Assembly (NCBI GenBank): GCA_001820725.1
Contig: MHQR01000037.1
Coordinates: 1-44,547, forward strand
Length of the DNA: 44,547 nucleotides
Reading direction: 5' to 3'
DNA from: Candidatus Sungbacteria bacterium RIFCSPLOWO2_01_FULL_54_21
GTDB taxonomy: Bacteria > Patescibacteriota > Minisyncoccia > Sungbacterales > HO2-52-23
Part shown: positions 1 through 44,547 of the stretch, one piece after another
Layout: every line of letters starts with the position of its first letter
How positions within the stretch are numbered: the first letter of the stretch is position 1
Notes under the pieces: model-generated
Database searches by the model: none
What the model saw: only the letters and a program-made list of their open reading frames with translations
What the model was told of the DNA's origin: nothing
Made by a program: the position numbers and the translations under genes

Positions 1-12
1 TGATTGCTTCTT

Positions 13-648
13 TTACTCTTCGTTCTCCGCCCAGTTTTTGAAATGGGCGATGAAGAGTTGCTGTCCCAGCTCGTCTCCGGGATGATAGGAACGCGCCAGT
101 TGTTGGAGGAACCACATCGTCCGCAGATCTTGCGCAATCGGTACGAGCCGGAGAATCATGCCTCTCGTATCGCAGAGCGCCGCATCCATGTCTCCATTGA
201 TGCCGAGTCGGGCGCCCGGTTGGATTTGGTACGCGATGGTCTGAAACCACTCGGTCGCTATCTTGCGCGGTGTCTTTTGGTTTGAGTGACTTGCGATGTC
301 GTTGCGACAGTCGTTGGAAGAAACAAAAGCGGCGAGATCCGCGATGCCGCGTTCTACCACCGCGACAAAGAGTAGCGCCACTGACTTTGTTGCATGAAAA
401 TCACGAAGGAGCGAAAAGCCATTCGCAAGCAGTTCCCGCCATGCCTCATCGGAGAGCGGGCAGGCACTCTTGAGCATCGTCTGCCCCTCATCCCGAAACC
501 AATGCATGACATCCGCCGAGAATGCGAGATGGTCAATCGCGCCAGTGGTATCAATCTTCACTGACCATTGATTCACTGCCACTTTTCTCCAATCGTACTC
601 CGGCATATCGCCTCCTCTATGCGTTGAGGTCAACGCAATCTGCATCAA
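13..648 (-). CDS. hypothetical protein (start may be 609)
   Basis: 211-aa ORF with a consensus promoter upstream; no recognisable motif. Confidence 0.5.
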   Translation of the reverse strand: MMQIALTSTHRGGDMPEYDWRKVAVNQWSVKIDTTGAIDHLAFSADVMHWFRDEGQTMLKSACPLSDEAWRELLANGFSLLRDFHATKSVALLFVAVVERGIADLAAFVSSNDCRNDIASHSNQKTPRKIATEWFQTIAYQIQPGARLGINGDMDAALCDTRGMILRLVPIAQDLRTMWFLQQLARSYHPGDELGQQLFIAHFKNWAENEE

Positions 649-687
649 TCAATGCTGGGTTGAGTCAAGGAACCATCTACGGGAGAA

Positions 688-716
688 AGTATAGCACCAA
701 AACTATTTAGTGTCAA
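688..716 (-). promoter_or_regulatory. sigma70-type promoter
   Basis: Minus strand TTGACA (716-711), 17-nt spacer, TGcTATACT (693-688). Confidence 0.7.
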
Positions 717-817
717 GATATATGACGCTGACCATTTTTATAGCATGACCTACCGGTGGCTTTTCAAGAGAAATTACTGGCTTATTTAAGCCGATATGTG
801 TCGTGATGTCAGAACTA

Positions 818-847
818 TTGACAGAAATAAGTTCTCTGCAGTATACT
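818..847 (+). promoter_or_regulatory. sigma70-type promoter for TrmB gene
   Basis: TTGACA (818-823), 18-nt spacer, TATACT (842-847); ATG at 855 lies 7 nt downstream. Confidence 0.65.
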
Positions 848-848
848 G

Positions 849-1580
849 ATGTTTATGGCAATAGAAACGACTTTGCAGGGGATTGGACTTACCGCAAAAG
901 AAGGAGCGGTGTATTTGGCGGCGCTTGAATTGGGGCAGGCACCGGTATTGAGAATTGCCCATAAAGCAGGCATCAAAAGGCCTACGGCGTATGTGATATT
1001 GAACGCTTTGCGGGAGAAGGGTTTCATTGAAGTTATCCCGAAAGGCACAACAACGCTGTATCAGGCAGTTGATCCGGAAAAAATTGTCCGCGGGTTTGAT
1101 GAAAAAGTTTCAGCGTTTAATGTCGCTCTGCCCGAATTGAAGTCATTGCACAATGCCGCTCCTGGAAAGCCGCGCGTGCGTTTTTATGAGGGCAAAAAGA
1201 GTATTATGGCGTTGTACGAAAAGGAGATTTTCAATGCGCACGAGATTCTTGCATTGGTTGACATACGGACATTGCGTTCCATGATGTCCCGGGATGAGCT
1301 TGATGGGTTGACGCACAGCATGAAAGCAACCGGCGGCGCAATCCGTGAATTCATGGAGGATTCGCCGGAGGCGCGGGAGTATCTCGCAGAGAAAAACCGT
1401 CTGGCGCTGGGCGAGACAAAGTTTTTACCGCATGGTACGCATTTTGGCGTAGATATTTTGGTGTACGATCATACGGTTGCGATGATTTCGCCCAAGACGC
1501 TCATCGCGGTGGTAACGGAGGATGCGGCCATAAGCGGCGCCCAGCGCCAACTCCTGGAATCATTATGGACATCCCTATAG
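849..1580 (+). CDS. TrmB-family transcriptional regulator (probable start 855)
   Basis: N-terminal wHTH 'GLTAKEGAVYLAALELG...IKRPTAYVIL..L..KGFI' and 'PRVRFYEG' typical of TrmB proteins. Confidence 0.85.
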   Translation: MFMAIETTLQGIGLTAKEGAVYLAALELGQAPVLRIAHKAGIKRPTAYVILNALREKGFIEVIPKGTTTLYQAVDPEKIVRGFDEKVSAFNVALPELKSLHNAAPGKPRVRFYEGKKSIMALYEKEIFNAHEILALVDIRTLRSMMSRDELDGLTHSMKATGGAIREFMEDSPEAREYLAEKNRLALGETKFLPHGTHFGVDILVYDHTVAMISPKTLIAVVTEDAAISGAQRQLLESLWTSL

Positions 1581-1625
1581 GATTTTTTTCTTGCCAGACA
1601 AAAGAGAAACTGATACTATTGAGAT

Positions 1626-1808
1626 ATGGACACTATTACAATTCCGATTACAGAATACAAGCGTCTTTTGCGTGCTGGCAGGAGGGATGAGAAGGCGGAT
1701 AAAAAAAAAGGATTCGCGGATGCGGCATTTGGGATATTGAGAGATGACTTTGGGAAAGAGTCCTCGATTTCGTATGTCGCAAAATTGAGAAAAGCATGGC
1801 GGAAATGA
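1626..1808 (+). CDS. small antitoxin (VapB-like)
   Basis: 60-aa ORF overlapping the downstream PIN gene; 'FGIL...YVAKLRKAW' antitoxin-like C-terminus. Confidence 0.7.
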   Translation: MDTITIPITEYKRLLRAGRRDEKADKKKGFADAAFGILRDDFGKESSISYVAKLRKAWRK

Positions 1809-2197
1809 CTCGGGGATACTGCATTGATTCCGATATTTTGATTGATTATCTGCGGGGCGTTGCCGATGCCCGCATTTTTCTTTTGGAAACGAGCAGAGAT
1901 GCGATGCTGCATATCAGCGCGGTGAGCATCGCAGAATTATATGCGGGCAAAGAGACAAAACGGGAAGAGAAGTATCTTGCCGTTGGGCGGTTTCTCGGAA
2001 ATTTTCAGGTGATTGATGTGGATGCATCATTGGCGCGAGCCGCGGGAGAGTTGCGTCGTGACTTCGCGATGCCTTTTGCTGATATGATCATCGCCGCAAG
2101 CGCCAGGGGCTATGGTCTTCGGCTTGCGACAAGAAATACCAAACATTTTGCAGCGCTTCAAAAAAACGCGGGGCTCGTGGTGGTAAAGCCGTACTGA
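1796..2197 (+). CDS. vapC: PIN-domain toxin (VapC family)
   Basis: 'IDSDILID...SIAEL...D..IAASA...LATRN.KHF' PIN motifs. Confidence 0.88.
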   Translation: MAEMTRGYCIDSDILIDYLRGVADARIFLLETSRDAMLHISAVSIAELYAGKETKREEKYLAVGRFLGNFQVIDVDASLARAAGELRRDFAMPFADMIIAASARGYGLRLATRNTKHFAALQKNAGLVVVKPY

Positions 2198-2277
2198 CCC
2201 GTGCCGTCCTGCGCCGCGAGGACCCTATCAGCAATACTGCGCCAAAAGTGCCTGGCAACGGACGTGTGTACCATTTT

Positions 2278-2994
2278 TTAATGGGCGACGGTGATCGCCC
2301 ATATTCTTTTTGCTCCGGCGGCTTTGAGAACTTTGGCCGCTTCTTCCAGCGTTGTTCCCGTGGTCTTTATGTCGTCCATTAGGATAATTGTCCGATTGCG
2401 TACGGATTCGGTATCGGACACGGCAAACGCGCCCACAAGATTGGTGAGGCGCTCTTCGCGCCGCAATGCCATTTGCGGCGCGGTCTTTTTTGTTTTCAAG
2501 AGTATGTCGGCGCGCACGGGTATGCCCATACGCGTACCCAATGCATGCGCAATGAGGCGCGCCTGATTAAAGCCGCGCACGCGCTCGCGGGCTTTATACA
2601 GGGGAATGGGCACGATGAGAGCATGGCGGGAGAGGACCACGCCGTGATACGCGATCGCGCGGTACAGCATGCCGGCGAGTATCGCGGCGTTGCCCTGCAT
2701 GCGCCGATATTTCAGATCATGCACCAGCGTTCTGACACCCGCAGCGTCATACGAGAAAGGCGAGAAAAAGGCATAGATGCGGGATTTCTTGCGGCATGGT
2801 GCGCATGTCCTGCCGGCAGGCACGCCGTCTGCAGGGGGTACAAGTTTTTTGCACACAAAACAGGAAGGGGGGATGAAGAGCAGGAGTGCGCGGCAGGCAT
2901 CACAAAAAACAGCGCCCTCGCTCCCGCATCCTGCACAGAACGCGGGGAACAGGAGATCAAGGAATAATTGTTTTGTGGACGCAAAACCTTGCAT
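2278..2994 (-). CDS. comF: ComF competence protein (double zinc ribbon + phosphoribosyltransferase fold)
   Basis: CxxC pairs, 'RGFNQA', 'LMDDIKTTGTTL' PRT loop. Confidence 0.92.
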   Translation of the reverse strand: MQGFASTKQLFLDLLFPAFCAGCGSEGAVFCDACRALLLFIPPSCFVCKKLVPPADGVPAGRTCAPCRKKSRIYAFFSPFSYDAAGVRTLVHDLKYRRMQGNAAILAGMLYRAIAYHGVVLSRHALIVPIPLYKARERVRGFNQARLIAHALGTRMGIPVRADILLKTKKTAPQMALRREERLTNLVGAFAVSDTESVRNRTIILMDDIKTTGTTLEEAAKVLKAAGAKRIWAITVAH

Positions 2995-3030
2995 ATCCGC
3001 ATCATACCTGCTTTGCGGCGGACGCGCGGT

Positions 3031-3039
3031 TGTGGATAA
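3031..3039 (-). promoter_or_regulatory. DnaA box TTATCCACA between divergent comF and pilM
   Basis: TGTGGATAA on + strand, perfect match. Confidence 0.55.
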
Positions 3040-3091
3040 CTTTGTTTTTCATGCTCTCCATCTTGCGGCGCAATCGGGGTATACTAAATGT

Positions 3092-4207
3092 GTGGCAGTA
3101 GATTTCTCTTTTCTCAAAAAGCTTGCGCGGCCGGGATTCTCTCTCTCCTTTCTTTCACAGAAGCCCTCGCAGATGATGGGTCTCCATATTGGTACCTATT
3201 CGAGCAAGGTGGTACAATTGCGGTACGAGGGAGAGCGCGCGATTCTGGAAACGTACGGCGAAATAAAAAATGAGGGATATCTGAAGCATCCGGAGACGAG
3301 CCGGAGCGGAGGCGGCATCCCGTATTTGGACACGGATATCTCGGAACTGATCAAAGATCTGATTCGCGAGTCAAACGTGACCGCCACTGCCGCCATCTGC
3401 ACGATTCCCGCGACCGCCGCGTTTATCACCACCATTTCCTTCCCCCGATCGCTGTCACAGGAAATTGCGCAGGCCGTGCCGTACGAAGCGCGCAAGTATG
3501 TGCCCATTCCCATTGCCGAAGTCGTGCTGGAATGGATGATTCTGGAAAGTTCGGAGCCGAGTGATACCATAGATGTCCTGCTTGTGGCTGTTCCCCGCGA
3601 GATCGTCGAGAAGTTCAGGCGCGTGGCGCAAGGGGCAGGTATTACCTTACGCGCGTTGGAAGTCGAACCGTTCAGTTTGGTGCGCTCGCTCGTGGGGCAC
3701 GATGCTACGCCGCAAGTGCTGGTGAATATCGGACACGTTGCCACCACGCTGACCTTTGTGGATAAAGGGTTTATCCGTCTTGTGCATACCATCGGCAGGG
3801 GATCGCAGGAATTGACGCTGGCTTTAGAGCGCGGGCTGGCCATTGGTAAAGACAGGGCTGAACAGGCAAAGCGCGACATCGGCTTATCGGAGCGTATTGA
3901 AGAGCGCGAGATTTCCTCCGTGCTCGTACCGCTTATTGAGACCCTGTTTGCCGAAATCGCGCGGACCATGGCGATCTACAACCGACGAGTACCCCGAAAA
4001 ATCCAGCGCGTGAATATCACCGGCGGCGGCGCGCATCTGAAAGGCATCATTGAATATGGCGCGTCCAAGCTCGGTGTGGAGGTGGCACGGGGTAATCCAT
4101 TCGCACGGCTCGTTACGCCCCCATTTCTTCAGCCCCTGCTCAATGACCTAGGTCCCAATTTTTCCACGGCCGTGGGCGCGGCGTTACGGGAATTTACGCC
4201 TCGATAG
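3092..4207 (+). CDS. pilM: type IV pilus assembly protein PilM (GTG start inferred)
   Basis: Actin-like motifs 'GLHIGTYSSKVV', 'VNIGH', 'ITGGGAHLKG'; ORF-track start 2777 overlaps comF. Confidence 0.88.
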   Translation: MAVDFSFLKKLARPGFSLSFLSQKPSQMMGLHIGTYSSKVVQLRYEGERAILETYGEIKNEGYLKHPETSRSGGGIPYLDTDISELIKDLIRESNVTATAAICTIPATAAFITTISFPRSLSQEIAQAVPYEARKYVPIPIAEVVLEWMILESSEPSDTIDVLLVAVPREIVEKFRRVAQGAGITLRALEVEPFSLVRSLVGHDATPQVLVNIGHVATTLTFVDKGFIRLVHTIGRGSQELTLALERGLAIGKDRAEQAKRDIGLSERIEEREISSVLVPLIETLFAEIARTMAIYNRRVPRKIQRVNITGGGAHLKGIIEYGASKLGVEVARGNPFARLVTPPFLQPLLNDLGPNFSTAVGAALREFTPR

Positions 4208-4228
4208 CGGATTCATTTTTTATACTCC

Positions 4229-4783
4229 ATGGCGACTGACTTTCTCACCTCACGACAACCATCAGCGCTTTCTAGCGCCTTGCAGGGCCGCGGCGTGTCG
4301 CTTTTCTTTATAGTAGCCGCAAGCGCGCTGGTACTGGCGGCCGCCGGCATTGGCGGGCTTTTCGTGCTTAACCGCGCACAGGAATCCCAGCGCGATGAAT
4401 TTATCGCCCAGAATAGGATCAAGGAGGAAAGCGTACGGCCCGAATTGCTCCAGCAGGTGGTGTTGTTGGACCGGCGCCTGAAGGGCGTGCGCACCTTGAT
4501 CGGGGAGCACATGTTTACATCCAATGTTTTTGGCGTCATCGAAAAGAATACCCACCCCCAGGTGCGTTTCCTGAACTTCACTTTTTCTGCGGATAGTTTG
4601 AAACTTGACATGTCGGGAGAAGCGGCGAGTTACCGCGCGCTGTCGCGCCAGATCGCCCTGTTTGAGCAGGAGCCGCAGATTGAACGAACCGAATTCGGCG
4701 GATTGTCCGCAACGAGTGATGGGCTCGTGGGGTTCAAACTGACTCTTACGTTTAAGCCAACGCTTTTGCATCTGCGCCAATAA
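4229..4783 (+). CDS. pilN: PilN-like alignment protein
   Basis: Single N-terminal TM, coiled coil, ferredoxin-like C-terminus; follows pilM. Confidence 0.7.
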   Translation: MATDFLTSRQPSALSSALQGRGVSLFFIVAASALVLAAAGIGGLFVLNRAQESQRDEFIAQNRIKEESVRPELLQQVVLLDRRLKGVRTLIGEHMFTSNVFGVIEKNTHPQVRFLNFTFSADSLKLDMSGEAASYRALSRQIALFEQEPQIERTEFGGLSATSDGLVGFKLTLTFKPTLLHLRQ

Positions 4784-4786
4784 CCT

Positions 4787-5383
4787 ATGCCCCGTATCTT
4801 TATCGCTGTCATACTTTTTGCCGCCACGCTCCTCTTGAGCGTATTTTATCTGCGTCCGGAATGGGATCGTTTTCAGACATTGCGGACCGACGTCGCTGAA
4901 TTGGAGCAAATCAGCAGCGAATTCGACGAGCTGATCGCCAATCGGGACAAACTGCTCTCGCTCATTAATTCCATCAGCAAAGAAAACCTTGGCCGCGTGG
5001 ACCGTATGTTACCGCAGGGTCCGCATGCGTCCGATTTTCTCGTTTCCATGGAAGCCCTCACGATTCAGAACAGCGTTGCCCTGCGGCGCATAGATCTCGT
5101 CAGCCCCGAAGGGGACAAGAGCGATGCCCAGCCCCAGCGAACCGGAGCCGGGCAGGGAACGCCGCGTCCGGCAGGGGCCGTGTCTTCGCCGCGTCCCGTC
5201 AAAGAAGTGCAATCCCTGCCGTTCAATCTGCAAGTCGCCGGCTCCTATGCCTCGTTCAAGAAATTCCTTGCGGACATGGAGCGGAATCTGCGTCTCATTG
5301 ATGTCGAAAATATCTCATTCAGCGCGAGCGGCAAGGGCGAGATATCCGATTTTACTCTAAAGGCGAAAACGTATTATCAATAG
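4787..5383 (+). CDS. pilO: PilO-like alignment protein
   Basis: TM plus 'GSYASFKKFLADMERNLRLIDV' PilO motif. Confidence 0.8.
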   Translation: MPRIFIAVILFAATLLLSVFYLRPEWDRFQTLRTDVAELEQISSEFDELIANRDKLLSLINSISKENLGRVDRMLPQGPHASDFLVSMEALTIQNSVALRRIDLVSPEGDKSDAQPQRTGAGQGTPRPAGAVSSPRPVKEVQSLPFNLQVAGSYASFKKFLADMERNLRLIDVENISFSASGKGEISDFTLKAKTYYQ

Positions 5384-5392
5384 TCCACTTCT

Positions 5393-5668
5393 ATGAATCG
5401 CAATACTTTTTTCTCGCTGGCGCTGGTCGTTCTTCTCGGGGTCATCGGCTATACTTGGTACGGATATCTTGAAACGCCCGTTCCCGGGGCGGATACGGAA
5501 CGCGCCAGTTTTTCCAAGATACTCACCGAAGTGCGTCTCCTCAAGACGCTTGATCTGGACACATCCTTGTTTCAAGATCGTTTTTTCCGTGACTTGGAAG
5601 AGCCGCAGGAAATACCCCAGCCGGACGTCACGCCCGGCCGCGAGAATCCATTCGCGCCGTTTAAATAA
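5393..5668 (+). CDS. small membrane protein at the PilP position
   Basis: N-terminal TM and 'GRENPFAPF' C-terminus after pilO. Confidence 0.65.
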   Translation: MNRNTFFSLALVVLLGVIGYTWYGYLETPVPGADTERASFSKILTEVRLLKTLDLDTSLFQDRFFRDLEEPQEIPQPDVTPGRENPFAPFK

Positions 5669-5673
5669 AGGCA

Positions 5674-5841
5674 ATGCAACAGCCAACAGTGCAAGAGGTG
5701 ATGGAGCGCATTGTGAAAGGATTGCCTTTACATCTGCCGACAGTTCAAAAAATTCTTTCGGAAGTGGAGATATATCAAAAAGACAAGAACCGCCTCAACG
5801 TATTAAAACTTTTCTCGCTGGTTAAGTCCGATACGAAATAA
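5674..5841 (+). CDS. 55-aa hypothetical ORF (not in ORF track)
   Basis: ATG 5674 to TAA 5841, MQQPTVQEVMERIVKGLPLHL...; fills the gap exactly. Confidence 0.35.
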   Translation: MQQPTVQEVMERIVKGLPLHLPTVQKILSEVEIYQKDKNRLNVLKLFSLVKSDTK

Positions 5842-5881
5842 GCCGATGGCTCGATGTTTATGTATGTGATAGTATGCGAGC

Positions 5882-6289
5882 ATGAAAGAAGGGATTTTAT
5901 CTGAAGAAAAATTGCGCGCGCTGGGCGTAGGCGTTGTGTATCTGTTTGGCTCGCGCGCCGAGGGCGTCGCAGGGCCTGCAAGCGATATTGATGTCGGCGT
6001 GCTGTTCACGGATTCCACGACTGCGCGCGGCAACACAACAGAAGTATATGGCGCCCTCTATGACATTTTTTGCGATGCATTCGACATGAGTAATTTTCGG
6101 ACGATTGACATAGTATTTCTTGAGCGCGCGCCGCTTGAACTGCAATTTGACGCCATTTCGCACGGCAGAGCGCTTTTTGAAATTTCTTCGGATTTCCGCC
6201 TTGATTTTGAAGAGCGCGTCTCGGCGCTCTATCGGGATTTCAAGCCGCTTCTTTTAGAGCAGAATGCGGCGATTCTTCAACGGATATGA
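5882..6289 (+). CDS. minimal nucleotidyltransferase (MntA-type antitoxin)
   Basis: 'LFGSRAEG...SDIDVGV' and downstream 'IDIV' Pol-beta motif. Confidence 0.88.
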   Translation: MKEGILSEEKLRALGVGVVYLFGSRAEGVAGPASDIDVGVLFTDSTTARGNTTEVYGALYDIFCDAFDMSNFRTIDIVFLERAPLELQFDAISHGRALFEISSDFRLDFEERVSALYRDFKPLLLEQNAAILQRI

Positions 6290-6750
6290 AACGGATTCCG
6301 TTAAAAAATCAGTCCATTCTTCCTCGCATTGACGGGATTATGAAAGATCTGGTAAAGCTTCGCGAGATTGCATCATTGCCGCAAGAAGAATTTTCCGATA
6401 TGCAAAAAGATTATTTTGATGTTGCAAAATTGCGTTTGCGCGAGGCGCTGGAGGGGGTCTTTAACATAGGCGCGCATATTCTCTCCCGTATGGAAGGCGG
6501 CCGCACCACGGCATATAAAGAAATTGCCAAGAAATTGGGTGAATTTGGGATTGTGGAAAAAGATTTCGCGGATGGCGCCCTTATGCGCATGGCCGGGTAT
6601 CGCAACCGCCTCACGCATTTTTATGCGGATGTCCCCGCCGCAGAAGTTTATAAGGTTTTACATGAACATCTCGGCGATTTTGATGCTTTCCTTTCCGCTA
6701 TCAAGCGGGTTTTAGAACACCCGGAGAAGTTCGAATTATCAGTAGAATAA
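6286..6750 (+). CDS. HEPN/DUF86 RNase toxin (HepT-type)
   Basis: 'RNRLTHFY' RxxxxH motif; ATGA overlap with MNT gene. Confidence 0.88.
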   Translation: MKRIPLKNQSILPRIDGIMKDLVKLREIASLPQEEFSDMQKDYFDVAKLRLREALEGVFNIGAHILSRMEGGRTTAYKEIAKKLGEFGIVEKDFADGALMRMAGYRNRLTHFYADVPAAEVYKVLHEHLGDFDAFLSAIKRVLEHPEKFELSVE

Positions 6751-6846
6751 CAAAAGGTAATCATACCATTGAAGACATCCGACTCTTTTATGACCTCATT
6801 CCTTACATCTCATTGCTAACGTTACAGATATATAAGACATAAATAT

Positions 6847-7386
6847 ATGGCATACCTCAACCCCACAAGAGTATCTATTATAGATAAAGCGGTTGAACAG
6901 ATGGTTTTGAATACAGGCCTTTCTTATCCGAAAGACAGTCTGTTGGATATCGCAAAGGCTCTTGGAGTAGAAGTTGTTTCTGCTGAATTACCGGATTTAC
7001 AAACAAAAAAAGTAAAAGGATACATAAAATGGCTCTCGGATGAGGAAAAAGAAAAAATGGGGAAGCCTTATCGGGCAAAGATATATCTAAATTCAAATCA
7101 AGCTGATACTACAAAGACTTTCACATTGGCTCATGAGTTGGGACATTTCCTTCTGCACAAGGATACTAACAATTTCAGAATAGATTTAGAGGACTATTCC
7201 GAAAGTGATCCGGATAATCAAGAAACGGAGGCTAATTATTTCGCCGGTTGTCTCTTGATGCCAAAAGATAAATTCTTCAACGCACTTAATAATGCGAAAG
7301 GTCTAGATCAGGTTGCAGAGGCCTTTGGCGTTTCTGTGCCCGCGGTTGAGGCAAGAATGAAGTGGCTACACATTGGAACATTTTGA
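6847..7386 (+). CDS. ImmA/IrrE (DUF955) metallo-endopeptidase
   Basis: 'FTLAHELGH...ETEANYFAGCLLMP' HExxH motif and C-terminal HTH. Confidence 0.88.
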   Translation: MAYLNPTRVSIIDKAVEQMVLNTGLSYPKDSLLDIAKALGVEVVSAELPDLQTKKVKGYIKWLSDEEKEKMGKPYRAKIYLNSNQADTTKTFTLAHELGHFLLHKDTNNFRIDLEDYSESDPDNQETEANYFAGCLLMPKDKFFNALNNAKGLDQVAEAFGVSVPAVEARMKWLHIGTF

Positions 7387-7387
7387 T

Positions 7388-7768
7388 ATGCCGACTGACC
7401 CACAGCAAGTAGATTATGCCGAATCCGTCGCGGATTGGCGTACCAAAGCAGATGTTCTCGAAACGACAGAACCAAATATCCCTGCTCCAAAATGGAATTC
7501 GGATGTCTTTTTCAAGCAACGAAATTTTCAGAGAGCATTCCTATTTCATTTTTCTTGGATAGCAAGTAGTGTTTCTCTGCTTTTTCTATATGGGGTAGTG
7601 GTGATGCAGATTATTTTTCGTGCAAGGGTAGACCCTTATTTTGAAGTAATGAGCGATCAAGGATTAGATATCTTTGCCGTTGCTGTTTTTGGACAAGTAT
7701 TTGGAATAGTCTATATCATTGCTAGATCAGTATGGAGTAATGACGAGTTTAACTTAATGAAAAAATGA
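7388..7768 (+). CDS. two-TM membrane protein coupled to ImmA/IrrE gene
   Basis: Two hydrophobic segments; ATG 1 nt after the peptidase stop; AT-rich. Confidence 0.65.
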   Translation: MPTDPQQVDYAESVADWRTKADVLETTEPNIPAPKWNSDVFFKQRNFQRAFLFHFSWIASSVSLLFLYGVVVMQIIFRARVDPYFEVMSDQGLDIFAVAVFGQVFGIVYIIARSVWSNDEFNLMKK

Positions 7769-7808
7769 GAGTGTTGCCAAGCATATAATACCTTTATATT
7801 TAGCCGGC

Positions 7809-9521
7809 ATGGCCAAGACCATCATAGACATTTTGGTATCCAAAAATCTCCTCACGCTTGAGGGGGGTGCGGCCGTACGCAAAGAGGCGCGCGAAAAAGA
7901 CGCGCCGTTTGACGACGGACTCTACAGCCGCGGCATCAAAGAGACCGATGTCGCAGAAGCCAAAAGTATGGTCACGGGATATCCGGTGAAGTATTTGCAG
8001 GGGGTGGCCGTGCCCTTTGACGTGCTCCGTGACATCCCTGAAGAATCAGCGCGGCATTACGCGATCATTCCGCTCGGGAGGCACGAGGGATTTTTGGACA
8101 TCGGGATGTTGCATCCCGAAGACGCGGCATCGCAAGAGGCGCTGAAGTTCATTGCTGGACGCGCGGGCCTGCCGCTACGCATATTCATCATCACGCCGGA
8201 CGATTTCCAGGCCGTGCTCCAAGAGTACCGCAGTTTGTCCGGAGAAGTGACCAAGGCGCTCGGCGAATTTGAAAAAGAATATGAAGGGCTGGGCGCGAAT
8301 GTAAAGATCAGGCGCGACTCCACCAAGATCGTCGAGGATGCGCCAGTTACCAAAATGATGGCCGTGATGTTGCGCCACGCCGTGGAGGGCAGGGCTTCGG
8401 ATATTCACATTGAGCCCACGCGAGCCAACCTGCGGGTGCGGTTTCGCGTGGACGGCGTGCTCTATACGTCTCTCCTCCTGCCCATTGACGTGCATCCGGC
8501 GGTGGTGTCGCGTATCAAAGTTATGACCAATCTCAAAATTGACGAGACGCGCGTGCCCCAGGACGGCAGGTTCCATGCAGAGATCAACGGCCGCTTCATC
8601 GATTTCCGCGTGTCCACGTTTCCCACGGCGTTCGGTGAAAAGGTTGCCATCCGCATCCTCGACCCCGAAGCGGGCGTTGCGACCATGGCAGATCTGGGCA
8701 TAGAGGGCTCGAATCTGGAAAAAGTTGAGGCGGCAATCAAGCGGCCGTTCGGCATGATCCTCATCACCGGCCCCACGGGGTCGGGAAAATCAACCACGTT
8801 GTATGCCCTTTTGCAAAAACTCAACGAAGAGCGCTACAACATCGTGTCTCTTGAGGACCCTGTGGAATATTACATCCCAGGCGTCAATCAGTCCCAGGTG
8901 CGGCCGGAAATCGGATATGAATTTGCCACGGGCTTGCGCCATATCATGCGCCAGGACCCGGACATTATTATGGTGGGGGAGATACGCGACAAAGAGACGG
9001 CAGCGCTCGCCATTCACGCCGCACTCACCGGCCACCTGGTTCTCTCGACGCTCCACACCAACAATGCGGTCGGCGTGATTCCGCGCCTCATTGATATGGG
9101 TATTGATCCGTTTCTGCTGGCGCCCACGCTCATTATGGCGGTTGGCCAGCGTCTCGTGCGCAAGCTGTGTCAGGATTCCCGCAAGGCCGTGACCATAGAA
9201 GGCGCCCTGAAAGAAACGCTCATGACCGAAATCGAGACCATGCCACCTGCGGCCAAGAAAGAAGCCGAAGCCATGCTGAAAGGAGAGGTCTATCAGGCAG
9301 AAGTTAGCGGCATCTGCCCCAAAGGAACACGCGGGCGTACGGGTATTTTTGAAGTGCTCACCATGACGCCGGAGCTTGAAAAAATTATCCTCTCCAAACC
9401 ATCCGAGGCCGACATACAGAGGGAGGTTCTGCGCCAGGGTATGCTGTCCATGAAGCAGGACGGGCTGATTAAAGTACTTAAGGGGACAATCGGATTTGAG
9501 GAATTATTGGAGGTGGTGTAA
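7809..9521 (+). CDS. pilB: T4P extension ATPase PilB/GspE
   Basis: Walker A GPTGSGKS, 'EDPVEY', 'RQDPDIIMVGEIRD', His boxes. Confidence 0.95.
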   Translation: MAKTIIDILVSKNLLTLEGGAAVRKEAREKDAPFDDGLYSRGIKETDVAEAKSMVTGYPVKYLQGVAVPFDVLRDIPEESARHYAIIPLGRHEGFLDIGMLHPEDAASQEALKFIAGRAGLPLRIFIITPDDFQAVLQEYRSLSGEVTKALGEFEKEYEGLGANVKIRRDSTKIVEDAPVTKMMAVMLRHAVEGRASDIHIEPTRANLRVRFRVDGVLYTSLLLPIDVHPAVVSRIKVMTNLKIDETRVPQDGRFHAEINGRFIDFRVSTFPTAFGEKVAIRILDPEAGVATMADLGIEGSNLEKVEAAIKRPFGMILITGPTGSGKSTTLYALLQKLNEERYNIVSLEDPVEYYIPGVNQSQVRPEIGYEFATGLRHIMRQDPDIIMVGEIRDKETAALAIHAALTGHLVLSTLHTNNAVGVIPRLIDMGIDPFLLAPTLIMAVGQRLVRKLCQDSRKAVTIEGALKETLMTEIETMPPAAKKEAEAMLKGEVYQAEVSGICPKGTRGRTGIFEVLTMTPELEKIILSKPSEADIQREVLRQGMLSMKQDGLIKVLKGTIGFEELLEVV

Positions 9522-9522
9522 G

Positions 9523-10053
9523 ATGACGAACAGGATTGCAAGATTGGGGAGGAAAGGAATACCGATGCCGGAGTTGCGTCCCGCAGTTGCCGAAGCTCGA
9601 CACTGCCGATGGCGCAATATCGGAAGCCGTAACGCTGTGCCGCCGGCTCTTATCGGGAGACACGGTTTTACCGTCATTGAATTGCTCGTCGTGACGGCAA
9701 TCATCGCGATGATTGCCTCCGTCGCGTTCGTGCAAATGGCCGGGTACCGTGCGCGTGCGCGGGATGCGGAGCGCGAGCGCGAAATCGGCGAATTACAGAA
9801 AGCGCTAGCCCTTTACGCCACCGATCATCGCGTGTTTCCCGTGGGGTCGGGTGTGATCACGGGCGGCGACGACCTTTCTGCGGCTCTGCTGGATGCCAGC
9901 GCGATACCCGCAATGCCGGAAGATCCCCTGCGCACCGGCGATTATGTCTACGCGTATGACTCGCCCGATGGCAGAGGATACACCCTGACCTATACCTTGG
10001 AAACGGATAGCATACTGGGGAAGGCAAAAGGTCTCCAGACCGCAACCCCCTAG
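9523..10053 (+). CDS. type IV pilin/GspG-like protein with long leader
   Basis: G|FTVIELLVV class III signal, 'RARARDAER'. Confidence 0.8.
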   Translation: MTNRIARLGRKGIPMPELRPAVAEARHCRWRNIGSRNAVPPALIGRHGFTVIELLVVTAIIAMIASVAFVQMAGYRARARDAEREREIGELQKALALYATDHRVFPVGSGVITGGDDLSAALLDASAIPAMPEDPLRTGDYVYAYDSPDGRGYTLTYTLETDSILGKAKGLQTATP

Positions 10054-10054
10054 T

Positions 10055-10120
10055 AAAATCCCAAACACGAAGCACGAAATCCGAAACAAATCCAAATGAC
10101 AAAAATTCCAAATCCAAAAC
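10055..10120. repeat. degenerate short-period A/C-rich repeat
   Basis: aaatcccaaacacgaagcacgaaatccgaaacaaatccaaatgacaaaaattccaaatccaaa. Confidence 0.45.
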
Positions 10121-10158
10121 GATCCTCGTATATCAACGATTTGAATTTTGTATAAGAT

Positions 10159-10527
10159 ATGCCCTATAAAATTCTCCTTATTGACGACGATCCGTTTATT
10201 GTAGAAATGTATGTTCTGAAGTTCAAGGACGAGCATTTTACTATTGAGGTCGCCAGCAACGGGGAAGACGGTGTGAAAAAAGCGAAATCATTCGCGCCAG
10301 ACGTCATTCTCCTTGATGTCGTCATGCCGGGCATTGACGGGTTTCAGACGCTCGAACTCCTGCGTAAGGAGGGCAACGCGCGTAAAATCATCATGCTCAC
10401 CAATCTAGGACAGAAAGAGGATGTTGAGCGCGGCATGAAGCTGGGCGCCGATGATTATATTGTGAAAGCGCATTTTACTCCGTCCGAAGTGGTCGCCAAA
10501 GTGCGTTCGGTTCTGGGCATCACCTAA
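10159..10527 (+). CDS. single-domain response regulator receiver
   Basis: 'LIDDD', 'DVILLDVVMP', 'MLTN', 'YIVK' CheY-like residues. Confidence 0.9.
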   Translation: MPYKILLIDDDPFIVEMYVLKFKDEHFTIEVASNGEDGVKKAKSFAPDVILLDVVMPGIDGFQTLELLRKEGNARKIIMLTNLGQKEDVERGMKLGADDYIVKAHFTPSEVVAKVRSVLGIT

Positions 10528-10529
10528 CT

Positions 10530-11603
10530 ATGGGCGCGGCAAATGCAAAACATGTCGTAGAAAATCTCCTGTCTACCGTCGTCAAGGAGAACGCGTCGGA
10601 TCTGCACATCACGGTGGGGCGGCATCCGGCCATACGCGTGGACGGCGGACTGGTGCCTTTGCTTAAGGAGGAGATCCTGACGCCCGATATGGCGCGCGAT
10701 TTCATCATGGCATTGCTCGATTCCCCCCAGCAGGAGCGGTTTCTGCGCGACAAGGAACTCGACCTCTCATATAATTTCCAGGATCGAGCGCGCTTCCGTG
10801 TCAATCTGTTCCACCAGAGGGGTTTTATGGGCGCGGCTTTGCGCCTGATTCCTGCCAAAATAAAGCAATTCGCTGATCTCAATCTGCCGCCGATTTTGGA
10901 GGAGTTTTCGCGCCGTCAGCAGGGGTTTTTCCTCGTCGTAGGCCCCACAGGCCACGGCAAGTCAACCACGCTCGCCGCGATGATTGACTATATCAACCGC
11001 ACGCGGGCCGACCACATCATTACGATCGAAGACCCTATTGAATACCTGTTCGCGTCCGACCGCTCCATCATTGACCAGCGTGAAATTGGCATTGACACCA
11101 GCGACTTTGCCAAGGCACTGCGTTCCATGTTCCGCGAAGACGTGGATGTCGCCATGGTAGGGGAGATGCGCGACAGCGAGACGATTGCCACTGCGGTTAC
11201 GGCGGCGGAAACCGGACATCTCATCCTTTCCACCCTGCACACCAACAATGCGGCGCAGACCATTGATCGCATTATAGATACGTTCCCTTCGGGCCAGCAG
11301 AGCCAGATACGCGCGCAACTTGCCTCCACGCTCATCGGCATTGTGTCCCAGCGCTTGGTGCCGCGTGTAACGGGCGGGCTGGTGCCGGCCATCGAGGTCA
11401 TGATCGCCAATCCTGCCATCCGCAACCTCATCCGCGAAAACAAGGCGCACGAACTGGATATGGTGATCGAGACCAGTTCGGAAGAGGGCATGATCAGCTT
11501 GAATCGCTCGCTGGTCGCTCTCGTTCGGAAAGGCGAGGTAAGCTTGGAGAATGCTCTGCTGTATTCTCTCAATCCCGGAGAATTACAGACGCTACTGAGA
11601 TAG
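10530..11603 (+). CDS. pilT: T4P retraction ATPase PilT
   Basis: 'ASDLHI', GPTGHGKSTT, 'GEMRD', 'AIRNLIRE'. Confidence 0.95.
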   Translation: MGAANAKHVVENLLSTVVKENASDLHITVGRHPAIRVDGGLVPLLKEEILTPDMARDFIMALLDSPQQERFLRDKELDLSYNFQDRARFRVNLFHQRGFMGAALRLIPAKIKQFADLNLPPILEEFSRRQQGFFLVVGPTGHGKSTTLAAMIDYINRTRADHIITIEDPIEYLFASDRSIIDQREIGIDTSDFAKALRSMFREDVDVAMVGEMRDSETIATAVTAAETGHLILSTLHTNNAAQTIDRIIDTFPSGQQSQIRAQLASTLIGIVSQRLVPRVTGGLVPAIEVMIANPAIRNLIRENKAHELDMVIETSSEEGMISLNRSLVALVRKGEVSLENALLYSLNPGELQTLLR

Positions 11604-11607
11604 AAAG

Positions 11608-11670
11608 GTATAGGAGCCAGGGTATTAGGGTATAGTTTTCTAAACCCTAAACCCTAAACCCTAAACCCTA
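11608..11670. repeat. heptamer repeat hairpin, (TAAACCC)x4 with partly complementary TAGGG arm
   Basis: taaaccctaaaccctaaaccctaaacccta at 11641-11670, preceded by ggtattagggtatag. Confidence 0.75.
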
Positions 11671-11675
11671 ATGAA

Positions 11676-12881
11676 GTGCCAACCTTTCAATACAAAGCGC
11701 GTACGCCGGAAGGCGAGGTGCGCAACGGCCTGGTAACCGCTTCTTCCGAAGAAGCAGCGCTCGATGCGCTCCAGCAAAACAAGCTGACCGTGATTGCGGT
11801 GCGCGAGACCGCGCCACCATCGCTCTTGGCGCGCAATATCTTTGGCGCGCGCGTTAAGTACAAGGACATTGTCATATTCTCGCGTCAGCTCGCCACGCTG
11901 TTCGAGGCGCGGATTCCGGTGGTGGAAGCGCTCAAAACGCTCATGAGCGAGGCGGAAAAGCCCGCCTTGCGGCAGGTGATCGCCGGCATTCTGGATGACG
12001 TCGCGGGCGGCATGTCGCTTTCCCAGTCCATGGGCAAGCGGCCGGAGGCGTTTTCCTCTTTTTATGTGAATCTCGTCCTATCCGGAGAAGAATCAGGGAA
12101 GCTGCAGGAAATTTTTACCTATCTTGCCGATTATATGGAACGTTCATACTACTTGGCGTCCAAAGCCCGGAACGCAATGATCTACCCGGCGTTCGTCCTA
12201 CTCGCGTTTACCGGCGTCTTGATCGTCATGCTCGTCGTGGTGTTTCCGCGTCTCATCAGCATTTTCGAGGAAACGGGCCAGAAAGTGCCTATTTACACAC
12301 AGGCCATCATCTTTTTGTCCCTGTTTTTGCGCCGATGGGGCTTGCTGTTCCTCCTGTTTCTCATCGGCGTCGGCGTCATGCTGTGGCGCTGGTCGGCAAC
12401 ACCCCCAGGAAAACTATTTTTCCACCGCCTGCAGGTATCCGTGCCGATCATCGGCCAGCTCTACCGCAAGCTATTCATGGCGCGCCTCACAGACAACCTC
12501 CAGACACTCATCATGGGCGGGATTCCCATTGTCCGCGCGCTCACGATCACGGGCGATGTCGTGGGAAATGTGGTCTATCAGCACGCCATCGAGCGCGCGA
12601 TAGAGTCGGTAAAAGGGGGCAGTACGATTTCGGCGGCTTTCGAGCAAACGCCTGAAATACCGCCGTTGGTGACCCAGATGATCAGGATAGGGGAGACGTC
12701 CGGGCGTCTGGACTCTATTTTGGGATCGGTTTCCAAGTTCTACCGCCGGGAAGTGGACAGCGTGCTGGAGAACATCGTGGCACTCATCGAGCCGGCCCTC
12801 ATCATTTTCCTCGGTGTCGGCATAGGCGCTCTGGTCGCCTCGGTGCTGGTACCTCTCTATAATCTGGTGGGCGCCATCTGA
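11676..12881 (+). CDS. pilC: T4P platform protein PilC/GspF
   Basis: Two T2SSF domains, 'FSRQLATL', 'GEESGKL', 'IEPALII'. Confidence 0.93.
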   Translation: MPTFQYKARTPEGEVRNGLVTASSEEAALDALQQNKLTVIAVRETAPPSLLARNIFGARVKYKDIVIFSRQLATLFEARIPVVEALKTLMSEAEKPALRQVIAGILDDVAGGMSLSQSMGKRPEAFSSFYVNLVLSGEESGKLQEIFTYLADYMERSYYLASKARNAMIYPAFVLLAFTGVLIVMLVVVFPRLISIFEETGQKVPIYTQAIIFLSLFLRRWGLLFLLFLIGVGVMLWRWSATPPGKLFFHRLQVSVPIIGQLYRKLFMARLTDNLQTLIMGGIPIVRALTITGDVVGNVVYQHAIERAIESVKGGSTISAAFEQTPEIPPLVTQMIRIGETSGRLDSILGSVSKFYRREVDSVLENIVALIEPALIIFLGVGIGALVASVLVPLYNLVGAI

Positions 12882-12891
12882 CGTTCCGGTG

Positions 12892-13023
12892 CCGATATTG
12901 CCTGCCGCAGTTGCCGAACCATACCTTTGTCTCGCCGCTGATATTGCAATCACGGCAGAGGAATTTGAAACAGTGTTTCAAATTCCCACAGGTGCTGTGC
13001 TCAGCAACATCAGGCAATTTCGG
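12892..13023. other. multi-branched intergenic stem-loop upstream of major pilin
   Basis: Closing stem ccgatattgcctg/caggcaatttcgg; inner gttgccga/tcagcaac and gaatttgaaac/gtttcaaattc. Confidence 0.55.
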
Positions 13024-13032
13024 GAGCGGTAC

Positions 13033-13041
13033 TGTGGATAA
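13033..13041 (-). promoter_or_regulatory. DnaA box upstream of major pilin gene
   Basis: TGTGGATAA perfect match. Confidence 0.55.
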
Positions 13042-13121
13042 CTGGGTGTGGTGCCGTTCGCTGTATCGGGTAAAATAGAGGTGGTCATCACTTAGCCGTC
13101 ATTATTTACTTTATTCTTTTT

Positions 13122-13646
13122 ATGAAGAGAAAAAGCGGTATCCTGGGTTTTACCCTGATCGAGCTTTTGGTAGTCATCGCGATCATCGGCGTGCTGGCAA
13201 GTATTGTGCTTGCATCCCTCAATAGCGCCCGGCGCAAATCGCGCGACGCGCGCCGCATCACGGATCTCAAGCAGATACAATTAGCGCTTGAGCTCTACTT
13301 TGATGCGCAGTCGCCTCCGCAGTACCCTGCGGCAACGGATCCGGCGACCACGTGCACGGTGACCCTCGCAAACGGGCTTGAAGTGCTGGCCACGGGCGGC
13401 TATATTCCGCAAATACCTCGTGACCCACAGGGCGGATGCTACCGATATGCTTCCAATTCAGCATCGCCGCGCACCACCTATCACTTGGGCGCTACTTTGG
13501 AAGAGTCCACCAACCCCGCGTTGAACTCGGATAAAGATTGCGATTCCACGGACAACAGTCCCGTCTGCACAACGGGTGTGACATATGGCGGTTCAGGTGC
13601 GCCTTTTGATGGTGCGACCGGAGCGGTCTACGACATCATTCCCTAG
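13122..13646 (+). CDS. type IV pilin, probable major pilin
   Basis: G|FTLIELLVVIAIIGVLASIV, 'ARRKSRDARRITDL', four Cys; has its own upstream regulatory region. Confidence 0.9.
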   Translation: MKRKSGILGFTLIELLVVIAIIGVLASIVLASLNSARRKSRDARRITDLKQIQLALELYFDAQSPPQYPAATDPATTCTVTLANGLEVLATGGYIPQIPRDPQGGCYRYASNSASPRTTYHLGATLEESTNPALNSDKDCDSTDNSPVCTTGVTYGGSGAPFDGATGAVYDIIP

Positions 13647-13667
13647 TCGCACTCGACATCATGCGAT

Positions 13668-13701
13668 GAATGACGATGACACTTGTCGGTCATCGTCATT
13701 C
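13668..13701. repeat. 13-bp inverted repeat after pilin gene
   Basis: gaatgacgatgac-N8-gtcatcgtcattc followed by T-run; possible terminator. Confidence 0.65.
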
Positions 13702-13717
13702 TTTTTAGCGATTCTTT

Positions 13718-14509
13718 ATGACCTTTCTCATTGTCGGTTTTTTATTTGTGATTGGTCTTGTGATCGGCAGTTTTCTCAATGTCGTCATTCTGCGCGGCGA
13801 GCGGGGTGAGGGATTGGGCGGCAGGTCGCGGTGTATGGCCTGCGGCCGAATACTCGGCATCAGCGAGCTTGTGCCGGTGGCAAGCTTCATATTTCAGCAT
13901 GGCAGGTGCCGCGGGTGCAGGGAGCGATTCTCTGTGCAGTATCCGCTGGTGGAATTGGGTACGGCGCTCGCGTTTGCTGGTATCGCGTGGTTTTTTGTCC
14001 CCGTGCTCATGGGGGGAGGAACCGCAATATCGGCACAGGCGCTGTTGAATCTCGGTGTGCTACTGCTCGCGGCATGCGCCGCGATTGTTATCTTTGTCGC
14101 TGACTTCCGGTTTCAGATCATTCCCGTTGGCGCGGTGATTGTCCTTGGGCTTGCGGGTATCGTCGTAACGCTTGGTCGTAACACTCTCCTGGGGGATCTT
14201 GCCGCAGTAATCGGATGCTCCTTGTTTTTCTTTTTACTCTCATACGTCTCGGGTGGCCGATGGATGGGGAATGGGGACTGGATGCTCGTATTCGCGACCT
14301 CACTCGTCATCGGATTCCCGTCATCCATCGCGGCGTTCCTCTTTTCGTTTTGGCTTGGCAGTATTGTTGGGCTTACACTCTTGGCGCTCGGGAAAAAGAG
14401 TTTGCAGAGCCGCATCCCGTTCGGCCCTTTTATTCTCGCGGGCGCTCTCCTTGCATGGAGGTATGCCGACGCATTCTTTGCGTACACGGGGCTTTCTTTG
14501 CTCTTGTGA
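13718..14509 (+). CDS. pilD: prepilin peptidase PilD (A24)
   Basis: 'GSFLNVVI', two CxxC pairs, 'D...QII', 'MGNGD', 'IPFGPF'. Confidence 0.93.
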   Translation: MTFLIVGFLFVIGLVIGSFLNVVILRGERGEGLGGRSRCMACGRILGISELVPVASFIFQHGRCRGCRERFSVQYPLVELGTALAFAGIAWFFVPVLMGGGTAISAQALLNLGVLLLAACAAIVIFVADFRFQIIPVGAVIVLGLAGIVVTLGRNTLLGDLAAVIGCSLFFFLLSYVSGGRWMGNGDWMLVFATSLVIGFPSSIAAFLFSFWLGSIVGLTLLALGKKSLQSRIPFGPFILAGALLAWRYADAFFAYTGLSLLL

Positions 14510-14526
14510 AGAGGTATAATAATGGC

Positions 14527-15162
14527 ATGCGTTTATCTGTCAATTTCGGCAATCGTCTCGCGGGGGACACACGCGTGGGACAAGGGCGAGAGACGGGGTT
14601 CACGATGGTGGAGGTGGTCGTCATGATGTCCATCGTGACAATTATCAGTGGCATCGTGCTCGTTAGTTTTACCGGCCTTCATGAAGGAGCGGCGATCAAC
14701 CGCTCCGCGCGCGAGCTAGCGCTTGCGGTCAGGCGCGCCCAGAACATGTCGCTTGCCGTGACGCAAATCGACACCCCTCTCGCAGGGCCGCGCATTCCGC
14801 CGGCCATAGGCATGCGATTCGCGCAGGACGCGCAGACCTATGTATCTTTCGGGGACTTCAATCGGGATAATCGCTATGGCAACGAATTGCCGGAAGACGA
14901 GCGGGATGTGCGGGTCGTCACCGATGCCGTATTCGAAGGCAATGTGAAAATTAAGTCAGTCGCGTATTATGACGCGTTCAATCAGCGCCAGGCGATACCC
15001 GTCCTGCATGTTATCTTTGCGGCGCCTGAAGCCGCGGTGACGATTGCCGGAGCTGACGGCGCGCCGCTCGGCGACCTGGCGGAGATAGAACTCGTCACGG
15101 CATCGGGCCAGCTGACCAAGAGAATCCTAGTGCGGACAAGCGGACAAGTAAGCATCAGGTAA
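14527..15162 (+). CDS. minor pilin (FimT/GspH-like)
   Basis: G|FTMVEVVV; ATG 6 nt after TATAAT. Confidence 0.8.
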   Translation: MRLSVNFGNRLAGDTRVGQGRETGFTMVEVVVMMSIVTIISGIVLVSFTGLHEGAAINRSARELALAVRRAQNMSLAVTQIDTPLAGPRIPPAIGMRFAQDAQTYVSFGDFNRDNRYGNELPEDERDVRVVTDAVFEGNVKIKSVAYYDAFNQRQAIPVLHVIFAAPEAAVTIAGADGAPLGDLAEIELVTASGQLTKRILVRTSGQVSIR

Positions 15163-15214
15163 CAATGACTATGACCATGGCGATGGACCTGTCGTATCGT
15201 CATTTGTCATTGTC

Positions 15215-15820
15215 ATGGCCACAGGTATGATAAGATTTCAATCGGGCTTTACGCTTCTCGAGACCGTCGTGGCGCTCGCCGTCATTCTGGCCGCCGTGGT
15301 TGGGCCGGTGTCCCTCATCACGCGCGGGCTCTTCACTTTTTCTTTTTCAAAAAATAAAGTCATCGCTTCCAATCTGGCGCAGGAGGGGTTGGAGATCGTG
15401 CGCCTGGTGCGGGAAAACAACGTCGCGTGCGACACGCAAAACGGGCCAGCCACGTGGCAATGGAATCGGGATCCGGAAGGCGGGATACTGACACGGGTGC
15501 GCGCCGGCGTGGATATGGAGTCCTTTACCACGATCTCGTGCGGCACTGCGATCATTTCCACACCGCGCCTTTCGGTATCATGCTCCGGACCCTTGCTCTA
15601 TGAAAACGATCCCCTTCTGGACAATTATGGCATGTACGGATATAGAAGCGGCATTCAGACGGCTTTTTCGCGGTGTATTGATATTACGTCGCCGCCCGAT
15701 GCGCACGATAGCGACATTCCCGCATCGGCCCAGATGGATGTTATCTCAACCGTTACTTGGAACGAACGGGGGGTCGAGCGAAGGGTTGTATTAAGGGAGC
15801 GCCTGTATGATTGGAGGTAA
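15215..15820 (+). CDS. minor pilin (PilV-like)
   Basis: G|FTLLETVVA, 'ASNLAQEGLE'. Confidence 0.85.
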   Translation: MATGMIRFQSGFTLLETVVALAVILAAVVGPVSLITRGLFTFSFSKNKVIASNLAQEGLEIVRLVRENNVACDTQNGPATWQWNRDPEGGILTRVRAGVDMESFTTISCGTAIISTPRLSVSCSGPLLYENDPLLDNYGMYGYRSGIQTAFSRCIDITSPPDAHDSDIPASAQMDVISTVTWNERGVERRVVLRERLYDWR

Positions 15821-16337
15821 CCGCGGATTCACCTTATTGGAAATGATCATCTCGATCGGGATATTTTCCACGATCGTCATTGCCTCGATCGGCATCACCA
15901 TCGGTATTTCCAATGCCCAGATCAAGGCCTCAAGCGTGCAGGCGGCACAGGACAATATTCGCTTTAGCGTGGAGCTCATGACCAAGGAGATGCGCACGGG
16001 CTCCCAGTACGAGCTGTCGCATTTGTGCGCGGGAACATCCGGAGAAGAGATCAGGTTTGTGGCGTCGAGCGGCACGTCACGCGTGTATTATCGGTCTGGT
16101 GCGTCCCTCATGCGGCTGGTGGACAGCACGAATTGCAGTACGGCCAAACCCCTGATGAGCGAAGAAGTGGGCGTCGAAAGTTTGCGGTTCAGGATAGGAG
16201 GCGCTACGCCAGGCGCTACAGACGGACAGCCGTGGGTAATGGTGTCGCTCTCTATACGCTCGCGGGGCTCAAAGCCCGTGCTGGATTCGCAGATGGATTT
16301 ACAGACCATGGTGGTGCAGAGGTTTAGAGATCAATAA
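15807..16337 (+). CDS. minor pilin (PilW/GspJ-like)
   Basis: G|FTLLEMII. Confidence 0.85.
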   Translation: MIGGNRGFTLLEMIISIGIFSTIVIASIGITIGISNAQIKASSVQAAQDNIRFSVELMTKEMRTGSQYELSHLCAGTSGEEIRFVASSGTSRVYYRSGASLMRLVDSTNCSTAKPLMSEEVGVESLRFRIGGATPGATDGQPWVMVSLSIRSRGSKPVLDSQMDLQTMVVQRFRDQ

Positions 16338-16351
16338 AAAGATAATCACCA

Positions 16352-16834
16352 ATGACCAACTCCGAATCCCGAAGAAATCTCCAAACCGCAACACCCATTG
16401 AGAGATTTTTGCATTGGGTATTTCTTCGGGATTCTGATTTGGGGGTTTGGGTTTACCAAAAGCAAGGCATTACGCTTCTCCTCGTGGTGGTCCTGCTGTC
16501 CGCCATTCTCTCGATCAGCATCGGGATTTTCAACGTGGTGTACGGCGAATTCAGGATTTCCGGCGAAGTCGCGGATTCGTTCCGCGCACTGTACGCCGCA
16601 GACGAGGGTATCGAACGCACGCTCTATCGCGATCGGCAGGACAATGCGATTTGTACGGTGATTCAGGGCGTTGATTGTTTTGTTGCAGTAGATGTTCCGG
16701 TGCGTTCGGGCGGACAGTACAGCGTGCGCGTGTCAAAAGAAGGGGGCGTAACCGCCGTGGTGGTCGCGGGACAGAATCGCGAGGGCGCCAATGCGGCGCG
16801 CATCGTAAAGCGCGGATTTCAGGTTAGGTACTGA
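16352..16834 (+). CDS. PilX-like minor pilin with hairpin-containing leader
   Basis: G|ITLLLVVVLL lacking E5, 'ALYAADEGIE'. Confidence 0.75.
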   Translation: MTNSESRRNLQTATPIERFLHWVFLRDSDLGVWVYQKQGITLLLVVVLLSAILSISIGIFNVVYGEFRISGEVADSFRALYAADEGIERTLYRDRQDNAICTVIQGVDCFVAVDVPVRSGGQYSVRVSKEGGVTAVVVAGQNREGANAARIVKRGFQVRY

Positions 16835-16840
16835 TAGGAT

Positions 16841-18619
16841 ATGCGATTTTCCGAACTAGCACATTATCTGGAACGACTGGAAGCAACGGCTTCGCGCAAC
16901 GATATGACGAAAATCCTTGCCGAGGTGTATGCCAAAGCCGGGCATGACGAGACGGACAAACTATCATATCTTCTGCTCGGAGAGTTGACGCCTTCGTACC
17001 GGGGCGTTGATTTCCAGATTGCCGAGAAGATGATGATACAGATACTCGCATCAGCGTATGAGATGTCCGCGGCCCGCGTGCTGAACCAATTTCGCCGCAA
17101 AGGGGATCTGGGAGACCTTGCCTACGAACTCGCCGAATCAGCCGGCAAAAACAGCAGTAGTTTAAATGTTGAAGACGTGTATGACCGTCTGCGCGCGGTT
17201 GCCGAGGACGCGGGCACGGGAAGCCAGGAGCGCAAGAAACGGGCAATGGCGGATATTCTGCAGGCGCTTGATCGTACGTCGGCAAAGTATGTCGCGCGCA
17301 TTCCGGTGGGGAAAATGCGGCTTGGATTTTCCGAAGCAACGATTTTGGACGCGCTCTCCCTCATGCTCAAGGGCGACAAATCCGCGCGTCCGGCGATTGA
17401 GCGCGCGTACAACGTAATGGCCGACATCGGCGCCATTGCAAAACGGGTGAAAAAAGGAGGACTCGCGTCGCTCTCTCGTCTCCATGCAGAACCCGGCACG
17501 CCCATCAGGCCGTCGCTTGCCGAGCGCGTCAGCCATGTTGCCGACGCCATGAAAAAGGCGGGCCCGGAAGTCGGCTTGGAGGAAAAGCTTGATGGTCTGC
17601 GCATGCAAGTGCATGTATGGCATGAAGTCAGCGAGCGGCGCGTCTCGCTTTTTTCGCGGAATTTGGAAAATACGACGGCGATGTTCCCCGAAATCGTCGC
17701 GGCGGCGCGCCGCTTAAAAGTAAAAAGCATCATCCTTGACGGCGAGGCGATTGGCTATTATCCCAAGACCGGCACGTTCGCTCCGTTTCAGGAGACGGTT
17801 CAGCGTAAACGCAAACACGATGTCGCCGCATTTGCCGAAAAACTGCCCTTGAGCATTTTTGTTTTTGACCTCCTTTATCTGGACGGGAAGTCCTTGCTTG
17901 ATCGGCCGTTTCGCGAGCGCCGTGCCATGCTTGAGCGCACGTTGCCCCGCGAGGACGACACCGTGCGGCTGACGACTTTTGAAGTAACACAGGACCCGGC
18001 GCGCGTAGGAGAGGCGCTTGCAGAAAGCGTTGGCAAGGGACTTGAGGGTCTGGTCGCAAAGAATCTTGACGCGCCGTATCAGCCCGGTAGTCGCGGCTTT
18101 CACTGGGTCAAGCTCAAGGCGACCACCGCGGCTCTGGGCAATCTGCGCGGCGGCGGCATAAAAGGCCTGCCCGACACCATTGACTGCATCGTGATGGGCG
18201 CCTATCGGGGCAGGGGAAAGCGGGCGGCCTTTGGCGTGGGCGGGTTTTTGCTGGGCGTCCGCGGCAAAGACGGACGGTACTTTTCTCTCTCGCGCCTGGG
18301 CACCGGACTTTCCGACGATAATTTTCGCGAGGCGCACCGTAGGGTGCGGATGCTGTCAGTAAAAGAGCAACCAAAGGAGTATGCAGTGGAAAAAGAAACC
18401 GCGCCCCACATTTGGCTCAAGCCCTCGCTTGTGGTAGAGATATTGGCAGACGAGATTACGCTTTCTCCCCGTCATACGGCAGGGAAGAAAGGCGCCGACG
18501 GGAAAGGATACTCCCTGCGTTTCCCGCGCTTGGTGCGTTTCCGCGATGACAAAAAAGCGCAGGATGCAACCACAGACGAAGAAGTGGCAAAAATGTTTAA
18601 GATGCAGAAAAAGACGTGA
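16841..18619 (+). CDS. lig: ATP-dependent DNA ligase (DBD + adenylation + OB domains)
   Basis: 'EEKLDGLR' KxDG, 'LDGEA', 'FDLL', 'EGLVAK', 'WVKLK', 'SLRFPR'. Confidence 0.93.
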   Translation: MRFSELAHYLERLEATASRNDMTKILAEVYAKAGHDETDKLSYLLLGELTPSYRGVDFQIAEKMMIQILASAYEMSAARVLNQFRRKGDLGDLAYELAESAGKNSSSLNVEDVYDRLRAVAEDAGTGSQERKKRAMADILQALDRTSAKYVARIPVGKMRLGFSEATILDALSLMLKGDKSARPAIERAYNVMADIGAIAKRVKKGGLASLSRLHAEPGTPIRPSLAERVSHVADAMKKAGPEVGLEEKLDGLRMQVHVWHEVSERRVSLFSRNLENTTAMFPEIVAAARRLKVKSIILDGEAIGYYPKTGTFAPFQETVQRKRKHDVAAFAEKLPLSIFVFDLLYLDGKSLLDRPFRERRAMLERTLPREDDTVRLTTFEVTQDPARVGEALAESVGKGLEGLVAKNLDAPYQPGSRGFHWVKLKATTAALGNLRGGGIKGLPDTIDCIVMGAYRGRGKRAAFGVGGFLLGVRGKDGRYFSLSRLGTGLSDDNFREAHRRVRMLSVKEQPKEYAVEKETAPHIWLKPSLVVEILADEITLSPRHTAGKKGADGKGYSLRFPRLVRFRDDKKAQDATTDEEVAKMFKMQKKT

Positions 18620-18909
18620 TTTCCAAGAAAGACGTACACCACATTGCGCATCTGGCGCGCCTCGCGCTGACGCCGGAGGAAGAAGATCGGTTCGTGGGAG
18701 AACTCTCTTCAATTTTGGGATTTGTGGAGGCATTGAATGAAGCCGACACCGAGGGCATTGTGCCGATGACCGGCGGCACCACGCTTGAAAATGTCATGCG
18801 TGATGATGCGGTCGTTGACACTGTGCTTGAAGGCAAGCGCGAGCAACTGCTCTCTGCGGCGCCGGAGCGGCGCGAAGGATGGGTAAAAGCAAAAAAAGTT
18901 TTTGACTAA
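18616..18909 (+). CDS. gatC: Asp/Glu-tRNA amidotransferase subunit C
   Basis: 'DVHHIAHLARL', 'MRDD'; precedes gatA. Confidence 0.92.
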   Translation: MISKKDVHHIAHLARLALTPEEEDRFVGELSSILGFVEALNEADTEGIVPMTGGTTLENVMRDDAVVDTVLEGKREQLLSAAPERREGWVKAKKVFD

Positions 18910-20347
18910 CCATATGGATATCACCGCACTTACACTGTCTGCCGCGGCCCAAGGAATACGCGAACGCGCATTTTCCATATCCGATCTGGTCGGCGCATAC
19001 CTGGATGCGATCGCAGAAAAAGACGGCGCCATCCACGCGTATCTGGATGTTTTTGAGGATGCACGCGAGGCGGCGCTTGAGGCGGACAAGAAAATAGCCG
19101 TCGCGCATCCCCTCGATATAGAAACACTGCCGCCGCTCTTTGGCATGCCGATCGCGGTCAAAGACAATATTCTTGTTGAAGGCAAACAAGCGACTGCGGG
19201 CTCTAAGATACTTGAGCACTATACGGCCAGTTATGACGCGACCGCAATACGAAAACTAAAAGAGCAGGGAGCGATCGTGCTGGGCAAGACCAACATGGAC
19301 GATTCCGCCATGGGCTCTTCCACGGAATACTCGGCATTCGGGCCTACGAAAAATCCGCATGATCTCACGCGCGTGCCCGGCGGTTCTTCGGGCGGGTCTG
19401 CCGCCGCAGTGGCCGCAGGCATGGCAATTGCGTCCCTAGGTTCTGATACCGGCGGGTCTATCCGCCAGCCCGCGGCATTTTGCGGCGTGGTCGGCATGAA
19501 GCCGACGTATGGCGCGATCAGCCGCCACGGCCTGATTGCCATGGCATCATCCATGGACGTCATCGGCCCGTTGGCGAAAACCATCACTGATGCAGAAATG
19601 CTTTTTAGCGCAATTGCGGGACCGGATGCGTTTGACGCCACCGCTTCTCCTGTCAAACATTCAATGTTTGACAAAGATATGAAGCGACTGCGGATCGGCA
19701 TTCCTAAAGAATATTTCGGAGCGGGGTTGGATGCTGAAGTTGAAAAAGCCGTCCGCGGAACAATACAAAAAGCAGAAAAAGCAGGAGCGCAGGTAGAGGA
19801 AATCACCCTGCCGCACGCGCATCTGGCATTACCCGCGTACTATATTATTGTCCCCTCCGAAGTGTCGGCCAACCTCGCGCGTCTGGACGGCCAGCGCTAT
19901 GGCCATCATGCAGCATACGCCGATACGCTGTATGATGTATATGCGCGCTCACGGGACGAAGGGTTTGGGATAGAAGTAAAGCGGCGCATTATGCTCGGTG
20001 CCTACGCGCTCTCGGCAGGATACTACGACGCGTACTATCTCAAGGCGCAGAAAGTGCGGCGGCTCATCGCGGATGATTTTATCAAGGTCTTTGAGCGGGT
20101 GGATATAATCGCCGGCCCCACGACGCCTGCGCCCGCGTTTCCCCTGGGAAGCCGGAGCAACAGTCCGCTTGAAATGTACCTTGCCGATATCTATACGGTC
20201 GCGGTCAACCTGGCAGGACTTCCCGCGCTCTCCATGCCTGCGGGTACGAGCGCGACGGGCTTGCCGATCGGCCTTCAGCTCATCGCTCCGCGCCATGCGG
20301 ACAAGAAACTTTTTGATATCGCCAAGCGCATAGAATCGCTTGTGTAG
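18902..20347 (+). CDS. gatA: Asp/Glu-tRNA amidotransferase subunit A
   Basis: 'KDNI', 'GGSSGGSAAAV', 'GSDTGGSIRQPA' amidase signature. Confidence 0.95.
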   Translation: MTNHMDITALTLSAAAQGIRERAFSISDLVGAYLDAIAEKDGAIHAYLDVFEDAREAALEADKKIAVAHPLDIETLPPLFGMPIAVKDNILVEGKQATAGSKILEHYTASYDATAIRKLKEQGAIVLGKTNMDDSAMGSSTEYSAFGPTKNPHDLTRVPGGSSGGSAAAVAAGMAIASLGSDTGGSIRQPAAFCGVVGMKPTYGAISRHGLIAMASSMDVIGPLAKTITDAEMLFSAIAGPDAFDATASPVKHSMFDKDMKRLRIGIPKEYFGAGLDAEVEKAVRGTIQKAEKAGAQVEEITLPHAHLALPAYYIIVPSEVSANLARLDGQRYGHHAAYADTLYDVYARSRDEGFGIEVKRRIMLGAYALSAGYYDAYYLKAQKVRRLIADDFIKVFERVDIIAGPTTPAPAFPLGSRSNSPLEMYLADIYTVAVNLAGLPALSMPAGTSATGLPIGLQLIAPRHADKKLFDIAKRIESLV

Positions 20348-20384
20348 TTTATTATTTATGTTTTGGAATTTGTAATTTCCGCTT

Positions 20385-21077
20385 ATGCCTCCCCAAGACC
20401 GAGACGAAAGGCCATCGTCGTCCCCCATGGCGGGCGACCCGCAGACGTGGCTCATGGAAATTACGATCGCCTCAATCGTGTTTGTCATCGTACTGCTCGC
20501 CATCGGTTATTATCTTGAGTTGGGATTTGAATGGTACCGCTCGTTTCTTGAGGTCGTGTATCGTATATGGGAGCGCATTCGCGCGATCGTCATGGTGCTC
20601 ACCATTATGGCGAGCGCCGCGCTCGTAGGATTCATCACCGTCATTCTCCGCCGCTTCAACGCCCTGAAGAATCGTCAGCCGAAAATGGTACTCGGCGCCA
20701 AAAAAGTGGGTGTGGCACCCATGAAGCCGGAGCGCGCGAAAAAGGAAATCGGCAATGAGTGGCAGGAAGTGCGCAAACTCCTGCAATCCGACAATACGTC
20801 CGATTGGAACATGGCGATTTTGCGGGCCGACACCCTGCTCGACGATGTTCTGCAATATCTCGGGCATGAAGGCGTGACCGTAAAAGAACGCATCGACAAG
20901 ATTGACCCGACCATGGTGCCGTCCCTTGACCGGCTCTTGTCCGCGCACCGCTTGCGCAACATCATCGCCCACGACCCCTCGATTCTGCACACCAAAGAGA
21001 CCCTTGAATACGCCCTCCGCGCCTATGAAACCGCCTTCAGAGAAATGGGCATGATGGAGGAGGAACAGGCCGCATAA
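20385..21077 (+). CDS. membrane protein with C-terminal HEPN/DUF4145-like helical domain
   Basis: Two N-terminal TMs; 'AHRLRNIIAH' RxxxxH. Confidence 0.6.
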   Translation: MPPQDRDERPSSSPMAGDPQTWLMEITIASIVFVIVLLAIGYYLELGFEWYRSFLEVVYRIWERIRAIVMVLTIMASAALVGFITVILRRFNALKNRQPKMVLGAKKVGVAPMKPERAKKEIGNEWQEVRKLLQSDNTSDWNMAILRADTLLDDVLQYLGHEGVTVKERIDKIDPTMVPSLDRLLSAHRLRNIIAHDPSILHTKETLEYALRAYETAFREMGMMEEEQAA

Positions 21078-21096
21078 ATTTTCACGCATGCATAAC

Positions 21097-21130
21097 AAAA
21101 AACCCTCGACACTACATCGGGGATTTTTTG
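21097..21130. terminator. probable bidirectional terminator
   Basis: caaaaaaccctcga...tcggggattttttg imperfect stem with A/T tails between convergent genes. Confidence 0.55.
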
Positions 21131-21140
21131 TTGTGAAGTA

Positions 21141-21211
21141 TTGCGGGACCGGGATTTGCACCCGGGTCTCAAGGTTATGAGCCTCGCGAGGTACTTCTCC
21201 TCCACCCCGCA
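21141..21211 (-). tRNA. tRNA-Met(CAU), initiator-like, atypical
   Basis: TGCGGGG/TCCCGCA acceptor, GAGG/CCTC D stem, CGAGG-CTCATAA-CCTTG, CCGGG-TGCAAAT-CCCGG. Confidence 0.85.
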
Positions 21212-21343
21212 GACAAAGTATACCTCATTCCCTAAGAAAAACAAGGCACATAAAAGAGATTGCAAATCTCTTGTCCGTTTGCGGAAAATAATGTATGCTT
21301 TTTCTGAAAGGTTTAGGGTTGTTCATTTGTCAACTTGGGAGAT

Positions 21344-21352
21344 TGTGGATAA
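21344..21352 (-). promoter_or_regulatory. DnaA box
   Basis: TGTGGATAA perfect match in divergent intergenic region. Confidence 0.5.
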
Positions 21353-21397
21353 TTCCTTTGGAAAATAGACGGAAGCCATAGTAAAATATATACTACT

Positions 21398-22087
21398 ATG
21401 GCTAAGTTCGAAAAGAGGTTGGAAGCCCGTGCGTTGAGAAGAAAGGGATGGAGTATCCGCTCCATTGCCTCACATCTTGGGATCTCTCGTGCTTCGTCAA
21501 GCGTTTGGTGCAGCGATCTACAGCTTACTCAGCGCCAAAGTGATCTTCTTTTTAAGAATGCCGTGCAAGCGGGCCATGTGGGAAGAATGAAAGGCGCTCT
21601 TGCGAATCGTCAGAAAAAAGAAGCAGCTATCGCGTCCTATAAGGAAGCGGGGCAGAGGGAAATATCAGCGCTTTCTTTTCGGGAAGTGCTGTTAACGGGA
21701 GTTGCGCTTTATTGGGCGGAAGGAAGCCGGAAAAGCAAGTTTGCGTTCACTAATTCAGAACCGGCAATGGTCGCATTCATGGCTTATTGGCTGGAACATA
21801 TATTTGGGATCAAGAAAGAGGAGTTTATGCCGCGTATCTTCATCAACGCCATCCACGAGCCGCGCATCAGAAAAGTTGTACGGTTCTGGTCTGATTTTTT
21901 GGGCGTATCGGTGCGTCAGTTCGGAAAGCCCGTACTCTTGAAGGGCAGGCCGAAGAAGATATATGAAAACCATGAGCATTATTACGGCGTATTAGCTCTC
22001 GGCGTGCGAAGGAGCGGGAATCTGAAATATCGCGTCTTGGGTCTTATTGATGCGCTGAAAAGTGCCGAAAAAATTTCGCCGGCGTAG
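21398..22087 (+). CDS. HTH + LAGLIDADG-like putative endonuclease ending inside tRNA-Met
   Basis: N-terminal HTH 'RRKGWSIRSIASHLGISRASSSVW'; 'GVALYWAEGS...FTNSEP' resembles a LAGLIDADG helix. Confidence 0.6.
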   Translation: MAKFEKRLEARALRRKGWSIRSIASHLGISRASSSVWCSDLQLTQRQSDLLFKNAVQAGHVGRMKGALANRQKKEAAIASYKEAGQREISALSFREVLLTGVALYWAEGSRKSKFAFTNSEPAMVAFMAYWLEHIFGIKKEEFMPRIFINAIHEPRIRKVVRFWSDFLGVSVRQFGKPVLLKGRPKKIYENHEHYYGVLALGVRRSGNLKYRVLGLIDALKSAEKISPA

Positions 22088-22150
22088 CTCAGTGGTTAGA
22101 GCGATCGCTTCATAAGCGATAGGTCGCAGGTCCAATTCCTGCCGCCGGCA
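22078..22150 (+). tRNA. tRNA-Met(CAU), probably elongator (Ile2 not excluded)
   Basis: GCCGGCG/CGCCGGC acceptor, ATCGC-TTCATAA-GCGAT, T loop TCCAATT. Confidence 0.9.
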
Positions 22151-22173
22151 TGGGTGTTGTGAACAAAGAATAC

Positions 22174-22893
22174 ATGAAGAAAAAAAATATCCGATGGAAG
22201 CGCGTCATGCTGAAATTGTCGGGCGAGACGTTCGGCGGCAAGGGACAGTTCGGTTTGGATGTGGACGCGACCAACTATATCGCCAGCGAAGTAAAGGCGA
22301 TCACGGATATGGGGTGCGAAGTCGGGATCGTCGTGGGCGGCGGCAACTTCATCCGTGGTGAAAAACTTTCCCGCATCGGCATTGACCGTGTGACCGCCGA
22401 CTATATGGGAATGCTGGGCACGATCATCAATGCCATGGCATTGCAAAGCATGCTGGAGACGATGGGCCTGTATACTCGCGTGATGAGTACGATTACCGCC
22501 ATCCATGTGGCCGAGCCATTCATCCGCCGCCGCGCCATCCGGCACCTGGAAAAGGGGAGGGTGGTCATCTTTTCCGGCGGCACGGGCAATCCATATTTTT
22601 CCACAGACACTGCCGCGGCATTGCGCGCGTCGGAAATAGACGCCGAGGTCATCCTGAAGGCGACCAATGTGGAAGGCGTATACGAAGAAGACCCTAAACA
22701 GAACACGCAGGCGAAACTTTTGAAAGAAATTGATTCCAAAGAAATGGTCCGGCGCGGTTTGAAAGTGATGGATTTGACGGCCGTAACGCTGGCAATGGAG
22801 AACAAGATTCCGATGATCGTGTTTGATGTATTCAAGGAAGGCAATCTGAAACGACTGCTCCTGGGAGAAAAGATCGGTTCAGAAGTAAAATAA
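22174..22893 (+). CDS. pyrH: UMP kinase
   Basis: 'LKLSGE', 'GGGNFIRG', 'DYMGMLGT', 'GNPYFSTD'. Confidence 0.96.
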   Translation: MKKKNIRWKRVMLKLSGETFGGKGQFGLDVDATNYIASEVKAITDMGCEVGIVVGGGNFIRGEKLSRIGIDRVTADYMGMLGTIINAMALQSMLETMGLYTRVMSTITAIHVAEPFIRRRAIRHLEKGRVVIFSGGTGNPYFSTDTAAALRASEIDAEVILKATNVEGVYEEDPKQNTQAKLLKEIDSKEMVRRGLKVMDLTAVTLAMENKIPMIVFDVFKEGNLKRLLLGEKIGSEVK

Positions 22894-22908
22894 TTCGCAT
22901 GGGACTAT

Positions 22909-22982
22909 GCGGGCGTAGCTCAGTTGGTTAGAGCGCTTCCCTGTCACGGAAGAGGTCGCCGGTTCGAGTCCGGTCGCCCGCG
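22909..22982 (+). tRNA. tRNA-Asp(GUC)
   Basis: GCGGGCG/CGCCCGC-G73, CTTCC-CTGTCAC-GGAAG, TTCGAGT. Confidence 0.95.
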
Positions 22983-22991
22983 CACCCTAGA

Positions 22992-23033
22992 GCAACAAAA
23001 ACGTCTCGGTTCAAACCGAGACGTTTTTGTTGC
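22992..23033. terminator. intrinsic terminator, 20-bp perfect inverted repeat
   Basis: gcaacaaaaacgtctcggtt-ca-aaccgagacgtttttgttgc. Confidence 0.85.
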
Positions 23034-23084
23034 CATGGTCTGCGCTGTGGTATCATACAATATATATCGTGCTACGCGTGTACC

Positions 23085-24548
23085 ATGTTCAGCATTGAAA
23101 TAGACAAAAAGGGACTTCTCTACGCCTTTGAACTCTGCGCCGTTGCGGGCGTTATTGCCGCGTCCGCGCATTTTGCCGCGCGCGAAATTGTCGCGTGGTC
23201 CACGCCTGCCGTGCCGGAGGGTATTTCTTTTTCCGAACCGGCTTTCACGGCTGACGAAAATTCTTTTTATGTTGATCCGCCCACGGGTAATCCGATTTTT
23301 CTTGGCGATGAAGAAATAAAAAAAAAGCGCGAGGCCCTGGTCTGGGAGGAGAGGGATTTTTTCTTCGTTGATCTGGACCGGCGCGCGATCATGCGCTTTG
23401 ACAAGGGAGCGGCCCAGCAGGAATTCCCCATCCTTGCCTCTGCAGGTATAGAGCGTTTTTTTGAAGTGCCGCAGGGGCTTTACACCGTGCAAGGCAAAGC
23501 CGAGCGGCATTTTTCGCAGATTGGGCGCCAATATTTTCCATGGGCAATGTATCTCTACGGCAACTATCTGATTCATGCCCACAGCTTGGGGAAAAGCGGC
23601 GGCATTCAGGTGGCTACGAGTCATGCGCGCGATCTCTATGCCCATGCCATAGAGGGTATGCCGGTCCTGGTATCACGGCAGGATTCGCCCGCAGACATTA
23701 CCTTTGCCTATGTACGGAAAAACAATTTGCCTCATCGGGTGCCCGAAGTCACCGCCGCCGCGGCACTCGCCGCAGATCTGGAGACGGGCGAGATATTGTT
23801 TGAAAAAAATAAAAACGATATCTATCCCACGGCCTCGCTCACCAAACTCATGACTGCGGTCGTTGCCATGGAGGAAATTGATCCCAAGCGCCTGCTTACG
23901 GTAACGGATGCGGCGGTGCGCACGTATGGGGATTCGGGCGGTTTGGTACGCGGCGAGACGTTCCGCTCGGCAGACCTCCTGCGCGGGCTTATCCTGCCCT
24001 CTTCCAATGACGCCGCAACGGTGTACGCCGAGGCATTGCCTGATTTTCTTGATCTCCTCAATGCGAAAGCCCTTGAGATTGGGCTTACGAAGACCTCTTT
24101 TGAAGACGCGAGCGGACTGTCGGGTAAAAACGTAACCAGCGCTGAAAATCTTTTCAAACTTTTGCGCTATATCAGTGAGAGGCACCCCGATCTGCTTGCC
24201 TTAAGCCGTGAGAGCGCCGCCACCCAAAGTTCGGCCAACAAAAAGAAACAGCATGTCTGGTCCAACATCAACTGGCCGCGCGGAGACACGCGCTACATCG
24301 GCGGCAAAGCCGGATTCACCGACGATTCACTCCAGACCATGGCGGGCGTGTGGAGCGTGCGCGTGTCCGAATACGGCGGCAGGAAAATGGCGATCACGCT
24401 TTTGGGGTCGCGCAGTCGGGTACAGGATATCCGCGCCGTCATCACGTATCTTGAACAGGGTTTCATCTACGGCTTTGCCTTTGACGCGGCCAAAAACAAG
24501 GCAAAGTCCGCAGACACGCAAGCGCGCATCCAGGACGCGGTGCGCTAA
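23085..24548 (+). CDS. YkuD-like domain fused to D-Ala-D-Ala carboxypeptidase (S11)
   Basis: SxxK 'ASLTK', SxN 'SSND', 'KAG'; N-terminal L,D-transpeptidase-like fold lacking the catalytic Cys. Confidence 0.8.
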   Translation: MFSIEIDKKGLLYAFELCAVAGVIAASAHFAAREIVAWSTPAVPEGISFSEPAFTADENSFYVDPPTGNPIFLGDEEIKKKREALVWEERDFFFVDLDRRAIMRFDKGAAQQEFPILASAGIERFFEVPQGLYTVQGKAERHFSQIGRQYFPWAMYLYGNYLIHAHSLGKSGGIQVATSHARDLYAHAIEGMPVLVSRQDSPADITFAYVRKNNLPHRVPEVTAAAALAADLETGEILFEKNKNDIYPTASLTKLMTAVVAMEEIDPKRLLTVTDAAVRTYGDSGGLVRGETFRSADLLRGLILPSSNDAATVYAEALPDFLDLLNAKALEIGLTKTSFEDASGLSGKNVTSAENLFKLLRYISERHPDLLALSRESAATQSSANKKKQHVWSNINWPRGDTRYIGGKAGFTDDSLQTMAGVWSVRVSEYGGRKMAITLLGSRSRVQDIRAVITYLEQGFIYGFAFDAAKNKAKSADTQARIQDAVR

Positions 24549-24589
24549 ATAATCTTGTATCGCGCATGGCGGGAACCTATAATAAAGGC

Positions 24590-26350
24590 ATGTATCTTTC
24601 TCTTGCATCTCGCGGGGGATACGCGGCGCTGATGACCCTGCTCGTGGTGCTTGGCGCGTCGCTTACCCTCATCGGCTCGTTCACCTTTTTCTCGCTCAAT
24701 GAGGTGCGGATCAACCGTGGCTTTATAAAGGCGATTGAGGCGCGCACTGCCGCGGAATCGGGCGTTGAGGACGTGGCCTACCGGCTGGTATCGGGCAAAC
24801 AGACCTCTGCGTCCGACACGCTTGCTGTTGGCAATGCCGTCACCGAGACGACGCTCACACAAAACGGCGGCCAGCGCATCATACGCGCCGAGGGCAACCG
24901 CGACGACTATCGCCAAAGTATGGAAACACGCATTGACGTGACCACCGACAGCGTGAGTTTTTTCTACGGCGTGCATGTGGATGTCGGCGGCGTGACCATG
25001 GGTAACGGCGCCCAAGTCAACGGCAATGTGTTTTCAAACGGCAGTGTCAGTGGGGGACGCGCGACGGGCAATGTCGTCGTGGCGACTGGACTGTCCGCAA
25101 CGCCGTCGCTTGAATGGCCTGCCGGATGCGCGGCAGGGTGCGGCAATGCGGATCATCTATTTGCAACGGCCAGCAGTAATCGGGATATCGCCCAGTCATT
25201 TACCGCCAATGCCACAGGCCCGCTTACGAAAGTGTCGGTTTTTTTGGGAAAAAACGGCGCACCGACTGCCGATCTGAATGTGCGCATCACGACTGATGTC
25301 GGCGGCCGCCCCGATACATCCGCAATATCCAACGGCACTGCAGTGATTCTGCGCAGTTCGGTGGGAGGAACGCCGTCGTGGATTGATGTCACGTTTGCCA
25401 CGTCGCCAAACATTATCAACGGAACAAAGTATTGGATCGTGCTTGACTACAGCACCAATTCAGCGACCCATCATTGGAATTGGCGCAAAGACAACACGGA
25501 TGGGTACACCGGGCAGACGGGGAAATACACGGCGAACTGGTCGGCAGGAAGCCCCACGTGGACCAATGTCGGCGGGGACTTGGTTTTTCGCGTGTGGATT
25601 GGAGGTATCAACACTTCGCTTGCGGATACGACGGTAGATGGCACGGCGCGGGCGCCGGCATTTGATGATGTATCTGCCGGAGGGTCGGCGTGCCCCAATC
25701 CGAGTTGCATCGTCGCGAACGATCCGCCCCAAGGGTTGCCCATTTCGGAGGGAATCATACAAGAATGGAAAGATGACGCGGCGGCGGGCGGGACCATAAC
25801 GGGAAATTACGCCGTGTCCTCCGATGTTTCGCTGGGGCCGAAGAAGATCACGGGCGATCTTGATCTTACGGCAAACAACAAAACGCTTACCGTTACAGGC
25901 ACGATATATGTGCAGGGAAATATGTCCATTGGCAACGGCTCCATGGTTCGCTGCGATCCGTCGTACGCGAGCAACTCTTGCGTGATCCTCAATGACGGGT
26001 GGGTGCATACGAGAAACAACGGAATATTTTCCGGATCAGGTAGCGCTGGAAGCTATATTCTGCTCTTGAGCGCGTCTGCTTGCGACGGCGCCAGCACATC
26101 CCCGCCGTGCGACACCGCGCACCACAACGCCGCCATTGACTTGCACAACAACGCGGACGGTGCCATTTTCTATGCCGGGCACGGGCTCATCAATGTCCAC
26201 AATAATGTAACCGTGTCGGAACTCACGGCCTACCGCATCACCCTGGACAACAACGCGACCGTGACGTACGAGTCGGGCCTGCAAAATCTGCAGTTTACGT
26301 CCGGCCCGTCCGGCGGTTACGAAATCAAACACTGGAAAGAAACGGAGTAG
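24590..26350 (+). CDS. large PilX-like pilin/adhesin with beta-rich domains
   Basis: G|YAALMTLLVV, 'AAESGVEDVAYRL', 'AQSFT..YWIVL' beta-sandwich, 'HWKE' end. Confidence 0.75.
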   Translation: MYLSLASRGGYAALMTLLVVLGASLTLIGSFTFFSLNEVRINRGFIKAIEARTAAESGVEDVAYRLVSGKQTSASDTLAVGNAVTETTLTQNGGQRIIRAEGNRDDYRQSMETRIDVTTDSVSFFYGVHVDVGGVTMGNGAQVNGNVFSNGSVSGGRATGNVVVATGLSATPSLEWPAGCAAGCGNADHLFATASSNRDIAQSFTANATGPLTKVSVFLGKNGAPTADLNVRITTDVGGRPDTSAISNGTAVILRSSVGGTPSWIDVTFATSPNIINGTKYWIVLDYSTNSATHHWNWRKDNTDGYTGQTGKYTANWSAGSPTWTNVGGDLVFRVWIGGINTSLADTTVDGTARAPAFDDVSAGGSACPNPSCIVANDPPQGLPISEGIIQEWKDDAAAGGTITGNYAVSSDVSLGPKKITGDLDLTANNKTLTVTGTIYVQGNMSIGNGSMVRCDPSYASNSCVILNDGWVHTRNNGIFSGSGSAGSYILLLSASACDGASTSPPCDTAHHNAAIDLHNNADGAIFYAGHGLINVHNNVTVSELTAYRITLDNNATVTYESGLQNLQFTSGPSGGYEIKHWKETE

Positions 26351-26366
26351 GGGATCAATGAAACGC

Positions 26367-26395
26367 AAAAAAGGACGGAACGTACATCCGTCCTT
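26367..26395 (-). terminator. terminator after tmk (possibly bidirectional)
   Basis: aaggacgga-N7-tccgtcctt with an A-run on the left. Confidence 0.65.
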
Positions 26396-26398
26396 CTG

Positions 26399-26983
26399 TC
26401 AGGGGAGCCGCTTTTTTGCGAGCGCCGCGTAAATGATCGCAAGACACTGCTCCTTTACATCTTCCGGTGTCCGAGTCGCATCCACGCAGTGCCACGAGTG
26501 AATACGGGCGAGTTGGGCGTATCCCTTCTCCACGCGCTCTGCGAACGCACGATCGCGCATGGTCCGTGATTTCTTTCTCGCGCGCAATACCTTTAGCGGT
26601 GCCTGCAGGAGAAAAGTGACATCGGGCGGAGTGAGATTTTGTCCGATCCAATCAAGAATCGCAGCCGGCACGCCGTTGCCGTAGCCGTCAAAGGCAAGCG
26701 CCGTTGCCCACATGCGATCCATCACGATAACATCCATGTGCTCCTGCATCTCTTGCACTATCCTATATTGATGGATACGCATTGCCCAAAAGTGCATACT
26801 TCGCACGGAATTATCAAGGGAAAGCGCATCTGTCGCAACGCGAAGCGCTGACGCATACGCGCTTGTGTCAATGTCCACGCTCACCGCCCGCAGACATGCC
26901 GCGCACAACGCCTGTATCAAAAGCCGAATGACCGTGGTCTTGCCGCCTCCGGGCAAGCCCTCAAAAGCAACGACGAGCGGCAT
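26399..26983 (-). CDS. tmk: thymidylate kinase
   Basis: 'FEGLPGGGKTT', 'MDR', 'PDVTFLL'; start set at MPLVV. Confidence 0.8.
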   Translation of the reverse strand: MPLVVAFEGLPGGGKTTVIRLLIQALCAACLRAVSVDIDTSAYASALRVATDALSLDNSVRSMHFWAMRIHQYRIVQEMQEHMDVIVMDRMWATALAFDGYGNGVPAAILDWIGQNLTPPDVTFLLQAPLKVLRARKKSRTMRDRAFAERVEKGYAQLARIHSWHCVDATRTPEDVKEQCLAIIYAALAKKRLP

Positions 26984-27266
26984 ACCTTCATTACTCCTTT
27001 CAAAGTGCCATATGGCGAACGAGCTATAGCCAAGTATAGTATACCGGAATACTACAGAATCTTCGAATCCCTCACGCGAGCGAAGCAGTTTGCTCACTCC
27101 TCTCCTCATTCGCGGATGCTCATTCGGTGAAATTATATCCTTTGCGCGAACCCTTTTCGAGGAACGATGACCCACCCCGCCCACCGCTCAACCTAAGAGA
27201 CAGAGGGGAGCAGAGGCATCAATCCCCACATCCGCATCCCTGATTGTTTTGAAGAGGGTCATCACT

Positions 27267-28190
27267 TTAACGCGAGGATAATCGTCTTGTGCGGATATTT
27301 TTGGCTTGCCCCAGTCGTCCGCTTTCTACAGCAGAAGCTGTTGTTCTATTAGGAATAGCAACCTCAATGTAGTGTTTATTAATATCTTCATGATTGCTAT
27401 TCACAAAGTGAATTATTCCTTTCAACTCTTTCAAATATCCAAGTGATTTTTCTGTTTCGTCAATCTTTAGTCCCATTCTAATACATGCCCTTGAATCAAA
27501 GCAATGACTATGGGGGAAAATAGTTCTCGCAAAGTTTTCTGCAATAGCCTCTGCTGATTCAGTTGTGTAATCCGCTAAGCGTAGTAATTCCATCGCATAA
27601 TGCTTCGCCTCCCATGCTAGTGTTTCCAGCTCCCTATAATGGATAAGATCTAGGCGATCAATCATTTGTTTCCAGGGAGTGGGTATCTCATCATACGAAC
27701 TTTTTTGAAATCGGCGTTCCAAATCAGAGACTTTTTCTACTATTCCATAACTTGATACCCATTCGCCTTTATACTTTACTTGTGGATCAATCGGAGTTAG
27801 ATAACCAAGTGCCCCTAAAACAATACTGTTCCCAGCAAGAGACATGATAGTTGCGCCACTTGCCGCCTCATATGGGACATAAAAACTGAGAGTATCAAAT
27901 CGATTTCGGAGAAATCTTGCAATATTATAGGAGGAAGAGAGATTCCCACCCGGCGAATGGATAAGAAATATTGCAGATTTTATATCTGTACAATTTTTAT
28001 CAATCGTATCTTCAAGCGCATATAAATCATTGTTTGTTATTGATGTTGCGCCATAACTCCCGGGTCCTGTTCGGATAAGTTTCTCGGAGGCAATAAAAGT
28101 GAAGACTGACGCGTTCTCTTTATCAGCTATTGCTTGAAGTACTTTCTTAACATCTTCCTTGCCGTTGATTTGCTGTATTTTGATGGCCAT
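27267..28190 (-). CDS. SDH/ClpP-class serine protease
   Basis: 'IHSPGG', 'AASGATIMSLAG', 'LTPIDPQ', 'FPHS'. Confidence 0.82.
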   Translation of the reverse strand: MAIKIQQINGKEDVKKVLQAIADKENASVFTFIASEKLIRTGPGSYGATSITNNDLYALEDTIDKNCTDIKSAIFLIHSPGGNLSSSYNIARFLRNRFDTLSFYVPYEAASGATIMSLAGNSIVLGALGYLTPIDPQVKYKGEWVSSYGIVEKVSDLERRFQKSSYDEIPTPWKQMIDRLDLIHYRELETLAWEAKHYAMELLRLADYTTESAEAIAENFARTIFPHSHCFDSRACIRMGLKIDETEKSLGYLKELKGIIHFVNSNHEDINKHYIEVAIPNRTTASAVESGRLGQAKNIRTRRLSSR

Positions 28191-28231
28191 GTGGATAACT
28201 ATATTGTTAGGTTATGTTTAGGTATTATAAT
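28190..28231. promoter_or_regulatory. divergent control region: DnaA box, TTAGGT-N5-TTAGGT direct repeat, -10 box
   Basis: TGTGGATAA 28190-28198; TTAGGT at 28207 and 28218; TATAAT 28226-28231. Confidence 0.5.
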
Positions 28232-28237
28232 TGATAC

Positions 28238-28864
28238 ATGGATAAGCAGTCAAGCGTGCAGATAGGCAGGCCATCGAAAAAACAAGCCGAAATCCTCAAA
28301 TTCGTCGGTAAATTTCAAAAAGACAAGGGCTATGCGCCCTCATTGAGAGAGATTGCCGAATATTTTGATATTTCCGTCCCCACGGTCCACCAGCACGTCT
28401 CTTATCTGCGGGGCAAAAATCTTCTTGCGACTGAAAAAGGCAAGAAACGCTCGATCCAGACGTTTAGCGATAGCAAGGGAGATATCGCAGAAGTACCATT
28501 GCTTGGTATTATCTCTGCCGGAGGGCCGATTGAGGCGATCAGTAATCCCGAACCCATTGAAGTGCCGCGCAGTATGCTTTCACTGGGCGGCGAGTATTAT
28601 GCGCTGAAAGTGGAGGGTGTTAGCATGATAGAGGAGGGGATTTCTGACGGAGATATTGTGATTGTCCGACAACAGCAAACTGTTGATGATGGCGAAAAAG
28701 CAGTCGCATATTTACCCGACAAAGACGCGGTAACGCTCAAAAAGATCTATAGAGATAAAAACAAAGTAAAACTTGTTCCCGCAAATAACTTTATGAAGCC
28801 CTTTTATGAAAGAAACGTCCAAGTGCAGGGAAAAGTAGTGGGAGTATTAAGAAAAGAAATATAG
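28238..28864 (+). CDS. lexA: LexA repressor
   Basis: wHTH 'GYAPSLREIA', Ala-Gly site 'ISAGGP', catalytic Ser 'GVSM' and Lys 'TLKK'. Confidence 0.9.
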   Translation: MDKQSSVQIGRPSKKQAEILKFVGKFQKDKGYAPSLREIAEYFDISVPTVHQHVSYLRGKNLLATEKGKKRSIQTFSDSKGDIAEVPLLGIISAGGPIEAISNPEPIEVPRSMLSLGGEYYALKVEGVSMIEEGISDGDIVIVRQQQTVDDGEKAVAYLPDKDAVTLKKIYRDKNKVKLVPANNFMKPFYERNVQVQGKVVGVLRKEI

Positions 28865-28892
28865 CATACTTGTAACTAAGGCATCAACGTAT

Positions 28893-29771
28893 ATGGCTCA
28901 AGAGATAAACTCACCATTTCGATACGCGGGGGGTAAATTTTATGCCCGCAAGCTTATTATCGAGCACATTCCGGAACATACCTATTATATAGAACCTTTC
29001 GCGGGGGGCGCTTCGATCTTTTTTGCAAAGGAGAAGGTGGTGGGAAACTGGCTGAACGATATAGATGAGGACCTTATCAATTGCTTGAAAGTTATTCGCG
29101 ATACTCCTGGCAAACTTATCGCTAGGTTAGAGGGGGAAGTCGCGACCAAAGAAAGGCATGCCTACTACAAAAATATCTATAACCCCAAGACAAAGCTAGA
29201 GCGTGCTGTTCGTTGGTTTTATGTAAATCGCACCTCATATTCAGGAATTATGAATATGCAGAATTGTTATTGGGGATATGGAGAAAAATATAGCATGAGG
29301 CCTGAGAATTGGCCGAGAAATATTCTAAGAACCTCGGCAAAGTTACAAAAAGTAAAGTTCACGTCTTTAGATTTTGAAAAGATAGTCAGTGAAGCCCCGG
29401 ACGATTCCTTTCTATTTATTGACCCTCCTTATTTTAATGCTGATCAAAAGAAGTTCTATGCATATTCTTTCAAAAAAGATGACCACTTCCGATTAAGCAA
29501 AATTCTTAGAAAGCACAGCACGCGATTAAAATTCTTATTAACGTATGATGATAACCCGGAAGTACGGGAGCTGTACGAGTGGGCGCATGCAATGCACGAA
29601 AAACAGTGGAACTATACGATAAATCGCACCGATGATCAGAAAAATGGTACAAGTAAAAAAGGTGCCCGGTACAAAGGACATGAATTATTCATCGTGAATT
29701 ACAGCTCAGAAAAACAAAAACCACTCTTTAGCTATCAACTAAATTCTCACGAACTCATCGAACAAGCGTAA
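28893..29771 (+). CDS. Dam/D12-class N6-adenine DNA methyltransferase
   Basis: 'RYAGGK', 'EPFAGG', 'DPPY'. Confidence 0.92.
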   Translation: MAQEINSPFRYAGGKFYARKLIIEHIPEHTYYIEPFAGGASIFFAKEKVVGNWLNDIDEDLINCLKVIRDTPGKLIARLEGEVATKERHAYYKNIYNPKTKLERAVRWFYVNRTSYSGIMNMQNCYWGYGEKYSMRPENWPRNILRTSAKLQKVKFTSLDFEKIVSEAPDDSFLFIDPPYFNADQKKFYAYSFKKDDHFRLSKILRKHSTRLKFLLTYDDNPEVRELYEWAHAMHEKQWNYTINRTDDQKNGTSKKGARYKGHELFIVNYSSEKQKPLFSYQLNSHELIEQA

Positions 29772-30545
29772 AACTTCCCTGAGAGGAACCCACCTGTTAG
29801 CTGGCTTCTGCGCGTTCTTTTCAAAAGAGATGATAGGATAGTTTGGGATGAAGTTGCATGCTGTTGTGTCCCTGCATAACTCACGAGTGCAAATTACACC
29901 GCTTACGCCAATTGCAAGATTGCTAGCTTTAACGGCAAACATTGTCTTAAAAGCGAAATCCCTTAAATTCTCTTTTCCGGTAAACCCTAATTTGTCTAGG
30001 AAATCATTTGCCTTTTTTGATGGGCTCCATTCAAAAAGTCCCGTTGTTTTGTCTGTAGTATAAAATGCGTTCCCAATTGACGAGACGACGATATCAAAGT
30101 CACTGGGAATATACTGATCATTATGAATGGCAAGCACCCCTTCACTTATGCCCATTTTTGGTGCCAACTCCTTTACTTTTGCAGGTCCTAGCGTTCGACT
30201 TCTCATGCATTTGACTCTGATCTCACTATGCCCATCCGGAAATAACCTATAGCCGCCTTTTTTAGCAAGTTTGCATTCGATTCTTATAATTTTTCCTGTG
30301 GGTTTGTGCAACACTCGGACGTCAACATCATGAAGTCCCATCTGTGCATTCATCACGGGTTTATCTACTACCCACTCGGCTAGCGGTAGAATTTCCTGCA
30401 AAGCCATCATCACAGAAAATTCAAACGCTTTCCCTCTAATCATGGGGACAACCTTCGGTTCGTATAAGGTTTCTGCCAGATAAAGCAGAGGAATATTATA
30501 TTTTTTACAGTACTCTTCTACGCTGTCTTCCCAACTTTTTGGCAT
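29739..30545 (-). CDS. putative type II restriction endonuclease (PD-(D/E)xK)
   Basis: 'GKAFE...DVDV...IECK'; convergent with and overlapping the MTase. Confidence 0.7.
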   Translation of the reverse strand: MPKSWEDSVEEYCKKYNIPLLYLAETLYEPKVVPMIRGKAFEFSVMMALQEILPLAEWVVDKPVMNAQMGLHDVDVRVLHKPTGKIIRIECKLAKKGGYRLFPDGHSEIRVKCMRSRTLGPAKVKELAPKMGISEGVLAIHNDQYIPSDFDIVVSSIGNAFYTTDKTTGLFEWSPSKKANDFLDKLGFTGKENLRDFAFKTMFAVKASNLAIGVSGVICTRELCRDTTACNFIPNYPIISFEKNAQKPANRWVPLREVLRLFDEFVRI

Positions 30546-30577
30546 GGATGTTTCATTAAATCTTAAAAGCTCTAGAA

Positions 30578-30665
30578 CGGAGGCGACAGGATTCGAACCT
30601 GTGTGGGACTTTTAGATCCCGACGGTTTAGCAAACCGTTGCCTTAAGCCGCTCGGCCACGCCTCC
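30578..30665 (-). tRNA. tRNA-Ser(GCU)
   Basis: GGAGGCG/CGCCTCC-G, ACGGT-TTGCTAA-ACCGT, long variable arm. Confidence 0.95.
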
Positions 30666-30689
30666 GCAGTGGAATCACCTTACCACGAA

Positions 30690-30698
30690 TTATCCACA
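30690..30698 (+). promoter_or_regulatory. DnaA box between tRNA-Ser and pilC2
   Basis: TTATCCACA perfect match. Confidence 0.55.
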
Positions 30699-30741
30699 CT
30701 TTTCAATGAATGCGGGGTTACGGATATGGTATACTTTGGGC

Positions 30742-31974
30742 ATGGTGGTGTTTGTCTATTCTGCGGCTGATCAGACGGGGAAGGCGAGCAAGGGAGAGCG
30801 GGAGGCGGCTGATGCAAAGGCATTGGCAGTGGCCTTGCGTGGCGAGGGACTTTTGGTGCTGGATGCGGCGGAGAAAAAAGGAATAAAGGCGATGATCAAT
30901 TTTGACGTGGGGGAGATGATGGCCCGCGTACGCCCGGTCTCGCTGGTGGAGAAGATGTTTTTCGCGCGGAATTTGGGCGTGATGGTGGGCGCGGGTTTGC
31001 CGCTGACGCGGGCACTTGACGCACTGAGACAGGAGGCGAATAACCCAAAATTCAAGCGGGTGATCGCGGATATCAATGCGGCGGTGGTCAAGGGTAGATC
31101 ATTTGCCGAGGGTCTGCGCTTACATGAGAAAGTATTCGGCGATCTTGTTATAAACATGGTGGAAGTGGGGGAAACCACGGGTAAATTGACGCTGGTGCTC
31201 AAACTCCTCGCCAATCAGATGAAGCGCGACCACACGCTGAAAAAGCGCGTGCGCGGAGCCATGATGTATCCGGCGATTATTATGATTGCGCTCACCGGCG
31301 TGGGTACGCTGATGATGTATTATGTGGTGCCGACGATTGCGGCGACCATCAAGGAACTCGGCGTGCCATTGCCGCTCACTACCCGCATCATCATGGGCAT
31401 CAGTGATCTGCTGGTACACTATGGGCTGTATGTGGCGATCGGCGTGACGGGCCTGGTGTGGCTTGCGTGGCGTCTGCTGAAAACGGAAAAAGGGCGACGA
31501 CTCTTTGATACCGCGATTCTGCGCGTGCCGATCTTCGGGCCCCTGGTGCGCAAATTCAATACCGCGCGGTTCTGCCGGACGCTCTCATATCTGTCTACGT
31601 CGGGCGTGCCGATCATGAAGTCCTTGGACATCACGGGCGGCGTGCTCGGCAATGCTCTGTTCCGCGATCTGGTGCGCGGGTCTGCGGCAGACATCCAAAA
31701 AGGCAAGCCGCTTGCGACGGCTCTCGGCGGCAATCCGCGCATTTTCCAGCCGCTCGTGATTCAGATGATCGCGGTGGGGGAGGAGACGGGCAAAATAGCG
31801 GAGATGCTCCTGCGTCTGGCGCTCTTTTTTGAAGAAGAAGTAAACGGGGTGACGAAAAATCTTTCCACAATCGTAGAGCCGATTCTCATGATTGTCATCG
31901 GTATTGCCGTGGGTTTTTTCGCGGTGTCCATGCTCCAGCCGATTTACGGGAGCTTGGGAAGTATCGGTATATGA
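30742..31974 (+). CDS. pilC: second PilC/GspF platform protein
   Basis: 'FARNLGVM', 'GETTGKL', 'GEETGK', 'VEPILM'. Confidence 0.92.
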   Translation: MVVFVYSAADQTGKASKGEREAADAKALAVALRGEGLLVLDAAEKKGIKAMINFDVGEMMARVRPVSLVEKMFFARNLGVMVGAGLPLTRALDALRQEANNPKFKRVIADINAAVVKGRSFAEGLRLHEKVFGDLVINMVEVGETTGKLTLVLKLLANQMKRDHTLKKRVRGAMMYPAIIMIALTGVGTLMMYYVVPTIAATIKELGVPLPLTTRIIMGISDLLVHYGLYVAIGVTGLVWLAWRLLKTEKGRRLFDTAILRVPIFGPLVRKFNTARFCRTLSYLSTSGVPIMKSLDITGGVLGNALFRDLVRGSAADIQKGKPLATALGGNPRIFQPLVIQMIAVGEETGKIAEMLLRLALFFEEEVNGVTKNLSTIVEPILMIVIGIAVGFFAVSMLQPIYGSLGSIGI

Positions 31975-32837
31975 CCAAAAATTTTCGCAAGGGATTTACC
32001 GCGCTGGAGATCATCATCGCCCTGGGGATTATATCCTTGTTGGGCGCTTTATCGCTTGTATCTTTTCTGAACAGCCGGCGGGTGGGGGAGTTGGTAACTG
32101 CGGGCAATGAGATGTTGGCAGTCCTGCGGCTCGCGCATGAAAAAGCCGTGGCAGGGCAGGGGGGAGACCCGTGGGGCGTCCGGCTTGCGGGCAATGCGTA
32201 TTATTTGTTTCAAGGCGTGAGCTACGGCTCTGCCGTGAGTTCGGTAACGTATATCGTACCGTCGAGTATTGAAATCGCGAATATAGCGCTTGCCGGAGGC
32301 GGCCAGGAAATACTCTTTCGTTCGGTTGACGGCATCACTGATCAGCAGGGGACCTTTACCGTGCGCGTGCGCGGCTCCACCGCGCAGGTATTCAATGTGA
32401 CCATTGACCGCTCGGGCCGCGCATATCAGACAGGCACGGCGCCACCGGCTACGGGCGCGCGATCACTGGACACGCGGCATCGCGCCTTTGTCTTTAACTG
32501 GGGCATTGATGACGCGACTGATGTGCGTTTTAGTTTCAGCAATCCCACGGATGTGCATACGGTTGTTATGACGCCTGCGGCTCTCCGCGCATCATACGAT
32601 TCAGGCGAACGGTCGTTTGTCGTAGGGAGCGCCGAGCAAGTCATGCGCGTGCACGCCTTGTCAGTAGCGGCTGGCGCGACGACGCTTTCAATTGATCGCG
32701 ACTGCAGAAAGAACAACAAAAAGGTGGTCATTGCCATTCGCGACAGCGACGGCAGTTTCAAGGATATCGCTATCTACGAGGCCGATTGCCGTACGGTCAC
32801 CGTCGGCGCGTACGGAGGAATAATGACAGAACCATGA
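31971..32837 (+). CDS. minor pilin (FimT/GspH-like)
   Basis: G|FTALEIII. Confidence 0.82.
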   Translation: MTKNFRKGFTALEIIIALGIISLLGALSLVSFLNSRRVGELVTAGNEMLAVLRLAHEKAVAGQGGDPWGVRLAGNAYYLFQGVSYGSAVSSVTYIVPSSIEIANIALAGGGQEILFRSVDGITDQQGTFTVRVRGSTAQVFNVTIDRSGRAYQTGTAPPATGARSLDTRHRAFVFNWGIDDATDVRFSFSNPTDVHTVVMTPAALRASYDSGERSFVVGSAEQVMRVHALSVAAGATTLSIDRDCRKNNKKVVIAIRDSDGSFKDIAIYEADCRTVTVGAYGGIMTEP

Positions 32838-33838
32838 TCACCGAACATTCCACCAAAGGATTTGGATTGATTGAAATAGTTATCGTAACCGCCCTGGTGT
32901 CGGGATTGCTGTTTGTGTTTTCCCAGGCGGGCGCTTTCGCGCTCAAGCTTCTGCGGCATGAAAAAGAAACACTGGAGATGACCCTGCTCGCAGAAGAGGG
33001 GACAGAGGCCGTGCGGTCGCTCCGTGACGAATCATGGACGGACAACATAGATGCGCATGATGAGGGCGCCGATCACTACCTCACCCTGGAAAACGGGAAA
33101 TGGGAAATCAGCCACACGCCGGCTCCGTCCGTTGGGCAGTACGAGCGTTTTGTCGTTATAGAGTCGGTATTTCGCGATGCGCATGACAAAATCGCTTCGA
33201 GCGGCGCCGCCGACCCAGGCACCAGAAAAATGACCGTACGGGTGACCAAAGGAAGCAGGACGGTGTCGCTCGTCGGATATCTCACCGATTTCCAGCAATA
33301 TATCCCGCGCCCTGCGGAAGCGATCGCGGTATCCTACGAAGGAGCGACAAACGACGCGGATCTCATCGCTTTTCCGTCCAACAATACCGGCGGCGGCGAC
33401 CCGTCGCAGTCGTTCACCACGCCCGCGTCCGCCATCCGCGTAACAAAAGTGTCCCTGCTCCTGCGCCGCGCAACTGCCGCTCCCTCTAACATATATGCGG
33501 AACTGCGCACGGCGCCGGACGATACTCCCGCGATCAGCGCGTCAGCCGCCGTGGGCAGCGCGTCCATCCCGCAGGGGACTGCGGCGTGGGTGGATTTTGT
33601 CTTCCCTGTACCCATTTCTCTGTCTGTGGCGACCTCATACACGATTCGCCTGCGCAGTATTCCTGATTCCGCCGTGGCGTTTTCCGGCTCTGCTGGCGCC
33701 TTACGCTGGTGGTATCTGCAATCAGGAGCGCAGGGTCCGTACGCGGGCGGCATTGCGCGCCGCTTCATCGGGTCGAGCGGCCAGGGCTTGGCGTTGGATC
33801 AATATGATTTCGGCTTCAGGGTCTATGCACTGCAATAA
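32834..33838 (+). CDS. minor pilin (PilV-like) with extra C-terminal beta-sandwich
   Basis: G|FGLIEIVI, 'LAEEGTEAVRS'; 'SQSFTT..TKVSLLL..WVDFVF' resembles the domain in 24590-26350. Confidence 0.8.
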   Translation: MITEHSTKGFGLIEIVIVTALVSGLLFVFSQAGAFALKLLRHEKETLEMTLLAEEGTEAVRSLRDESWTDNIDAHDEGADHYLTLENGKWEISHTPAPSVGQYERFVVIESVFRDAHDKIASSGAADPGTRKMTVRVTKGSRTVSLVGYLTDFQQYIPRPAEAIAVSYEGATNDADLIAFPSNNTGGGDPSQSFTTPASAIRVTKVSLLLRRATAAPSNIYAELRTAPDDTPAISASAAVGSASIPQGTAAWVDFVFPVPISLSVATSYTIRLRSIPDSAVAFSGSAGALRWWYLQSGAQGPYAGGIARRFIGSSGQGLALDQYDFGFRVYALQ

Positions 33839-34358
33839 TAAAAAATCTCATCACGGATTTTCTCTGCTTGAGGCCGTCGTGTATGTGGCCCTGCTCGGTG
33901 TCGTGATCGTGTTTATCGCCAATTCCCTGATTTTCCTGGTTCAGACCTATGCGCGGGCGCGGGCGGAGCGCGAAGTGCTTGCAAATGCGCGCTCCATCGT
34001 AGATCACCTGGCGACCAAAAGCTCGTCCTCACAGGAGACGTATAGCTTCACGTCGAAATTTGACACGGACGCCGGACAACTTTCTCTCGTCTCTGTAGTC
34101 GCCCCTACGACGGGGCATACAACGGCGTATGCGGACCTTTGGGTAGATAATGGCGTCGTGTACATGCGTGAAGAAGGAGGAGCAGAGACCGCGCTGTCCG
34201 CCGCAACGGTGCGTGTGACGATCTTACGCTTTGAACGCATCATCCAAGCGCTCGGCCGCGAAGCCGTGCGCATGACCATCCGCGTAGACGCGGCAAGTCC
34301 TACATTCCCCGCATCCGCCATACTTACCACCACCACGGCCCTGCGCGGAAATTATTAG
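33825..34358 (+). CDS. minor pilin (PilW-like)
   Basis: G|FSLLEAVVY. Confidence 0.82.
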   Translation: MHCNNKKSHHGFSLLEAVVYVALLGVVIVFIANSLIFLVQTYARARAEREVLANARSIVDHLATKSSSSQETYSFTSKFDTDAGQLSLVSVVAPTTGHTTAYADLWVDNGVVYMREEGGAETALSAATVRVTILRFERIIQALGREAVRMTIRVDAASPTFPASAILTTTTALRGNY

Positions 34359-34406
34359 AGTAATAATGTCTGTTCTCTTTGCCAAGAATGTGATATGCTT
34401 TGACGC

Positions 34407-34835
34407 ATGGAGATGTTTTCTTTCAGCGAAAAAGAAAAAGAAATATTACACAGCGCCGGCATTGAGGCGCTCGTGCTTTTTGGCTCGCGTGCGCGAGGCA
34501 CCGAGGGATCCGCTTCCGATTTTGACGTGGGGGTTTTATTTGGTGCGGGACACGTTCTCGTGCCATCGGATACCCGCACCCGCGTATACAATACGCTTTA
34601 CGATCTGCTGTCTCTGCATGCCGGGCGCGCAAGACCGATGGCGGACATTGATATCGTATTTCTGGGGAGCGCCCCCATGGAACTGCAATCGCATGTTGCC
34701 ACGCACGGCGTCTCAATATATGAGGAGCATCCGCTCGCGTTCGCGCGGTTCCGGGAGCGCGTCATGGATGTCTATGCGGATTTCGCTCCTTTGCGGCGTA
34801 TCTTTCACGAGGCCATTTTGGCGCGCATCCCATGA
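34407..34835 (+). CDS. minimal nucleotidyltransferase (MntA-type antitoxin), copy 2
   Basis: 'LFGSRARG...SDFDVGV', 'IDIVFL'. Confidence 0.88.
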   Translation: MEMFSFSEKEKEILHSAGIEALVLFGSRARGTEGSASDFDVGVLFGAGHVLVPSDTRTRVYNTLYDLLSLHAGRARPMADIDIVFLGSAPMELQSHVATHGVSIYEEHPLAFARFRERVMDVYADFAPLRRIFHEAILARIP

Positions 34836-35296
34836 CCGCGCATACTCTTGAAAAAGACGTGGTTGTCAAGCGCATCAACGGCATTCAGAAAGAATGCGCG
34901 GCGCTTGTGCGTTTGGGGACGACGCCGTTTGATGTATTCAACGACGAAGACGGCACAGCATTCCAGCTTGCCCAGTATCATCTGCATCGCGCTTTGGAAG
35001 GCGTATTCCATATCAGCGCGCACATCCTGTCGCGTATACCCGGAGGGCAGGCCACGCAATATCGCGAAATGGCGCGGAAAATGGGCGAATACGGCATCGT
35101 TGATAAAGCGTTTGCCGGCACGAAGCTCGTGGACATGGCGCGATACCGCAATCGCCTCGTCCATTTCTATGCCGAGATCACGCCGCCGGAACTCTATGGC
35201 ATTTTACAAGATGATCTTGGCGACTTTGAAACTTTTCTACACGCCGTGAAGCGGGTACTAGAGCATCCGGAGCAATTCGGTCTGGCAGTCGAATAA
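34832..35296 (+). CDS. HEPN/DUF86 RNase toxin, copy 2
   Basis: 'RNRLVHFY'; ATGA overlap. Confidence 0.88.
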   Translation: MTAHTLEKDVVVKRINGIQKECAALVRLGTTPFDVFNDEDGTAFQLAQYHLHRALEGVFHISAHILSRIPGGQATQYREMARKMGEYGIVDKAFAGTKLVDMARYRNRLVHFYAEITPPELYGILQDDLGDFETFLHAVKRVLEHPEQFGLAVE

Positions 35297-35440
35297 TCTG
35301 CATTTACAAAGCGAAAACAATACGGGAGCACCGGAAGCGCGACAGCAAGCTTCTGCGCCGCATAGCTGTTATTGGAAAGAAAATTCTTGGGTGTGGAAAG
35401 GCGAGGTCTTTTTTGACGCCGATGTGCTATAATACTCGCA

Positions 35441-36535
35441 ATGATACGCGAACGGATCGTACAATGGGCTGATCACTTTATCCGCCTGCCGGTGGTGGGG
35501 CTGGATATTTCCGATCGTAGCATAAAATACGTGAAATTCTCTGCAGGCCGGAGCGGGCAAATAGAATCGTTCGGCGAAAAAGAAATTGACGAAGGCGTCA
35601 TCGTGGAAGGCCGCATTGAACGTCCAGCCGATTTTGTCTCTGTCCTTCGCGCCCTCTCCTCGCTCTTGGGACGGTGGTGGTCGCCTATGGGCGTCGTCGC
35701 ATCTCTGCCGGAGGAAAAAAGTTTTTTGCGCCTTGTGCAATTGCCCGATGTAAAGCCCGCCGAGGTGGCGGGTGCTCTGCGGTGGCAGATCGAAGGCCAG
35801 ATTCCTTTGCCTGCCGAAGACCTTGCCTATGATTACGAGATCATCGAGTCCCTTGTCAGTCGTCCCGAGCACTTGGATGTCGTGATCACTGCATACCCAA
35901 AGACAATCGTAGATGCGTACATCAGCGCGCTCAAGGAAGGAGGATTTCAGCCCGTGGCGCTTGAGCTGGAATCCCAGGCAATCGCGCGCGCGGTGCTCGG
36001 CGGCGAGCGCGCGCCCGACGCGACTGCAGTCGTAGATATGGGGCGCAACCGCACGACTATTGCCATGTGCGCGGCGGGCTCGGTGATTTTTACCGCGACC
36101 GTGCCTGTCGGTGGACGTATGTTGGAGCAAGAGATCGCAAAAGCTCTCGGCGTGGATATGGCGGCGGCGGATCGCCTGAAAAAAGAGCACGGGCTGATTC
36201 CTGGCGCTTATGAGGGAAAAATCTTCAGAGCAATCCTGCCTACGATGGAGATGATTACCGGCGAGCTTGGCCGCACTATAGCGTATTATGAAGATCACAT
36301 TTCCCATATTCATGGCGGCACGCCGGAAGTCAGGCGGGTGCTGATGTGCGGAGGAGATGCCAACCTGTTCGGCTTGGATACATACCTTTCCTCGCGCGTG
36401 CGCGTTCCGGTTTCAATTGCCGATCCTTTTTACGGCATTGCCGCCGAGTCGCCGTATCCCATACCCGAAATTCCGCGCCGCGAGGCGGTTGCCTTTGCCG
36501 CGGCTATTGGTCTCGCGCGCCGCATAACCGCATAA
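35441..36535 (+). CDS. pilM: second PilM
   Basis: 'GLDISDRSIKYV', 'VDMG', 'CGGDANL'. Confidence 0.9.
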   Translation: MIRERIVQWADHFIRLPVVGLDISDRSIKYVKFSAGRSGQIESFGEKEIDEGVIVEGRIERPADFVSVLRALSSLLGRWWSPMGVVASLPEEKSFLRLVQLPDVKPAEVAGALRWQIEGQIPLPAEDLAYDYEIIESLVSRPEHLDVVITAYPKTIVDAYISALKEGGFQPVALELESQAIARAVLGGERAPDATAVVDMGRNRTTIAMCAAGSVIFTATVPVGGRMLEQEIAKALGVDMAAADRLKKEHGLIPGAYEGKIFRAILPTMEMITGELGRTIAYYEDHISHIHGGTPEVRRVLMCGGDANLFGLDTYLSSRVRVPVSIADPFYGIAAESPYPIPEIPRREAVAFAAAIGLARRITA

Positions 36536-36548
36536 TGTTCCCCACACG

Positions 36549-37094
36549 ATGTTTGCCGTAAACCTGCTACCCGCATACGAGAAAAAAATTATCCGCATGG
36601 AAGAAATGCGCCGCGCGGTCGTGCTTTTTGGAGGATGCGCGCTTGTCATTTTCTGTGCCGGATATCTTATGCTGACGCCATCGCTCCTGCTCACGCGCCT
36701 TGCGACCGCCGAGCTTGCGCGCTCGCGTGCGCTCGAAGAAGAGAGCGCGCGGCACGGCATGACTGACGAGGTGAGCGGGCGTATGCGCACGACTCACGAT
36801 GTCCTGCAGGAATTGCACGCGTATACGGCAGAGCCACCGCGCGCCTCCGTACTTCTCGAGCGCTTCATAGCGCCGGGCCAAGGGATTGCCATTCTCTCGT
36901 TTTCCATAAAAAATGAAGGGCAGGCGGCCATGACCGGGCACGCGGCGACGCGAGCTGATCTTTTGCGTTTTGAAGAGAGATTGCGCGCATCCAACCGATT
37001 TTATGAAATCACGTTTCCGCTTTCCAACATCACGCGCGAGCGCGATATTCAGTTTTCGGTTCAAGGAAAGATAAAACCCGAATACGGCCTATGA
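36549..37094 (+). CDS. pilN: second PilN
   Basis: 'VNLLP' PilN motif, TM, 'GHAATRADL'. Confidence 0.8.
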   Translation: MFAVNLLPAYEKKIIRMEEMRRAVVLFGGCALVIFCAGYLMLTPSLLLTRLATAELARSRALEEESARHGMTDEVSGRMRTTHDVLQELHAYTAEPPRASVLLERFIAPGQGIAILSFSIKNEGQAAMTGHAATRADLLRFEERLRASNRFYEITFPLSNITRERDIQFSVQGKIKPEYGL

Positions 37095-37663
37095 CCTTCA
37101 CGACCTTGCGCATACCGGCACGGTATACATTTGTCGCGGTTTCCGTCGTCGCTCTTGCCGCGGTCGGGATTGCCGCATGGGGCTTTGCGCAGGCCATTGC
37201 CATCGTATGGCAAGGCCATGCCGCGCAAGCCGAGATCAGGCAGAACATCGGTGTGCGTGCCGAGGAACGCCAAAGCGCCCGGGCATCCGAAGTACTGCTC
37301 CGCAACCGGCAGGAGGACATCCGCCGCATCGGCGCATTTTTTGTGCCGCGCCATGGCCCCATCGCCTTTATCGAGGCGGTTGAATATGTCGCCAGTCGGA
37401 CGGGCAACACGATCTCTCTGGATATAGACGAAAACGTCGGCGGCGAGCGCGCACTCCGTTTCCGCCTCACGGTAGAAGGCGGGGCAAACGGCCTGGTGGA
37501 TTTTATGCGCGCGGTGGAGCTTCTGCCGTACAAGATTGATATACAAGATATGGTATTTCAAGATACATCGCCTGCGGGCGGCGCATTGCCGGGTAAGACG
37601 CCGTCGGTGCGGCGGGAAGCACCTGCGCGGCTTCTCTTATCCCTCGATGTCAGCGCTCGCTAA
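37091..37663 (+). CDS. second PilO-like protein
   Basis: TM plus 'VEG...FMRAVELLPY'; follows pilN. Confidence 0.7.
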   Translation: MTFTTLRIPARYTFVAVSVVALAAVGIAAWGFAQAIAIVWQGHAAQAEIRQNIGVRAEERQSARASEVLLRNRQEDIRRIGAFFVPRHGPIAFIEAVEYVASRTGNTISLDIDENVGGERALRFRLTVEGGANGLVDFMRAVELLPYKIDIQDMVFQDTSPAGGALPGKTPSVRREAPARLLLSLDVSAR

Positions 37664-37670
37664 TATCCCT

Positions 37671-37997
37671 ATGTCCTCACTTTTTTCAAAATCACTCTCC
37701 CTGTGCACCGGCTTTCGCGCTTCTTCGTTCAAACGCAACACGGTCATTTTTAGCATCGTCGTGTTTCTGGGGATGTTGGCGCTGGCGTTGTTCGCCATAG
37801 ACGGATATGCGCTGTATCTCTCGCACTTTGCCGAACCCGCGCCCGTACTGCCACTGCGCAATACGCCCCAGCTCTCTACCCAGGATATTGACGGCACGCT
37901 TAAACTCCTCGACGAACGGGAGAAAAAGATGCGAGCATTGTTCGGTGAAGAAATAAAACTACCCTCGGAGGGAATCGAACCCCCATCAAGACCTTAG
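37671..37997 (+). CDS. small membrane protein; 3' end overlaps tRNA-Arg antisense
   Basis: Single TM; last gene of pilMNO2 run. Confidence 0.6.
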   Translation: MSSLFSKSLSLCTGFRASSFKRNTVIFSIVVFLGMLALALFAIDGYALYLSHFAEPAPVLPLRNTPQLSTQDIDGTLKLLDEREKKMRALFGEEIKLPSEGIEPPSRP

Positions 37998-38031
37998 AAG
38001 AGTCCTGCTTTATCCATTAAGCTACGAGGGC
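37960..38031 (-). tRNA. tRNA-Arg(UCU)
   Basis: GCCCTCG/CGAGGGT, GGACT-CTTCTAA-GGTCT, GGGGG-TTCGATT-CCCTC. Confidence 0.92.
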
Positions 38032-38333
38032 TTTGTTCTGCCAAAACACTGGAGCTGTATATACGTCTTTCGTCTATGGCAATTAGCGCAACGAATTTCG
38101 CACTTTTTCATCTCTTTCTCCAAGGCATTCCAAGAGTAATGTCCTGACAACATTTTCGAAATTGACTTGAATTTTTTCTGCGGAATGCTGTGGTCAAATT
38201 CAAGAACTATAGGATCTCTTTCTCCGCAATCAACACATGCCTTTGCAGATAAAAATGCCAACAATCTTCCCCGTATTCTGATACGGTGTCTTTTTTGGGC
38301 GGCGTAAAGGTCTTCTCGACGTTTGTAGGGCAT
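38022..38333 (-). CDS. HNH endonuclease-like protein ending inside tRNA-Arg
   Basis: 'CVDCG...LEFDH...KCEIRCANCH' zinc-finger HNH; ATG 6 nt after TATAAT. Confidence 0.8.
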   Translation of the reverse strand: MPYKRREDLYAAQKRHRIRIRGRLLAFLSAKACVDCGERDPIVLEFDHSIPQKKFKSISKMLSGHYSWNALEKEMKKCEIRCANCHRRKTYIQLQCFGRTKPS

Positions 38334-38393
38334 GTCAGGATTATATCGCACGATTCTAACCCTGTCTATGACCATATGCGTCAGAGGCGAATA

Positions 38394-39695
38394 TTATTTT
38401 CTGAAGTATTCTCTCAATTTTTCCCGCGGGACTTCTTTCTGCTCGCGGGTTCTGGCGTTTTTGATGCTCACGGTTCCTCTCTTTTGTTCCTCCTCACCGC
38501 GAATAATGACGTACGCCATTTCTTTTTTCAGCGCGTACGCAAGCTGTGCCTGAAAAGAGAGGTCATCGCCGAGATAGATGGAGCAGGGGATGCCCGAAGA
38601 ACGCACTTCCTGCGCCATTGTCAGATATTCCGCTTCGGCGTTGGGAATGAGGGCGAGAACGAGCGCTCCGGATGAGGAGCGCTCGGCTCCAGATGAGCGC
38701 GTGGTCGCGGCGGGTTTGATATCGAGCCGTTCGAGTCCCGCGATCAGGCGGTCTACGCCGAGTGATACGCCGACAGCCGGTATTTTCTGCCCGGTAAAAG
38801 ACATGACCAGGTCATCATACCTGCCGCCGCCAAAGACCGAGCCGATTTCTTGGACATCCGTGAGGATCGTCTCAAACACGGGGCCGGTGTAGTACGACAG
38901 GCCGCGCACCAGCGAGCGGTCAATGCGCCAGTAGTTCTCCTCAATGCCCATCGCGTTGAGTGCCGCGGCAATCTCGGCGAGCGTGCCGATTGTTTCCGGT
39001 GGAGAAGCAAGGAACGCCATAATTTTTTCAGTCGGCTCTTTGCCGAATTCTTTTTGTAATTCGTCGGCGATGCCAGATTTTCCGATTTTGTCCAGTTTAT
39101 CAATGATGCGCAAAGCCGCCCAGAGCTGTTCTGGAGGAAATCCGGCGAGAACGGGAAGTACCTCCAATTCTTTGCGGTCGGCGATCTTGATGATGAATTT
39201 TTCAATGCCGAGCGCGCGGAGCGTCGCATACATCACGGCAACAATTTCGGCGTCTGCAGATGGCGTGCCGGCGCCGACAATATCCGCATCCGCCTGTGTG
39301 AATTCGCGGTATCTGCCGGCCTGCTGGCGCTCGCCCCTCCACACGCGGCCGATTTCGTAGCGCTTGAAGGGACGGGGAATGTCGGGGTTGGCGGCGACAA
39401 ACCGCGCGAGCGGTACCGTGAGATCGAAACGAAGGGACGTGTCGCTGGTCTCCTCTTTGTCCTGTGATCCGCGCACGTTGAAGATAATCTTTTGCGAATC
39501 CTCCTCGCCTCCGGTCAATACTTCGGTGCGTTGCACCGCGCTCGTTTCCAACGGCTCAAAGCCGAAACTCTCAAATGTCCGGCGCGCCGTATCCAGAATC
39601 CATTGTTTTACCCGCGCATCGCGAGGCGCATAGTCGCGAAACCCGCCCGGAAGATCTGGTTTTACTCTCTCTTTCAGTGGATTGTTTTCGGTCAT
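38394..39695 (-). CDS. hisS: histidine-tRNA ligase
   Basis: 'GFRDY', 'LRFDLTVP', 'GRYREFTQ', 'RGLSYYTG', 'GGGRYD'. Confidence 0.96.
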   Translation of the reverse strand: MTENNPLKERVKPDLPGGFRDYAPRDARVKQWILDTARRTFESFGFEPLETSAVQRTEVLTGGEEDSQKIIFNVRGSQDKEETSDTSLRFDLTVPLARFVAANPDIPRPFKRYEIGRVWRGERQQAGRYREFTQADADIVGAGTPSADAEIVAVMYATLRALGIEKFIIKIADRKELEVLPVLAGFPPEQLWAALRIIDKLDKIGKSGIADELQKEFGKEPTEKIMAFLASPPETIGTLAEIAAALNAMGIEENYWRIDRSLVRGLSYYTGPVFETILTDVQEIGSVFGGGRYDDLVMSFTGQKIPAVGVSLGVDRLIAGLERLDIKPAATTRSSGAERSSSGALVLALIPNAEAEYLTMAQEVRSSGIPCSIYLGDDLSFQAQLAYALKKEMAYVIIRGEEEQKRGTVSIKNARTREQKEVPREKLREYFRK

Positions 39696-39739
39696 TGCCT
39701 GTACGTTAGCATGTAATATATACGGGTTCAATTCCGCGC

Positions 39740-39764
39740 AAAATGAAACCCCTCGTGAGAGGGG
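39740..39764 (-). terminator. attenuator terminator
   Basis: CCCCTC-TCAC-GAGGGG-TTTCATTTT. Confidence 0.8.
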
Positions 39765-39801
39765 GCTGTCTTGATGCCTTGGTAAAATCGGGAAAGAAAT
39801 T

Positions 39802-39876
39802 TCAAGACGTCAACAGAACCCTCTCACGCGAGAGGATAAGCGTATGATGATGTCTTGCTGAAAAGCGATAGGCCAT
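39802..39876 (-). CDS. His leader peptide MAYRFSARHHHTLILSRERVLLTS
   Basis: ATG 39876 to TGA 39802; CATCATCAT at 39852-39844; frame is open to another ATG at 39981. Confidence 0.75.
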   Translation of the reverse strand: MAYRFSARHHHTLILSRERVLLTS

Positions 39877-39880
39877 AACT

Positions 39881-40006
39881 TTATTTGCGCGGGCGAGAAT
39901 CTGACACAATAACGATTGTGCCAAAAATAACAATGATAGCCAATAGTCCGAGTAAAAACAAGTTAAGGGGAGTGGAGACATGAGTTTTTAGCGGCCATGC
40001 CAGCAT
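39881..40006 (-). CDS. small single-TM peptide (start uncertain)
   Basis: LFLLGLLAIIVIFGTIVIV followed by a basic tail. Confidence 0.4.
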   Translation of the reverse strand: MLAWPLKTHVSTPLNLFLLGLLAIIVIFGTIVIVSDSRPRK

Positions 40007-40033
40007 AATACGCGTATCGTCCTGACTTGTCAA
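40005..40033 (-). promoter_or_regulatory. sigma70 promoter of the hisS unit
   Basis: TTGACA (40033-40028), 17-nt spacer, TATTAT (40010-40005). Confidence 0.7.
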
Positions 40034-40052
40034 GGGAGGGAAAGGCGGTTTA

Positions 40053-40190
40053 TTGCCGAGCGAGTGAGAGAAGAGAAAACATCCGTTTTCTCTTCCGAGC
40101 GAGCGATGGCAACAAAGGGTCAATACCCCGCGCCTTGGCGCGGGGGAGGAGCCGCAACGGCGGCTTCCTCCATGGCGGGGCTTGCCCCGC
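40053..40190. other. cluster of GC-rich hairpins
   Basis: gaagagaaaac/gttttctcttc, ccccgcgcc/ggcgcgggg, ggaggagccg/cggcttcctcc, gcgggg/ccccgc. Confidence 0.55.
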
Positions 40191-40222
40191 GGTCGTAATA
40201 CCCTTTATAATGCAATCGTCAT

Positions 40223-40294
40223 GGTGCCCATAGCTTAGTGGCAAAGCACCGCCCTGTGGAGGCGGCCACGAGAGTTCAATTCTCTCTGGGCACC
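40223..40294 (+). tRNA. tRNA-His(GUG) with encoded G-1
   Basis: G-GTGCCCA/TGGGCAC-C, CCGCC-CTGTGGA-GGCGG. Confidence 0.93.
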
Positions 40295-40355
40295 CATTCA
40301 ATAATGAGATTGCCTGTGGATTGTGCGCTCGGCTGGAGCGTGCGATACTGCACCT

Positions 40356-40742
40356 ATGCCAGGGGACATCGCCAAAAAGAAAATCCTTCTGATTGAGGAT
40401 GACGTATTTATGGGCCAGCTCTTGGGGCAGGCCCTGGAGCGTGCCGGATTTGAACTTATTGCGGCAAAAACGGGCACAGAGGGCATTACTAAATTCCAGG
40501 AGGGCAAGCCCGATATTATCCTGCTCGACCTTATCCTTCCCGATCAAAACGGCTTTGACGCATTGCGTCAGATCAGGCGCGTCCCCGGCGGCGCGGAGGC
40601 CAAAGTTCTGGTGTTGTCCAACCTAGCGCGCGAATCGCAATTTGAAGAAGCAAAGCGCCTCGGCGTCGTTGACTATCTGGTAAAAGTAAATTTTTCTCTC
40701 GACGAAGTACTCGCCAAAATCAACGAAACATTGGCCAAATAA
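40356..40742 (+). CDS. single-domain response regulator receiver
   Basis: 'LIEDD', 'DIILLDLILP', 'LSN', 'YLVK'. Confidence 0.88.
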   Translation: MPGDIAKKKILLIEDDVFMGQLLGQALERAGFELIAAKTGTEGITKFQEGKPDIILLDLILPDQNGFDALRQIRRVPGGAEAKVLVLSNLARESQFEEAKRLGVVDYLVKVNFSLDEVLAKINETLAK

Positions 40743-40744
40743 AA

Positions 40745-40780
40745 TATGAAAAAGATATGCTATAGCATATCTTTTTCATA
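40745..40780. terminator. perfect 36-bp palindrome between convergent genes
   Basis: TATGAAAAAGATATGCTA|TAGCATATCTTTTTCATA. Confidence 0.7.
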
Positions 40781-40789
40781 CCTCGCCTA

Positions 40790-41899
40790 TTATTGTCCGT
40801 CGCTTCGCTCTTCTGCCGTAAGCATGAGGGTCTCTTCCTTGCCCTCGCGCAGGATTTTGATCGGCACTTTTTCTCCGATGGCTACTTTTTCCAGTACGTC
40901 CTCAATCGCGTTTTTCTCGTCAATCGCTACATTATTGAGCGAGACGATGATGTCTCCTTCGCGCAGGCCCGCGCGTTCTGCCGCGGAGCCGGGCATGATT
41001 GCCGGACGGTCGGGGACATTCTGCCCAGGGACTCCCTGTCCGGGCAGGCCTTCGCGGAGTATGAATGCGCCACGATCCACGGGCAGGCGGAAGCGTTTTT
41101 GGATGAGGTGATTGATAAGCAGGTACCGGATGCCGAGGAACGGACGCCGGATGTGTCCGTATTTTTTCAGGTCGTCCAGATCGCACCGCGCTTTGTTAAT
41201 GGGAATGGCAAAGCCGATGTTCTGCGCGCCAAAAACAATGGCCGAGTTGATGCCGATGACTTCGCCCGCGAGATTGACCAAGGGGCCGCCAGAATTGCCC
41301 GGATTGATCGCCGCATCGGTTTGAATCAGGCCGCGAAGCCGCTCGGAATGTCCCTCCATGTCGGTCATGGCGGTGATGAAGCGCGATAATCCGGACACGA
41401 TGCCGGATGATACGGTATTTTGGAATTCCCCCAGCGCCGTGCCCACCGCGAGCACAAACTGGCCAAGCTGAATGGTATCGGAGTCGCCCAAGGGAAGCGC
41501 GGGCAAATCCTGGGCTTCTATTTTGAGGATCGCAACGTCATTCATGGGGTCGCGCGCAAGCACGGTCGCCGGATACCGGTCTTCGGTGGGTGTGACGACC
41601 ATATACTCTGCCGTTGGGTCGTGCACGACGTGTTTGTTGGTGAGGATGAATCCTTCAGGGTTGATGATAAATCCCGACCCGCCGCCGATGCGAATCTTGC
41701 CGTCGGGCGTGTGAGGCAATTCATCTTCGGGCGGCGGCAAGTCCACGTGGTCGCCGTGCGGCGCCATGAGCGCATAGGGTTTTTCCCTTACGATCGCGTC
41801 ATAGTCCTTGCTCACCACGATTGAGACCACGGCGGGCATCACCCTTTTCACCGTGTTGATAATCTGCTCCTCGTATGTTGTCGCTTGCATATCTTCCAT
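40790..41899 (-). CDS. HtrA/DegP-family serine protease with one PDZ domain
   Basis: 'LTNKHVV', 'DVAILKI', 'INPGNSGGPL', C-terminal PDZ. Confidence 0.92.
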   Translation of the reverse strand: MEDMQATTYEEQIINTVKRVMPAVVSIVVSKDYDAIVREKPYALMAPHGDHVDLPPPEDELPHTPDGKIRIGGGSGFIINPEGFILTNKHVVHDPTAEYMVVTPTEDRYPATVLARDPMNDVAILKIEAQDLPALPLGDSDTIQLGQFVLAVGTALGEFQNTVSSGIVSGLSRFITAMTDMEGHSERLRGLIQTDAAINPGNSGGPLVNLAGEVIGINSAIVFGAQNIGFAIPINKARCDLDDLKKYGHIRRPFLGIRYLLINHLIQKRFRLPVDRGAFILREGLPGQGVPGQNVPDRPAIMPGSAAERAGLREGDIIVSLNNVAIDEKNAIEDVLEKVAIGEKVPIKILREGKEETLMLTAEERSDGQ

Positions 41900-41927
41900 G
41901 ATAGCATAATGAGCGGGAAATCCATAA

Positions 41928-42000
41928 GCCCTCGTAGTTCAACGGATTAGAATCGCCCCGTCCTAAGGGGTTGATGGAGGTTCGATTCCTCCCGAGGGCA
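41928..42000 (+). tRNA. tRNA-Arg(CCU)
   Basis: GCCCTCG/CGAGGGC, GCCCC-GTCCTAA-GGGGT. Confidence 0.92.
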
Positions 42001-42010
42001 TGCGAGATTA

Positions 42011-42081
42011 GGGCCTATAGCTTAGTGGTAAAGCACGCGAATGGCATTCGCGGTATCGGGGTTCGATTCCCCGTAGGTCCA
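42011..42081 (+). tRNA. tRNA-Ala(GGC)
   Basis: G3:U70 pair, CGCGA-ATGGCAT-TCGCG. Confidence 0.93.
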
Positions 42082-42546
42082 CTGTATGATACTTCGAGCC
42101 GTGAGATTGCTGATTGAGCTCGAAGATTACTGACAATTTCGCGGTTCCAAAACCTTTATCCCCACACCTATGCATAGGTGTGGGGGTTTATTTCTCGTGT
42201 ACGGAATTCCGTCGGGGAATAATAATCTTTGGAACCGCGGGCGCGTTTCGGGCCGCAGGTCAAACCATTGCCGGCCGAGATCGCGTAAAAAGGCAGTGGC
42301 GTAGGCCAAGGCGGCTTCGATATCAAACTGGTCAATCTTGCATTCGGCCATTGATATCTTTACGGCCGCCACCTGGTTGTCCATTTCCTGCTTTCGTTCA
42401 AGAAATTCTTCTTTTGTATAAGACCCGTCCTCTCGCATTTCGCAAATGCGTTTTTTCTTTCCCTCAAGCTCGGCAAGCCGAACTTCATATTGTTTCGCCT
42501 CTATTTCAAATTTTGCTTTATTTTCCATTTTCATATTCATGCTCAT
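42082..42546 (-). pseudogene. C-terminal remnant of a large serine recombinase, frameshifted by a 32-bp insertion
   Basis: Coiled coil and 'FQRLLFPDGIPY'; removing the insertion restores 'GFGTAKLS' reading into tRNA-Ala; no catalytic domain. Confidence 0.65.
42159..42186. mobile_element. 28-bp palindromic insertion with TTTA duplication
   Basis: ttta-TCCCCACACCTATGCATAGGTGTGGGGG-ttta. Confidence 0.75.
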
Positions 42547-42606
42547 TTTTCGGCTATTTTCGGATATAATCCGATATAGCCGTTATATTCGATTATGGCC
42601 TGTTGA

Positions 42607-42675
42607 CCCCGTTAGAGAACGCCCTCGCAAGGCGAGTGGCTTCAGCCACCTTGGGGCGGCTTTTCTCTAACGGGG
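42607..42675. mobile_element. 69-bp MITE-like structured element
   Basis: 13-bp TIR CCCCGTTAGAGAA/TTCTCTAACGGGG, internal hairpins, flanks TTGA/CTGA. Confidence 0.65.
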
Positions 42676-42696
42676 CTGACTCTTTAAATACTATCG

Positions 42697-42725
42697 TATA
42701 CAATTGTATATAGTTAACTATATAC
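42697..42725. promoter_or_regulatory. overlapping palindromes (putative operator) over a TACAAT -10 box
   Basis: TATACAATTGTATA (42697-42710) and GTATATAGTTAACTATATAC (42706-42725). Confidence 0.5.
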
Positions 42726-42731
42726 GGTCAA

Positions 42732-43021
42732 CCCCCACACCTAATTTGCTTATGTTTTACACCTACCTAATCAAAAGTAAAAAGGATGGTGAGCTGTATA
42801 TTGGCTCTACCGATAATTTACGAAGGAGATTTCAGGAACACAACAAAGGGCTGAATCGCTCTACAAAATACAGAATTCCGTTTGAGCTTGTCTATTATGA
42901 GGCATATAAATCAGAAAAAGACGCAAGAGATAGAGAGCATAACTTAAAGTTGAGAACGAATGCATTGAATCAATTAAAGCGAATAATCACTAAAAGCCTC
43001 AAAGCAAATTAGGTGTGGGGG
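42732..43021. mobile_element. 290-bp element with 20-bp perfect TIRs carrying a GIY-YIG gene, TCAA duplication
   Basis: tcaa-CCCCCACACCTAATTTGCTT...AAGCAAATTAGGTGTGGGGG-tcaa. Confidence 0.78.
42752..43012 (+). CDS. standalone GIY-YIG nuclease (86 aa)
   Basis: 'YTYLIKS...LYIGST.NLRRRFQEHN...ARDRE'. Confidence 0.9.
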   Translation: MFYTYLIKSKKDGELYIGSTDNLRRRFQEHNKGLNRSTKYRIPFELVYYEAYKSEKDARDREHNLKLRTNALNQLKRIITKSLKAN

Positions 43022-43038
43022 TCAAGTACCATCAAATT

Positions 43039-44097
43039 ATGGCAGAAAATCGTTTCAACAAAAGAATAAAGTTCACGACGGAGATTTTAAGCAAGATTGC
43101 TAAGATTGACGAGTTTAAGGGTCTCTGGCAAGGAAGCCTGCGGCTAAGCCCGCAGATTTTGGGGCGCCTGAAGGCCTCGGTCATTATCACAAGCACGGGC
43201 GCGTCCACCCGTATTGAGGGCGCAAGAATGAGCGATGAAGAAGTCGCGCGTCTTTTGCGTGGGCTGAAATCAAAACCGCCAAAAGGAAGAGATGAGGAAG
43301 AAAATGCCGGCTACGCTGACCTCTTGGGTAGAATTTTTGACAACTGGAAAACGCTTAAACTTTCAGAAAACCAGATTTATCAGCTCCACAGCATTTTGCT
43401 GAATTTCGTAGAAAAAGACCAGAATCACAAAGGCAAATACAAAGCGACCGACAACGCGGTAACGATAAAAAACGAAAAAGGCGAAACGGTGGTTTTGTTT
43501 AGGCCAACCGCTTCATATCTTGTAAAGCCGGAAATGGAACAGATTTTGGCTTGGACAAACGAGGAGCTGGAGAAAAAAGAACCCCACCCATTGCTTGTCA
43601 TCGCAAACTTTATCTTTGAGTTTTTGGCTATTCACCCATTCCAAGATGGCAATGGACGGCTTTCTCGCGCGCTCACAAACCTTCTTCTTTTGAAAACCAG
43701 CTATTCATATGTGCCGTATGTTTCTATGGAAGAAATCATTGAGGAGCGAAGAACGGATTACTATCTTGCCCTTCGGGCAACTCAAAAAACTCACAAAACC
43801 GACTACGAAGATATTGCGGCATGGGTGAGTTTCTTTTTGGATGTTTTGATTGAACAGGCAAATCGGGCAAAGAAAATTATGGAAGCTGATCAGCCGGAGA
43901 AACTGCTTTCCGAAAAACAACTGGAAATTTATAAGTTGTTCGATACCAAAGACACTCTTGGTGTTTCGGAAATAGATAAAACTCTTGAGGGAAGAATACC
44001 CCAAGTAACCATAAAACAAGCACTCTCGCGCTTGGTCGTATTAAGATTGCTCGAAAGAATCGGTTTAGGACGCGGCACGCGATACAAGAAATTATAA
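43039..44097 (+). CDS. Fic-family protein with C-terminal wHTH
   Basis: 'HPFQDGNGRLSR' Fic motif; inhibitory 'STRIEG'; 'GLGRGTRY'. Confidence 0.92.
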   Translation: MAENRFNKRIKFTTEILSKIAKIDEFKGLWQGSLRLSPQILGRLKASVIITSTGASTRIEGARMSDEEVARLLRGLKSKPPKGRDEEENAGYADLLGRIFDNWKTLKLSENQIYQLHSILLNFVEKDQNHKGKYKATDNAVTIKNEKGETVVLFRPTASYLVKPEMEQILAWTNEELEKKEPHPLLVIANFIFEFLAIHPFQDGNGRLSRALTNLLLLKTSYSYVPYVSMEEIIEERRTDYYLALRATQKTHKTDYEDIAAWVSFFLDVLIEQANRAKKIMEADQPEKLLSEKQLEIYKLFDTKDTLGVSEIDKTLEGRIPQVTIKQALSRLVVLRLLERIGLGRGTRYKKL

Positions 44098-44123
44098 GTC
44101 AAAGCCAAAGATGAAATATGAAA

Positions 44124-44547
44124 ATGAACTCCGATTTAACATTTATCACAAACGAAGAGAATAAGCAGCTCAAGCAAAGAATTGCCGAGCTTATTAAGAG
44201 TAGCAAGGAATTAAGGTTTCTTGTCGGCTTTTTCTATTTTTCCGGCATAGACGAATTATACGAAGCGTTAAAAAGCAACCCCTCGTTTCAGATGGATGTT
44301 TTAGTTGGGCTTAACACCGACAAAACTATTCACGGCCTAATTGAGTATCCGGACCCCAACACAAATATCACAGATAGGGAGAGGGTGGAAAAGTTCTTTG
44401 ATTCAATTGCAAAATCAATAAACTCCGATGAATTTGACACGAGGGAGTTTTACGAACGAGTGAAGTTTTACTTGGAACTTATAAAATCCGGAAAATTAAG
44501 AATTCGTAAAACCCTAAAGCCGCATCACGACAAACTTTATATTTTTA
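44124..44547 (+). CDS. partial PLD-like nuclease N-terminus, probably of a restriction-associated helicase (runs off window)
   Basis: Open frame MNSDLTFITNE...'LVGFFYFSG'...'HDKLYIF' HxK motif. Confidence 0.7.
   Translation, partial: MNSDLTFITNEENKQLKQRIAELIKSSKELRFLVGFFYFSGIDELYEALKSNPSFQMDVLVGLNTDKTIHGLIEYPDPNTNITDRERVEKFFDSIAKSINSDEFDTREFYERVKFYLELIKSGKLRIRKTLKPHHDKLYIF

Follow-up and report, generated by a model that had tools for sequence, protein, structure and literature searches.

An open reading frame (ORF) of 229 amino acids, abutting and slightly overlapping the 5' end of a tRNA-Met gene in the 44,547 nt stretch of DNA analysed here (the window), is best explained as a free-standing selfish gene of homing-endonuclease type that finds safe shelter in the 5' leader of the tRNA, the tRNA itself being released by RNase P; we put the probability of this reading at roughly 0.6. 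The best reading of the wider protein family is that within Patescibacteria it has become specialised for a single genomic niche, namely tRNA 5' leaders. DNA cleavage, homing, co-transcription of ORF and tRNA, processing of the precursor by RNase P and a regulatory effect of the nonstop message are what we infer from gene arrangement, conservation and predicted structure.

The ORF (21398..22087, + strand) begins with ATG and ends with TAG at 22085..22087 (+). These three nucleotides are also U8-A9-G10 of tRNA-Met(CAU) (22078..22150, +), whose 5' sequence reads GCCGGCG-TAG and which was identified by ARAGORN and by Rfam (74.3 bits) as the only elongator-type CAU tRNA found in the genome. When 60 nt of leader was included, the minimum-free-energy structure of this tRNA was still the cloverleaf. 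A second tRNA(CAU) is located upstream at 21141..21211 (-) (ARAGORN; Rfam tRNA, 54.5 bits), which we take to be the initiator on the basis of its A11:U24 pair and of the genome tally, comprising only two CAU tRNAs and tRNA-Ile(UAU). The two CAU tRNAs, being on opposite strands, are therefore divergent, and ARAGORN detected no intron in either. Both positional claims of the first-pass annotation were borne out: that the stop codon occupies tRNA positions 8-10 (ORF list, ARAGORN, Rfam and the sequence itself) and that the ORF lies between two divergent CAU tRNA genes (ARAGORN, Rfam). The ORF/tRNA junction was bridged without differences by contigs assembled from other public DNA runs, one covering 21385-22943 and another 22041-22280, which may share a sampling campaign with the source genome. 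Four DNA runs were mapped to the locus in search of ORF-less variants; all joints had sides shorter than 45 nt at 85% likeness, both depth and joints were dominated by the conserved tRNAs of other organisms, and the runs gave no usable signal apart from the bridging contigs.

Downstream of tRNA-Met are a pyrH-like kinase gene (22150..22893, +; Pfam AA_kinase, E 1.7e-36), the true start of which, judged by eye, probably lies a few codons further on, at an ATG, and tRNA-Asp(GUC) (22909..22983, +; ARAGORN, Rfam), the syntenic end of the unit. A scan of the window found no terminator-like site between the ORF, tRNA-Met and the pyrH-like gene. RNase P RNA (156 bits) and tmRNA were both found in the genome.

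The ORF-less alleles presupposed by the first-pass annotation exist in three same-genus genomes, G001, G002 and G003, and in G004 of the same family. The spacer between the two CAU tRNAs measures 866 nt here compared with 82, 101 and 83 nt in the same-genus genomes, respectively, and 82 nt in G004, and spacer comparison delimits an inserted segment of approximately 778 nt (21300..22077, +) that is absent from the same-genus alleles. The second tRNA-linked copy in the genome precedes tRNA-Glu(CUC), where the gap is 741 nt as against 28 nt in G003. At the loci of both tRNA-linked copies, presence or absence in same-genus genomes is confined to one precise site, and the ORF-less genomes keep the tRNAs and flanks.

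Upstream of the insert lies a candidate resident tRNA-Met promoter (21271..21299, +), consisting of TTGTCC (21271-21276), a 17 nt spacer and TATGCT (21294-21299), that aligns with the -35 and -10 boxes located 11-12 nt 5' of tRNA-Met in ORF-less G001, G002, G003 and G004. With 8 of 12 consensus positions matched, the boxes fall short of the cut-off used in the window promoter scan, and their homology, which places the insertion point, was assessed by eye in a short alignment of five sequences made with MAFFT. Three overlapping promoter-like sites were found just 5' of the ATG (21358..21394, +), TTGGAA-18-TAAAAT and TAGACG-17-TATACT among them, compared with a shuffle mean of 1.4; at 16 Met-clade loci the ~30 nt immediately 5' of the ATG contain a conserved A/T-rich block. 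Judged from sequence, these sites are probably the element's own promoter. The window scan yielded no promoter-like site inside the ORF, and among 108 tRNAs linked to family members no promoter enrichment was seen on the 5' side (six scored at least 9/12; shuffle mean 3.2, maximum 9). One objection that the first-pass annotation had raised against itself, a tRNA promoter within the ORF, thus found no support in either the window or the linked tRNAs.

On the preferred reading, the ORF, probably together with its own short promoter, would have been inserted between the resident -10 box and position +1 of tRNA-Met. Since the insert separates the promoter -10 box from the tRNA, the essential tRNA-Met is most likely transcribed through the ORF, and would then be cut free by RNase P. 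Release of this kind would render the insertion harmless, as self-splicing does for an intron. The tightness of the junction means that the reading frame extends into the tRNA and stops at the conserved U8-A9-G10; a transcript that RNase P had already cut would then have no stop codon and would become a substrate of tmRNA.

The arrangement recurs throughout the family. A same-strand tRNA 5' end was located within -82..+77 nt of the stop codon in 108 of 136 near-full-length members, with 18 anticodon classes represented, whereas only 11 of 1320 stop-to-stop frames of at least 150 amino acids in the source genome had a tRNA in the same range; the geometry is far beyond chance. Linkage of homologues to tRNA genes, on which the first-pass annotation had staked its proposal, was therefore found for the large majority. 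The stop codon overlaps the tRNA in 67 of the linked members, in 41 of them at an offset of exactly -10 (tRNA bases 8-10), and lies just outside the tRNA in the other 41, so that a stop within the tRNA is common, yet not required. The adjacent downstream tRNA was missing in 28 of the 136; two Met-clade subclades adjoin only an intron-bearing upstream tRNA, 77-104 nt away (289 nt at one locus). Clades within the family follow tRNA identity, requiring 20 label changes for 18 states over the 108 linked members (shuffle minimum 37) and 19 changes for 17 states over the 39 non-Met members (shuffle minimum 26).

The family bears no established name and is large: 2873 clusters at 50% identity match at E<=0.001, and relatives were confirmed in no fewer than 554 stretches from the genomes of GTDB species. 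The patchy presence anticipated by the first-pass annotation was also observed: 62 of 301 Patescibacteria phylum genomes sampled carry the family (E<=1e-10), with 1-9 matches where present. Among 41 relatives (G000 included) 20 have any match, the best being 39% identical to the window protein. Metagenome proteins reach 72% identity, and the nearest relatives of the window protein (60-72%) fall outside the sample of its own genus, family and order, a pattern consistent with gene transfer as argued solely from absence in relatives. Broken copies occur, with in-frame stops in six genomes and a frameshift in a seventh. Intact copies have a dN/dS of 0.09-0.16 in four close homologue pairs, which points to strong purifying selection. 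Both this selection and the fidelity of clades to their tRNAs would likewise be compatible with a host gene passed on vertically.

The protein comprises an N-terminal helix-turn-helix (HTH; residues 2-40), a long helix (residues 45-88) and a LAGLIDADG-like domain (residues 91-225). The HTH (21401..21517, +) matched Pfam HTH_23, HTH_7 and Terminase_5, and in VIA comparisons it resembled the HTH domains of resolvase, DeoR and SIRV1 ORF55 with Z of 6.0-7.2. HTH_23 matched all 30 aligned family members. The C-terminal domain, modelled by AF2 with a pLDDT of 93.1, carries the LAGLIDADG-like motif G101-V-A-L-Y-W-A-E108-G109 (21698..21724, +). Across the 136 members the motif takes the form GxxLYWxEG, with G101 conserved in 121, L104 in 128, Y105 in 132, W106 in 120, E108 in 132 (Asp in one further member) and G109 in 134; the Glu-Gly pair is invariant in the 30-sequence family alignment.

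When the C-terminal domain was compared with 48,161 PDB chains using VIA, LAGLIDADG proteins made up 9 of the 10 representatives at Z>=5, with Z of 5.0-7.1 over 79-89 residues at an rmsd of 3.0-4.5 Å. These included WhiA (7.1), the TliVMA intein endonuclease (6.8), I-DmoI (6.5), E-DreI (6.2), I-Vdi141I (6.0) and I-Tsp061I (5.9), all values being below 8, in a range that, as the tool warns, can reflect a common arrangement. The full-length model matched the same LAGLIDADG families, and the structural matches support the alpha-beta-beta-alpha-beta-beta-alpha core of the LAGLIDADG fold. The top match, WhiA, is a transcription factor that does not cut DNA. Foldseek gave no match to the PDB at E<=0.001 for the model of the ORF protein; its best rows were YfiB, MotB and IspF, and I-DmoI appeared at a probability of 0.94 and an E-value of ~0.1-0.2. 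No LAGLIDADG sequence profile, such as LAGLIDADG_1/2/3 and relatives of Pfam, was matched in Pfam, NCBIfam or PDB phmmer and profile searches, which returned only HTH domains or noise. Searching 30 members against Pfam at E<=5 likewise gave no LAGLIDADG profile among the 25 of 61 matched families listed, nearly all of which were of HTH type, and no GIY-YIG match was obtained in Pfam for the ORF protein or the 30 members. A feature search of the ESM Atlas with the C-terminal domain returned only clusters without a name. The designation LAGLIDADG consequently derives from fold and motif.

A homodimer was predicted with a score of 0.74 (best control 0.01), the runs agreeing on at least 95% of contacts with pLDDT of at least 87; in the benchmark, 20 of 30 proteins with structures solved as pairs attained this mark, compared with 1 of 23 solved as single chains, and the result here may stem from similarity to LAGLIDADG dimers of known structure. 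The predicted interface is the motif helix, with contacts including 103:103, 107:107 and 108:108. Tandem double-domain versions of 532-576 amino acids also exist in the family. Structure prediction thus supports a divergent single LAGLIDADG-like domain in the C-terminal part, predicted to form a homodimer. The description of the protein as HTH-LAGLIDADG-like in the first-pass annotation stood in full for the HTH; for the second term it held in fold, motif glutamate and predicted dimer, and failed at the level of Pfam sequence profiles.

The resemblance to WhiA, the presence of an HTH, the low dN/dS and the position of the gene at the head of an operon with an essential tRNA and a pyrH-like gene would all suit a different origin, in which the protein is a domesticated, non-cutting DNA-binding protein that binds at or near its own tRNA gene and regulates the tRNA operon, having been inherited vertically and lost repeatedly in shrinking genomes. 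Vertical descent would also cause clades to track tRNA identity. Against such a regulator, however, stands the retention of the motif Glu and Gly in nearly all members, a pair that WhiA has presumably lost. A copy number of anything between 0 and 9 at genome sizes of 0.5-1.5 Mb, some copies being broken, also sits poorly with a host regulator, as do the precise absence of the gene at two loci in same-genus genomes that retain tRNAs and flanks and the location of its nearest relatives outside the sample of its genus, family and order. We therefore regard a domesticated regulator as improbable, though the strongest of the alternatives.

The selfish reading has a variant in which the ORF and its own copy of the tRNA move together as a cassette, cutting into and replacing the resident tRNA and leaving the old 5' stump upstream. 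In line with such replacement, the window tRNA-Met shares 82-84% identity with ORF-linked tRNAs from distant genomes but just 70-71% with its syntenic counterpart in G001, G003 and G009. It is, however, 89% identical to the tRNA of ORF-less G002, and the identity of tRNA-Asp within this set of relatives spans 64% to 100%; because of the latter, tRNA divergence is not diagnostic here. A candidate stump was recognised at one locus (tRNA positions 1-19, 69-87 nt 5' of the ORF, p=0.007), whereas none was detectable in the window against four tRNA versions (p=0.86-0.99), and across 106 loci a stump reached p<=0.01 at only two and p<=0.05 at five, approximately the chance expectation. The resident promoter, moreover, appears to be retained 5' of the insert. 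Movement as a cassette is accordingly considered quite unlikely.

LAGLIDADG proteins may serve as maturases of group I introns, and such introns are common in the tRNA genes of this lineage. A role as an RNA-binding maturase or chaperone that folds or splices tRNA precursors is nevertheless very unlikely, for although Rfam Intron_gpI gave 13 matches in 12 of 20 family loci scanned, ARAGORN placed introns in adjacent upstream tRNAs and the only tRNA adjoining the two Met-clade subclades is an upstream one with an intron, introns occur in only 4 of the 108 downstream-linked tRNAs, both CAU tRNAs of the window are intronless, and an N-terminal HTH with a symmetric dimer of paired acidic residues is characteristic of a DNA enzyme.

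Returning to the selfish endonuclease-like gene, the literature search found no paper that treats the present family or places endonuclease genes in the leaders of tRNAs. If correct, the reading reveals a novel hiding place for selfish genes: settled in an essential tRNA's leader, the gene would be excised from the product by the universal host enzyme RNase P. It would benefit from a strong promoter as well as from an adjacent, highly conserved sequence that might act as a portable homing target. It would also provide a function for a large protein family without an assigned one, a natural set of HTH-tethered LAGLIDADG scaffolds specific to particular tRNA genes, and a naturally occurring case of competition between translation, 5' processing of a tRNA and rescue by tmRNA for a single transcript. 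It also accounts for the many annotated gene calls of Patescibacteria that extend into tRNA genes. More tentatively, and with appreciable doubt, tRNA 5' leaders might constitute a dedicated niche for selfish nucleases in ultra-small bacteria, the elements acting as 'introns by proxy' through RNase P and each clade recognising one tRNA gene. The stop codon inside the tRNA might then set translation in a race with RNase P; products of cleaved transcripts would be degraded through tmRNA, keeping nuclease levels low despite a strong tRNA promoter.

Among known systems, a similar core fold is seen in homodimeric single-motif LAGLIDADG homing endonucleases of the I-CreI, I-MsoI and I-CeuI type and in the related archaeal enzymes I-DmoI, I-Vdi141I and I-Tsp061I (Z 4.5-6.5 over ~75-86 residues at ~3-4 Å). 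The likeness extends to a motif helix ending in an acidic residue followed by Gly, the position of the metal-binding residue, and, with the homodimeric enzymes, to a symmetric dimer through the motif helix, predicted in the present case; single-chain tandem versions are likewise found in both. The present family differs in having no Pfam LAGLIDADG match and in its additional N-terminal HTH and helix of ~45 residues, and its putative nuclease gene is free-standing, outside any intron or intein, in front of tRNA genes. WhiA (DUF199), a transcription factor of sporulation and cell division, was the best structural match (89 residues aligned) and shares the combination of LAGLIDADG scaffold and HTH. 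WhiA is a conserved single-copy host gene product with two degenerate LAGLIDADG domains per chain, a C-terminal HTH and no catalytic acidic residues known to remain, whereas the present protein has one LAGLIDADG-like domain, an N-terminal HTH and a conserved Glu, and its gene is patchy and multi-copy with ORF-less alleles.

Group I introns with homing endonuclease genes follow the same logic, a selfish nuclease being removed at the RNA level with the host product left intact, and some members of the present family adjoin intron-bearing tRNAs. In collaborative homing a free-standing endonuclease lies beside an intron-containing gene, as in cyanophage psbA/F-CphI. In contrast to group I introns, removal here would depend on host RNase P rather than a ribozyme, and the ORF lies outside the mature RNA. 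Mitochondrial tRNA punctuation offers a further parallel: an mRNA abutting a tRNA is freed by tRNA 5' processing, and its stop codon is completed by polyadenylation. Both arrangements have an mRNA abutting a tRNA and a stop codon that is incomplete or insecure after cleavage; a stop-less mRNA in bacteria, however, is a substrate for tmRNA, and the gene described here is optional and probably mobile.

The nearest counterpart in lifestyle is SegB, a free-standing homing endonuclease in the tRNA gene cluster of phage T4 and likewise a selfish nuclease gene among tRNA genes; SegB is a GIY-YIG enzyme of a phage, and siting in a tRNA's own leader or a stop codon shared with a tRNA is not reported in the abstract describing it (PMC2330249). 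It provides a precedent for the use of tRNA genes as conserved homing targets. The two are alike in lifestyle only, the present family being LAGLIDADG-like, cellular (Patescibacteria), diversified across no fewer than 18 tRNA species and directly abutting the 5' end of the tRNA.

The ORF (21398..22087, forward strand, 229 aa in the ORF listing) ends within the tRNA-Met(CAU) gene (22078..22150, forward strand), which was detected by ARAGORN and Rfam (74.3 bits). The junction reads ...TTTC/GCCGGCG-TAG-CTCAG..., and the earlier proposal that the stop codon, TAG at 22085-22087, forms tRNA bases 8-10 was borne out by the ORF listing, ARAGORN, Rfam and the sequence. The ORF also lies, as the first-pass annotation had it, between two divergent CAU tRNA genes, the second of which (21141..21211, reverse strand; ARAGORN and Rfam) we take to be the initiator from its identity features (A11:U24 pair). 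Contigs from other public DNA runs, possibly of the same campaign as the source, spanned the ORF/tRNA junction without difference. The genome (767 kb, 37 contigs, 99.6% complete) contains two CAU tRNAs and one tRNA-Ile(UAU) according to ARAGORN, hence one CAU tRNA is the initiator and the other the sole elongator tRNA-Met. The same complement suggests that AUA is read by the UAU anticodon and not by a lysidine-modified CAU tRNA.

The 168 homologues listed for the window protein (40-72% identity) are all unnamed or 'HTH domain' proteins of Patescibacteria MAGs. A total of 2873 clusters (50% identity) match it at E<=0.001, and relatives are encoded in at least 554 stretches of GTDB species genomes. 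The distance from stop codon to tRNA was surveyed at 132 pooled loci: 80 came from GTDB relatives, 22 were paralog loci in the window's genome or in relatives, and 30, the window's own locus (L114) among them, came from sampling across the phylum. Together they yielded 136 near-full-length hits (135 distinct sequences). Linkage to tRNA genes, anticipated by the first-pass annotation, was found for 108 of the 136, with the 5' end of a same-strand tRNA between -82 and +77 nt from the stop. By comparison, 11 of 1320 frames of at least 150 aa in this genome are linked likewise, two of these being family members. The ORF overlaps the tRNA in 67 linked hits and stops just upstream of it in 41. The stop falls exactly on tRNA positions 8-10 in 41 of the 108, a class that prevails over the other two frames and turns up in several clades (Met, Val, Ile, Trp and Phe), its prevalence being inflated by shared ancestry. 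The next commonest offset, -39/-38 (10 loci), places the stop approximately 38-39 nt inside the tRNA, where by eye it is the UAA of U36-A37-A38 following the CAU anticodon; five loci have offsets of -21 to -25.

The linked tRNAs fall into 18 anticodon classes (Met 69, Ile-UAU 7, Gly-UCC 5, Trp 4, Gln 3, Val-UAC 3 and others), Met being over-represented because of how the loci were fetched. On a FastTree phylogeny of the 136 sequences, 20 changes account for the 18 tRNA identities, and the lowest count in 200 shuffles was 37; among the 39 non-Met rows, 19 changes sufficed for 17 states (shuffle minimum 26). Since kin share labels, these values show the fidelity of clades to their tRNA and not its cause. 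An exception to the same-strand rule occurs on two IMG/VR contigs of 497 kb and 372 kb (L145 and L146:2001-2651), whose 27%-identical member is wedged between tRNA-Asn and tRNA-Glu, both on the opposite strand; these 'viral' contigs possibly represent a phage carrier of the family.

Initiator-type CAU tRNAs in relatives and at many family loci bear a group I intron of 185-300 nt in the anticodon loop, including L084:2396-2768 in a same-genus genome (G003), contig C45 of another relative (L086/G009) and loci L034-L079, where the tRNA precedes the ORF start by ~77-104 nt and is encoded on the opposite strand. ARAGORN placed the intron at position 32-38, often miscalling the anticodon as Leu (caa/cag), and Rfam Intron_gpI gave 13 hits at 12 of 20 loci scanned. 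Introns are present too in tRNA-Thr, tRNA-His and tRNA-Phe. Two subclades of the Met clade are associated solely with such intron-bearing tRNAs, and might cooperate with the intron in 'collaborative homing'.

Pfam yielded weak HTH matches alone for the window protein (residues 2-40), yet HTH_23 was matched by 30 of 30 aligned homologues, in agreement with the HTH first proposed. The full-length AF2 model (pLDDT 90.9) consists of the HTH, a helix of ~45 residues and an alpha/beta domain at 91-225, which reached pLDDT 93.1 when folded alone from a 40-sequence alignment across many clades. Of the LAGLIDADG assignment, the fold and motif were supported; curated LAGLIDADG profiles gave no match in Pfam or NCBIfam, nor did sequence searches of the PDB. 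Comparison of domain 91-225 with 48,161 PDB representatives gave ten chains at Z>=5, nine of them LAGLIDADG proteins with moderate scores: WhiA (Z 7.1), the TliVMA intein endonuclease (6.8), I-DmoI (6.5), E-DreI (6.2), I-Vdi141I (6.0), I-Tsp061I (5.9), two Thermotoga WhiA entries and an intein endonuclease (5.0). Foldseek returned no match at E<=0.001. As modelled, the domain is a divergent LAGLIDADG-like fold outside the curated families. Helix 94-108 carries the motif GxxLYWxEG, with E108 conserved in 132 and G109 in 134 of 136 members. It also forms the interface, with 108:108 contacts, of a predicted dimer (score 0.74 against 0.01 for the best control; contacts agreeing by >=95% between runs; pLDDT >=87) of classic LAGLIDADG geometry. 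Among proteins of known structure, 20 of 30 pairs and 1 of 23 single chains reached this mark, and the score here may reflect likeness to dimers already solved. LAGLIDADG enzymes are known to have evolved from homodimer to single chain, and the family's tandem two-domain versions (532-576 aa) parallel this history. Three tandem doubles (HTH-LAGLIDADG-like twice; P0187, P0194 and P0256) are Ala/Arg/Gly-rich, a make-up that suggests high-GC source organisms outside Patescibacteria.

The family is patchily distributed, as had been supposed. Matches at E<=1e-10 occur in 62 of 301 genomes of the phylum-wide sample (58 of 254 of high quality), with one to nine per carrier, several containing in-frame stops. 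Any match at all was found in 19 of 40 relatives from the same genus, family or order; the highest identity to the window protein is 39%, for a copy with an internal TAG (G009), and a 34% copy is frameshifted (G015). Intact copies are, judged from codon comparisons, under purifying selection (dN/dS 0.09-0.16 in four pairs, dS near saturation). Three same-genus genomes and one of the same family (G001-G004) retain the upstream gene, both CAU tRNAs, pyrH and tRNA-Asp at the window's locus, with a gap of 82-101 nt between the CAU tRNAs against 866 nt in the window. A second copy in the window's genome (26% identity) stops 7 nt short of tRNA-Glu(CUC) and is absent from G003, where 28 nt separate upstream gene and tRNA against 741 nt. 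At both junctions of this copy (contig C36; L082:1425-1440 and L082:2150-2165) the 8-nt string CTAGAAAT was seen by eye, which could be a target duplication, microhomology or chance. A third copy is truncated by a contig end.

The combined evidence is best fitted by a free-standing selfish gene of the homing-endonuclease type, to which we assign a probability of roughly 60%. A domesticated WhiA-like regulator would accord with the top structural match, and an RNA maturase is another rival. The selfish-gene reading draws on a LAGLIDADG-like dimer that keeps its acidic residues and has an extra DNA-binding domain, several copies per genome, precise presence or absence at conserved sites, coexistence of decaying with constrained copies, and closest relatives outside the host's own lineage. 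A cassette bringing its own tRNA, for which a leftover tRNA stump would speak, is unsupported for the window: no stump was found upstream of the ORF there, and only L120 and L130 reached p<=0.01 among 106 loci tested. The one good stump candidate (L120:1414-1432; p=0.007) repeats tRNA positions 1-19 at 69-87 nt upstream of the ORF.

In a short alignment of the window's left flank with four ORF-less spacers, TTGTCC (21271-21276) and TATGCT (21294-21299), separated by 17 nt, align with the -35/-10 boxes that precede tRNA-Met by 11-12 nt where the ORF is lacking, placing the insert of ~778 nt (about 21300-22077) downstream of the resident -10 box and immediately before tRNA +1. The element probably carries a promoter of its own, to judge from promoter-like sites immediately 5' of the ATG, a conserved A/T-rich block at the matching position in 16 Met-clade loci and, in five of these, a terminator-like hairpin seen by eye between the block and an upstream same-strand tRNA. 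No promoter-like or terminator-like site was detected in the window within the ORF, nor between ORF, tRNA-Met and pyrH, in keeping with the expectation that the ORF harbours no tRNA promoter; in the 60 nt upstream of the 108 linked tRNAs, promoter-like matches were not above shuffles (six scoring >=9/12, where shuffles averaged 3.2 and reached at most 9). The cloverleaf is the minimum-energy fold of tRNA-Met even with a 60 nt leader, and the genome has RNase P RNA (156 bits) and tmRNA. From these sequence features, the most likely source of tRNA-Met is a transcript that runs through the ORF and is then cut by RNase P. At 22078-22983, tRNA-Met, a pyrH-like kinase gene and tRNA-Asp follow one another, an order syntenic in relatives, with no terminator-like site between, so that the inserted ORF would lead an operon encoding two tRNAs and an enzyme that looks essential.

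The selfish element would occupy the tRNA leader as a niche, its insertion rendered harmless because RNase P would strip it from the tRNA, and would gain strong transcription and highly conserved neighbouring sequence. With the stop codon inside the tRNA, the cut transcript would necessarily be a stop-less mRNA, an outcome that may have been selected to limit expression, as the first-pass annotation suggested. Tenancy of such leaders may extend further: an IS200-like Y1 transposase gene (Pfam Y1_Tnp, E 5e-7; C18:28384-29055 and L156:485-1135, both reverse strand) stops 14 nt before tRNA-Gly(UCC) in this genome, and mobile-element genes may settle in its tRNA leaders more generally.

Full-text literature searches, within coverage that omits most subscription journals and leaves absence unproven, returned nothing on the family or on endonuclease genes in bacterial tRNA leaders. 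Free-standing endonuclease genes are known as a kind; the highly specific tRNA-leader niche and the proposed mode of RNA-level removal would be new, and the family would represent LAGLIDADG-like members of that kind. Precedent for a tRNA-associated niche is offered by T4 SegB, which recognises a conserved tRNA motif (PMC2330249).

Follow-up and report, generated by a model that had tools for sequence, protein, structure and literature searches.

A small HNH endonuclease gene flush against tRNA-Arg(UCU) in a Sungbacteria genome, the probable payload of a homing-type cassette

Genes and features of the locus

The window analysed in this work is a stretch of 44,547 nucleotides from Candidatus Sungbacteria bacterium RIFCSPLOWO2_01_FULL_54_21 (contig MHQR01000037.1; this genome is G000 in the comparisons), and all positions refer to it. 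On the reverse strand, hisS (38394..39731) encodes the histidyl-tRNA synthetase, with Pfam matches to tRNA-synt_His (2.4e-38) and HGTP_anticodon (3.2e-11). The ORF at 38022..38333, stop codon TAG included, encodes a 103-aa HNH endonuclease matched by PHROG profiles and is present once in the genome. It is followed by the gene for tRNA-Arg(UCU) at 37960..38031 (ARAGORN call tct; Rfam tRNA, 66.2 bits), the sole copy found in the genome, where tRNA-Arg(cct) is the only other match. The HNH ORF and the elements ahead of it, called here the cassette, occupy the 362-nt gap between hisS and the tRNA.

The HNH ORF and the tRNA overlap by 10 nt (38022..38031, reverse strand), as read from the sequence. 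Positions 1–10 of the tRNA provide the last base of a Lys codon, the codons Pro-Ser and the stop codon TAG, which at 38024–38022 corresponds to tRNA positions 8–10. The ARAGORN placement agrees with a previous sequence-only reading of this DNA, in which the ORF running from 38333 to 38022 ended at that TAG. Of the 32 Arg(tct)-type loci in genomes, 20 have this same junction, as do 5 of 6 loci in metagenomes; in the other genome loci of this type, the ORF stops 5–38 nt before the tRNA (7) or elsewhere inside it (5).

The longest form of the reading frame covers 38022..38375 on the reverse strand, stop included, and has an upstream ATG at 38375. The comparison with homologues supports 38333 as the start rather than this ATG: the related proteins open with M/V-P/A-Y exactly there, and the DNA likeness to the related genome G022 starts about 45 nt upstream of the ATG at 38333, with a 7-nt alignment gap, no multiple of three, in that place.

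The HNH protein

The predicted protein is matched by three PHROG profiles named HNH endonuclease (2255, 3106 and 4234; E 5.9e-21, 2.2e-17 and 5.1e-13), and by the Pfam HNH family PF01844 with E 0.0012 and 19.4 bits, under the cut-off of 21.4 for that family. The four Cys zinc ligands (CxxC...CxxC) and the catalytic D-H...N-x-H residues are retained across 59 sequences, among which C33, C36, C82, C85, D47, N84 and H86 are invariant and H48 is present in at least 90%. Both the profile matches and these residues assign the predicted protein to the HNH family. The AlphaFold2 model (pLDDT 88.6), examined for the beta-beta-alpha metal fold of solved HNH structures, has strands at 44–48 and 78–82 and then a helix at 83–94. 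The top Foldseek rows for this model, weak matches with E of at least 0.55, were Gme HNH, Cap5, GVE2 HNH and Cas9; against the PDB, neither this model nor that of the 229-aa ORF described below had a match at E ≤0.001. A PDB sequence search with the HNH protein returned no matches, and the NCBIfam search gave nothing useful.

The median dN/dS was 0.11 in the 74 of 528 HNH pairs with measurable dS, and by this estimate the protein is under purifying selection. In the other 454 pairs dS was saturated, so that the sampled copies are old residents, with no recent transfer visible. One copy, L045, is decayed, with an in-frame stop and with the box and the -10 hexamer (see below) lost.

The hisS–tRNA-Arg locus in relatives

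In 12 relatives lacking the HNH gene, hisS is followed directly by tRNA-Arg(tct), with both genes on one strand, and by this shared order hisS is the ancestral upstream neighbour of tRNA-Arg(UCU) in the bacterial family. The hisS gene ends inside the tRNA in 3 of them, 0–4 nt before it in 4, 10–35 nt before it in 4 and 114 nt before it in 1. The comparison of this locus with HNH-less relatives, which the sequence-only reading had called for, thus sets an overlap or a gap of 0–35 nt in 11 of 12 relatives against gaps with the cassette of 362 nt in G000 and 400 nt in G022. Judged from these gaps, the locus differs from that of its relatives in the manner of an insertion.

A close HNH homologue occurs in only one of 60 relatives, G022, with 75% identity, compared with 59% for hisS of the same two genomes. 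The HNH gene was found in 2 of 36 genomes of the bacterial family, this one counted; in a sample of 400 other genomes from across the class, 3 have it (E ≤ 1e-25). The gene is not vertically fixed, and its distribution in these surveys is patchy. Over 70 nt, the tRNA-Arg(UCU) of G000 shows 100% identity with that of the HNH-less G009 and G026; no immunity difference in the target is therefore visible.

Contigs from four public DNA runs were compared with 37600–39800. None showed a form of this strain that lacks the cassette, and error-free contigs span the HNH–tRNA junction. One contig with a 202-nt skip has 22 nt on its shorter side, with 80% likeness, and most likely comes from another organism.

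Promoter and conserved box

A promoter-like site, TAGACA-17 nt-TATAAT with 11 of 12 sigma-70 matches, is located at 38340..38368 on the reverse strand. Its TAGACA lies at 38368–38363 and its TATAAT at 38345–38340, 6 nt before the HNH ATG, and the site predicts a leaderless or nearly leaderless transcript. A scan of the region gave 5 promoter-like sites, compared with 1.0 ± 1.0 in shuffles. Among the 38 Arg(tct)-type cassettes, 33 have a -10-like hexamer 4–8 nt ahead of the start (exactly 6 nt in 29) and 27 have a TGn extension. Both hexamers are identical in G022 and G000, and part of the spacer differs. TATAAT followed 5–7 nt later by ATG or GTG is found at 45 sites of the genome, one of them being the gene at 35441 with a Pfam PilM_2 match, which makes leaderless starts plausible in this organism; the GTG start in 9 of the 38 cassettes is a poor fit with leaderless translation.

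The left end of the cassette is marked by a conserved box, GGGTTAGAAT (38353..38362, reverse strand). Its exact core GGTTAGA is kept in 33 of 38 Arg(tct)-type cassettes, and box and promoter together in 31. The box is 8 nt from the -10 box and therefore not at the canonical -35 spacing. As read by eye, the only look-alike among the listed upstream regions of HNH-less tRNA-Arg(tct) genes is that of L097. A role of the box as a general promoter element of the genome was discarded, as GTTAGA with a TAnAAT hexamer 8–11 nt on is unique to the HNH locus. Its part TTAGAA is the reverse complement of the anticodon-loop sequence TTCTAA, a 6-mer match too likely by chance to be retained.

The sequence-only reading was right in placing TATAAT 6 nt before the HNH ATG, and is not supported where it implies that the HNH ORF sits behind a promoter of the tRNA. 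The promoter seems not to belong to the tRNA itself, as it follows the HNH gene through lineages with differing upstream neighbours. Since the tRNA of the relatives is too near hisS to have a promoter of its own, and since this promoter travels with the HNH gene, the ORF is best taken to have arrived with its promoter rather than to have slipped behind a pre-existing one. A second promoter-like site within the HNH ORF (38233–38206, 9 of 12 matches) and read-through from hisS could be further feeds of the tRNA.

The HNH family and its tRNA partners

In this genome, 18 of 32 tRNAs have TAG at positions 8–10, and each of the three frames stops inside tRNA-Arg(UCU), at positions 8, 13 or 36. For this reason the caveat attached to the sequence-only reading, that one frame in three meets a TAG at positions 8–10, is correct. 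The stop-inside-tRNA layout is not special by itself; the tRNA adjacency of the family is. Among the 74 HNH family loci in genomes, the stop lies inside a tRNA in 42 and a same-strand tRNA begins 0–50 nt after the stop in 18, so that 60 overlap a same-strand tRNA or end at most 50 nt ahead of it; in a further 9, a tRNA is at most 150 nt away but differently arranged. In the 30 metagenome loci, the stop is inside a tRNA in 8 and the tRNA is at most 50 nt away in 5. For comparison, ORFs of at least 100 aa were called mechanically in this genome, and only 12 of 2035 have their end in the interval from -50 to +40 nt relative to the start of a same-strand tRNA. The tRNA adjacency of the HNH family is not a matter of chance.

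The phylogenetic tree of HNH sequences grouped them by partner tRNA, with 33 rows in the Arg(tct) group (support 99), 7 in the Arg(tcg) group (support 98), 8 in the Gln(ctg) group, and further Lys, Pro and Gly groups; an eighth Arg(tcg) row, L054, falls outside the Arg(tcg) group. The clades follow the identity of the partner tRNA, which in these sequences shows a link that is family-wide and clade-specific. The upstream neighbour varies, and hisS precedes the cassette in only 1 of 34 Arg(tct)-type genome loci.

In sister clades, an old copy of tRNA positions 1–38 or 1–39 is found just upstream of the cassette at 4 of 16 loci, and one tRNA-His locus (L159) also has an upstream tRNA 5′ copy. 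These copies, with z of 5.5–16.5, have tRNA-Gln, tRNA-Arg(tcg) and tRNA-His as partners. The duplicated tRNA halves represent an insertion scar that indicates the entry route of such cassettes. In the Arg(tct) clade, a leftover tRNA 5′ half was detected in 0 of 32 genome loci at z ≥3 and in 0 of 4 testable metagenome loci. The spacer 38388–38351, which by eye resembles tRNA positions 1–38, was rejected as such a leftover by local and end-free global alignments against shuffles (z -0.5, 0.17 and 0.08).

A companion ORF at tRNA-Met

The ORF at 21398..22087 (forward strand) encodes a 229-aa protein with HTH and LAGLIDADG-like parts, and its stop TAG corresponds to positions 8–10 of tRNA-Met(cat) (22078–22150, ARAGORN). 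It has three copies in this genome. Across 18 sequences the motif LYWxEG is conserved, with Y105, E108 and G197 invariant and L104 and G109 nearly so. No Pfam nuclease match was found for this ORF, and the PDB sequence search returned only noise. In its model (pLDDT 88), the C-terminal domain aligned in VIA-align with WhiA, I-DmoI, the TliVMA endonuclease domain and I-Vdi141I at Z of 5.8–7.3, where the safe level of the tool is 8.

The companion family abuts or overlaps a tRNA at 16 of 20 loci. What holds of the claim that two nuclease types share one tRNA layout is that both ORFs belong to nuclease-type families placed systematically on the 5′ side of tRNAs. The layout itself is not specific to nucleases: hisS ends inside the same tRNA-Arg in 3 of the 12 HNH-less relatives, and tRNAs of this genome also contain the stops of an alpha/beta-hydrolase ORF and of one from an unclassified family.

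Proposed origin and maintenance of the cassette

We propose a small selfish cassette of the homing type, tied to one tRNA gene and with the HNH ORF as its payload, a reading to which we assign a probability of about 0.6 from the sequence comparisons. The cassette would consist of the left-end box, the promoter and a leaderless nuclease gene, set between hisS and the essential single-copy tRNA-Arg(UCU) and flush against the 5′ end of the latter. Two features of homing endonucleases are present, namely the presence/absence difference at one locus and the position beside a conserved target gene. The HNH protein would cut or nick DNA at or near cassette-free copies of the partner tRNA gene, and repair from a cassette-bearing copy would spread the cassette, with the tRNA gene acting as homology arm. 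The cassette promoter would yield one transcript holding the HNH mRNA and the tRNA precursor, so that the insertion would not silence the tRNA. The ORF, having no stop of its own, would run on to the first stop of the tRNA, the conserved U8-A9-G10, and the stop inside the tRNA would follow from the flush junction as a side effect. RNase P, cleaving at tRNA position +1, would then be likely to take off the stop codon; processed transcripts would become non-stop mRNAs to be dealt with by tmRNA, and the amount of nuclease would stay low as a result. The RNase P RNA (156 bits) and a tmRNA gene are present in the genome.

The main alternative is an ordinary or domesticated host gene, such as one for a DNA repair nuclease or for a factor in tRNA expression, inherited vertically and often lost, whose co-transcription with the tRNA would reflect the compactness of these genomes. 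The strong purifying selection, the very old divergence, the single copy and the lack of any presence/absence polymorphism seen within the strain agree with such a gene, as do the non-nuclease genes that overlap tRNAs in this genome and in relatives. We nevertheless regard it as unlikely, since a host gene would have to be reconciled with its occurrence in only about 1% of the genomes across the class (3 of 400), its absence from relatives that share the tRNA sequence over 70 nt, and clades that each sit on a different tRNA with varying upstream neighbours. Among its named relatives, the closest are HNH genes from the tRNA arrays of phages, and the insertion scars of duplicated tRNA halves in sister clades and the decayed copy L045 also speak against it. 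Still less probable is a regulatory device in which the nuclease identity is secondary, and in which translation into the 5′ part of the tRNA, or removal of the stop by RNase P, couples the supply of tRNA-Arg(UCU) to translation. The identical junction at 20 of the 32 Arg(tct)-type loci in genomes, the compact unit of promoter, ORF and tRNA, and the presence of RNase P RNA and tmRNA would suit this device, but the 7 loci with a stop 5–38 nt before the tRNA and the 5 with a stop elsewhere inside it indicate that the overlap is not required. In addition, hisS overlaps the same tRNA in relatives, and the conserved catalytic residues would be needless in a mere leader peptide.

Relatives of the HNH gene in the tRNA arrays of phages and mycobacteria, which are also described in PMC5966550 and PMC6582537, could suggest that the locus is the remnant of a phage or prophage array that delivered both the HNH gene and the tRNA. 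This origin is very improbable. No second tRNA-Arg(UCU) was found in the genome, the one at this locus shows over 70 nt no difference from the tRNA of HNH-less relatives and keeps the ancestral position after hisS, and no further phage genes flank the locus. Finally, an unrelated small ORF running by chance into the tRNA would meet the TAG at positions 8–10 in one frame of three, but this explanation retains practically no weight: the adjacency is seen at 60 of the 74 loci of the family and for only 12 of the 2035 ORFs of this genome, which refutes it.

The homing-type cassette is thus our preferred reading, and it can be extended tentatively, as a possibility that we rate well below the cassette itself, to a guild of unrelated endonuclease cassettes in the ultra-small CPR bacteria (HNH and LAGLIDADG-like here), each on one essential tRNA gene and with no need of an intron. 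Such a cassette would bring its own promoter when entering at or in a tRNA gene; in some clades it would also bring a fresh copy of tRNA positions 1–38. The removal of the stop by RNase P and the action of tmRNA, keeping the nuclease scarce, would form a built-in self-limiting switch, and the cassette would become the transcription unit of the tRNA, so that the host could not easily delete it.

If the proposal is right, a strategy of the phage type is seen on bacterial chromosomes, at essential tRNA genes that are present once in genomes of 0.7 Mb. Two unrelated nuclease families are tRNA-bound in one genome, with each nuclease clade on one tRNA. The locus would offer a testable case of a selfish gene that persists for very long in a streamlined genome, possibly by supplying the promoter of an essential gene and by letting RNA processing throttle its own product. 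For annotation, ORFs that overlap tRNA 5′ ends in these lineages should be treated as real genes, and these small enzymes may also supply nucleases able to recognise the sequences of tRNA genes.

Comparison with known systems

Free-standing homing endonucleases beside tRNA genes are textbook knowledge for phages such as T4. In fungal mitochondria, mobile endonuclease ORFs insert into a gene and bring along a substitute for the gene end that they displace. The sister clades of the present family resemble these ORFs, with the old copy of tRNA positions 1–38 upstream and the intact tRNA downstream; the Arg(tct) clade differs, as no leftover tRNA 5′ copy was detected in it. A literature search in which subscription journals were thinly covered returned papers on phage and mycobacterial tRNA arrays and on T4 SegB, and no account from CPR/Patescibacteria of chromosomal tRNA genes with an HNH or LAGLIDADG gene flush against them.

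As described in PMC2330249, SegB of phage T4 is a free-standing GIY-YIG homing endonuclease encoded in the T4 tRNA gene cluster, whose recognition site includes a conserved tRNA motif and which drives its own inheritance with the neighbouring tRNA genes. A free-standing nuclease gene that drives its own inheritance together with the adjacent tRNA gene is also the working model for the cassette described here. The two differ in fold, GIY-YIG against HNH, and SegB belongs to a phage; its cleavage and homing are experimental, whereas the cassette is known from sequence comparisons.

The nearest likeness is found in the tRNA arrays of mycobacteriophages and mycobacteria. The HNH protein is matched by 177 phage records, with relatives in phage and mycobacterial arrays. 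For PegLeg gp102, the tblastn match had E 1e-13 and 37% identity over 96% of the query, and the coding sequence of gp102 has its stop at position 10 of a tRNA-Met inside a tRNA array. In these arrays the HNH genes are the most widespread coding sequences and are read as homing endonucleases, according to two reports (PMC5966550, PMC6582537). The array proteins (PegLeg gp102; PHROG 2255 and 3106) share both family and layout with the HNH protein of this work. Unlike them, the latter lies on a bacterial chromosome, at a lone, essential, single-copy tRNA gene after a housekeeping gene and in no mobile multi-tRNA array, with a conserved promoter and box and in a clade tied to a single tRNA identity. 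The cassette may then best be read as the bacterial-chromosome version of the selfish nuclease genes of phage tRNA clusters.

Locus organization and the overlap with the tRNA

The source genome of the window (G000) comprises 767 kb in 37 contigs, is 99.6%-complete and has a gene content typical of ultra-small candidate-phyla-radiation (CPR) bacteria, including a type IV pilus, an ATP-dependent DNA ligase and toxin-antitoxin pairs. A nucleotidyltransferase/HepT pair (5882-6750) lies inside or beside a pilus gene cluster, and another HepT-like gene (34832-35296), with an unassigned ORF (34366-34851) ahead of it, is found in or by a second one.

On the minus strand, hisS (38394-39731) is followed by the HNH-containing ORF (38022-38375) and by tRNA-Arg(UCU) (37960-38031), which was detected by ARAGORN and is the sole Rfam match between 37850 and 38460 (66.2 bits). 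The HNH gene occurs once in the genome. Its protein matches three HNH-endonuclease families of PHROG (5.9e-21 to 5.1e-13), the Pfam HNH match (0.0012) being below the cut-off, and its close relatives carry the names Parcubacteria, Paceibacterota or Patescibacteria. The HNH observation is real, and the gene is best read as a free-standing homing-type cassette with its own putative promoter, bound to tRNA-Arg(UCU).

The sequence-only reading placed the HNH stop inside the tRNA, and sequence and ARAGORN agree that the TAG at 38024-38022 corresponds to tRNA positions 8-10. Its caveat, that any ORF running into a tRNA meets this TAG in one frame of three, was right: 18 of the 32 tRNAs of the genome have TAG at these positions. 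The other two frames of tRNA-Arg(UCU) have stops at 13 and 36, exactly where the relatives in those frames end. In this genome, four ORFs of at least 100 aa terminate within the 5' part of a tRNA: the HNH gene, a 229-aa ORF, an alpha/beta hydrolase ORF (DUF1749, 2.5e-15; locus L140, contig C1, 33091-34113) ending at positions 13-15 of tRNA-Pro(ggg), and a 199-aa ORF without family match (L141, contig C36, 1691-2290) ending at positions 8-10 of tRNA-Thr(tgt). In addition, hisS stops inside tRNA-Arg(UCU) at 3 of 12 HNH-less loci of relatives, so such overlap of protein and tRNA genes is normal in this bacterial family. At these loci (L092, L102 and L104, in genomes G009, G029 and G023), the stop is TAG at about 8-10 in two and TAA at 13-15 in one. 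Taken together, the TAG frequency, the other overlapping ORFs and the hisS overlaps show that the HNH-tRNA overlap is a product of tight packing and that the stop-in-tRNA detail is ordinary.

Elsewhere in the window, the longest frame of an amino-acid-kinase-family ORF (PF00696; 22150-22893, plus strand), possibly a UMP kinase, opens on the final base of tRNA-Met and stops 16 nt short of tRNA-Asp, a very tight tRNA-gene-tRNA packing by that frame.

Association of the family with tRNA genes

A pattern search using one genome per species gave a family set of 74 loci. At 42 of them the stop of the HNH frame falls within a tRNA on the same strand, and at 18 the tRNA starts 0-50 nt past the stop; relatives are not independent in counts of this type (60/74), yet there are at least 10 different tRNA partners. 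Nine loci have a tRNA within 150 nt in another geometry (one touches the stop, one is on a contig that breaks off 44 nt past it, one has a 78-nt gap and six are convergent), three have one farther away and two have none, one of these with its ORF cut by the contig end. By comparison, 12 of 2035 mechanical ORFs of at least 100 aa in this genome end equally near a same-strand tRNA. Among 30 metagenome loci, the stop lies inside the tRNA in 8, the tRNA is within 50 nt in 5 and within 150 nt in another geometry in 8, it is far or missing in 8, and one locus is cut.

A maximum-likelihood tree of 70 proteins, from which the over-long ORF L082 and the pseudogene L045 were excluded, grouped the sequences by tRNA partner: Arg(UCU) (33 rows, support 99), Arg(tcg) (7 rows, support 98), Gln(ctg) (8 rows) and smaller Lys, Pro and Gly groups. 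An eighth Arg(tcg) row, L054, falls outside its group; many inner forks are open in this tree, which comes from 113 columns and a quick search. Since hisS is upstream at only 1 of 34 Arg(UCU)-type genome loci, the cassette is linked to the tRNA rather than to its upstream neighbour. A different HNH gene, about 31% identical, is found at L004 and L005 (genomes G008 and G006), where the order is reversed: the ATG of the nuclease gene comes 1 nt past the 3' end of tRNA-Tyr(gta).

Promoter-like site, box and start codon

The top promoter-like site of the region, TAGACA-17 nt-TATAAT (38368-38340, 11/12 matches), ends 6 bases before the HNH ATG (38333). G022, from another genus of the same family, is the one syntenic relative. 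It shares with G000 the ATG, the two hexamers and 17 identical nt surrounding the first of them; the spacer differs in part, and farther upstream the alignment requires a 7-nt gap. What is conserved here is a set of DNA signals and not an N-terminal extension.

Among 38 Arg(UCU)-clade cassettes, 33 have a -10-like hexamer 4-8 nt ahead of the start codon, 29 of them at a distance of exactly 6 nt, and 27 have a TGn extension. The core GGTTAGA of the box GGGTTAGAAT is present in 33; being only 8 nt from the -10 hexamer, the box is not a normal -35 element. A pattern search for the box with a downstream TAnAAT hexamer found no other occurrence in this genome. TATAAT followed 5-7 nt on by ATG or GTG occurs at 45 sites genome-wide, which suggests that leaderless starts and mRNAs are common in this organism; at one such site (35425-35443), TGCTATAAT is followed after 7 nt by the ATG (35441) of a PilM_2-family gene. 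The clade cassettes start with ATG in 29 cases and GTG in nine, and in these nine the GTG speaks somewhat against leaderless translation.

A weaker promoter-like site within the HNH ORF (38233-38206, 9/12 matches) and read-through from hisS may be further sources of the tRNA. RNase P RNA and tmRNA are present in the genome, so it is mechanistically possible that tRNA processing would turn the nuclease mRNA into a non-stop message. At L097, an HNH-less locus of genome G054, GGGGTAGAAT, five bases and GGTATTCCC lie about 27 nt before tRNA-Arg(UCU), resembling the box and -10 hexamer; this element could be left over from a cassette that was lost, or it could be a native promoter of this type.

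Insertion, age and mode of entry

The sequence-only reading had proposed a comparison with relatives lacking the HNH gene, and there hisS ends at most 35 nt before the tRNA or inside it at 11 of 12 loci: besides the overlapping cases, the gap at the 12 HNH-less loci is 0-4 nt in four, 10-35 nt in four and 114 nt in one. It is 362 nt in G000 and 400 nt in G022, filled by the cassette. Direct succession of hisS and tRNA-Arg(UCU) is the ancestral state in this bacterial family. In G009 and G026 the tRNA is identical over 70 nt and the HNH gene is absent; no cassette-free allele of this strain was seen in four public runs.

G022 is the only one of 60 relatives with a close homologue; the identity is 75%, above the 59% of hisS in the same pair. 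G003, of the same genus, carries a 40%-identical HNH gene of the Gln clade, whose start likewise comes 6 nt past a hexamer (TAAAAT) and whose stop, TAA, occupies positions 13-15 of tRNA-Gln. The Arg(UCU) type was found in 3 of 400 other genomes across the class, in three different families. Of 528 pairs, 454 show saturation at synonymous sites, and the median dN/dS is 0.11 in the remaining 74; the sampled copies are old and under purifying selection. The pseudogene L045 (DASWFI010000101.1), of Arg(UCU) type, is a decaying copy, with an in-frame stop near codon 20 and the box and -10 hexamer lost, still flush with the tRNA.

In sister clades, an old copy of the partner tRNA lies directly upstream of the cassette promoter at 4 of 16 loci (positions 1-38, 1-38, 7-38 and 10-35; z 5.5-10.8), and a tRNA-His locus retains positions 1-39 (z 16.5). 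In these cases the cassette is lodged behind position 38 of the old 5' half, and its right end brings a replacement 5' half, which would explain both the flush ORF-tRNA junction and the fidelity of clades to tRNAs. A break in the anticodon loop, repaired from a donor with the tRNA as the only homology, is a plausible route. The Arg(UCU) clade showed no leftover tRNA fragment at 32 genome and 4 metagenome loci (G000 spacer z ~0.1); it may have entered either by the same route, the scar having decayed, or directly before the tRNA. Four HNH-less loci (L099, L100, L113, L118) carry a significant duplicate (z 8.7-25) of positions 1-35 to 1-47 of tRNA-Arg(UCU), at a distance of 16-78 nt on the 5' side of the intact tRNA, with a short non-coding insert between, which in L099 holds an extra copy of positions 1-10. 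These duplicates could represent scars of anticodon-loop insertions or miniature relatives of them.

Other nuclease-like genes in the window

The stop of the 229-aa ORF (21398-22087) is a TAG that coincides with positions 8-10 of tRNA-Met. Pfam recognizes only an N-terminal helix-turn-helix; an 18-member alignment has an LYWxEG motif, in which Y105 and E108 are invariant while L104 and G109 are conserved in at least 90%. In an AlphaFold2 model (pLDDT 88), the C-terminal domain aligned with WhiA (Z 7.3), I-DmoI (Z 7.1, 20% identity), TliVMA (Z 6.9) and I-Vdi141I (Z 6.2), scores below the safe level of the tool, and a Foldseek search with the model found nothing, so a LAGLIDADG-like fold is likely, not proven. 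The family is multi-copy, with three places in this genome and matches, some broken, in 32 of 61 genomes. Sixteen of 20 loci are at tRNAs (ending inside in 6, running through in 2, stopping 3-16 nt before in 8), with partners including Met, Lys, Gln, Trp, Ile, Gly and Arg(cct). For a second G000 copy, the partner is tRNA-Glu(ctc), which begins 7 nt past the stop.

From the shared layout of two nucleases, the sequence-only reading had proposed a recurrent tRNA-leader parasite strategy. Given these 16 loci, recurrence holds for gene families parked at tRNA 5' sides (HNH and 229-aa), but not for the stop position itself, since hisS and the hydrolase ORF end alike.

A 102-aa GIY-YIG nuclease ORF (42704-43012, plus strand; Pfam 8.8e-18, PHROG homing endonuclease) is a third homing-type nuclease near tRNAs in the window. 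Some 620 nt, with an unassigned 151-aa ORF in them, separate it from the tRNA-Arg(cct)/tRNA-Ala pair on its upstream side.

Comparison with known systems

Literature searches returned no account of CPR bacteria in which chromosomal tRNA genes are arranged in this way. HNH genes are reported as the commonest CDSs of mycobacterial tRNA arrays and are read as homing endonucleases (PMC5966550, PMC6582537). SegB, in the T4 tRNA cluster, has been shown to promote its own inheritance and to recognize a site that includes the T-arm motif of tRNAs (PMC2330249). Relatives of the HNH protein occur in 177 phage records, all below 60% identity. In Streptomyces phage Paradiddles the gene lies between two tRNA-Thr genes. 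In Stenotrophomonas phage ANB28 the closest tRNA is at a distance of about 1.1 kb. In mycobacteriophage PegLeg, a second HNH gene ends 3 nt before tRNA-Tyr, and the gp102 HNH CDS, located in a tRNA array, ends at position 10 of tRNA-Met.

Follow-up and report, generated by a model that had tools for sequence, protein, structure and literature searches.

A probable ribosome-mediated histidine attenuator upstream of hisS in Candidatus Sungbacteria

The hisS gene of Candidatus Sungbacteria bacterium RIFCSPLOWO2_01_FULL_54_21 is preceded by a conserved element that is probably a leader-peptide transcription attenuator, in which a translating ribosome would read the supply of histidyl-tRNA. The element lies on the minus strand of the window, which designates the whole stretch of 44,547 nucleotides analysed (contig MHQR01000037.1), at positions 39740 to 39876. 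The preliminary description of this DNA had proposed a ribosome-dependent histidine attenuator at the same place, and the analysis lends this reading good in silico support: 12 sequences retain the His run, its frame and the helices, and the nascent RNA switches in 10 out of 10 sequences. Judging from its sequence, it is likely a real histidine attenuator of the classical type, i.e., a known mechanism for which both the phylum and the sequence family are new.

All coordinates below are those of the window and refer to its minus strand unless stated otherwise. Upon re-reading of this strand, every position previously given for the leader ORF, the His codons, segments 1 to 4 and the terminator holds. 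Transcription is predicted to start at a promoter-like site, promoter P1 (TTGACA-17-TATTAT, 40005-40033; 11 out of 12 matches in the promoter scan), located upstream of a small hydrophobic ORF and of the leader. The small ORF (39881-40006) encodes 41 residues, among them TPLNLFLLGLLAIIVIFGT, and its TAA codon is found 4 nt before the leader ATG; its start is uncertain, because its ATG overlaps the -10 box of promoter P1. The leader ORF (39802-39876) comprises 24 codons (MAYRFSARHHHTLILSRERVLLTS) followed by TGA, the ATG being at 39876 and the TGA at 39804-39802. Reading of the sequence places the putative sensor, the His codons CAT CAT CAT, at 39844-39852. The Arg and His codons provide the 5' strand of a helix, P0 (CAAGACAUCA, 39848-39857), the partner of which covers 39812-39803. 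As previously reported, CCTCTC (39835-39830) starts 8 nt past the last His codon; as CCUCUC in the RNA, it represents the apical part of segment 1 and the 5' arm of helix P1 (-9.7 kcal/mol). Segment 2a (CGUGAGAGGG, DNA CGTGAGAGGG; 39819-39828) can pair with segment 1 or with segment 3b, and segment 2b (UGACGUCUUGA; 39802-39812), which holds the leader stop codon, with the His-codon region (P0) or with segment 3a. The latter (GGCAUCAAGAC; 39768-39778) is the lower strand of the antiterminator, and GTCTTGA (39808-39802) indeed pairs with TCAAGAC (39774-39768). Segment 3b (CCCUCUCACG, DNA CCCTCTCACG; 39754-39763) is shared between the antiterminator, in which it pairs with 2a, and an intrinsic terminator, in which it pairs with segment 4. 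This terminator (CCCCUC-UCAC-GAGGGG followed by UUUCAUUUU; 39740-39764), returned by the terminator scan and folding with -15.7 kcal/mol, is made up of a hairpin (39764-39749) and a U-run (DNA TTTCATTTT, 39748-39740) in minus-strand reading.

Between the terminator and hisS lies a second promoter-like site, P2 (39703-39731), of the leaderless type, with TTGAAC at 39731-39726, a 17-nt spacer, TG at 39711-39710 and TAACGT at 39708-39703. The TGcTAACGT motif noticed earlier is thus found as described, 7 nt ahead of the hisS ATG. The hisS gene (38394-39695, ATG at 39695) encodes a histidine--tRNA ligase of 433 residues (TIGR00442, 343.5 bits for a cut-off of 286.75), and a genome-wide search reports it as the sole hisS-grade match of the genome. 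Lastly, the tRNA-His gene (GTG anticodon) described upstream is found at 40224-40295 on the plus strand, divergent from the leader-hisS unit.

Homologous elements were searched for in related genomes, hereafter designated by G-numbers (G000 being this genome), and in metagenome contigs (MG40 and MG42). The hisS loci were taken from 41 relatives, with a match in 39 of them. Ten of the 36 genomes of this Patescibacteria (CPR) family have one copy each of the element, which is also present in the two metagenome contigs, yielding 12 sequences that span seven genera besides the metagenomes. A covariance model, R1, reports one strong copy (81-146 bits) in nine of the 36 family genomes, adding G043, G009 and G048 to the set; the copy of the tenth, G050, is truncated at a contig end. 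The same model returns nothing comparable in 26 genomes from four other families of the order, and a single weak match (39.7 bits) among 150 sampled genomes of the class other than G000. A strict pattern matches six of the 36 family genomes and none with the reversed control. When the exact pattern was scanned against 185,579 species genomes, nine stretches were retrieved, five of them real and belonging to CPR MAGs; the other four (L033, L034, L035 and L039) were judged to be chance matches, being located within coding sequence and devoid of a terminator. The metagenome scan returned four stretches, all real, of which MG40 and MG42 were new. In MG40, hisS is preceded by the 5' half of the leader, without segments 3 and 4. 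Two further matches of the covariance model were discarded: that of G027 (27.2 bits) consists of a terminator alone without His run, and that at 9055-9131 of contig C14 of G000 (21.9 bits) is an unrelated MMM ORF with a terminator. Judged by these matches, across the genomes searched, the element is confined to the family and never present in more than one copy.

The folding of the element was analyzed in this genome and across the ten complete elements. The 146-nt fold has an energy of -42.3 kcal/mol (z -2.69; 2 out of 200 shuffles equally good), and a 311-nt fold reaches a z-score of -4.35 (0 out of 100). In 10 out of 10 sequences, the 5' domain forms one long hairpin whose stem includes the His codons (z -1.0 to -6.5). 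In this 1:2 hairpin, AGA-CAU-CAU-CAU and the two following codons pair with a 3' strand, GGUUGCG-UUGAUGUCUU, that bears the stop codon, while CCUCUC:GAGAGG forms the tip. The preliminary description did not mention that the His codons make up the 5' strand of this hairpin, opposite the stop-codon region. Segment 2 is complementary along its full length to segment 3 (GGCAUCAAnAnAACCCCCUCUC). The resulting duplex has an energy of -35.0 kcal/mol in G000, as compared with -17.7 +/- 3.6 kcal/mol when segment 3 is shuffled (0 out of 200), and of -24.6 to -40.0 kcal/mol over the ten sequences (z -3.2 to -6.8; 0-1 out of 200 shuffles equally good). The terminator pairing 3b:4 ranges from -15.7 to -21.6 kcal/mol, and both its hairpin and U-run are found in all ten complete elements. 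The 1:2, 2:3 and 3:4 pairings, which are mutually exclusive, are likewise all found in each of these ten elements, and helix P1 plus the terminator is nearly iso-energetic with the 2:3 duplex.

In the ten-sequence alignment, 85.6% of the cells of the 1:2 helices (P0 and helix P1) are paired, as compared with 39-53% in slid controls, and the covariation score is 0.133 versus 0.082 (3 out of 500 shuffles). Helix P1 taken separately has 96.7% of its cells paired. For the antiterminator, 88.8% of the cells are paired versus 44-60% in slid controls, and its covariation does not exceed that of shuffles (130 out of 500) in these ten related sequences, the helices of which are mostly invariant. Several compensated changes are found: C-G is replaced by U-A at the base of helix P1 in G022 and G048 and, in G001 and MG42, at the eighth pair of 2b:3a, and AAGAC:GUCUU stands versus CAGAC:GUCUG in P0 between G023 and G012. 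The 7-bp pairing GUCUUGA:UCAAGAC between 2b and 3a is specific to G000, both strands differing from those of G003. Matches on the reverse strand, which stem from the palindromic helices, were excluded from the counts together with the alignment that contained them, and a three-sequence RNAalifold analysis, in which the terminator was misaligned, was left out. Conserved His runs and covarying helices had been expected in related genomes; the run, the frame and the helices are indeed retained in the 12 sequences, but covariation is weak overall, especially for 2:3, and with about ten related sequences the compensations are supportive and do not amount to proof.

Switching was simulated on nascent RNAs of ten sequences, cut right after segment 3b, with a ribosome masked on His1 or His3. 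With the ribosome on either codon, the full 2:3 antiterminator forms in 10 out of 10 RNAs. When no ribosome is placed, six out of ten RNAs retain the 1:2 hairpin and leave segment 3 unpaired. The 2:3 pairing is favoured already without ribosome in G000, G023, G043 and G048; therefore, termination in these four must depend on the order of folding or on a ribosome standing at the stop codon over 2b. In full-length RNA with a ribosome on the His codons, 2:3 forms in four out of seven sequences (G000, G003, G001 and G012), the uncovered segment 1 then pairing with segment 4 so that a long hairpin still abuts the U-run; the minimum-energy fold retains the terminator in three out of seven (G022, G023 and MG42) despite the masked ribosome. 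The nascent RNA is the more relevant of the two, and it is there that the alternative structures proposed earlier switch; the full-length folds, in contrast, gave no clean switch. Segment 1 had also been placed within the footprint of the stalled ribosome. The distance of 8 nt is correct, but CCUCUC starts 11 nt past the initial base of the third His codon, and a footprint of standard size extends over no more than its 5'-most 1-3 nt. Therefore, the main effect of the stall would be to open P0 and the middle helix, and not the tip of the hairpin.

Leader translation, ribosome stalling and an effect on the hisS mRNA are what we infer from this anatomy, as follows. Transcription from promoter P1 would proceed through the small hydrophobic ORF into the 24-codon leader ORF, the Arg-His-His-His codons of which form the 5' strand of the 1:2 hairpin (P0, a middle helix and the apical helix P1), with the stop codon carried by segment 2. 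When His-tRNA is plentiful, the ribosome would reach the stop codon and cover 2b, or depart and let 1:2 re-form; segment 3 would then pair with segment 4, and the RNA polymerase would terminate at 39748-39740. Under a shortage of His-tRNA, the ribosome would stall at CAU CAU CAU and keep the 5' strand open, so that segment 2 would take up the emerging segment 3, 2b:3a forming before 2a:3b, and segment 4, left without a partner, would allow read-through into hisS. In this genome, the attenuator would thereby provide a starvation increment on top of a basal level of hisS originating from P2, and in sister species, the same switch would gate a HisG-like gene located ahead of hisS. The placement of the codons fits an attenuator, the His codons being within the 5' strand of 1:2 and the stop codon in or beside 2b in 10 out of 11 sequences.

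The genes that follow the leader point in the same direction. The next gene is hisS in four of the ten complete elements (G000, G022, G023 and G048), and this direct arrangement thus recurs across four genera; the hisS of G022 and G023 are 58-59% identical. In three others (G001, G003 and G012), the leader is found ~1 kb upstream of hisS, before a HisG-family gene (46-55 bits with Pfam, below the TIGR00070 cut-off) that is followed by hisS. In G009, the next gene encodes a homologue of the HisG-like protein (BLASTP E 4e-24). The last two elements precede genes without known family, encoding 424 residues in MG42 and 234 residues, followed by a DUF6282 protein, in G043; Pfam and NCBIfam analysis of the family-less downstream proteins yielded only DUF6282 and a weak GNAT hit. 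A hisS or HisG-family gene therefore follows eight out of ten complete elements, and of all the arguments for a putative His-responsive function, the strongest is that His-related genes stay linked to the leader despite rearrangements.

How much of the expression of hisS would pass through the attenuator depends on P2. This site was not listed by the promoter scan, and its -10 box has three out of six matches. However, a TTGnnn-17-TAnnnT motif is present 6-7 nt before the hisS start in most of 25 relatives' loci, including those without attenuator leader, which suggests that hisS is probably expressed as a leaderless mRNA in this family. In G000, 46 out of 1044 crude ORFs have a TTG...TAnnnT box whose end lies 5-9 nt ahead of the first ATG, as compared with 9 at a shifted control. 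No clear Shine-Dalgarno sequence precedes hisS for the translation of a read-through transcript; since SD-like motifs are not enriched in G000 (97 versus a background of 85 for the 1044 crude ORFs), its absence alone should be no obstacle. The hisS gene may be transcribed mostly from P2. The preliminary description held that the attenuator controls hisS and that a main promoter past the terminator would speak against this. The leader does lie directly before hisS, but a promoter-like site with the family's leaderless layout indeed follows the terminator, and it may predominate over read-through. As P2 is located after the attenuator, the latter probably adds starvation-induced read-through to a basal level of hisS, and its role as a controller of hisS in this genome is plausible, being shared with the proximal promoter.

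If P2 carried essentially all the transcription of hisS, the element could be a relic, namely the His attenuator of a HisG-like gene since lost, the hairpin of which now mainly terminates the small-ORF transcript and leaves hisS essentially unregulated by the leader. The layout of P2, a family-typical TTGnnn-17-(TG)n-TAnnnT located 6-7 nt before the ATG, would agree with such a history, and so would the organization of G001, G003 and G012, in which the leader precedes a HisG-like gene endowed with a strong GGAGG, and hisS comes behind a hairpin and its own -10-like box. Furthermore, HisG was not found in G000, and MG40 retains the 5' half of the leader before hisS without segments 3 and 4. Yet the leader of G000 is fully intact as regards its frame, HHH, P0, helix P1, the 2:3 pairing and the terminator, and the leader is directly before hisS in the four genera represented by G000, G022, G023 and G048. 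The GUCUUGA:UCAAGAC pairing proper to G000, neither strand of which is identical to that of G003, suggests that the switch has remained under selection, and any read-through must enter hisS, located 45 nt downstream on the same strand. We therefore consider the relic explanation unlikely, and a working attenuator the better account of this leader.

The leader ORF itself bears the signs of a translated sequence. An in-frame ATG, the HHH run and an in-frame stop codon in the segment 2 region are retained in 12 out of 12 sequences, and the distance from the ATG to the first His codon varies from 21 to 33 nt while remaining in frame. The His codons are exclusively CAT or CAC in all 12, the third one being CAC in G012, MG42/MG40 and G050. 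The codons ahead of Arg-His-His-His are divergent and yet stay open in the 12 sequences, which, together with the conserved start and stop, argues for translation of the leader. In 10 out of 11 sequences, the stop codon begins 1-12 nt past the point where the UUGAUG core of segment 2b starts. No Shine-Dalgarno sequence is found for the leader ORF in G000. The small ORF ends 1-4 nt before the leader ATG in G001, G003 and G048 as well, and 37 nt before it in MG42; from this spacing, translation of the leader may be coupled to that of the small hydrophobic ORF. In G022, G023, G043, G009 and G012, a TTGACA promoter homologous to promoter P1 is located directly before the leader ATG.

The same conservation could be read as that of a small-protein gene, the HHH and hydrophobic ORFs encoding micro-proteins, e.g., metal-binding ones, and the hairpins serving as their terminator. 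The retained start and stop codons are compatible with this, as is the peptide following HHH, which reads ...LSRERVALM in most sequences. However, a 1-nt deletion in G048 and G050 shifts the frame past HHH and wholly alters this peptide (...FSCERGLH) while the helices remain, which indicates that the constraint bears on the RNA in the 3' part and on the codons in the His run. Since the N-terminal part is not conserved either, and since micro-proteins would leave unexplained both the repeats (segments 1/3 and 2/4) and the linkage to hisS and HisG-like genes, this explanation is very unlikely. The constraint on the RNA could also reflect a riboswitch that operates without translation, its helices being set by uncharged tRNA-His, as in a T-box, or by a His-binding protein, with the ORF incidental; a CAU codon could in principle serve as the specifier. 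An element of ~140 nt is too short for a T-box Stem I and antiterminator, and the in-frame ATG and stop found in 12 out of 12 sequences with divergent N-terminal codons speak for translation. Rfam returns tRNAs only, both for the whole window at gathering thresholds and for 39600-40300 at E-values up to 10 with permissive filters, which indicates that the element is neither a His_leader (RF00514) nor a T-box (RF00230). The control of hisS by T-boxes in Firmicutes (PMC2965389) lends this riboswitch some precedent, and we nevertheless hold it to be scarcely probable. A functionless chance resemblance is hardly credible at all, given the 81-146 bits across seven genera, the single copy per genome, the limited set of genes that it always precedes, and the outcome of shuffling for the folds and for the 2:3 duplex.

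The attenuators of the enterobacterial his and trp operons combine a leader ORF, regulatory codons, alternative helices and a terminator, and sense their amino acid through ribosome stalling. The present element resembles the enterobacterial hisL (RF00514) by its short leader ORF with a His run, its exclusive 1:2, 2:3 and 3:4 helices and its intrinsic terminator. It differs from hisL in many aspects: there is no RF00514 sequence or structure match, and three His codons are present here versus seven in hisL. The gene concerned is hisS or a HisG-like orphan, in place of a biosynthetic operon, and the host lacks the pathway. Translation of the leader would start in leaderless fashion or through coupling to a short ORF ahead of it, and a second promoter-like site follows the terminator. 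Attenuation of a synthetase operon is exemplified by E. coli pheST, which is under the control of the pheM leader peptide, rich in the cognate amino acid; that system concerns Phe and not His, belongs to Proteobacteria and shares no sequence relation with the element described here. The T-box of Firmicutes hisS (RF00230) achieves a similar outcome, more HisRS upon accumulation of uncharged tRNA-His, through antitermination. T-boxes, however, bind the tRNA directly and do not need translation, and the element has no RF00230 match. In bacilli, Naville and Gautheret (2010, PMC2965389) predicted a His leader peptide upstream of hisZ and of a hisS paralogue (hisS*), and they also note that a T-box controls the main hisS of Firmicutes; the idea of a His leader on hisS-family genes is thus already in print for bacilli. 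Both cases share an ORF with His codons and a premature terminator before a gene of the HisRS family, but the bacilli belong to another phylum, the sequences are unrelated, and the targets there are paralogues, the main hisS keeping its T-box, whereas here the target is the only hisS of the genome. Full-text literature searches, to the extent of the text they gave access to, returned no relevant leader-peptide attenuator in Patescibacteria/CPR. As far as these searches reached, the element is the first attenuator of this kind that we could find for the CPR.

The genome of the host (767 kb in 37 contigs, 99.6% complete) encodes no detectable HisG, HisA/HisF, histidinol dehydrogenase (HisD) or IGP dehydratase (IGPD), in searches that were positive in 14 out of 14 control genomes. 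The absence of these genes makes the host very probably a His auxotroph, consistent with the amino-acid auxotrophy that the preliminary description had guessed. A genome-wide scan for leaders with runs of three identical codons (XXX) followed by terminators returned 78 candidates, mostly noise, of which HHH and WWW alone appeared genuine; those with FFF, LLL, III or MMM runs and the T-rich ones were rejected, as they had no convincing downstream gene or were located within coding sequence. The WWW leader, on contig C20, comprises a promoter, an ORF (MISAYLSAKIATWWWTLHTAQSPHLAIR), a repeated motif (GGACUUUGC / GCAAAGUCC / GGACUUUGC) and a terminator, and has a fold z-score of -3.74. It is conserved within the genus, being kept with its WWW run in G001 and G003, and precedes a 356-residue protein for which no known family was found. 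The presence of a second leader of like design makes ribosome-mediated attenuation in this lineage more credible.

Very little is known of how genes are regulated in CPR/Patescibacteria. Tentatively, the family may run a few ribosome-mediated attenuators, one for His and one, on another contig, for Trp, that read host-supplied amino acids via tRNA charging and gate a synthetase, an orphan HisG-like protein in genomes devoid of the His pathway, and proteins without family (356 residues, 424 residues, and 234 residues with DUF6282). If this holds true, the family-less gated genes would represent undescribed functions of amino-acid acquisition or salvage in episymbionts, the leaders would offer a handle for finding them, and transcription-translation coupling in CPR bacteria would gain evidence. 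The putative His-responsive set, which includes the orphan HisG-like gene and the family-less proteins, would provide candidates for the uptake or handling of histidine, and a conserved leader-peptide attenuator would show that ultra-small auxotrophs sense their amino-acid supply through tRNA charging and depend on transcription being coupled to translation.

Divergent HisG-family genes are found at four loci (L002:1235-1972, L003:2869-3627, and L014:939-1667 on the minus strand, and L057:1684-2298 on the plus strand), and the order in genomes G001, G003, and G012 is His leader, divergent HisG-family gene, hisS. Searches of these three genomes found no HisA/F, HisD, or IGPD. The HisG-family protein is an orphan ATP-phosphoribosyltransferase-like protein, lying beside the sole HisRS. 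HisZ is a paralogue of HisRS. In genome G009, the His leader lies upstream of the HisG-like gene on a contig other than C47, which carries hisD (550.9 bits), a HAD phosphatase gene, and hisS in that order (positions 3570-6587, minus strand; locus L006). The HAD phosphatase, encoded between hisD and hisS, exhibits a CxCRKP motif and, judged by eye, looks like the HisB-N/GmhB type. Together with HisD it would cover the last steps of histidine synthesis only, possibly so that histidinol or histidinol phosphate can be salvaged.

The His leader also directly precedes other genes. On the metagenome contig L042, it is followed by a gene for a 424-residue protein (1650-2921, plus strand) that could not be assigned to a family, the ATP-grasp match being weak (E 0.28). 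In G043, the minus strand of locus L056 carries behind the leader a gene for a 234-residue protein without family (783-1484), followed by a DUF6282 protein gene (3-695). These genes are candidate histidine-responsive genes.

Two other loci return weak matches with the covariance model, L059 (G010:C1:256314-256445, 28.7 bits) and L083 (G152:C85:2396-2534, 39.7 bits). In both, a longer ORF carries the His-rich stretch (HHH or HH) as its C-terminal tail, and hairpins and a terminator of the His-leader kind follow. By eye, this ORF (…TTIARVSKWL…GGY…) looks YerC/TrpR-like, and the mini-leader may derive from the end of such a gene or be a fusion with it. The leader on the metagenome contig L040 (1845-2015, minus strand) is partial: its 5' half is identical to that of the L042 leader, segments 3/4 are missing, and hisS comes next, behind a promoter-like TTGCTG-17-TACTCT-6-ATG. 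Either decay of the attenuator or chimeric assembly would account for this.

Just downstream of hisS in the window, a 117-residue ORF (38022-38375, minus strand) looks HNH-endonuclease-like, as judged by eye from its CxxC…H…CxxCH spacing. A tRNA-Arg (37960-38031) adjoins it.

A second candidate leader-peptide attenuator was identified in G000, the genome of the window, on the plus strand of contig C20 (about 1105-1275; L080:206-375). Its ORF, MISAYLSAKIATWWWTLHTAQSPHLAIR, contains three Trp codons and is accompanied by the recurring segments GGACUUUGC/GCAAAGUCC and a terminator. The element, including WWW, is conserved in G001 and G003. The downstream gene encodes a 356-residue product without Pfam or NCBIfam family.

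Upstream of the His leader, a small hydrophobic ORF (…TPLNLFLLGLLAIIVIFGT…; window 39881-40006, minus strand) stops 4 nt short of the leader ATG. Comparable ORFs also stand ahead of the leader in G001, G003, G048, and the metagenome contig MG42, suggesting that translation of the small ORF is coupled to that of the leader. The true start of the small ORF is uncertain, since the -10 box of P1, the promoter-like site upstream, and the ATG of this ORF overlap. Across 1044 G000 ORFs from crude gene calls, leaderless-type promoters (TTG…TAnnnT, with its end 5-9 nt upstream of the first ATG) are enriched (46 versus 9 at a shifted control). Shine-Dalgarno-like motifs are not (97 versus 85). The organism may rely largely on leaderless or Shine-Dalgarno-independent initiation.

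Follow-up and report, generated by a model that had tools for sequence, protein, structure and literature searches.

Organization of the Locus

The window, i.e., the whole 44,547-nt stretch of DNA that was analyzed, carries the genes for tRNA-Arg(cct) and tRNA-Ala(ggc) at positions 41928–42082 of the plus strand, a 139-aa open reading frame on the minus strand (42130–42546), which is the remnant of a large serine recombinase, and a Fic/DOC-family gene on the plus strand (43039–44097). The parent element of the recombinase was situated at the 3′ end of tRNA-Ala. Three palindromic elements lie between the tRNA genes and the Fic gene, and an Rfam search over 41800–43400 returned the two tRNAs only.

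The element that carries a gene, hereafter the cassette, consists of a left terminal inverted repeat, or arm, CCCCCACACCTAATTTGCTT (42732–42751, plus strand), a gene for an 86-aa single-domain GIY-YIG nuclease (42752–43012, plus strand), and a right arm AAGCAAATTAGGTGTGGGGG (43002–43021, plus strand). It is enclosed by two copies of TCAA (42728–42731 and 43022–43025), which the sequence and the joint in a contig of metagenome X2 mark as a 4-bp target-site duplication. The ATG at 42752 abuts the left arm, and the right arm contains the last three codons together with the TAG stop (43010–43012). Counted from the C-run, the arm measures 20 nt and the cassette 290 bp; the repeat search returned 42731–42751 and 43002–43022, that is, 21 nt of 100% complementarity with a gap of 250 nt. 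The original prediction of a GIY-YIG gene that fills a 290-bp unit between terminal inverted repeats, with TCAA on both sides, was confirmed. No Shine-Dalgarno sequence precedes the ATG, and the promoter-like site at 42676–42704 is of a kind counted four times, which is not above the number in shuffled sequences (2.4 ± 1.5). The ATG of the Fic gene follows 17 nt past the right arm.

The GIY-YIG domain is encoded by the sole open reading frame of the cassette, and none of the known transposase classes (DDE, HUH, serine or tyrosine recombinase) is encoded in it. The statement that no transposase is present is therefore correct as far as the unit is concerned, but other parts of the genome have one rve gene and three RAYT-like Y1_Tnp genes, the latter on other contigs and flanked by other palindrome families, and a search for DDE_Tnp_1 gave no match in it.

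The second element is a gene-less solo palindrome of arm family A (42160–42186), made up of a 26-nt perfect palindrome (42160–42185) and one G, which forms a 27–28-bp insertion in the 3′ end of the serine-recombinase gene between two copies of TTTAT (42155–42159 and 42187–42191). It has CCCCACACCTA / TAGGTGTGGGG in common with the arms of the cassette, the likeness being confined to the outer 11–12 nt. An empty palindrome with the same ends about 550 bp from the cassette had been predicted and does exist, but its size and flanks had to be corrected, the duplication being TTTAT and not TTTA. The solo palindrome also matches the terminator pattern (a GC-rich stem and a T-run) and is located after the two tRNA genes; this terminator-like sequence is nevertheless an insertion, which is missing from the locus in genomes G030 and G016.

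The third element, 69 nt long and also gene-less (42607–42675), has 13-nt arms CCCCGTTAGAGAA and TTCTCTAACGGGG (42607–42619 and 42663–42675), which are separated by a structured loop of 43 nt (fold z of about −6.3), and its flanks are TTGA and CTGA. A third CCCC...GGGG element with these flanks had been anticipated and is present, but its arms belong to family D and not to the family of the cassette. They match those of two other gene cassettes (L075 and L080), and no gene of arm family D was found in the genome of the window. The possibility that the mid-size gene-less elements (42607–42675, C26, and C25) are internal deletions of cassettes was rejected, because only the arms are common and the loops are unlike the sequence of the open reading frame.

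Four copies of the end sequence CCCCACACCTA were counted in the window, where 0.18 would be expected; none of 100 shuffles reached 4, and the sequence is absent from the rest of the 767-kb genome. When perfect inverted repeats of at least 12 nt were collected from the whole genome, those of at least 15 nt with a gap of about 250 nt corresponded to two GIY-YIG genes only. The second of these paralogues (C34) is arranged in the same way, but its arms are different.

The GIY-YIG Protein

The 86-aa protein matched Pfam family PF01541 over residues 1–73 as its one domain, with an E-value of 5.3e-18 and a score of 65.5 bits, where the curated threshold is 22.6. Residues Y5, Y16, G18, R26, H30, and E62 are invariant across 34 aligned sequences, so that all catalytic residues (Y5, Y16, R26, H30, and E62) are conserved. 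The AF2 model (pLDDT 92.9) was closest to UPF0213 and SLX1 nuclease domains (1zg2, 6sei, 7cq3, and 7wme; TMq 0.57–0.69), and the predicted fold is thus SLX1/UPF0213-like. Both hallmarks of the GIY-YIG superfamily, namely the catalytic Tyr, Tyr, Arg, His/Tyr, and Glu and the beta-beta-alpha-beta-alpha fold, were found. GIY-YIG enzymes hydrolyze DNA and are not known to perform strand transfer.

A profile of the CPR proteins matched an SRM-flanked GIY-YIG protein of Azospirillum with a probability of 98.6% (E 5e-16, 37% identity) and a UPF0213-type protein about equally well (E 2.5e-15); the CPR proteins are equidistant from the two. A homing endonuclease gene was considered and rejected, since the 86-aa protein has no second (DNA-binding) domain, no intron family was detected in 41800–43400, and the insertion sites are varied.

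Recurrence of the Cassettes and Co-variation of Their Arms

In a set of 60 related genomes, a bracketing inverted repeat (score of at least 12) was detected at 53 of the 85 full-length homologues. Among the controls, none of 384 positions shifted within these loci had such a repeat, and 2 did among 1,000 genome positions drawn at random. The expected enrichment of GIY-YIG homologues between such repeats was therefore observed. A second set, taken from named CPR/Patescibacteria records, gave 54 bracketed homologues of 78. The bracketing repeat was missing in 32/85 homologues, including whole clades. GIY-YIG matches were present in 53 of 61 genomes. A genome of about 0.8 Mb can carry as many as 13, that of the window has two copies, and at least 13 among the matches listed contained in-frame stops.

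Solo palindromes of family A were found at 54 sites in 18/61 genomes, against 1 site for the reversed control pattern; nine of them, most near-identical, are from a single genome (G060). The gene-less forms, namely solo palindromes of 22–30 bp and short-loop forms of about 60–70 nt, are MITE-like and have arms in common with the cassettes.

In each arm, the outer part is family-specific, C-rich on the left and G-rich on the right, and the inner part differs between copies while remaining complementary to its partner. The left arm of the cassette in the window follows this rule, with an outer part conserved in family A and a copy-specific inner part, and 40 distinct inner arm sequences were counted among 44 family-A cassettes. 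The arms were perfect in 71 of 102 cassettes, and 38 mismatches were found in 1,920 positions. As mismatches of the G.T type (14) and of the A.C type (15) were about equal, there was no wobble bias on the sense strand, and the constraint is thus on the DNA. On the protein tree, 11 changes of arm family were required (the minimum being 10), compared with 30–34 in the first 10 of 200 label shuffles, although this congruence is partly expected, because related genomes inherit the labels by descent. The arm type co-evolves with the GIY-YIG protein.

Empty Sites and Target Duplications

When the window is compared with genomes G030 and G016 and with contigs of metagenomes X2 and X3, the solo palindrome and its TTTAT duplication appear as an insertion of 32 bp. 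G030 and G016 have AACC-TTTAT-TTCT at the empty site, and in the metagenome contigs position 42154 is joined to 42187 with 5 letters in common. As for the cassette, one X2 contig lacks both cassette and palindrome, so that the right flank follows directly on 42731 and TCAA is present only once; this is one contig (n = 1) of depth 2, which also has one SNP and a 1-nt indel. Empty orthologous sites, which the original prediction called for, were thus found for the solo in two genomes and two metagenomes and for the cassette in one contig. Among 35 genomes of the family, no orthologous empty site of the window cassette was detected, and the flanks are unconserved beyond the recombinase remnant. 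Cassettes of relatives were missing from the orthologous sites in same-genus genomes (G009, G003/G001, and G000), with three of the four cross-genome comparisons being unclean, i.e., with a different hairpin or 7–9 nt differences at the site. Another locus, L097, gave no match in same-genus genomes.

Direct repeats of at least 4 bp flanked 19 of 53 cassettes, compared with 4.8% in permuted pairs of left and right flanks, and 19 of 54 cassettes in the second set; 34/53 and 35/54 cassettes had no such repeat. The duplications were mostly TNNA, and TGAR or TATG occurred at gene starts. Repeats of 4–5 bp were also found at four of six independent solos. The flanks are therefore non-random, as had been proposed. 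Of 313 aligned cassette pairs, 67 had a similarity that stopped, for both cassettes, no more than 12 nt from the arm ends, and 17 pairs had common flanks. The boundary offsets between the window cassette and L147 were 0/0/0/0, and the match of the C34 cassette to G025 was confined to the arm-bounded unit. Taken together, the mobility of the hairpin elements is well supported.

Comparison With Known Systems

The layout described here can be compared with that of insertion sequences, in that terminal inverted repeats bound a discrete unit, with a target duplication and empty sites (one contig in the case of the cassette). The closest known systems are the Ssn nucleases with their NTS/SRM hairpin repeats (Chenal et al., Nat Commun 2025; PMC11893778). 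According to that paper, Ssn nucleases (conserved-domain family cd10448) resemble the CPR protein in being single-domain GIY-YIG enzymes (about 90–100 aa, with less than 150 aa as the Ssn criterion, and 86 aa in CPR), in having hairpin-forming repeats on either side of the gene and many solo copies, and in the co-variation of nuclease and site. The same text states that they cleave ssDNA beside their hairpin, also when the halves of the stem are on separate strands, and that the one Ssn studied is a host ssDNA restriction factor and not a transposase. Its authors likened the hairpin-gene-hairpin arrangement to an insertion sequence (PMC11893778), so that the presumed novelty of a GIY-YIG gene as the sole cargo between inverted repeats and duplications stands only in part. 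What our literature search did not find was a description of a GIY-YIG gene in a split palindrome or of a GIY-YIG transposon with target duplications.

The two systems differ in several respects. In Ssn, each flank folds on itself into a hairpin with a defined motif, whereas each CPR flank is half of one palindrome, which places the gene in the loop. In addition, the CPR elements are present in many copies per genome, and target duplications and empty sites are documented for them; the term “target site” is not mentioned for Ssn in the accessible sections of PMC11893778. The SRM motif, searched as the degenerate sequence of that paper, gave 6 matches in the genome against 1–8 in five shuffles, none of them beside the GIY-YIG genes, and the same pattern, applied as a positive control, recovered 4 copies near the Azospirillum gene and 5 near that of Rhizobium. 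We regard the hairpin elements as a new variant of the Ssn/hairpin theme.

REP/REPIN-RAYT and IS200/IS605 systems likewise have dispersed palindromes and a small gene flanked by its own inverted repeats, and recognition of a hairpin rather than of duplex ends is the likely logic in all of them. Their enzyme, however, is a Y1 HUH tyrosine enzyme, whereas that of the CPR elements is a GIY-YIG hydrolase; for this reason, identity of the cassette with REP/REPIN-RAYT was rejected. Moreover, the CPR elements make 4–5-bp duplications, unlike IS200/IS605-type elements, which are not known to make any, and the CPR genes are multi-copy, each with its own arms.

MITEs, Correia elements, and Rickettsia palindromic elements are short, do not code for protein, and have inverted ends and small duplications. 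The CPR solos are similar to them in their location, intergenic or at gene ends, and in burst amplification (seen in G060), but differ in being only 22–30 bp long and fully palindromic and in matching an autonomous form with a 258-bp gene.

The best sequence and fold matches of the CPR protein are the SLX1 and UPF0213 (YhbQ-type) nucleases, with which it has the minimal domain in common, without the C-terminal Asn lineage features given in PMC1564403. In Radiobacillus, the UPF0213-type gene lies beside rsmI and the gene for the tRNA1(Val) m6A37 methyltransferase. This neighborhood is missing at the CPR cassette, the neighbors of which are the recombinase remnant and the Fic gene, with no SLX4-like partner. 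Unlike the UPF0213 housekeeping nuclease gene, the CPR gene is mobile and repeat-bracketed and is present in two copies here and in up to 13 in relatives.

Proposed Mechanism

We consider it fairly likely that minimal hairpin transposons form a family, of which the 290-bp unit is an autonomous member and the solos are non-autonomous forms driven by the nuclease. The recurrence of the cassettes, the empty sites, and the duplications support the original view of a minimal autonomous plus non-autonomous system. The element is probably moved by its own structure-specific nuclease, a role that we infer for the enzyme. In such an element, the two ends of about 20 nt would be the halves of one palindrome, and the sole gene, which starts directly at the left arm and has its stop codon inside the right arm or shortly past it, would encode an SLX1-like GIY-YIG nuclease of about 85 aa. 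The arms may fold together into a hairpin or cruciform of DNA, and the nuclease could recognize its conserved distal stem in the manner of Ssn with ssDNA hairpins. The enzyme would then cut at the base of the stem and/or make a staggered cut in the target, the insertion would be finished by host repair or replication, and solos may be mobilized in trans by the cognate nuclease. Against this mechanism weigh the hydrolytic activity of GIY-YIG enzymes, the host role of the one Ssn studied, the Y1 and rve transposases in many of these genomes, the homologues that lack a bracketing repeat, the cassettes that lack a flanking repeat of at least 4 bp, and the unclean or low-depth empty sites of cassettes.

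A broader claim, to which we give not quite an even chance, is that these are the first prokaryotic transposons with a GIY-YIG nuclease as the only protein, driving excision and insertion with a 4-bp duplication. If true, the enzyme would be a transposase that belongs to none of the DDE, HUH, serine, tyrosine, and Cas1 classes, and would add a mechanism of DNA mobility based on a minimal structure-specific nuclease. At 290 bp, the element would rank with the smallest autonomous mobile elements described so far, with hairpins of 22–30 bp as its non-autonomous partners. This would account for the up to a dozen tiny GIY-YIG genes and the many perfect palindromes in CPR genomes of 0.6–1.2 Mb. In that case, Neisseria, Wolbachia, and Rickettsia would have relatives of these elements, domesticated or elaborated, in their Ssn/NTS systems. 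The Ssn/hairpin systems, by which the genomes of Neisseria and of intracellular symbionts are shaped, would thereby be given an origin that can be tested. Finally, the matched pairs of nuclease and stem (40 inner stems in one family) may constitute a natural library of hairpin-specific cutters for ssDNA tools.

Alternative Explanations

A different explanation, which we regard as unlikely, is a host-serving Ssn-like system, i.e., a domesticated ssDNA- or structure-specific endonuclease that, for example, controls incoming or replicating DNA. The palindromes would in this case be recognition or regulatory sites, the two half-sites around the gene would serve its autoregulation, and hairpins would spread by other means. 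Such a system would fit with the match of the CPR profile to the SRM-flanked protein, with the terminator-like solos, and with the orthologous intergenic “slots” that carry different hairpins per species, and SsnA, the only characterized relative, modulates transformation and has its own sites flanking its gene (PMC11893778). However, up to 13 copies per 0.8-Mb genome, at least 13 of the matches listed with in-frame stops, separate arms for each protein clade, target duplications with empty sites, and an arm-bounded unit in unrelated contexts all argue against it.

Homing into hairpins is still less probable. According to this explanation, existing palindromes would be cut at their apex or base by a GIY-YIG gene that stands alone and is copied in by break repair, and the arms would therefore be a property of the target and not of the element. 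The target duplications outside the arms, the fact that solos are insertions themselves, and the similarity between copies, which covers the whole arms and ends at their outer ends, are difficult to reconcile with homing, as is the agreement of arm family with the protein tree (11 changes against 30–34 in the first 10 of 200 shuffles). The observations that would favor it are the perfect complementarity of the arms, the other hairpins in orthologous slots where a relative has a cassette, and the outer 11–12 nt as the only part that the empty palindrome has in common with the cassette arms.

We further screened for transposase families (rve and Y1_Tnp in 61 genomes, DDE_Tnp_1 in the genome of the window), which bears on the improbable case that the GIY-YIG gene is a passenger and the arms are the ends for a Y1/RAYT-like or DDE transposase encoded elsewhere. 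Candidates for such an enzyme are common, Y1 being present in 46/61 and rve in 26/61 genomes, and the genome of the window has its three Y1_Tnp genes and one rve gene. DDE enzymes typically make duplications of 4–5 bp. However, the genome of the window has no DDE_Tnp_1, the duplications do not fit IS200/IS605-type elements, 10 of the 53 GIY-positive genomes have no rve or Y1 match, and two of these 10, both of 100% completeness (G036 and G037), still have cassettes with duplications. As the arms also follow the GIY-YIG tree, a transposase acting in trans, including that of a DDE insertion sequence to which the inverted repeats might have belonged, is unlikely.

A feature at the RNA level, with the arms acting not as mobile ends but as terminators or as a 5′/3′ stem of the transcript that serves its processing, stability, or translational coupling, is very improbable, because duplications, empty sites, and dispersed solos require DNA mobility, the sense-strand mismatches have no G.U bias (14 vs. 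15), and no Rfam family matched the elements, in spite of the missing Shine-Dalgarno sequence, the stop codon in or beside the right arm, the terminator-like score of the solo, and the position of downstream genes.

For 36 of 53 cassettes, the downstream gene had the same orientation, and in 15 of these 36 it started within 2 nt of the arm end. We also considered whether translation of the cassette begins at a host ATG that lies in frame at the left junction: an ATG was present in 22/53 cassettes, in frame in 11 and open in 9, and the idea was dropped, since the in-frame share was not clearly more than one third. The start codon is re-created when an element inserts at a gene start, which illustrates how a parasite can persist within the operons of streamlined genomes and leave them intact.

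The GIY-YIG cassette and its recurrence

The analysis showed that the GIY-YIG gene and the two arms around it, which are halves of one palindrome, form a discrete unit that is bounded by the arms and amplifies, that it shows insertion polymorphism and small target duplications, and that gene-less derivatives have the same ends as this cassette. The feature described in the original prediction as a candidate mobile element family is real, and its interpretation is supported. The arms in the window are a perfect 21-nt inverted repeat (42731–42751 and 43002–43022; 20 nt when counted from the C-run) on both sides of an 86-aa ORF with a GIY-YIG domain (PF01541, E 5.3e-18). As predicted, the start codon ATG (42752) directly abuts the left arm, the stop codon TAG (43010–43012) is located inside the right arm, and TCAA is found at either end. 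A Fic gene starts 17 nt downstream. The two gene-less elements predicted nearby were also found: upstream of the cassette, a perfect 26-nt palindrome (solo; 42160–42185) matches the arms over their outer 11 nt and has TTTAT on either side, and the element at 42607–42675 has a 43-nt loop between arms of 13 nt. Four copies of the 11-mer CCCCACACCTA were counted in the window versus 0.18 expected, and none in the rest of the 767-kb genome.

This genome (G000) has just one more GIY-YIG gene. It is located on contig C34, is 49% identical to the window gene, and follows the same plan with other arms, which are 20 nt long and 249 nt apart; ATG follows the left arm, TGA lies in the right arm, and the cassette is located between two operon genes. 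Homologues were present in 53 of 61 related genomes (0.6–1.2 Mb), with as many as 13 matches in one genome, and at least 13 homologues among the matches listed had in-frame stops. The 125 collected loci gave 96 GIY-YIG ORFs, of which 85 were full-length and clear of locus edges. An inverted repeat scoring at least 12 bracketed 53 of these 85 ORFs; the controls gave 0 of 384 for pseudo-ORFs shifted inside these loci and 2 of 1,000 for random G000 positions. A single peptide pattern searched against species-representative genomes returned 399 relatives; the best 80 of the 399 were examined, and their record titles named CPR/Patescibacteria lineages of many kinds, along with a few other labels. 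Of their 78 non-edge loci, 54 were bracketed. Homologues are strongly enriched between such repeats, as had been expected.

Arms and gene as one unit

The arms belong to several families, including CCCCCACACC (family A, that of the window cassette and solo), CCCCCCACCAC, CCCGCCTAAA, TCCCGTTAGAGA, CCCTCCCAAC, and others. On the protein tree, where whole clades lack arms, the arm family changed 11 times with a minimum possible of 10, versus 30–34 changes in the first ten label shuffles of a set of 200; this test is inflated by relatedness, yet many members are found in unrelated contexts. In 67 of 313 cassette pairs aligned over at least 200 nt, similarity stopped, in both cassettes of the pair, no more than 12 nt from the outer ends of the arms, and flanks were common to both in only 17 pairs. 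For the window cassette and locus L147 (69.6% identity), the similarity-end offsets were 0/0/0/0. Some cassettes had conserved outer flanks, AAAACCTTT...GCTNAANTTTTGT.

Members of an arm family have a conserved outer stem and a copy-specific but still paired inner stem; the 44 cassettes of family A contained 40 distinct inner sequences. The median arm length among 102 non-identical cassettes was 20 nt, and the arms of 71 were perfect, with 38 mismatches in 1,920 positions. These mismatches (14 G.T versus 15 A.C) had no sense-strand wobble bias, so the arms are constrained in their pairing as DNA rather than as mRNA.

Insertion sites and target duplications

The solo is located in a 139-aa ORF (42130–42546, minus strand), a remnant of a large serine recombinase whose gene is full-length (496–564 aa) beside tRNA-Ala in the related genomes G030 and G016. 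Alignment with both demonstrated that the solo is a clean 32-bp insertion, with AACC-TTTAT-TTCT at the empty site and AACC-TTTAT-[27 bp]-TTTAT-TTCT in the window. Contigs of the metagenome runs X2 and X3 had the same empty joint (42154 to 42187, 5 shared letters). In addition, in one X2 contig (depth 2), 42731 is followed directly by the right flank, and TCAA is present once; this single contig, which also has one SNP and a 1-nt indel, represents a precisely empty allele of the window gene cassette. Empty sites retaining one copy of the target, anticipated in the original prediction, thus exist for both elements.

The cassette of G031 (L007) is missing from G009 of the same genus, with flanks 87% and 78% identical, and 7 nt in G009 stand in place of the cassette plus 9 nt in G031. 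The C34 cassette is missing from G003 and G001 of the same genus, whose spacers (60 and 129 bp) contain other hairpins. Another slot, whose conserved flanks are the same in all three genomes, holds a cassette with a GIY-YIG gene in G001 (C14; L015), a 30-bp solo palindrome of other sequence in G003 (C28), and a 20-bp imperfect hairpin in G000 (C1:4537–4556). Both this slot and the C34 site (G000:C34 versus G003:C11 and G001:C78) are “hairpin slots,” in which unrelated hairpins lie between identical conserved flanks; their boundaries are identical in the three species of one genus, and no duplication was visible there.

The flanks were also non-random, as predicted: direct repeats of at least 4 bp flanked 19 of 53 cassettes versus 4.8% of permuted left/right pairs, and 19 of 54 cassettes in the second set. 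About two thirds of the cassettes had no flanking duplication. The duplications were mostly TNNA (TAAA, TTGA, TTTA, TCAA), with TGAA or TGAG in families D (that of 42607–42675) and F and TATG in family C, and repeats of 4–5 bp were found at four of six independent family-A solos. At loci L177, L198, and L203, cassettes with arms GCCCCTCACC... were flanked by the 7-bp direct repeats CCCGTAG, CCGTTAG, and CCAGTAG, then CTCA, apparently a tRNA gene 5′ end that the insertion duplicated.

A same-strand downstream gene followed 36 of 53 cassettes; for 15 of the 36, the first start codon of this gene was no more than 2 nt from the right arm end. Of the 53 cassettes, 25 had an ATG across the right junction; the nuclease stop was the first triplet after the arm in 19 of 53, often as ATGA with the host start. 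At C34 and in G025, the element ends in an A that, together with TG, forms the ATG of the next gene. In many copies, then, the insertion falls exactly on a host gene start and restores it.

Solos were dispersed over 54 sites in 18 of 61 genomes, versus one site when the pattern was reversed as a control; one genome (G060) had nine solos, most of which were near-identical. An X3 contig aligned at 42745–43008 had the outer arms of the window cassette and a 40-nt palindromic loop replacing the gene. It represents a non-autonomous form of intermediate size; the contig extends only 21 nt beyond the joint on one side.

Protein and possible mechanism

Residues Y5, Y16, G18, R26, H30, and E62 were invariant in 34 sequences. 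The AF2 model of the 86-aa protein (pLDDT 92.9) was closest to UPF0213 BH0048 and SLX1 nuclease domains (TMq 0.57–0.69, rmsd down to 1.4 Å) and further from I-TevI and UvrC, and the PDB sequence search agreed with UPF0213/SLX1 as the nearest. According to the titles of the matched PDB entries, SLX1-type enzymes cut branched and stem-loop DNA. The arms probably form a hairpin or cruciform in DNA; the element's own nuclease would recognize the conserved distal stem and make the cuts, host functions would complete insertion, and solos would be mobilized in trans. A point against such nuclease-driven movement is that GIY-YIG enzymes are hydrolases. The Y1 and rve transposases common in these genomes also count against it; however, neither was matched in 10 of the 53 GIY-positive genomes, two complete genomes among which have cassettes with duplications.

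Comparison with Ssn nucleases

The closest known work is the Ssn study (Chenal et al., 2025; PMC11893778). That paper describes Ssn as a family of small GIY-YIG nucleases that cut ssDNA adjoining the hairpin repeat NTS/SRM; Ssn genes have these repeats on their flanks, and the authors liken this layout to an insertion sequence. SsnA, according to the same study, serves the host, which is a further point against nuclease-driven movement. The degenerate SRM motif of that study was not enriched in G000 and was absent beside both GIY-YIG genes, and the positive control, two plasmid-borne homologues (Azospirillum, Rhizobium), had 4 and 5 canonical SRM copies on the flanks. The CPR profile matched the Azospirillum protein (probability 98.6%, E 5e-16, 37% identity) and a UPF0213-type protein (E 2.5e-15, 40% identity) about equally, and these two are 38% identical to each other; the CPR proteins are therefore probably a third branch of the minimal SLX1-like group.

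Whereas Ssn has two self-folding hairpins, the CPR element has one split palindrome, many copies per genome, and both duplications and empty sites on record. It varies the Ssn/hairpin theme in a new way and may be a new transposon class. An Ssn-type gene with a pair of canonical SRM hairpins per side was observed between sufB and sufC on the Azospirillum lipoferum 4B plasmid AZO_p3 (255506–255799; L228); it shares with the CPR cassettes the habit of lying inside an operon.

Other palindromes and mobile DNA

Three RAYT-like Y1_Tnp genes (~216–234 aa) of G000 (C30:3696–3959, C18:28609–28830, and C36:6830–7048; L144–L146) are each located among copies of their own palindrome family, e.g., ATTCCAGACTAAGTCTGGAAT and CAGGGGTTGAACCCCTG, and constitute REP/RAYT-type systems, here in a genome of 0.77 Mb. 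Of 61 relatives, 46 had Y1_Tnp matches. One rve-type (DDE) transposase gene (C21:218–556; L227) lies at a contig start in an open frame of 322 aa. G000 has 203 perfect hairpins (stem at least 10, loop up to 12) and several repeated palindrome families, a very high load for so small a genome. Hairpins of the window include 22992–23033 and the 36-nt palindrome 40745–40780, which has relatives on C34, C20, and C1.

A degraded integrative element is located at tRNA-Ala (42083–42550). Its 139-aa ORF fuses parts of two genes that G016 and G030 have intact: codons 1–9 of a 125-aa gene and the last ~130 codons of the large serine recombinase. Across genera, this stretch is 80–86% identical, and the summed depth of metagenome contigs was 100–1100 over it versus ~15–25 over its flanks, which indicates an integrative element common to many organisms in those samples.
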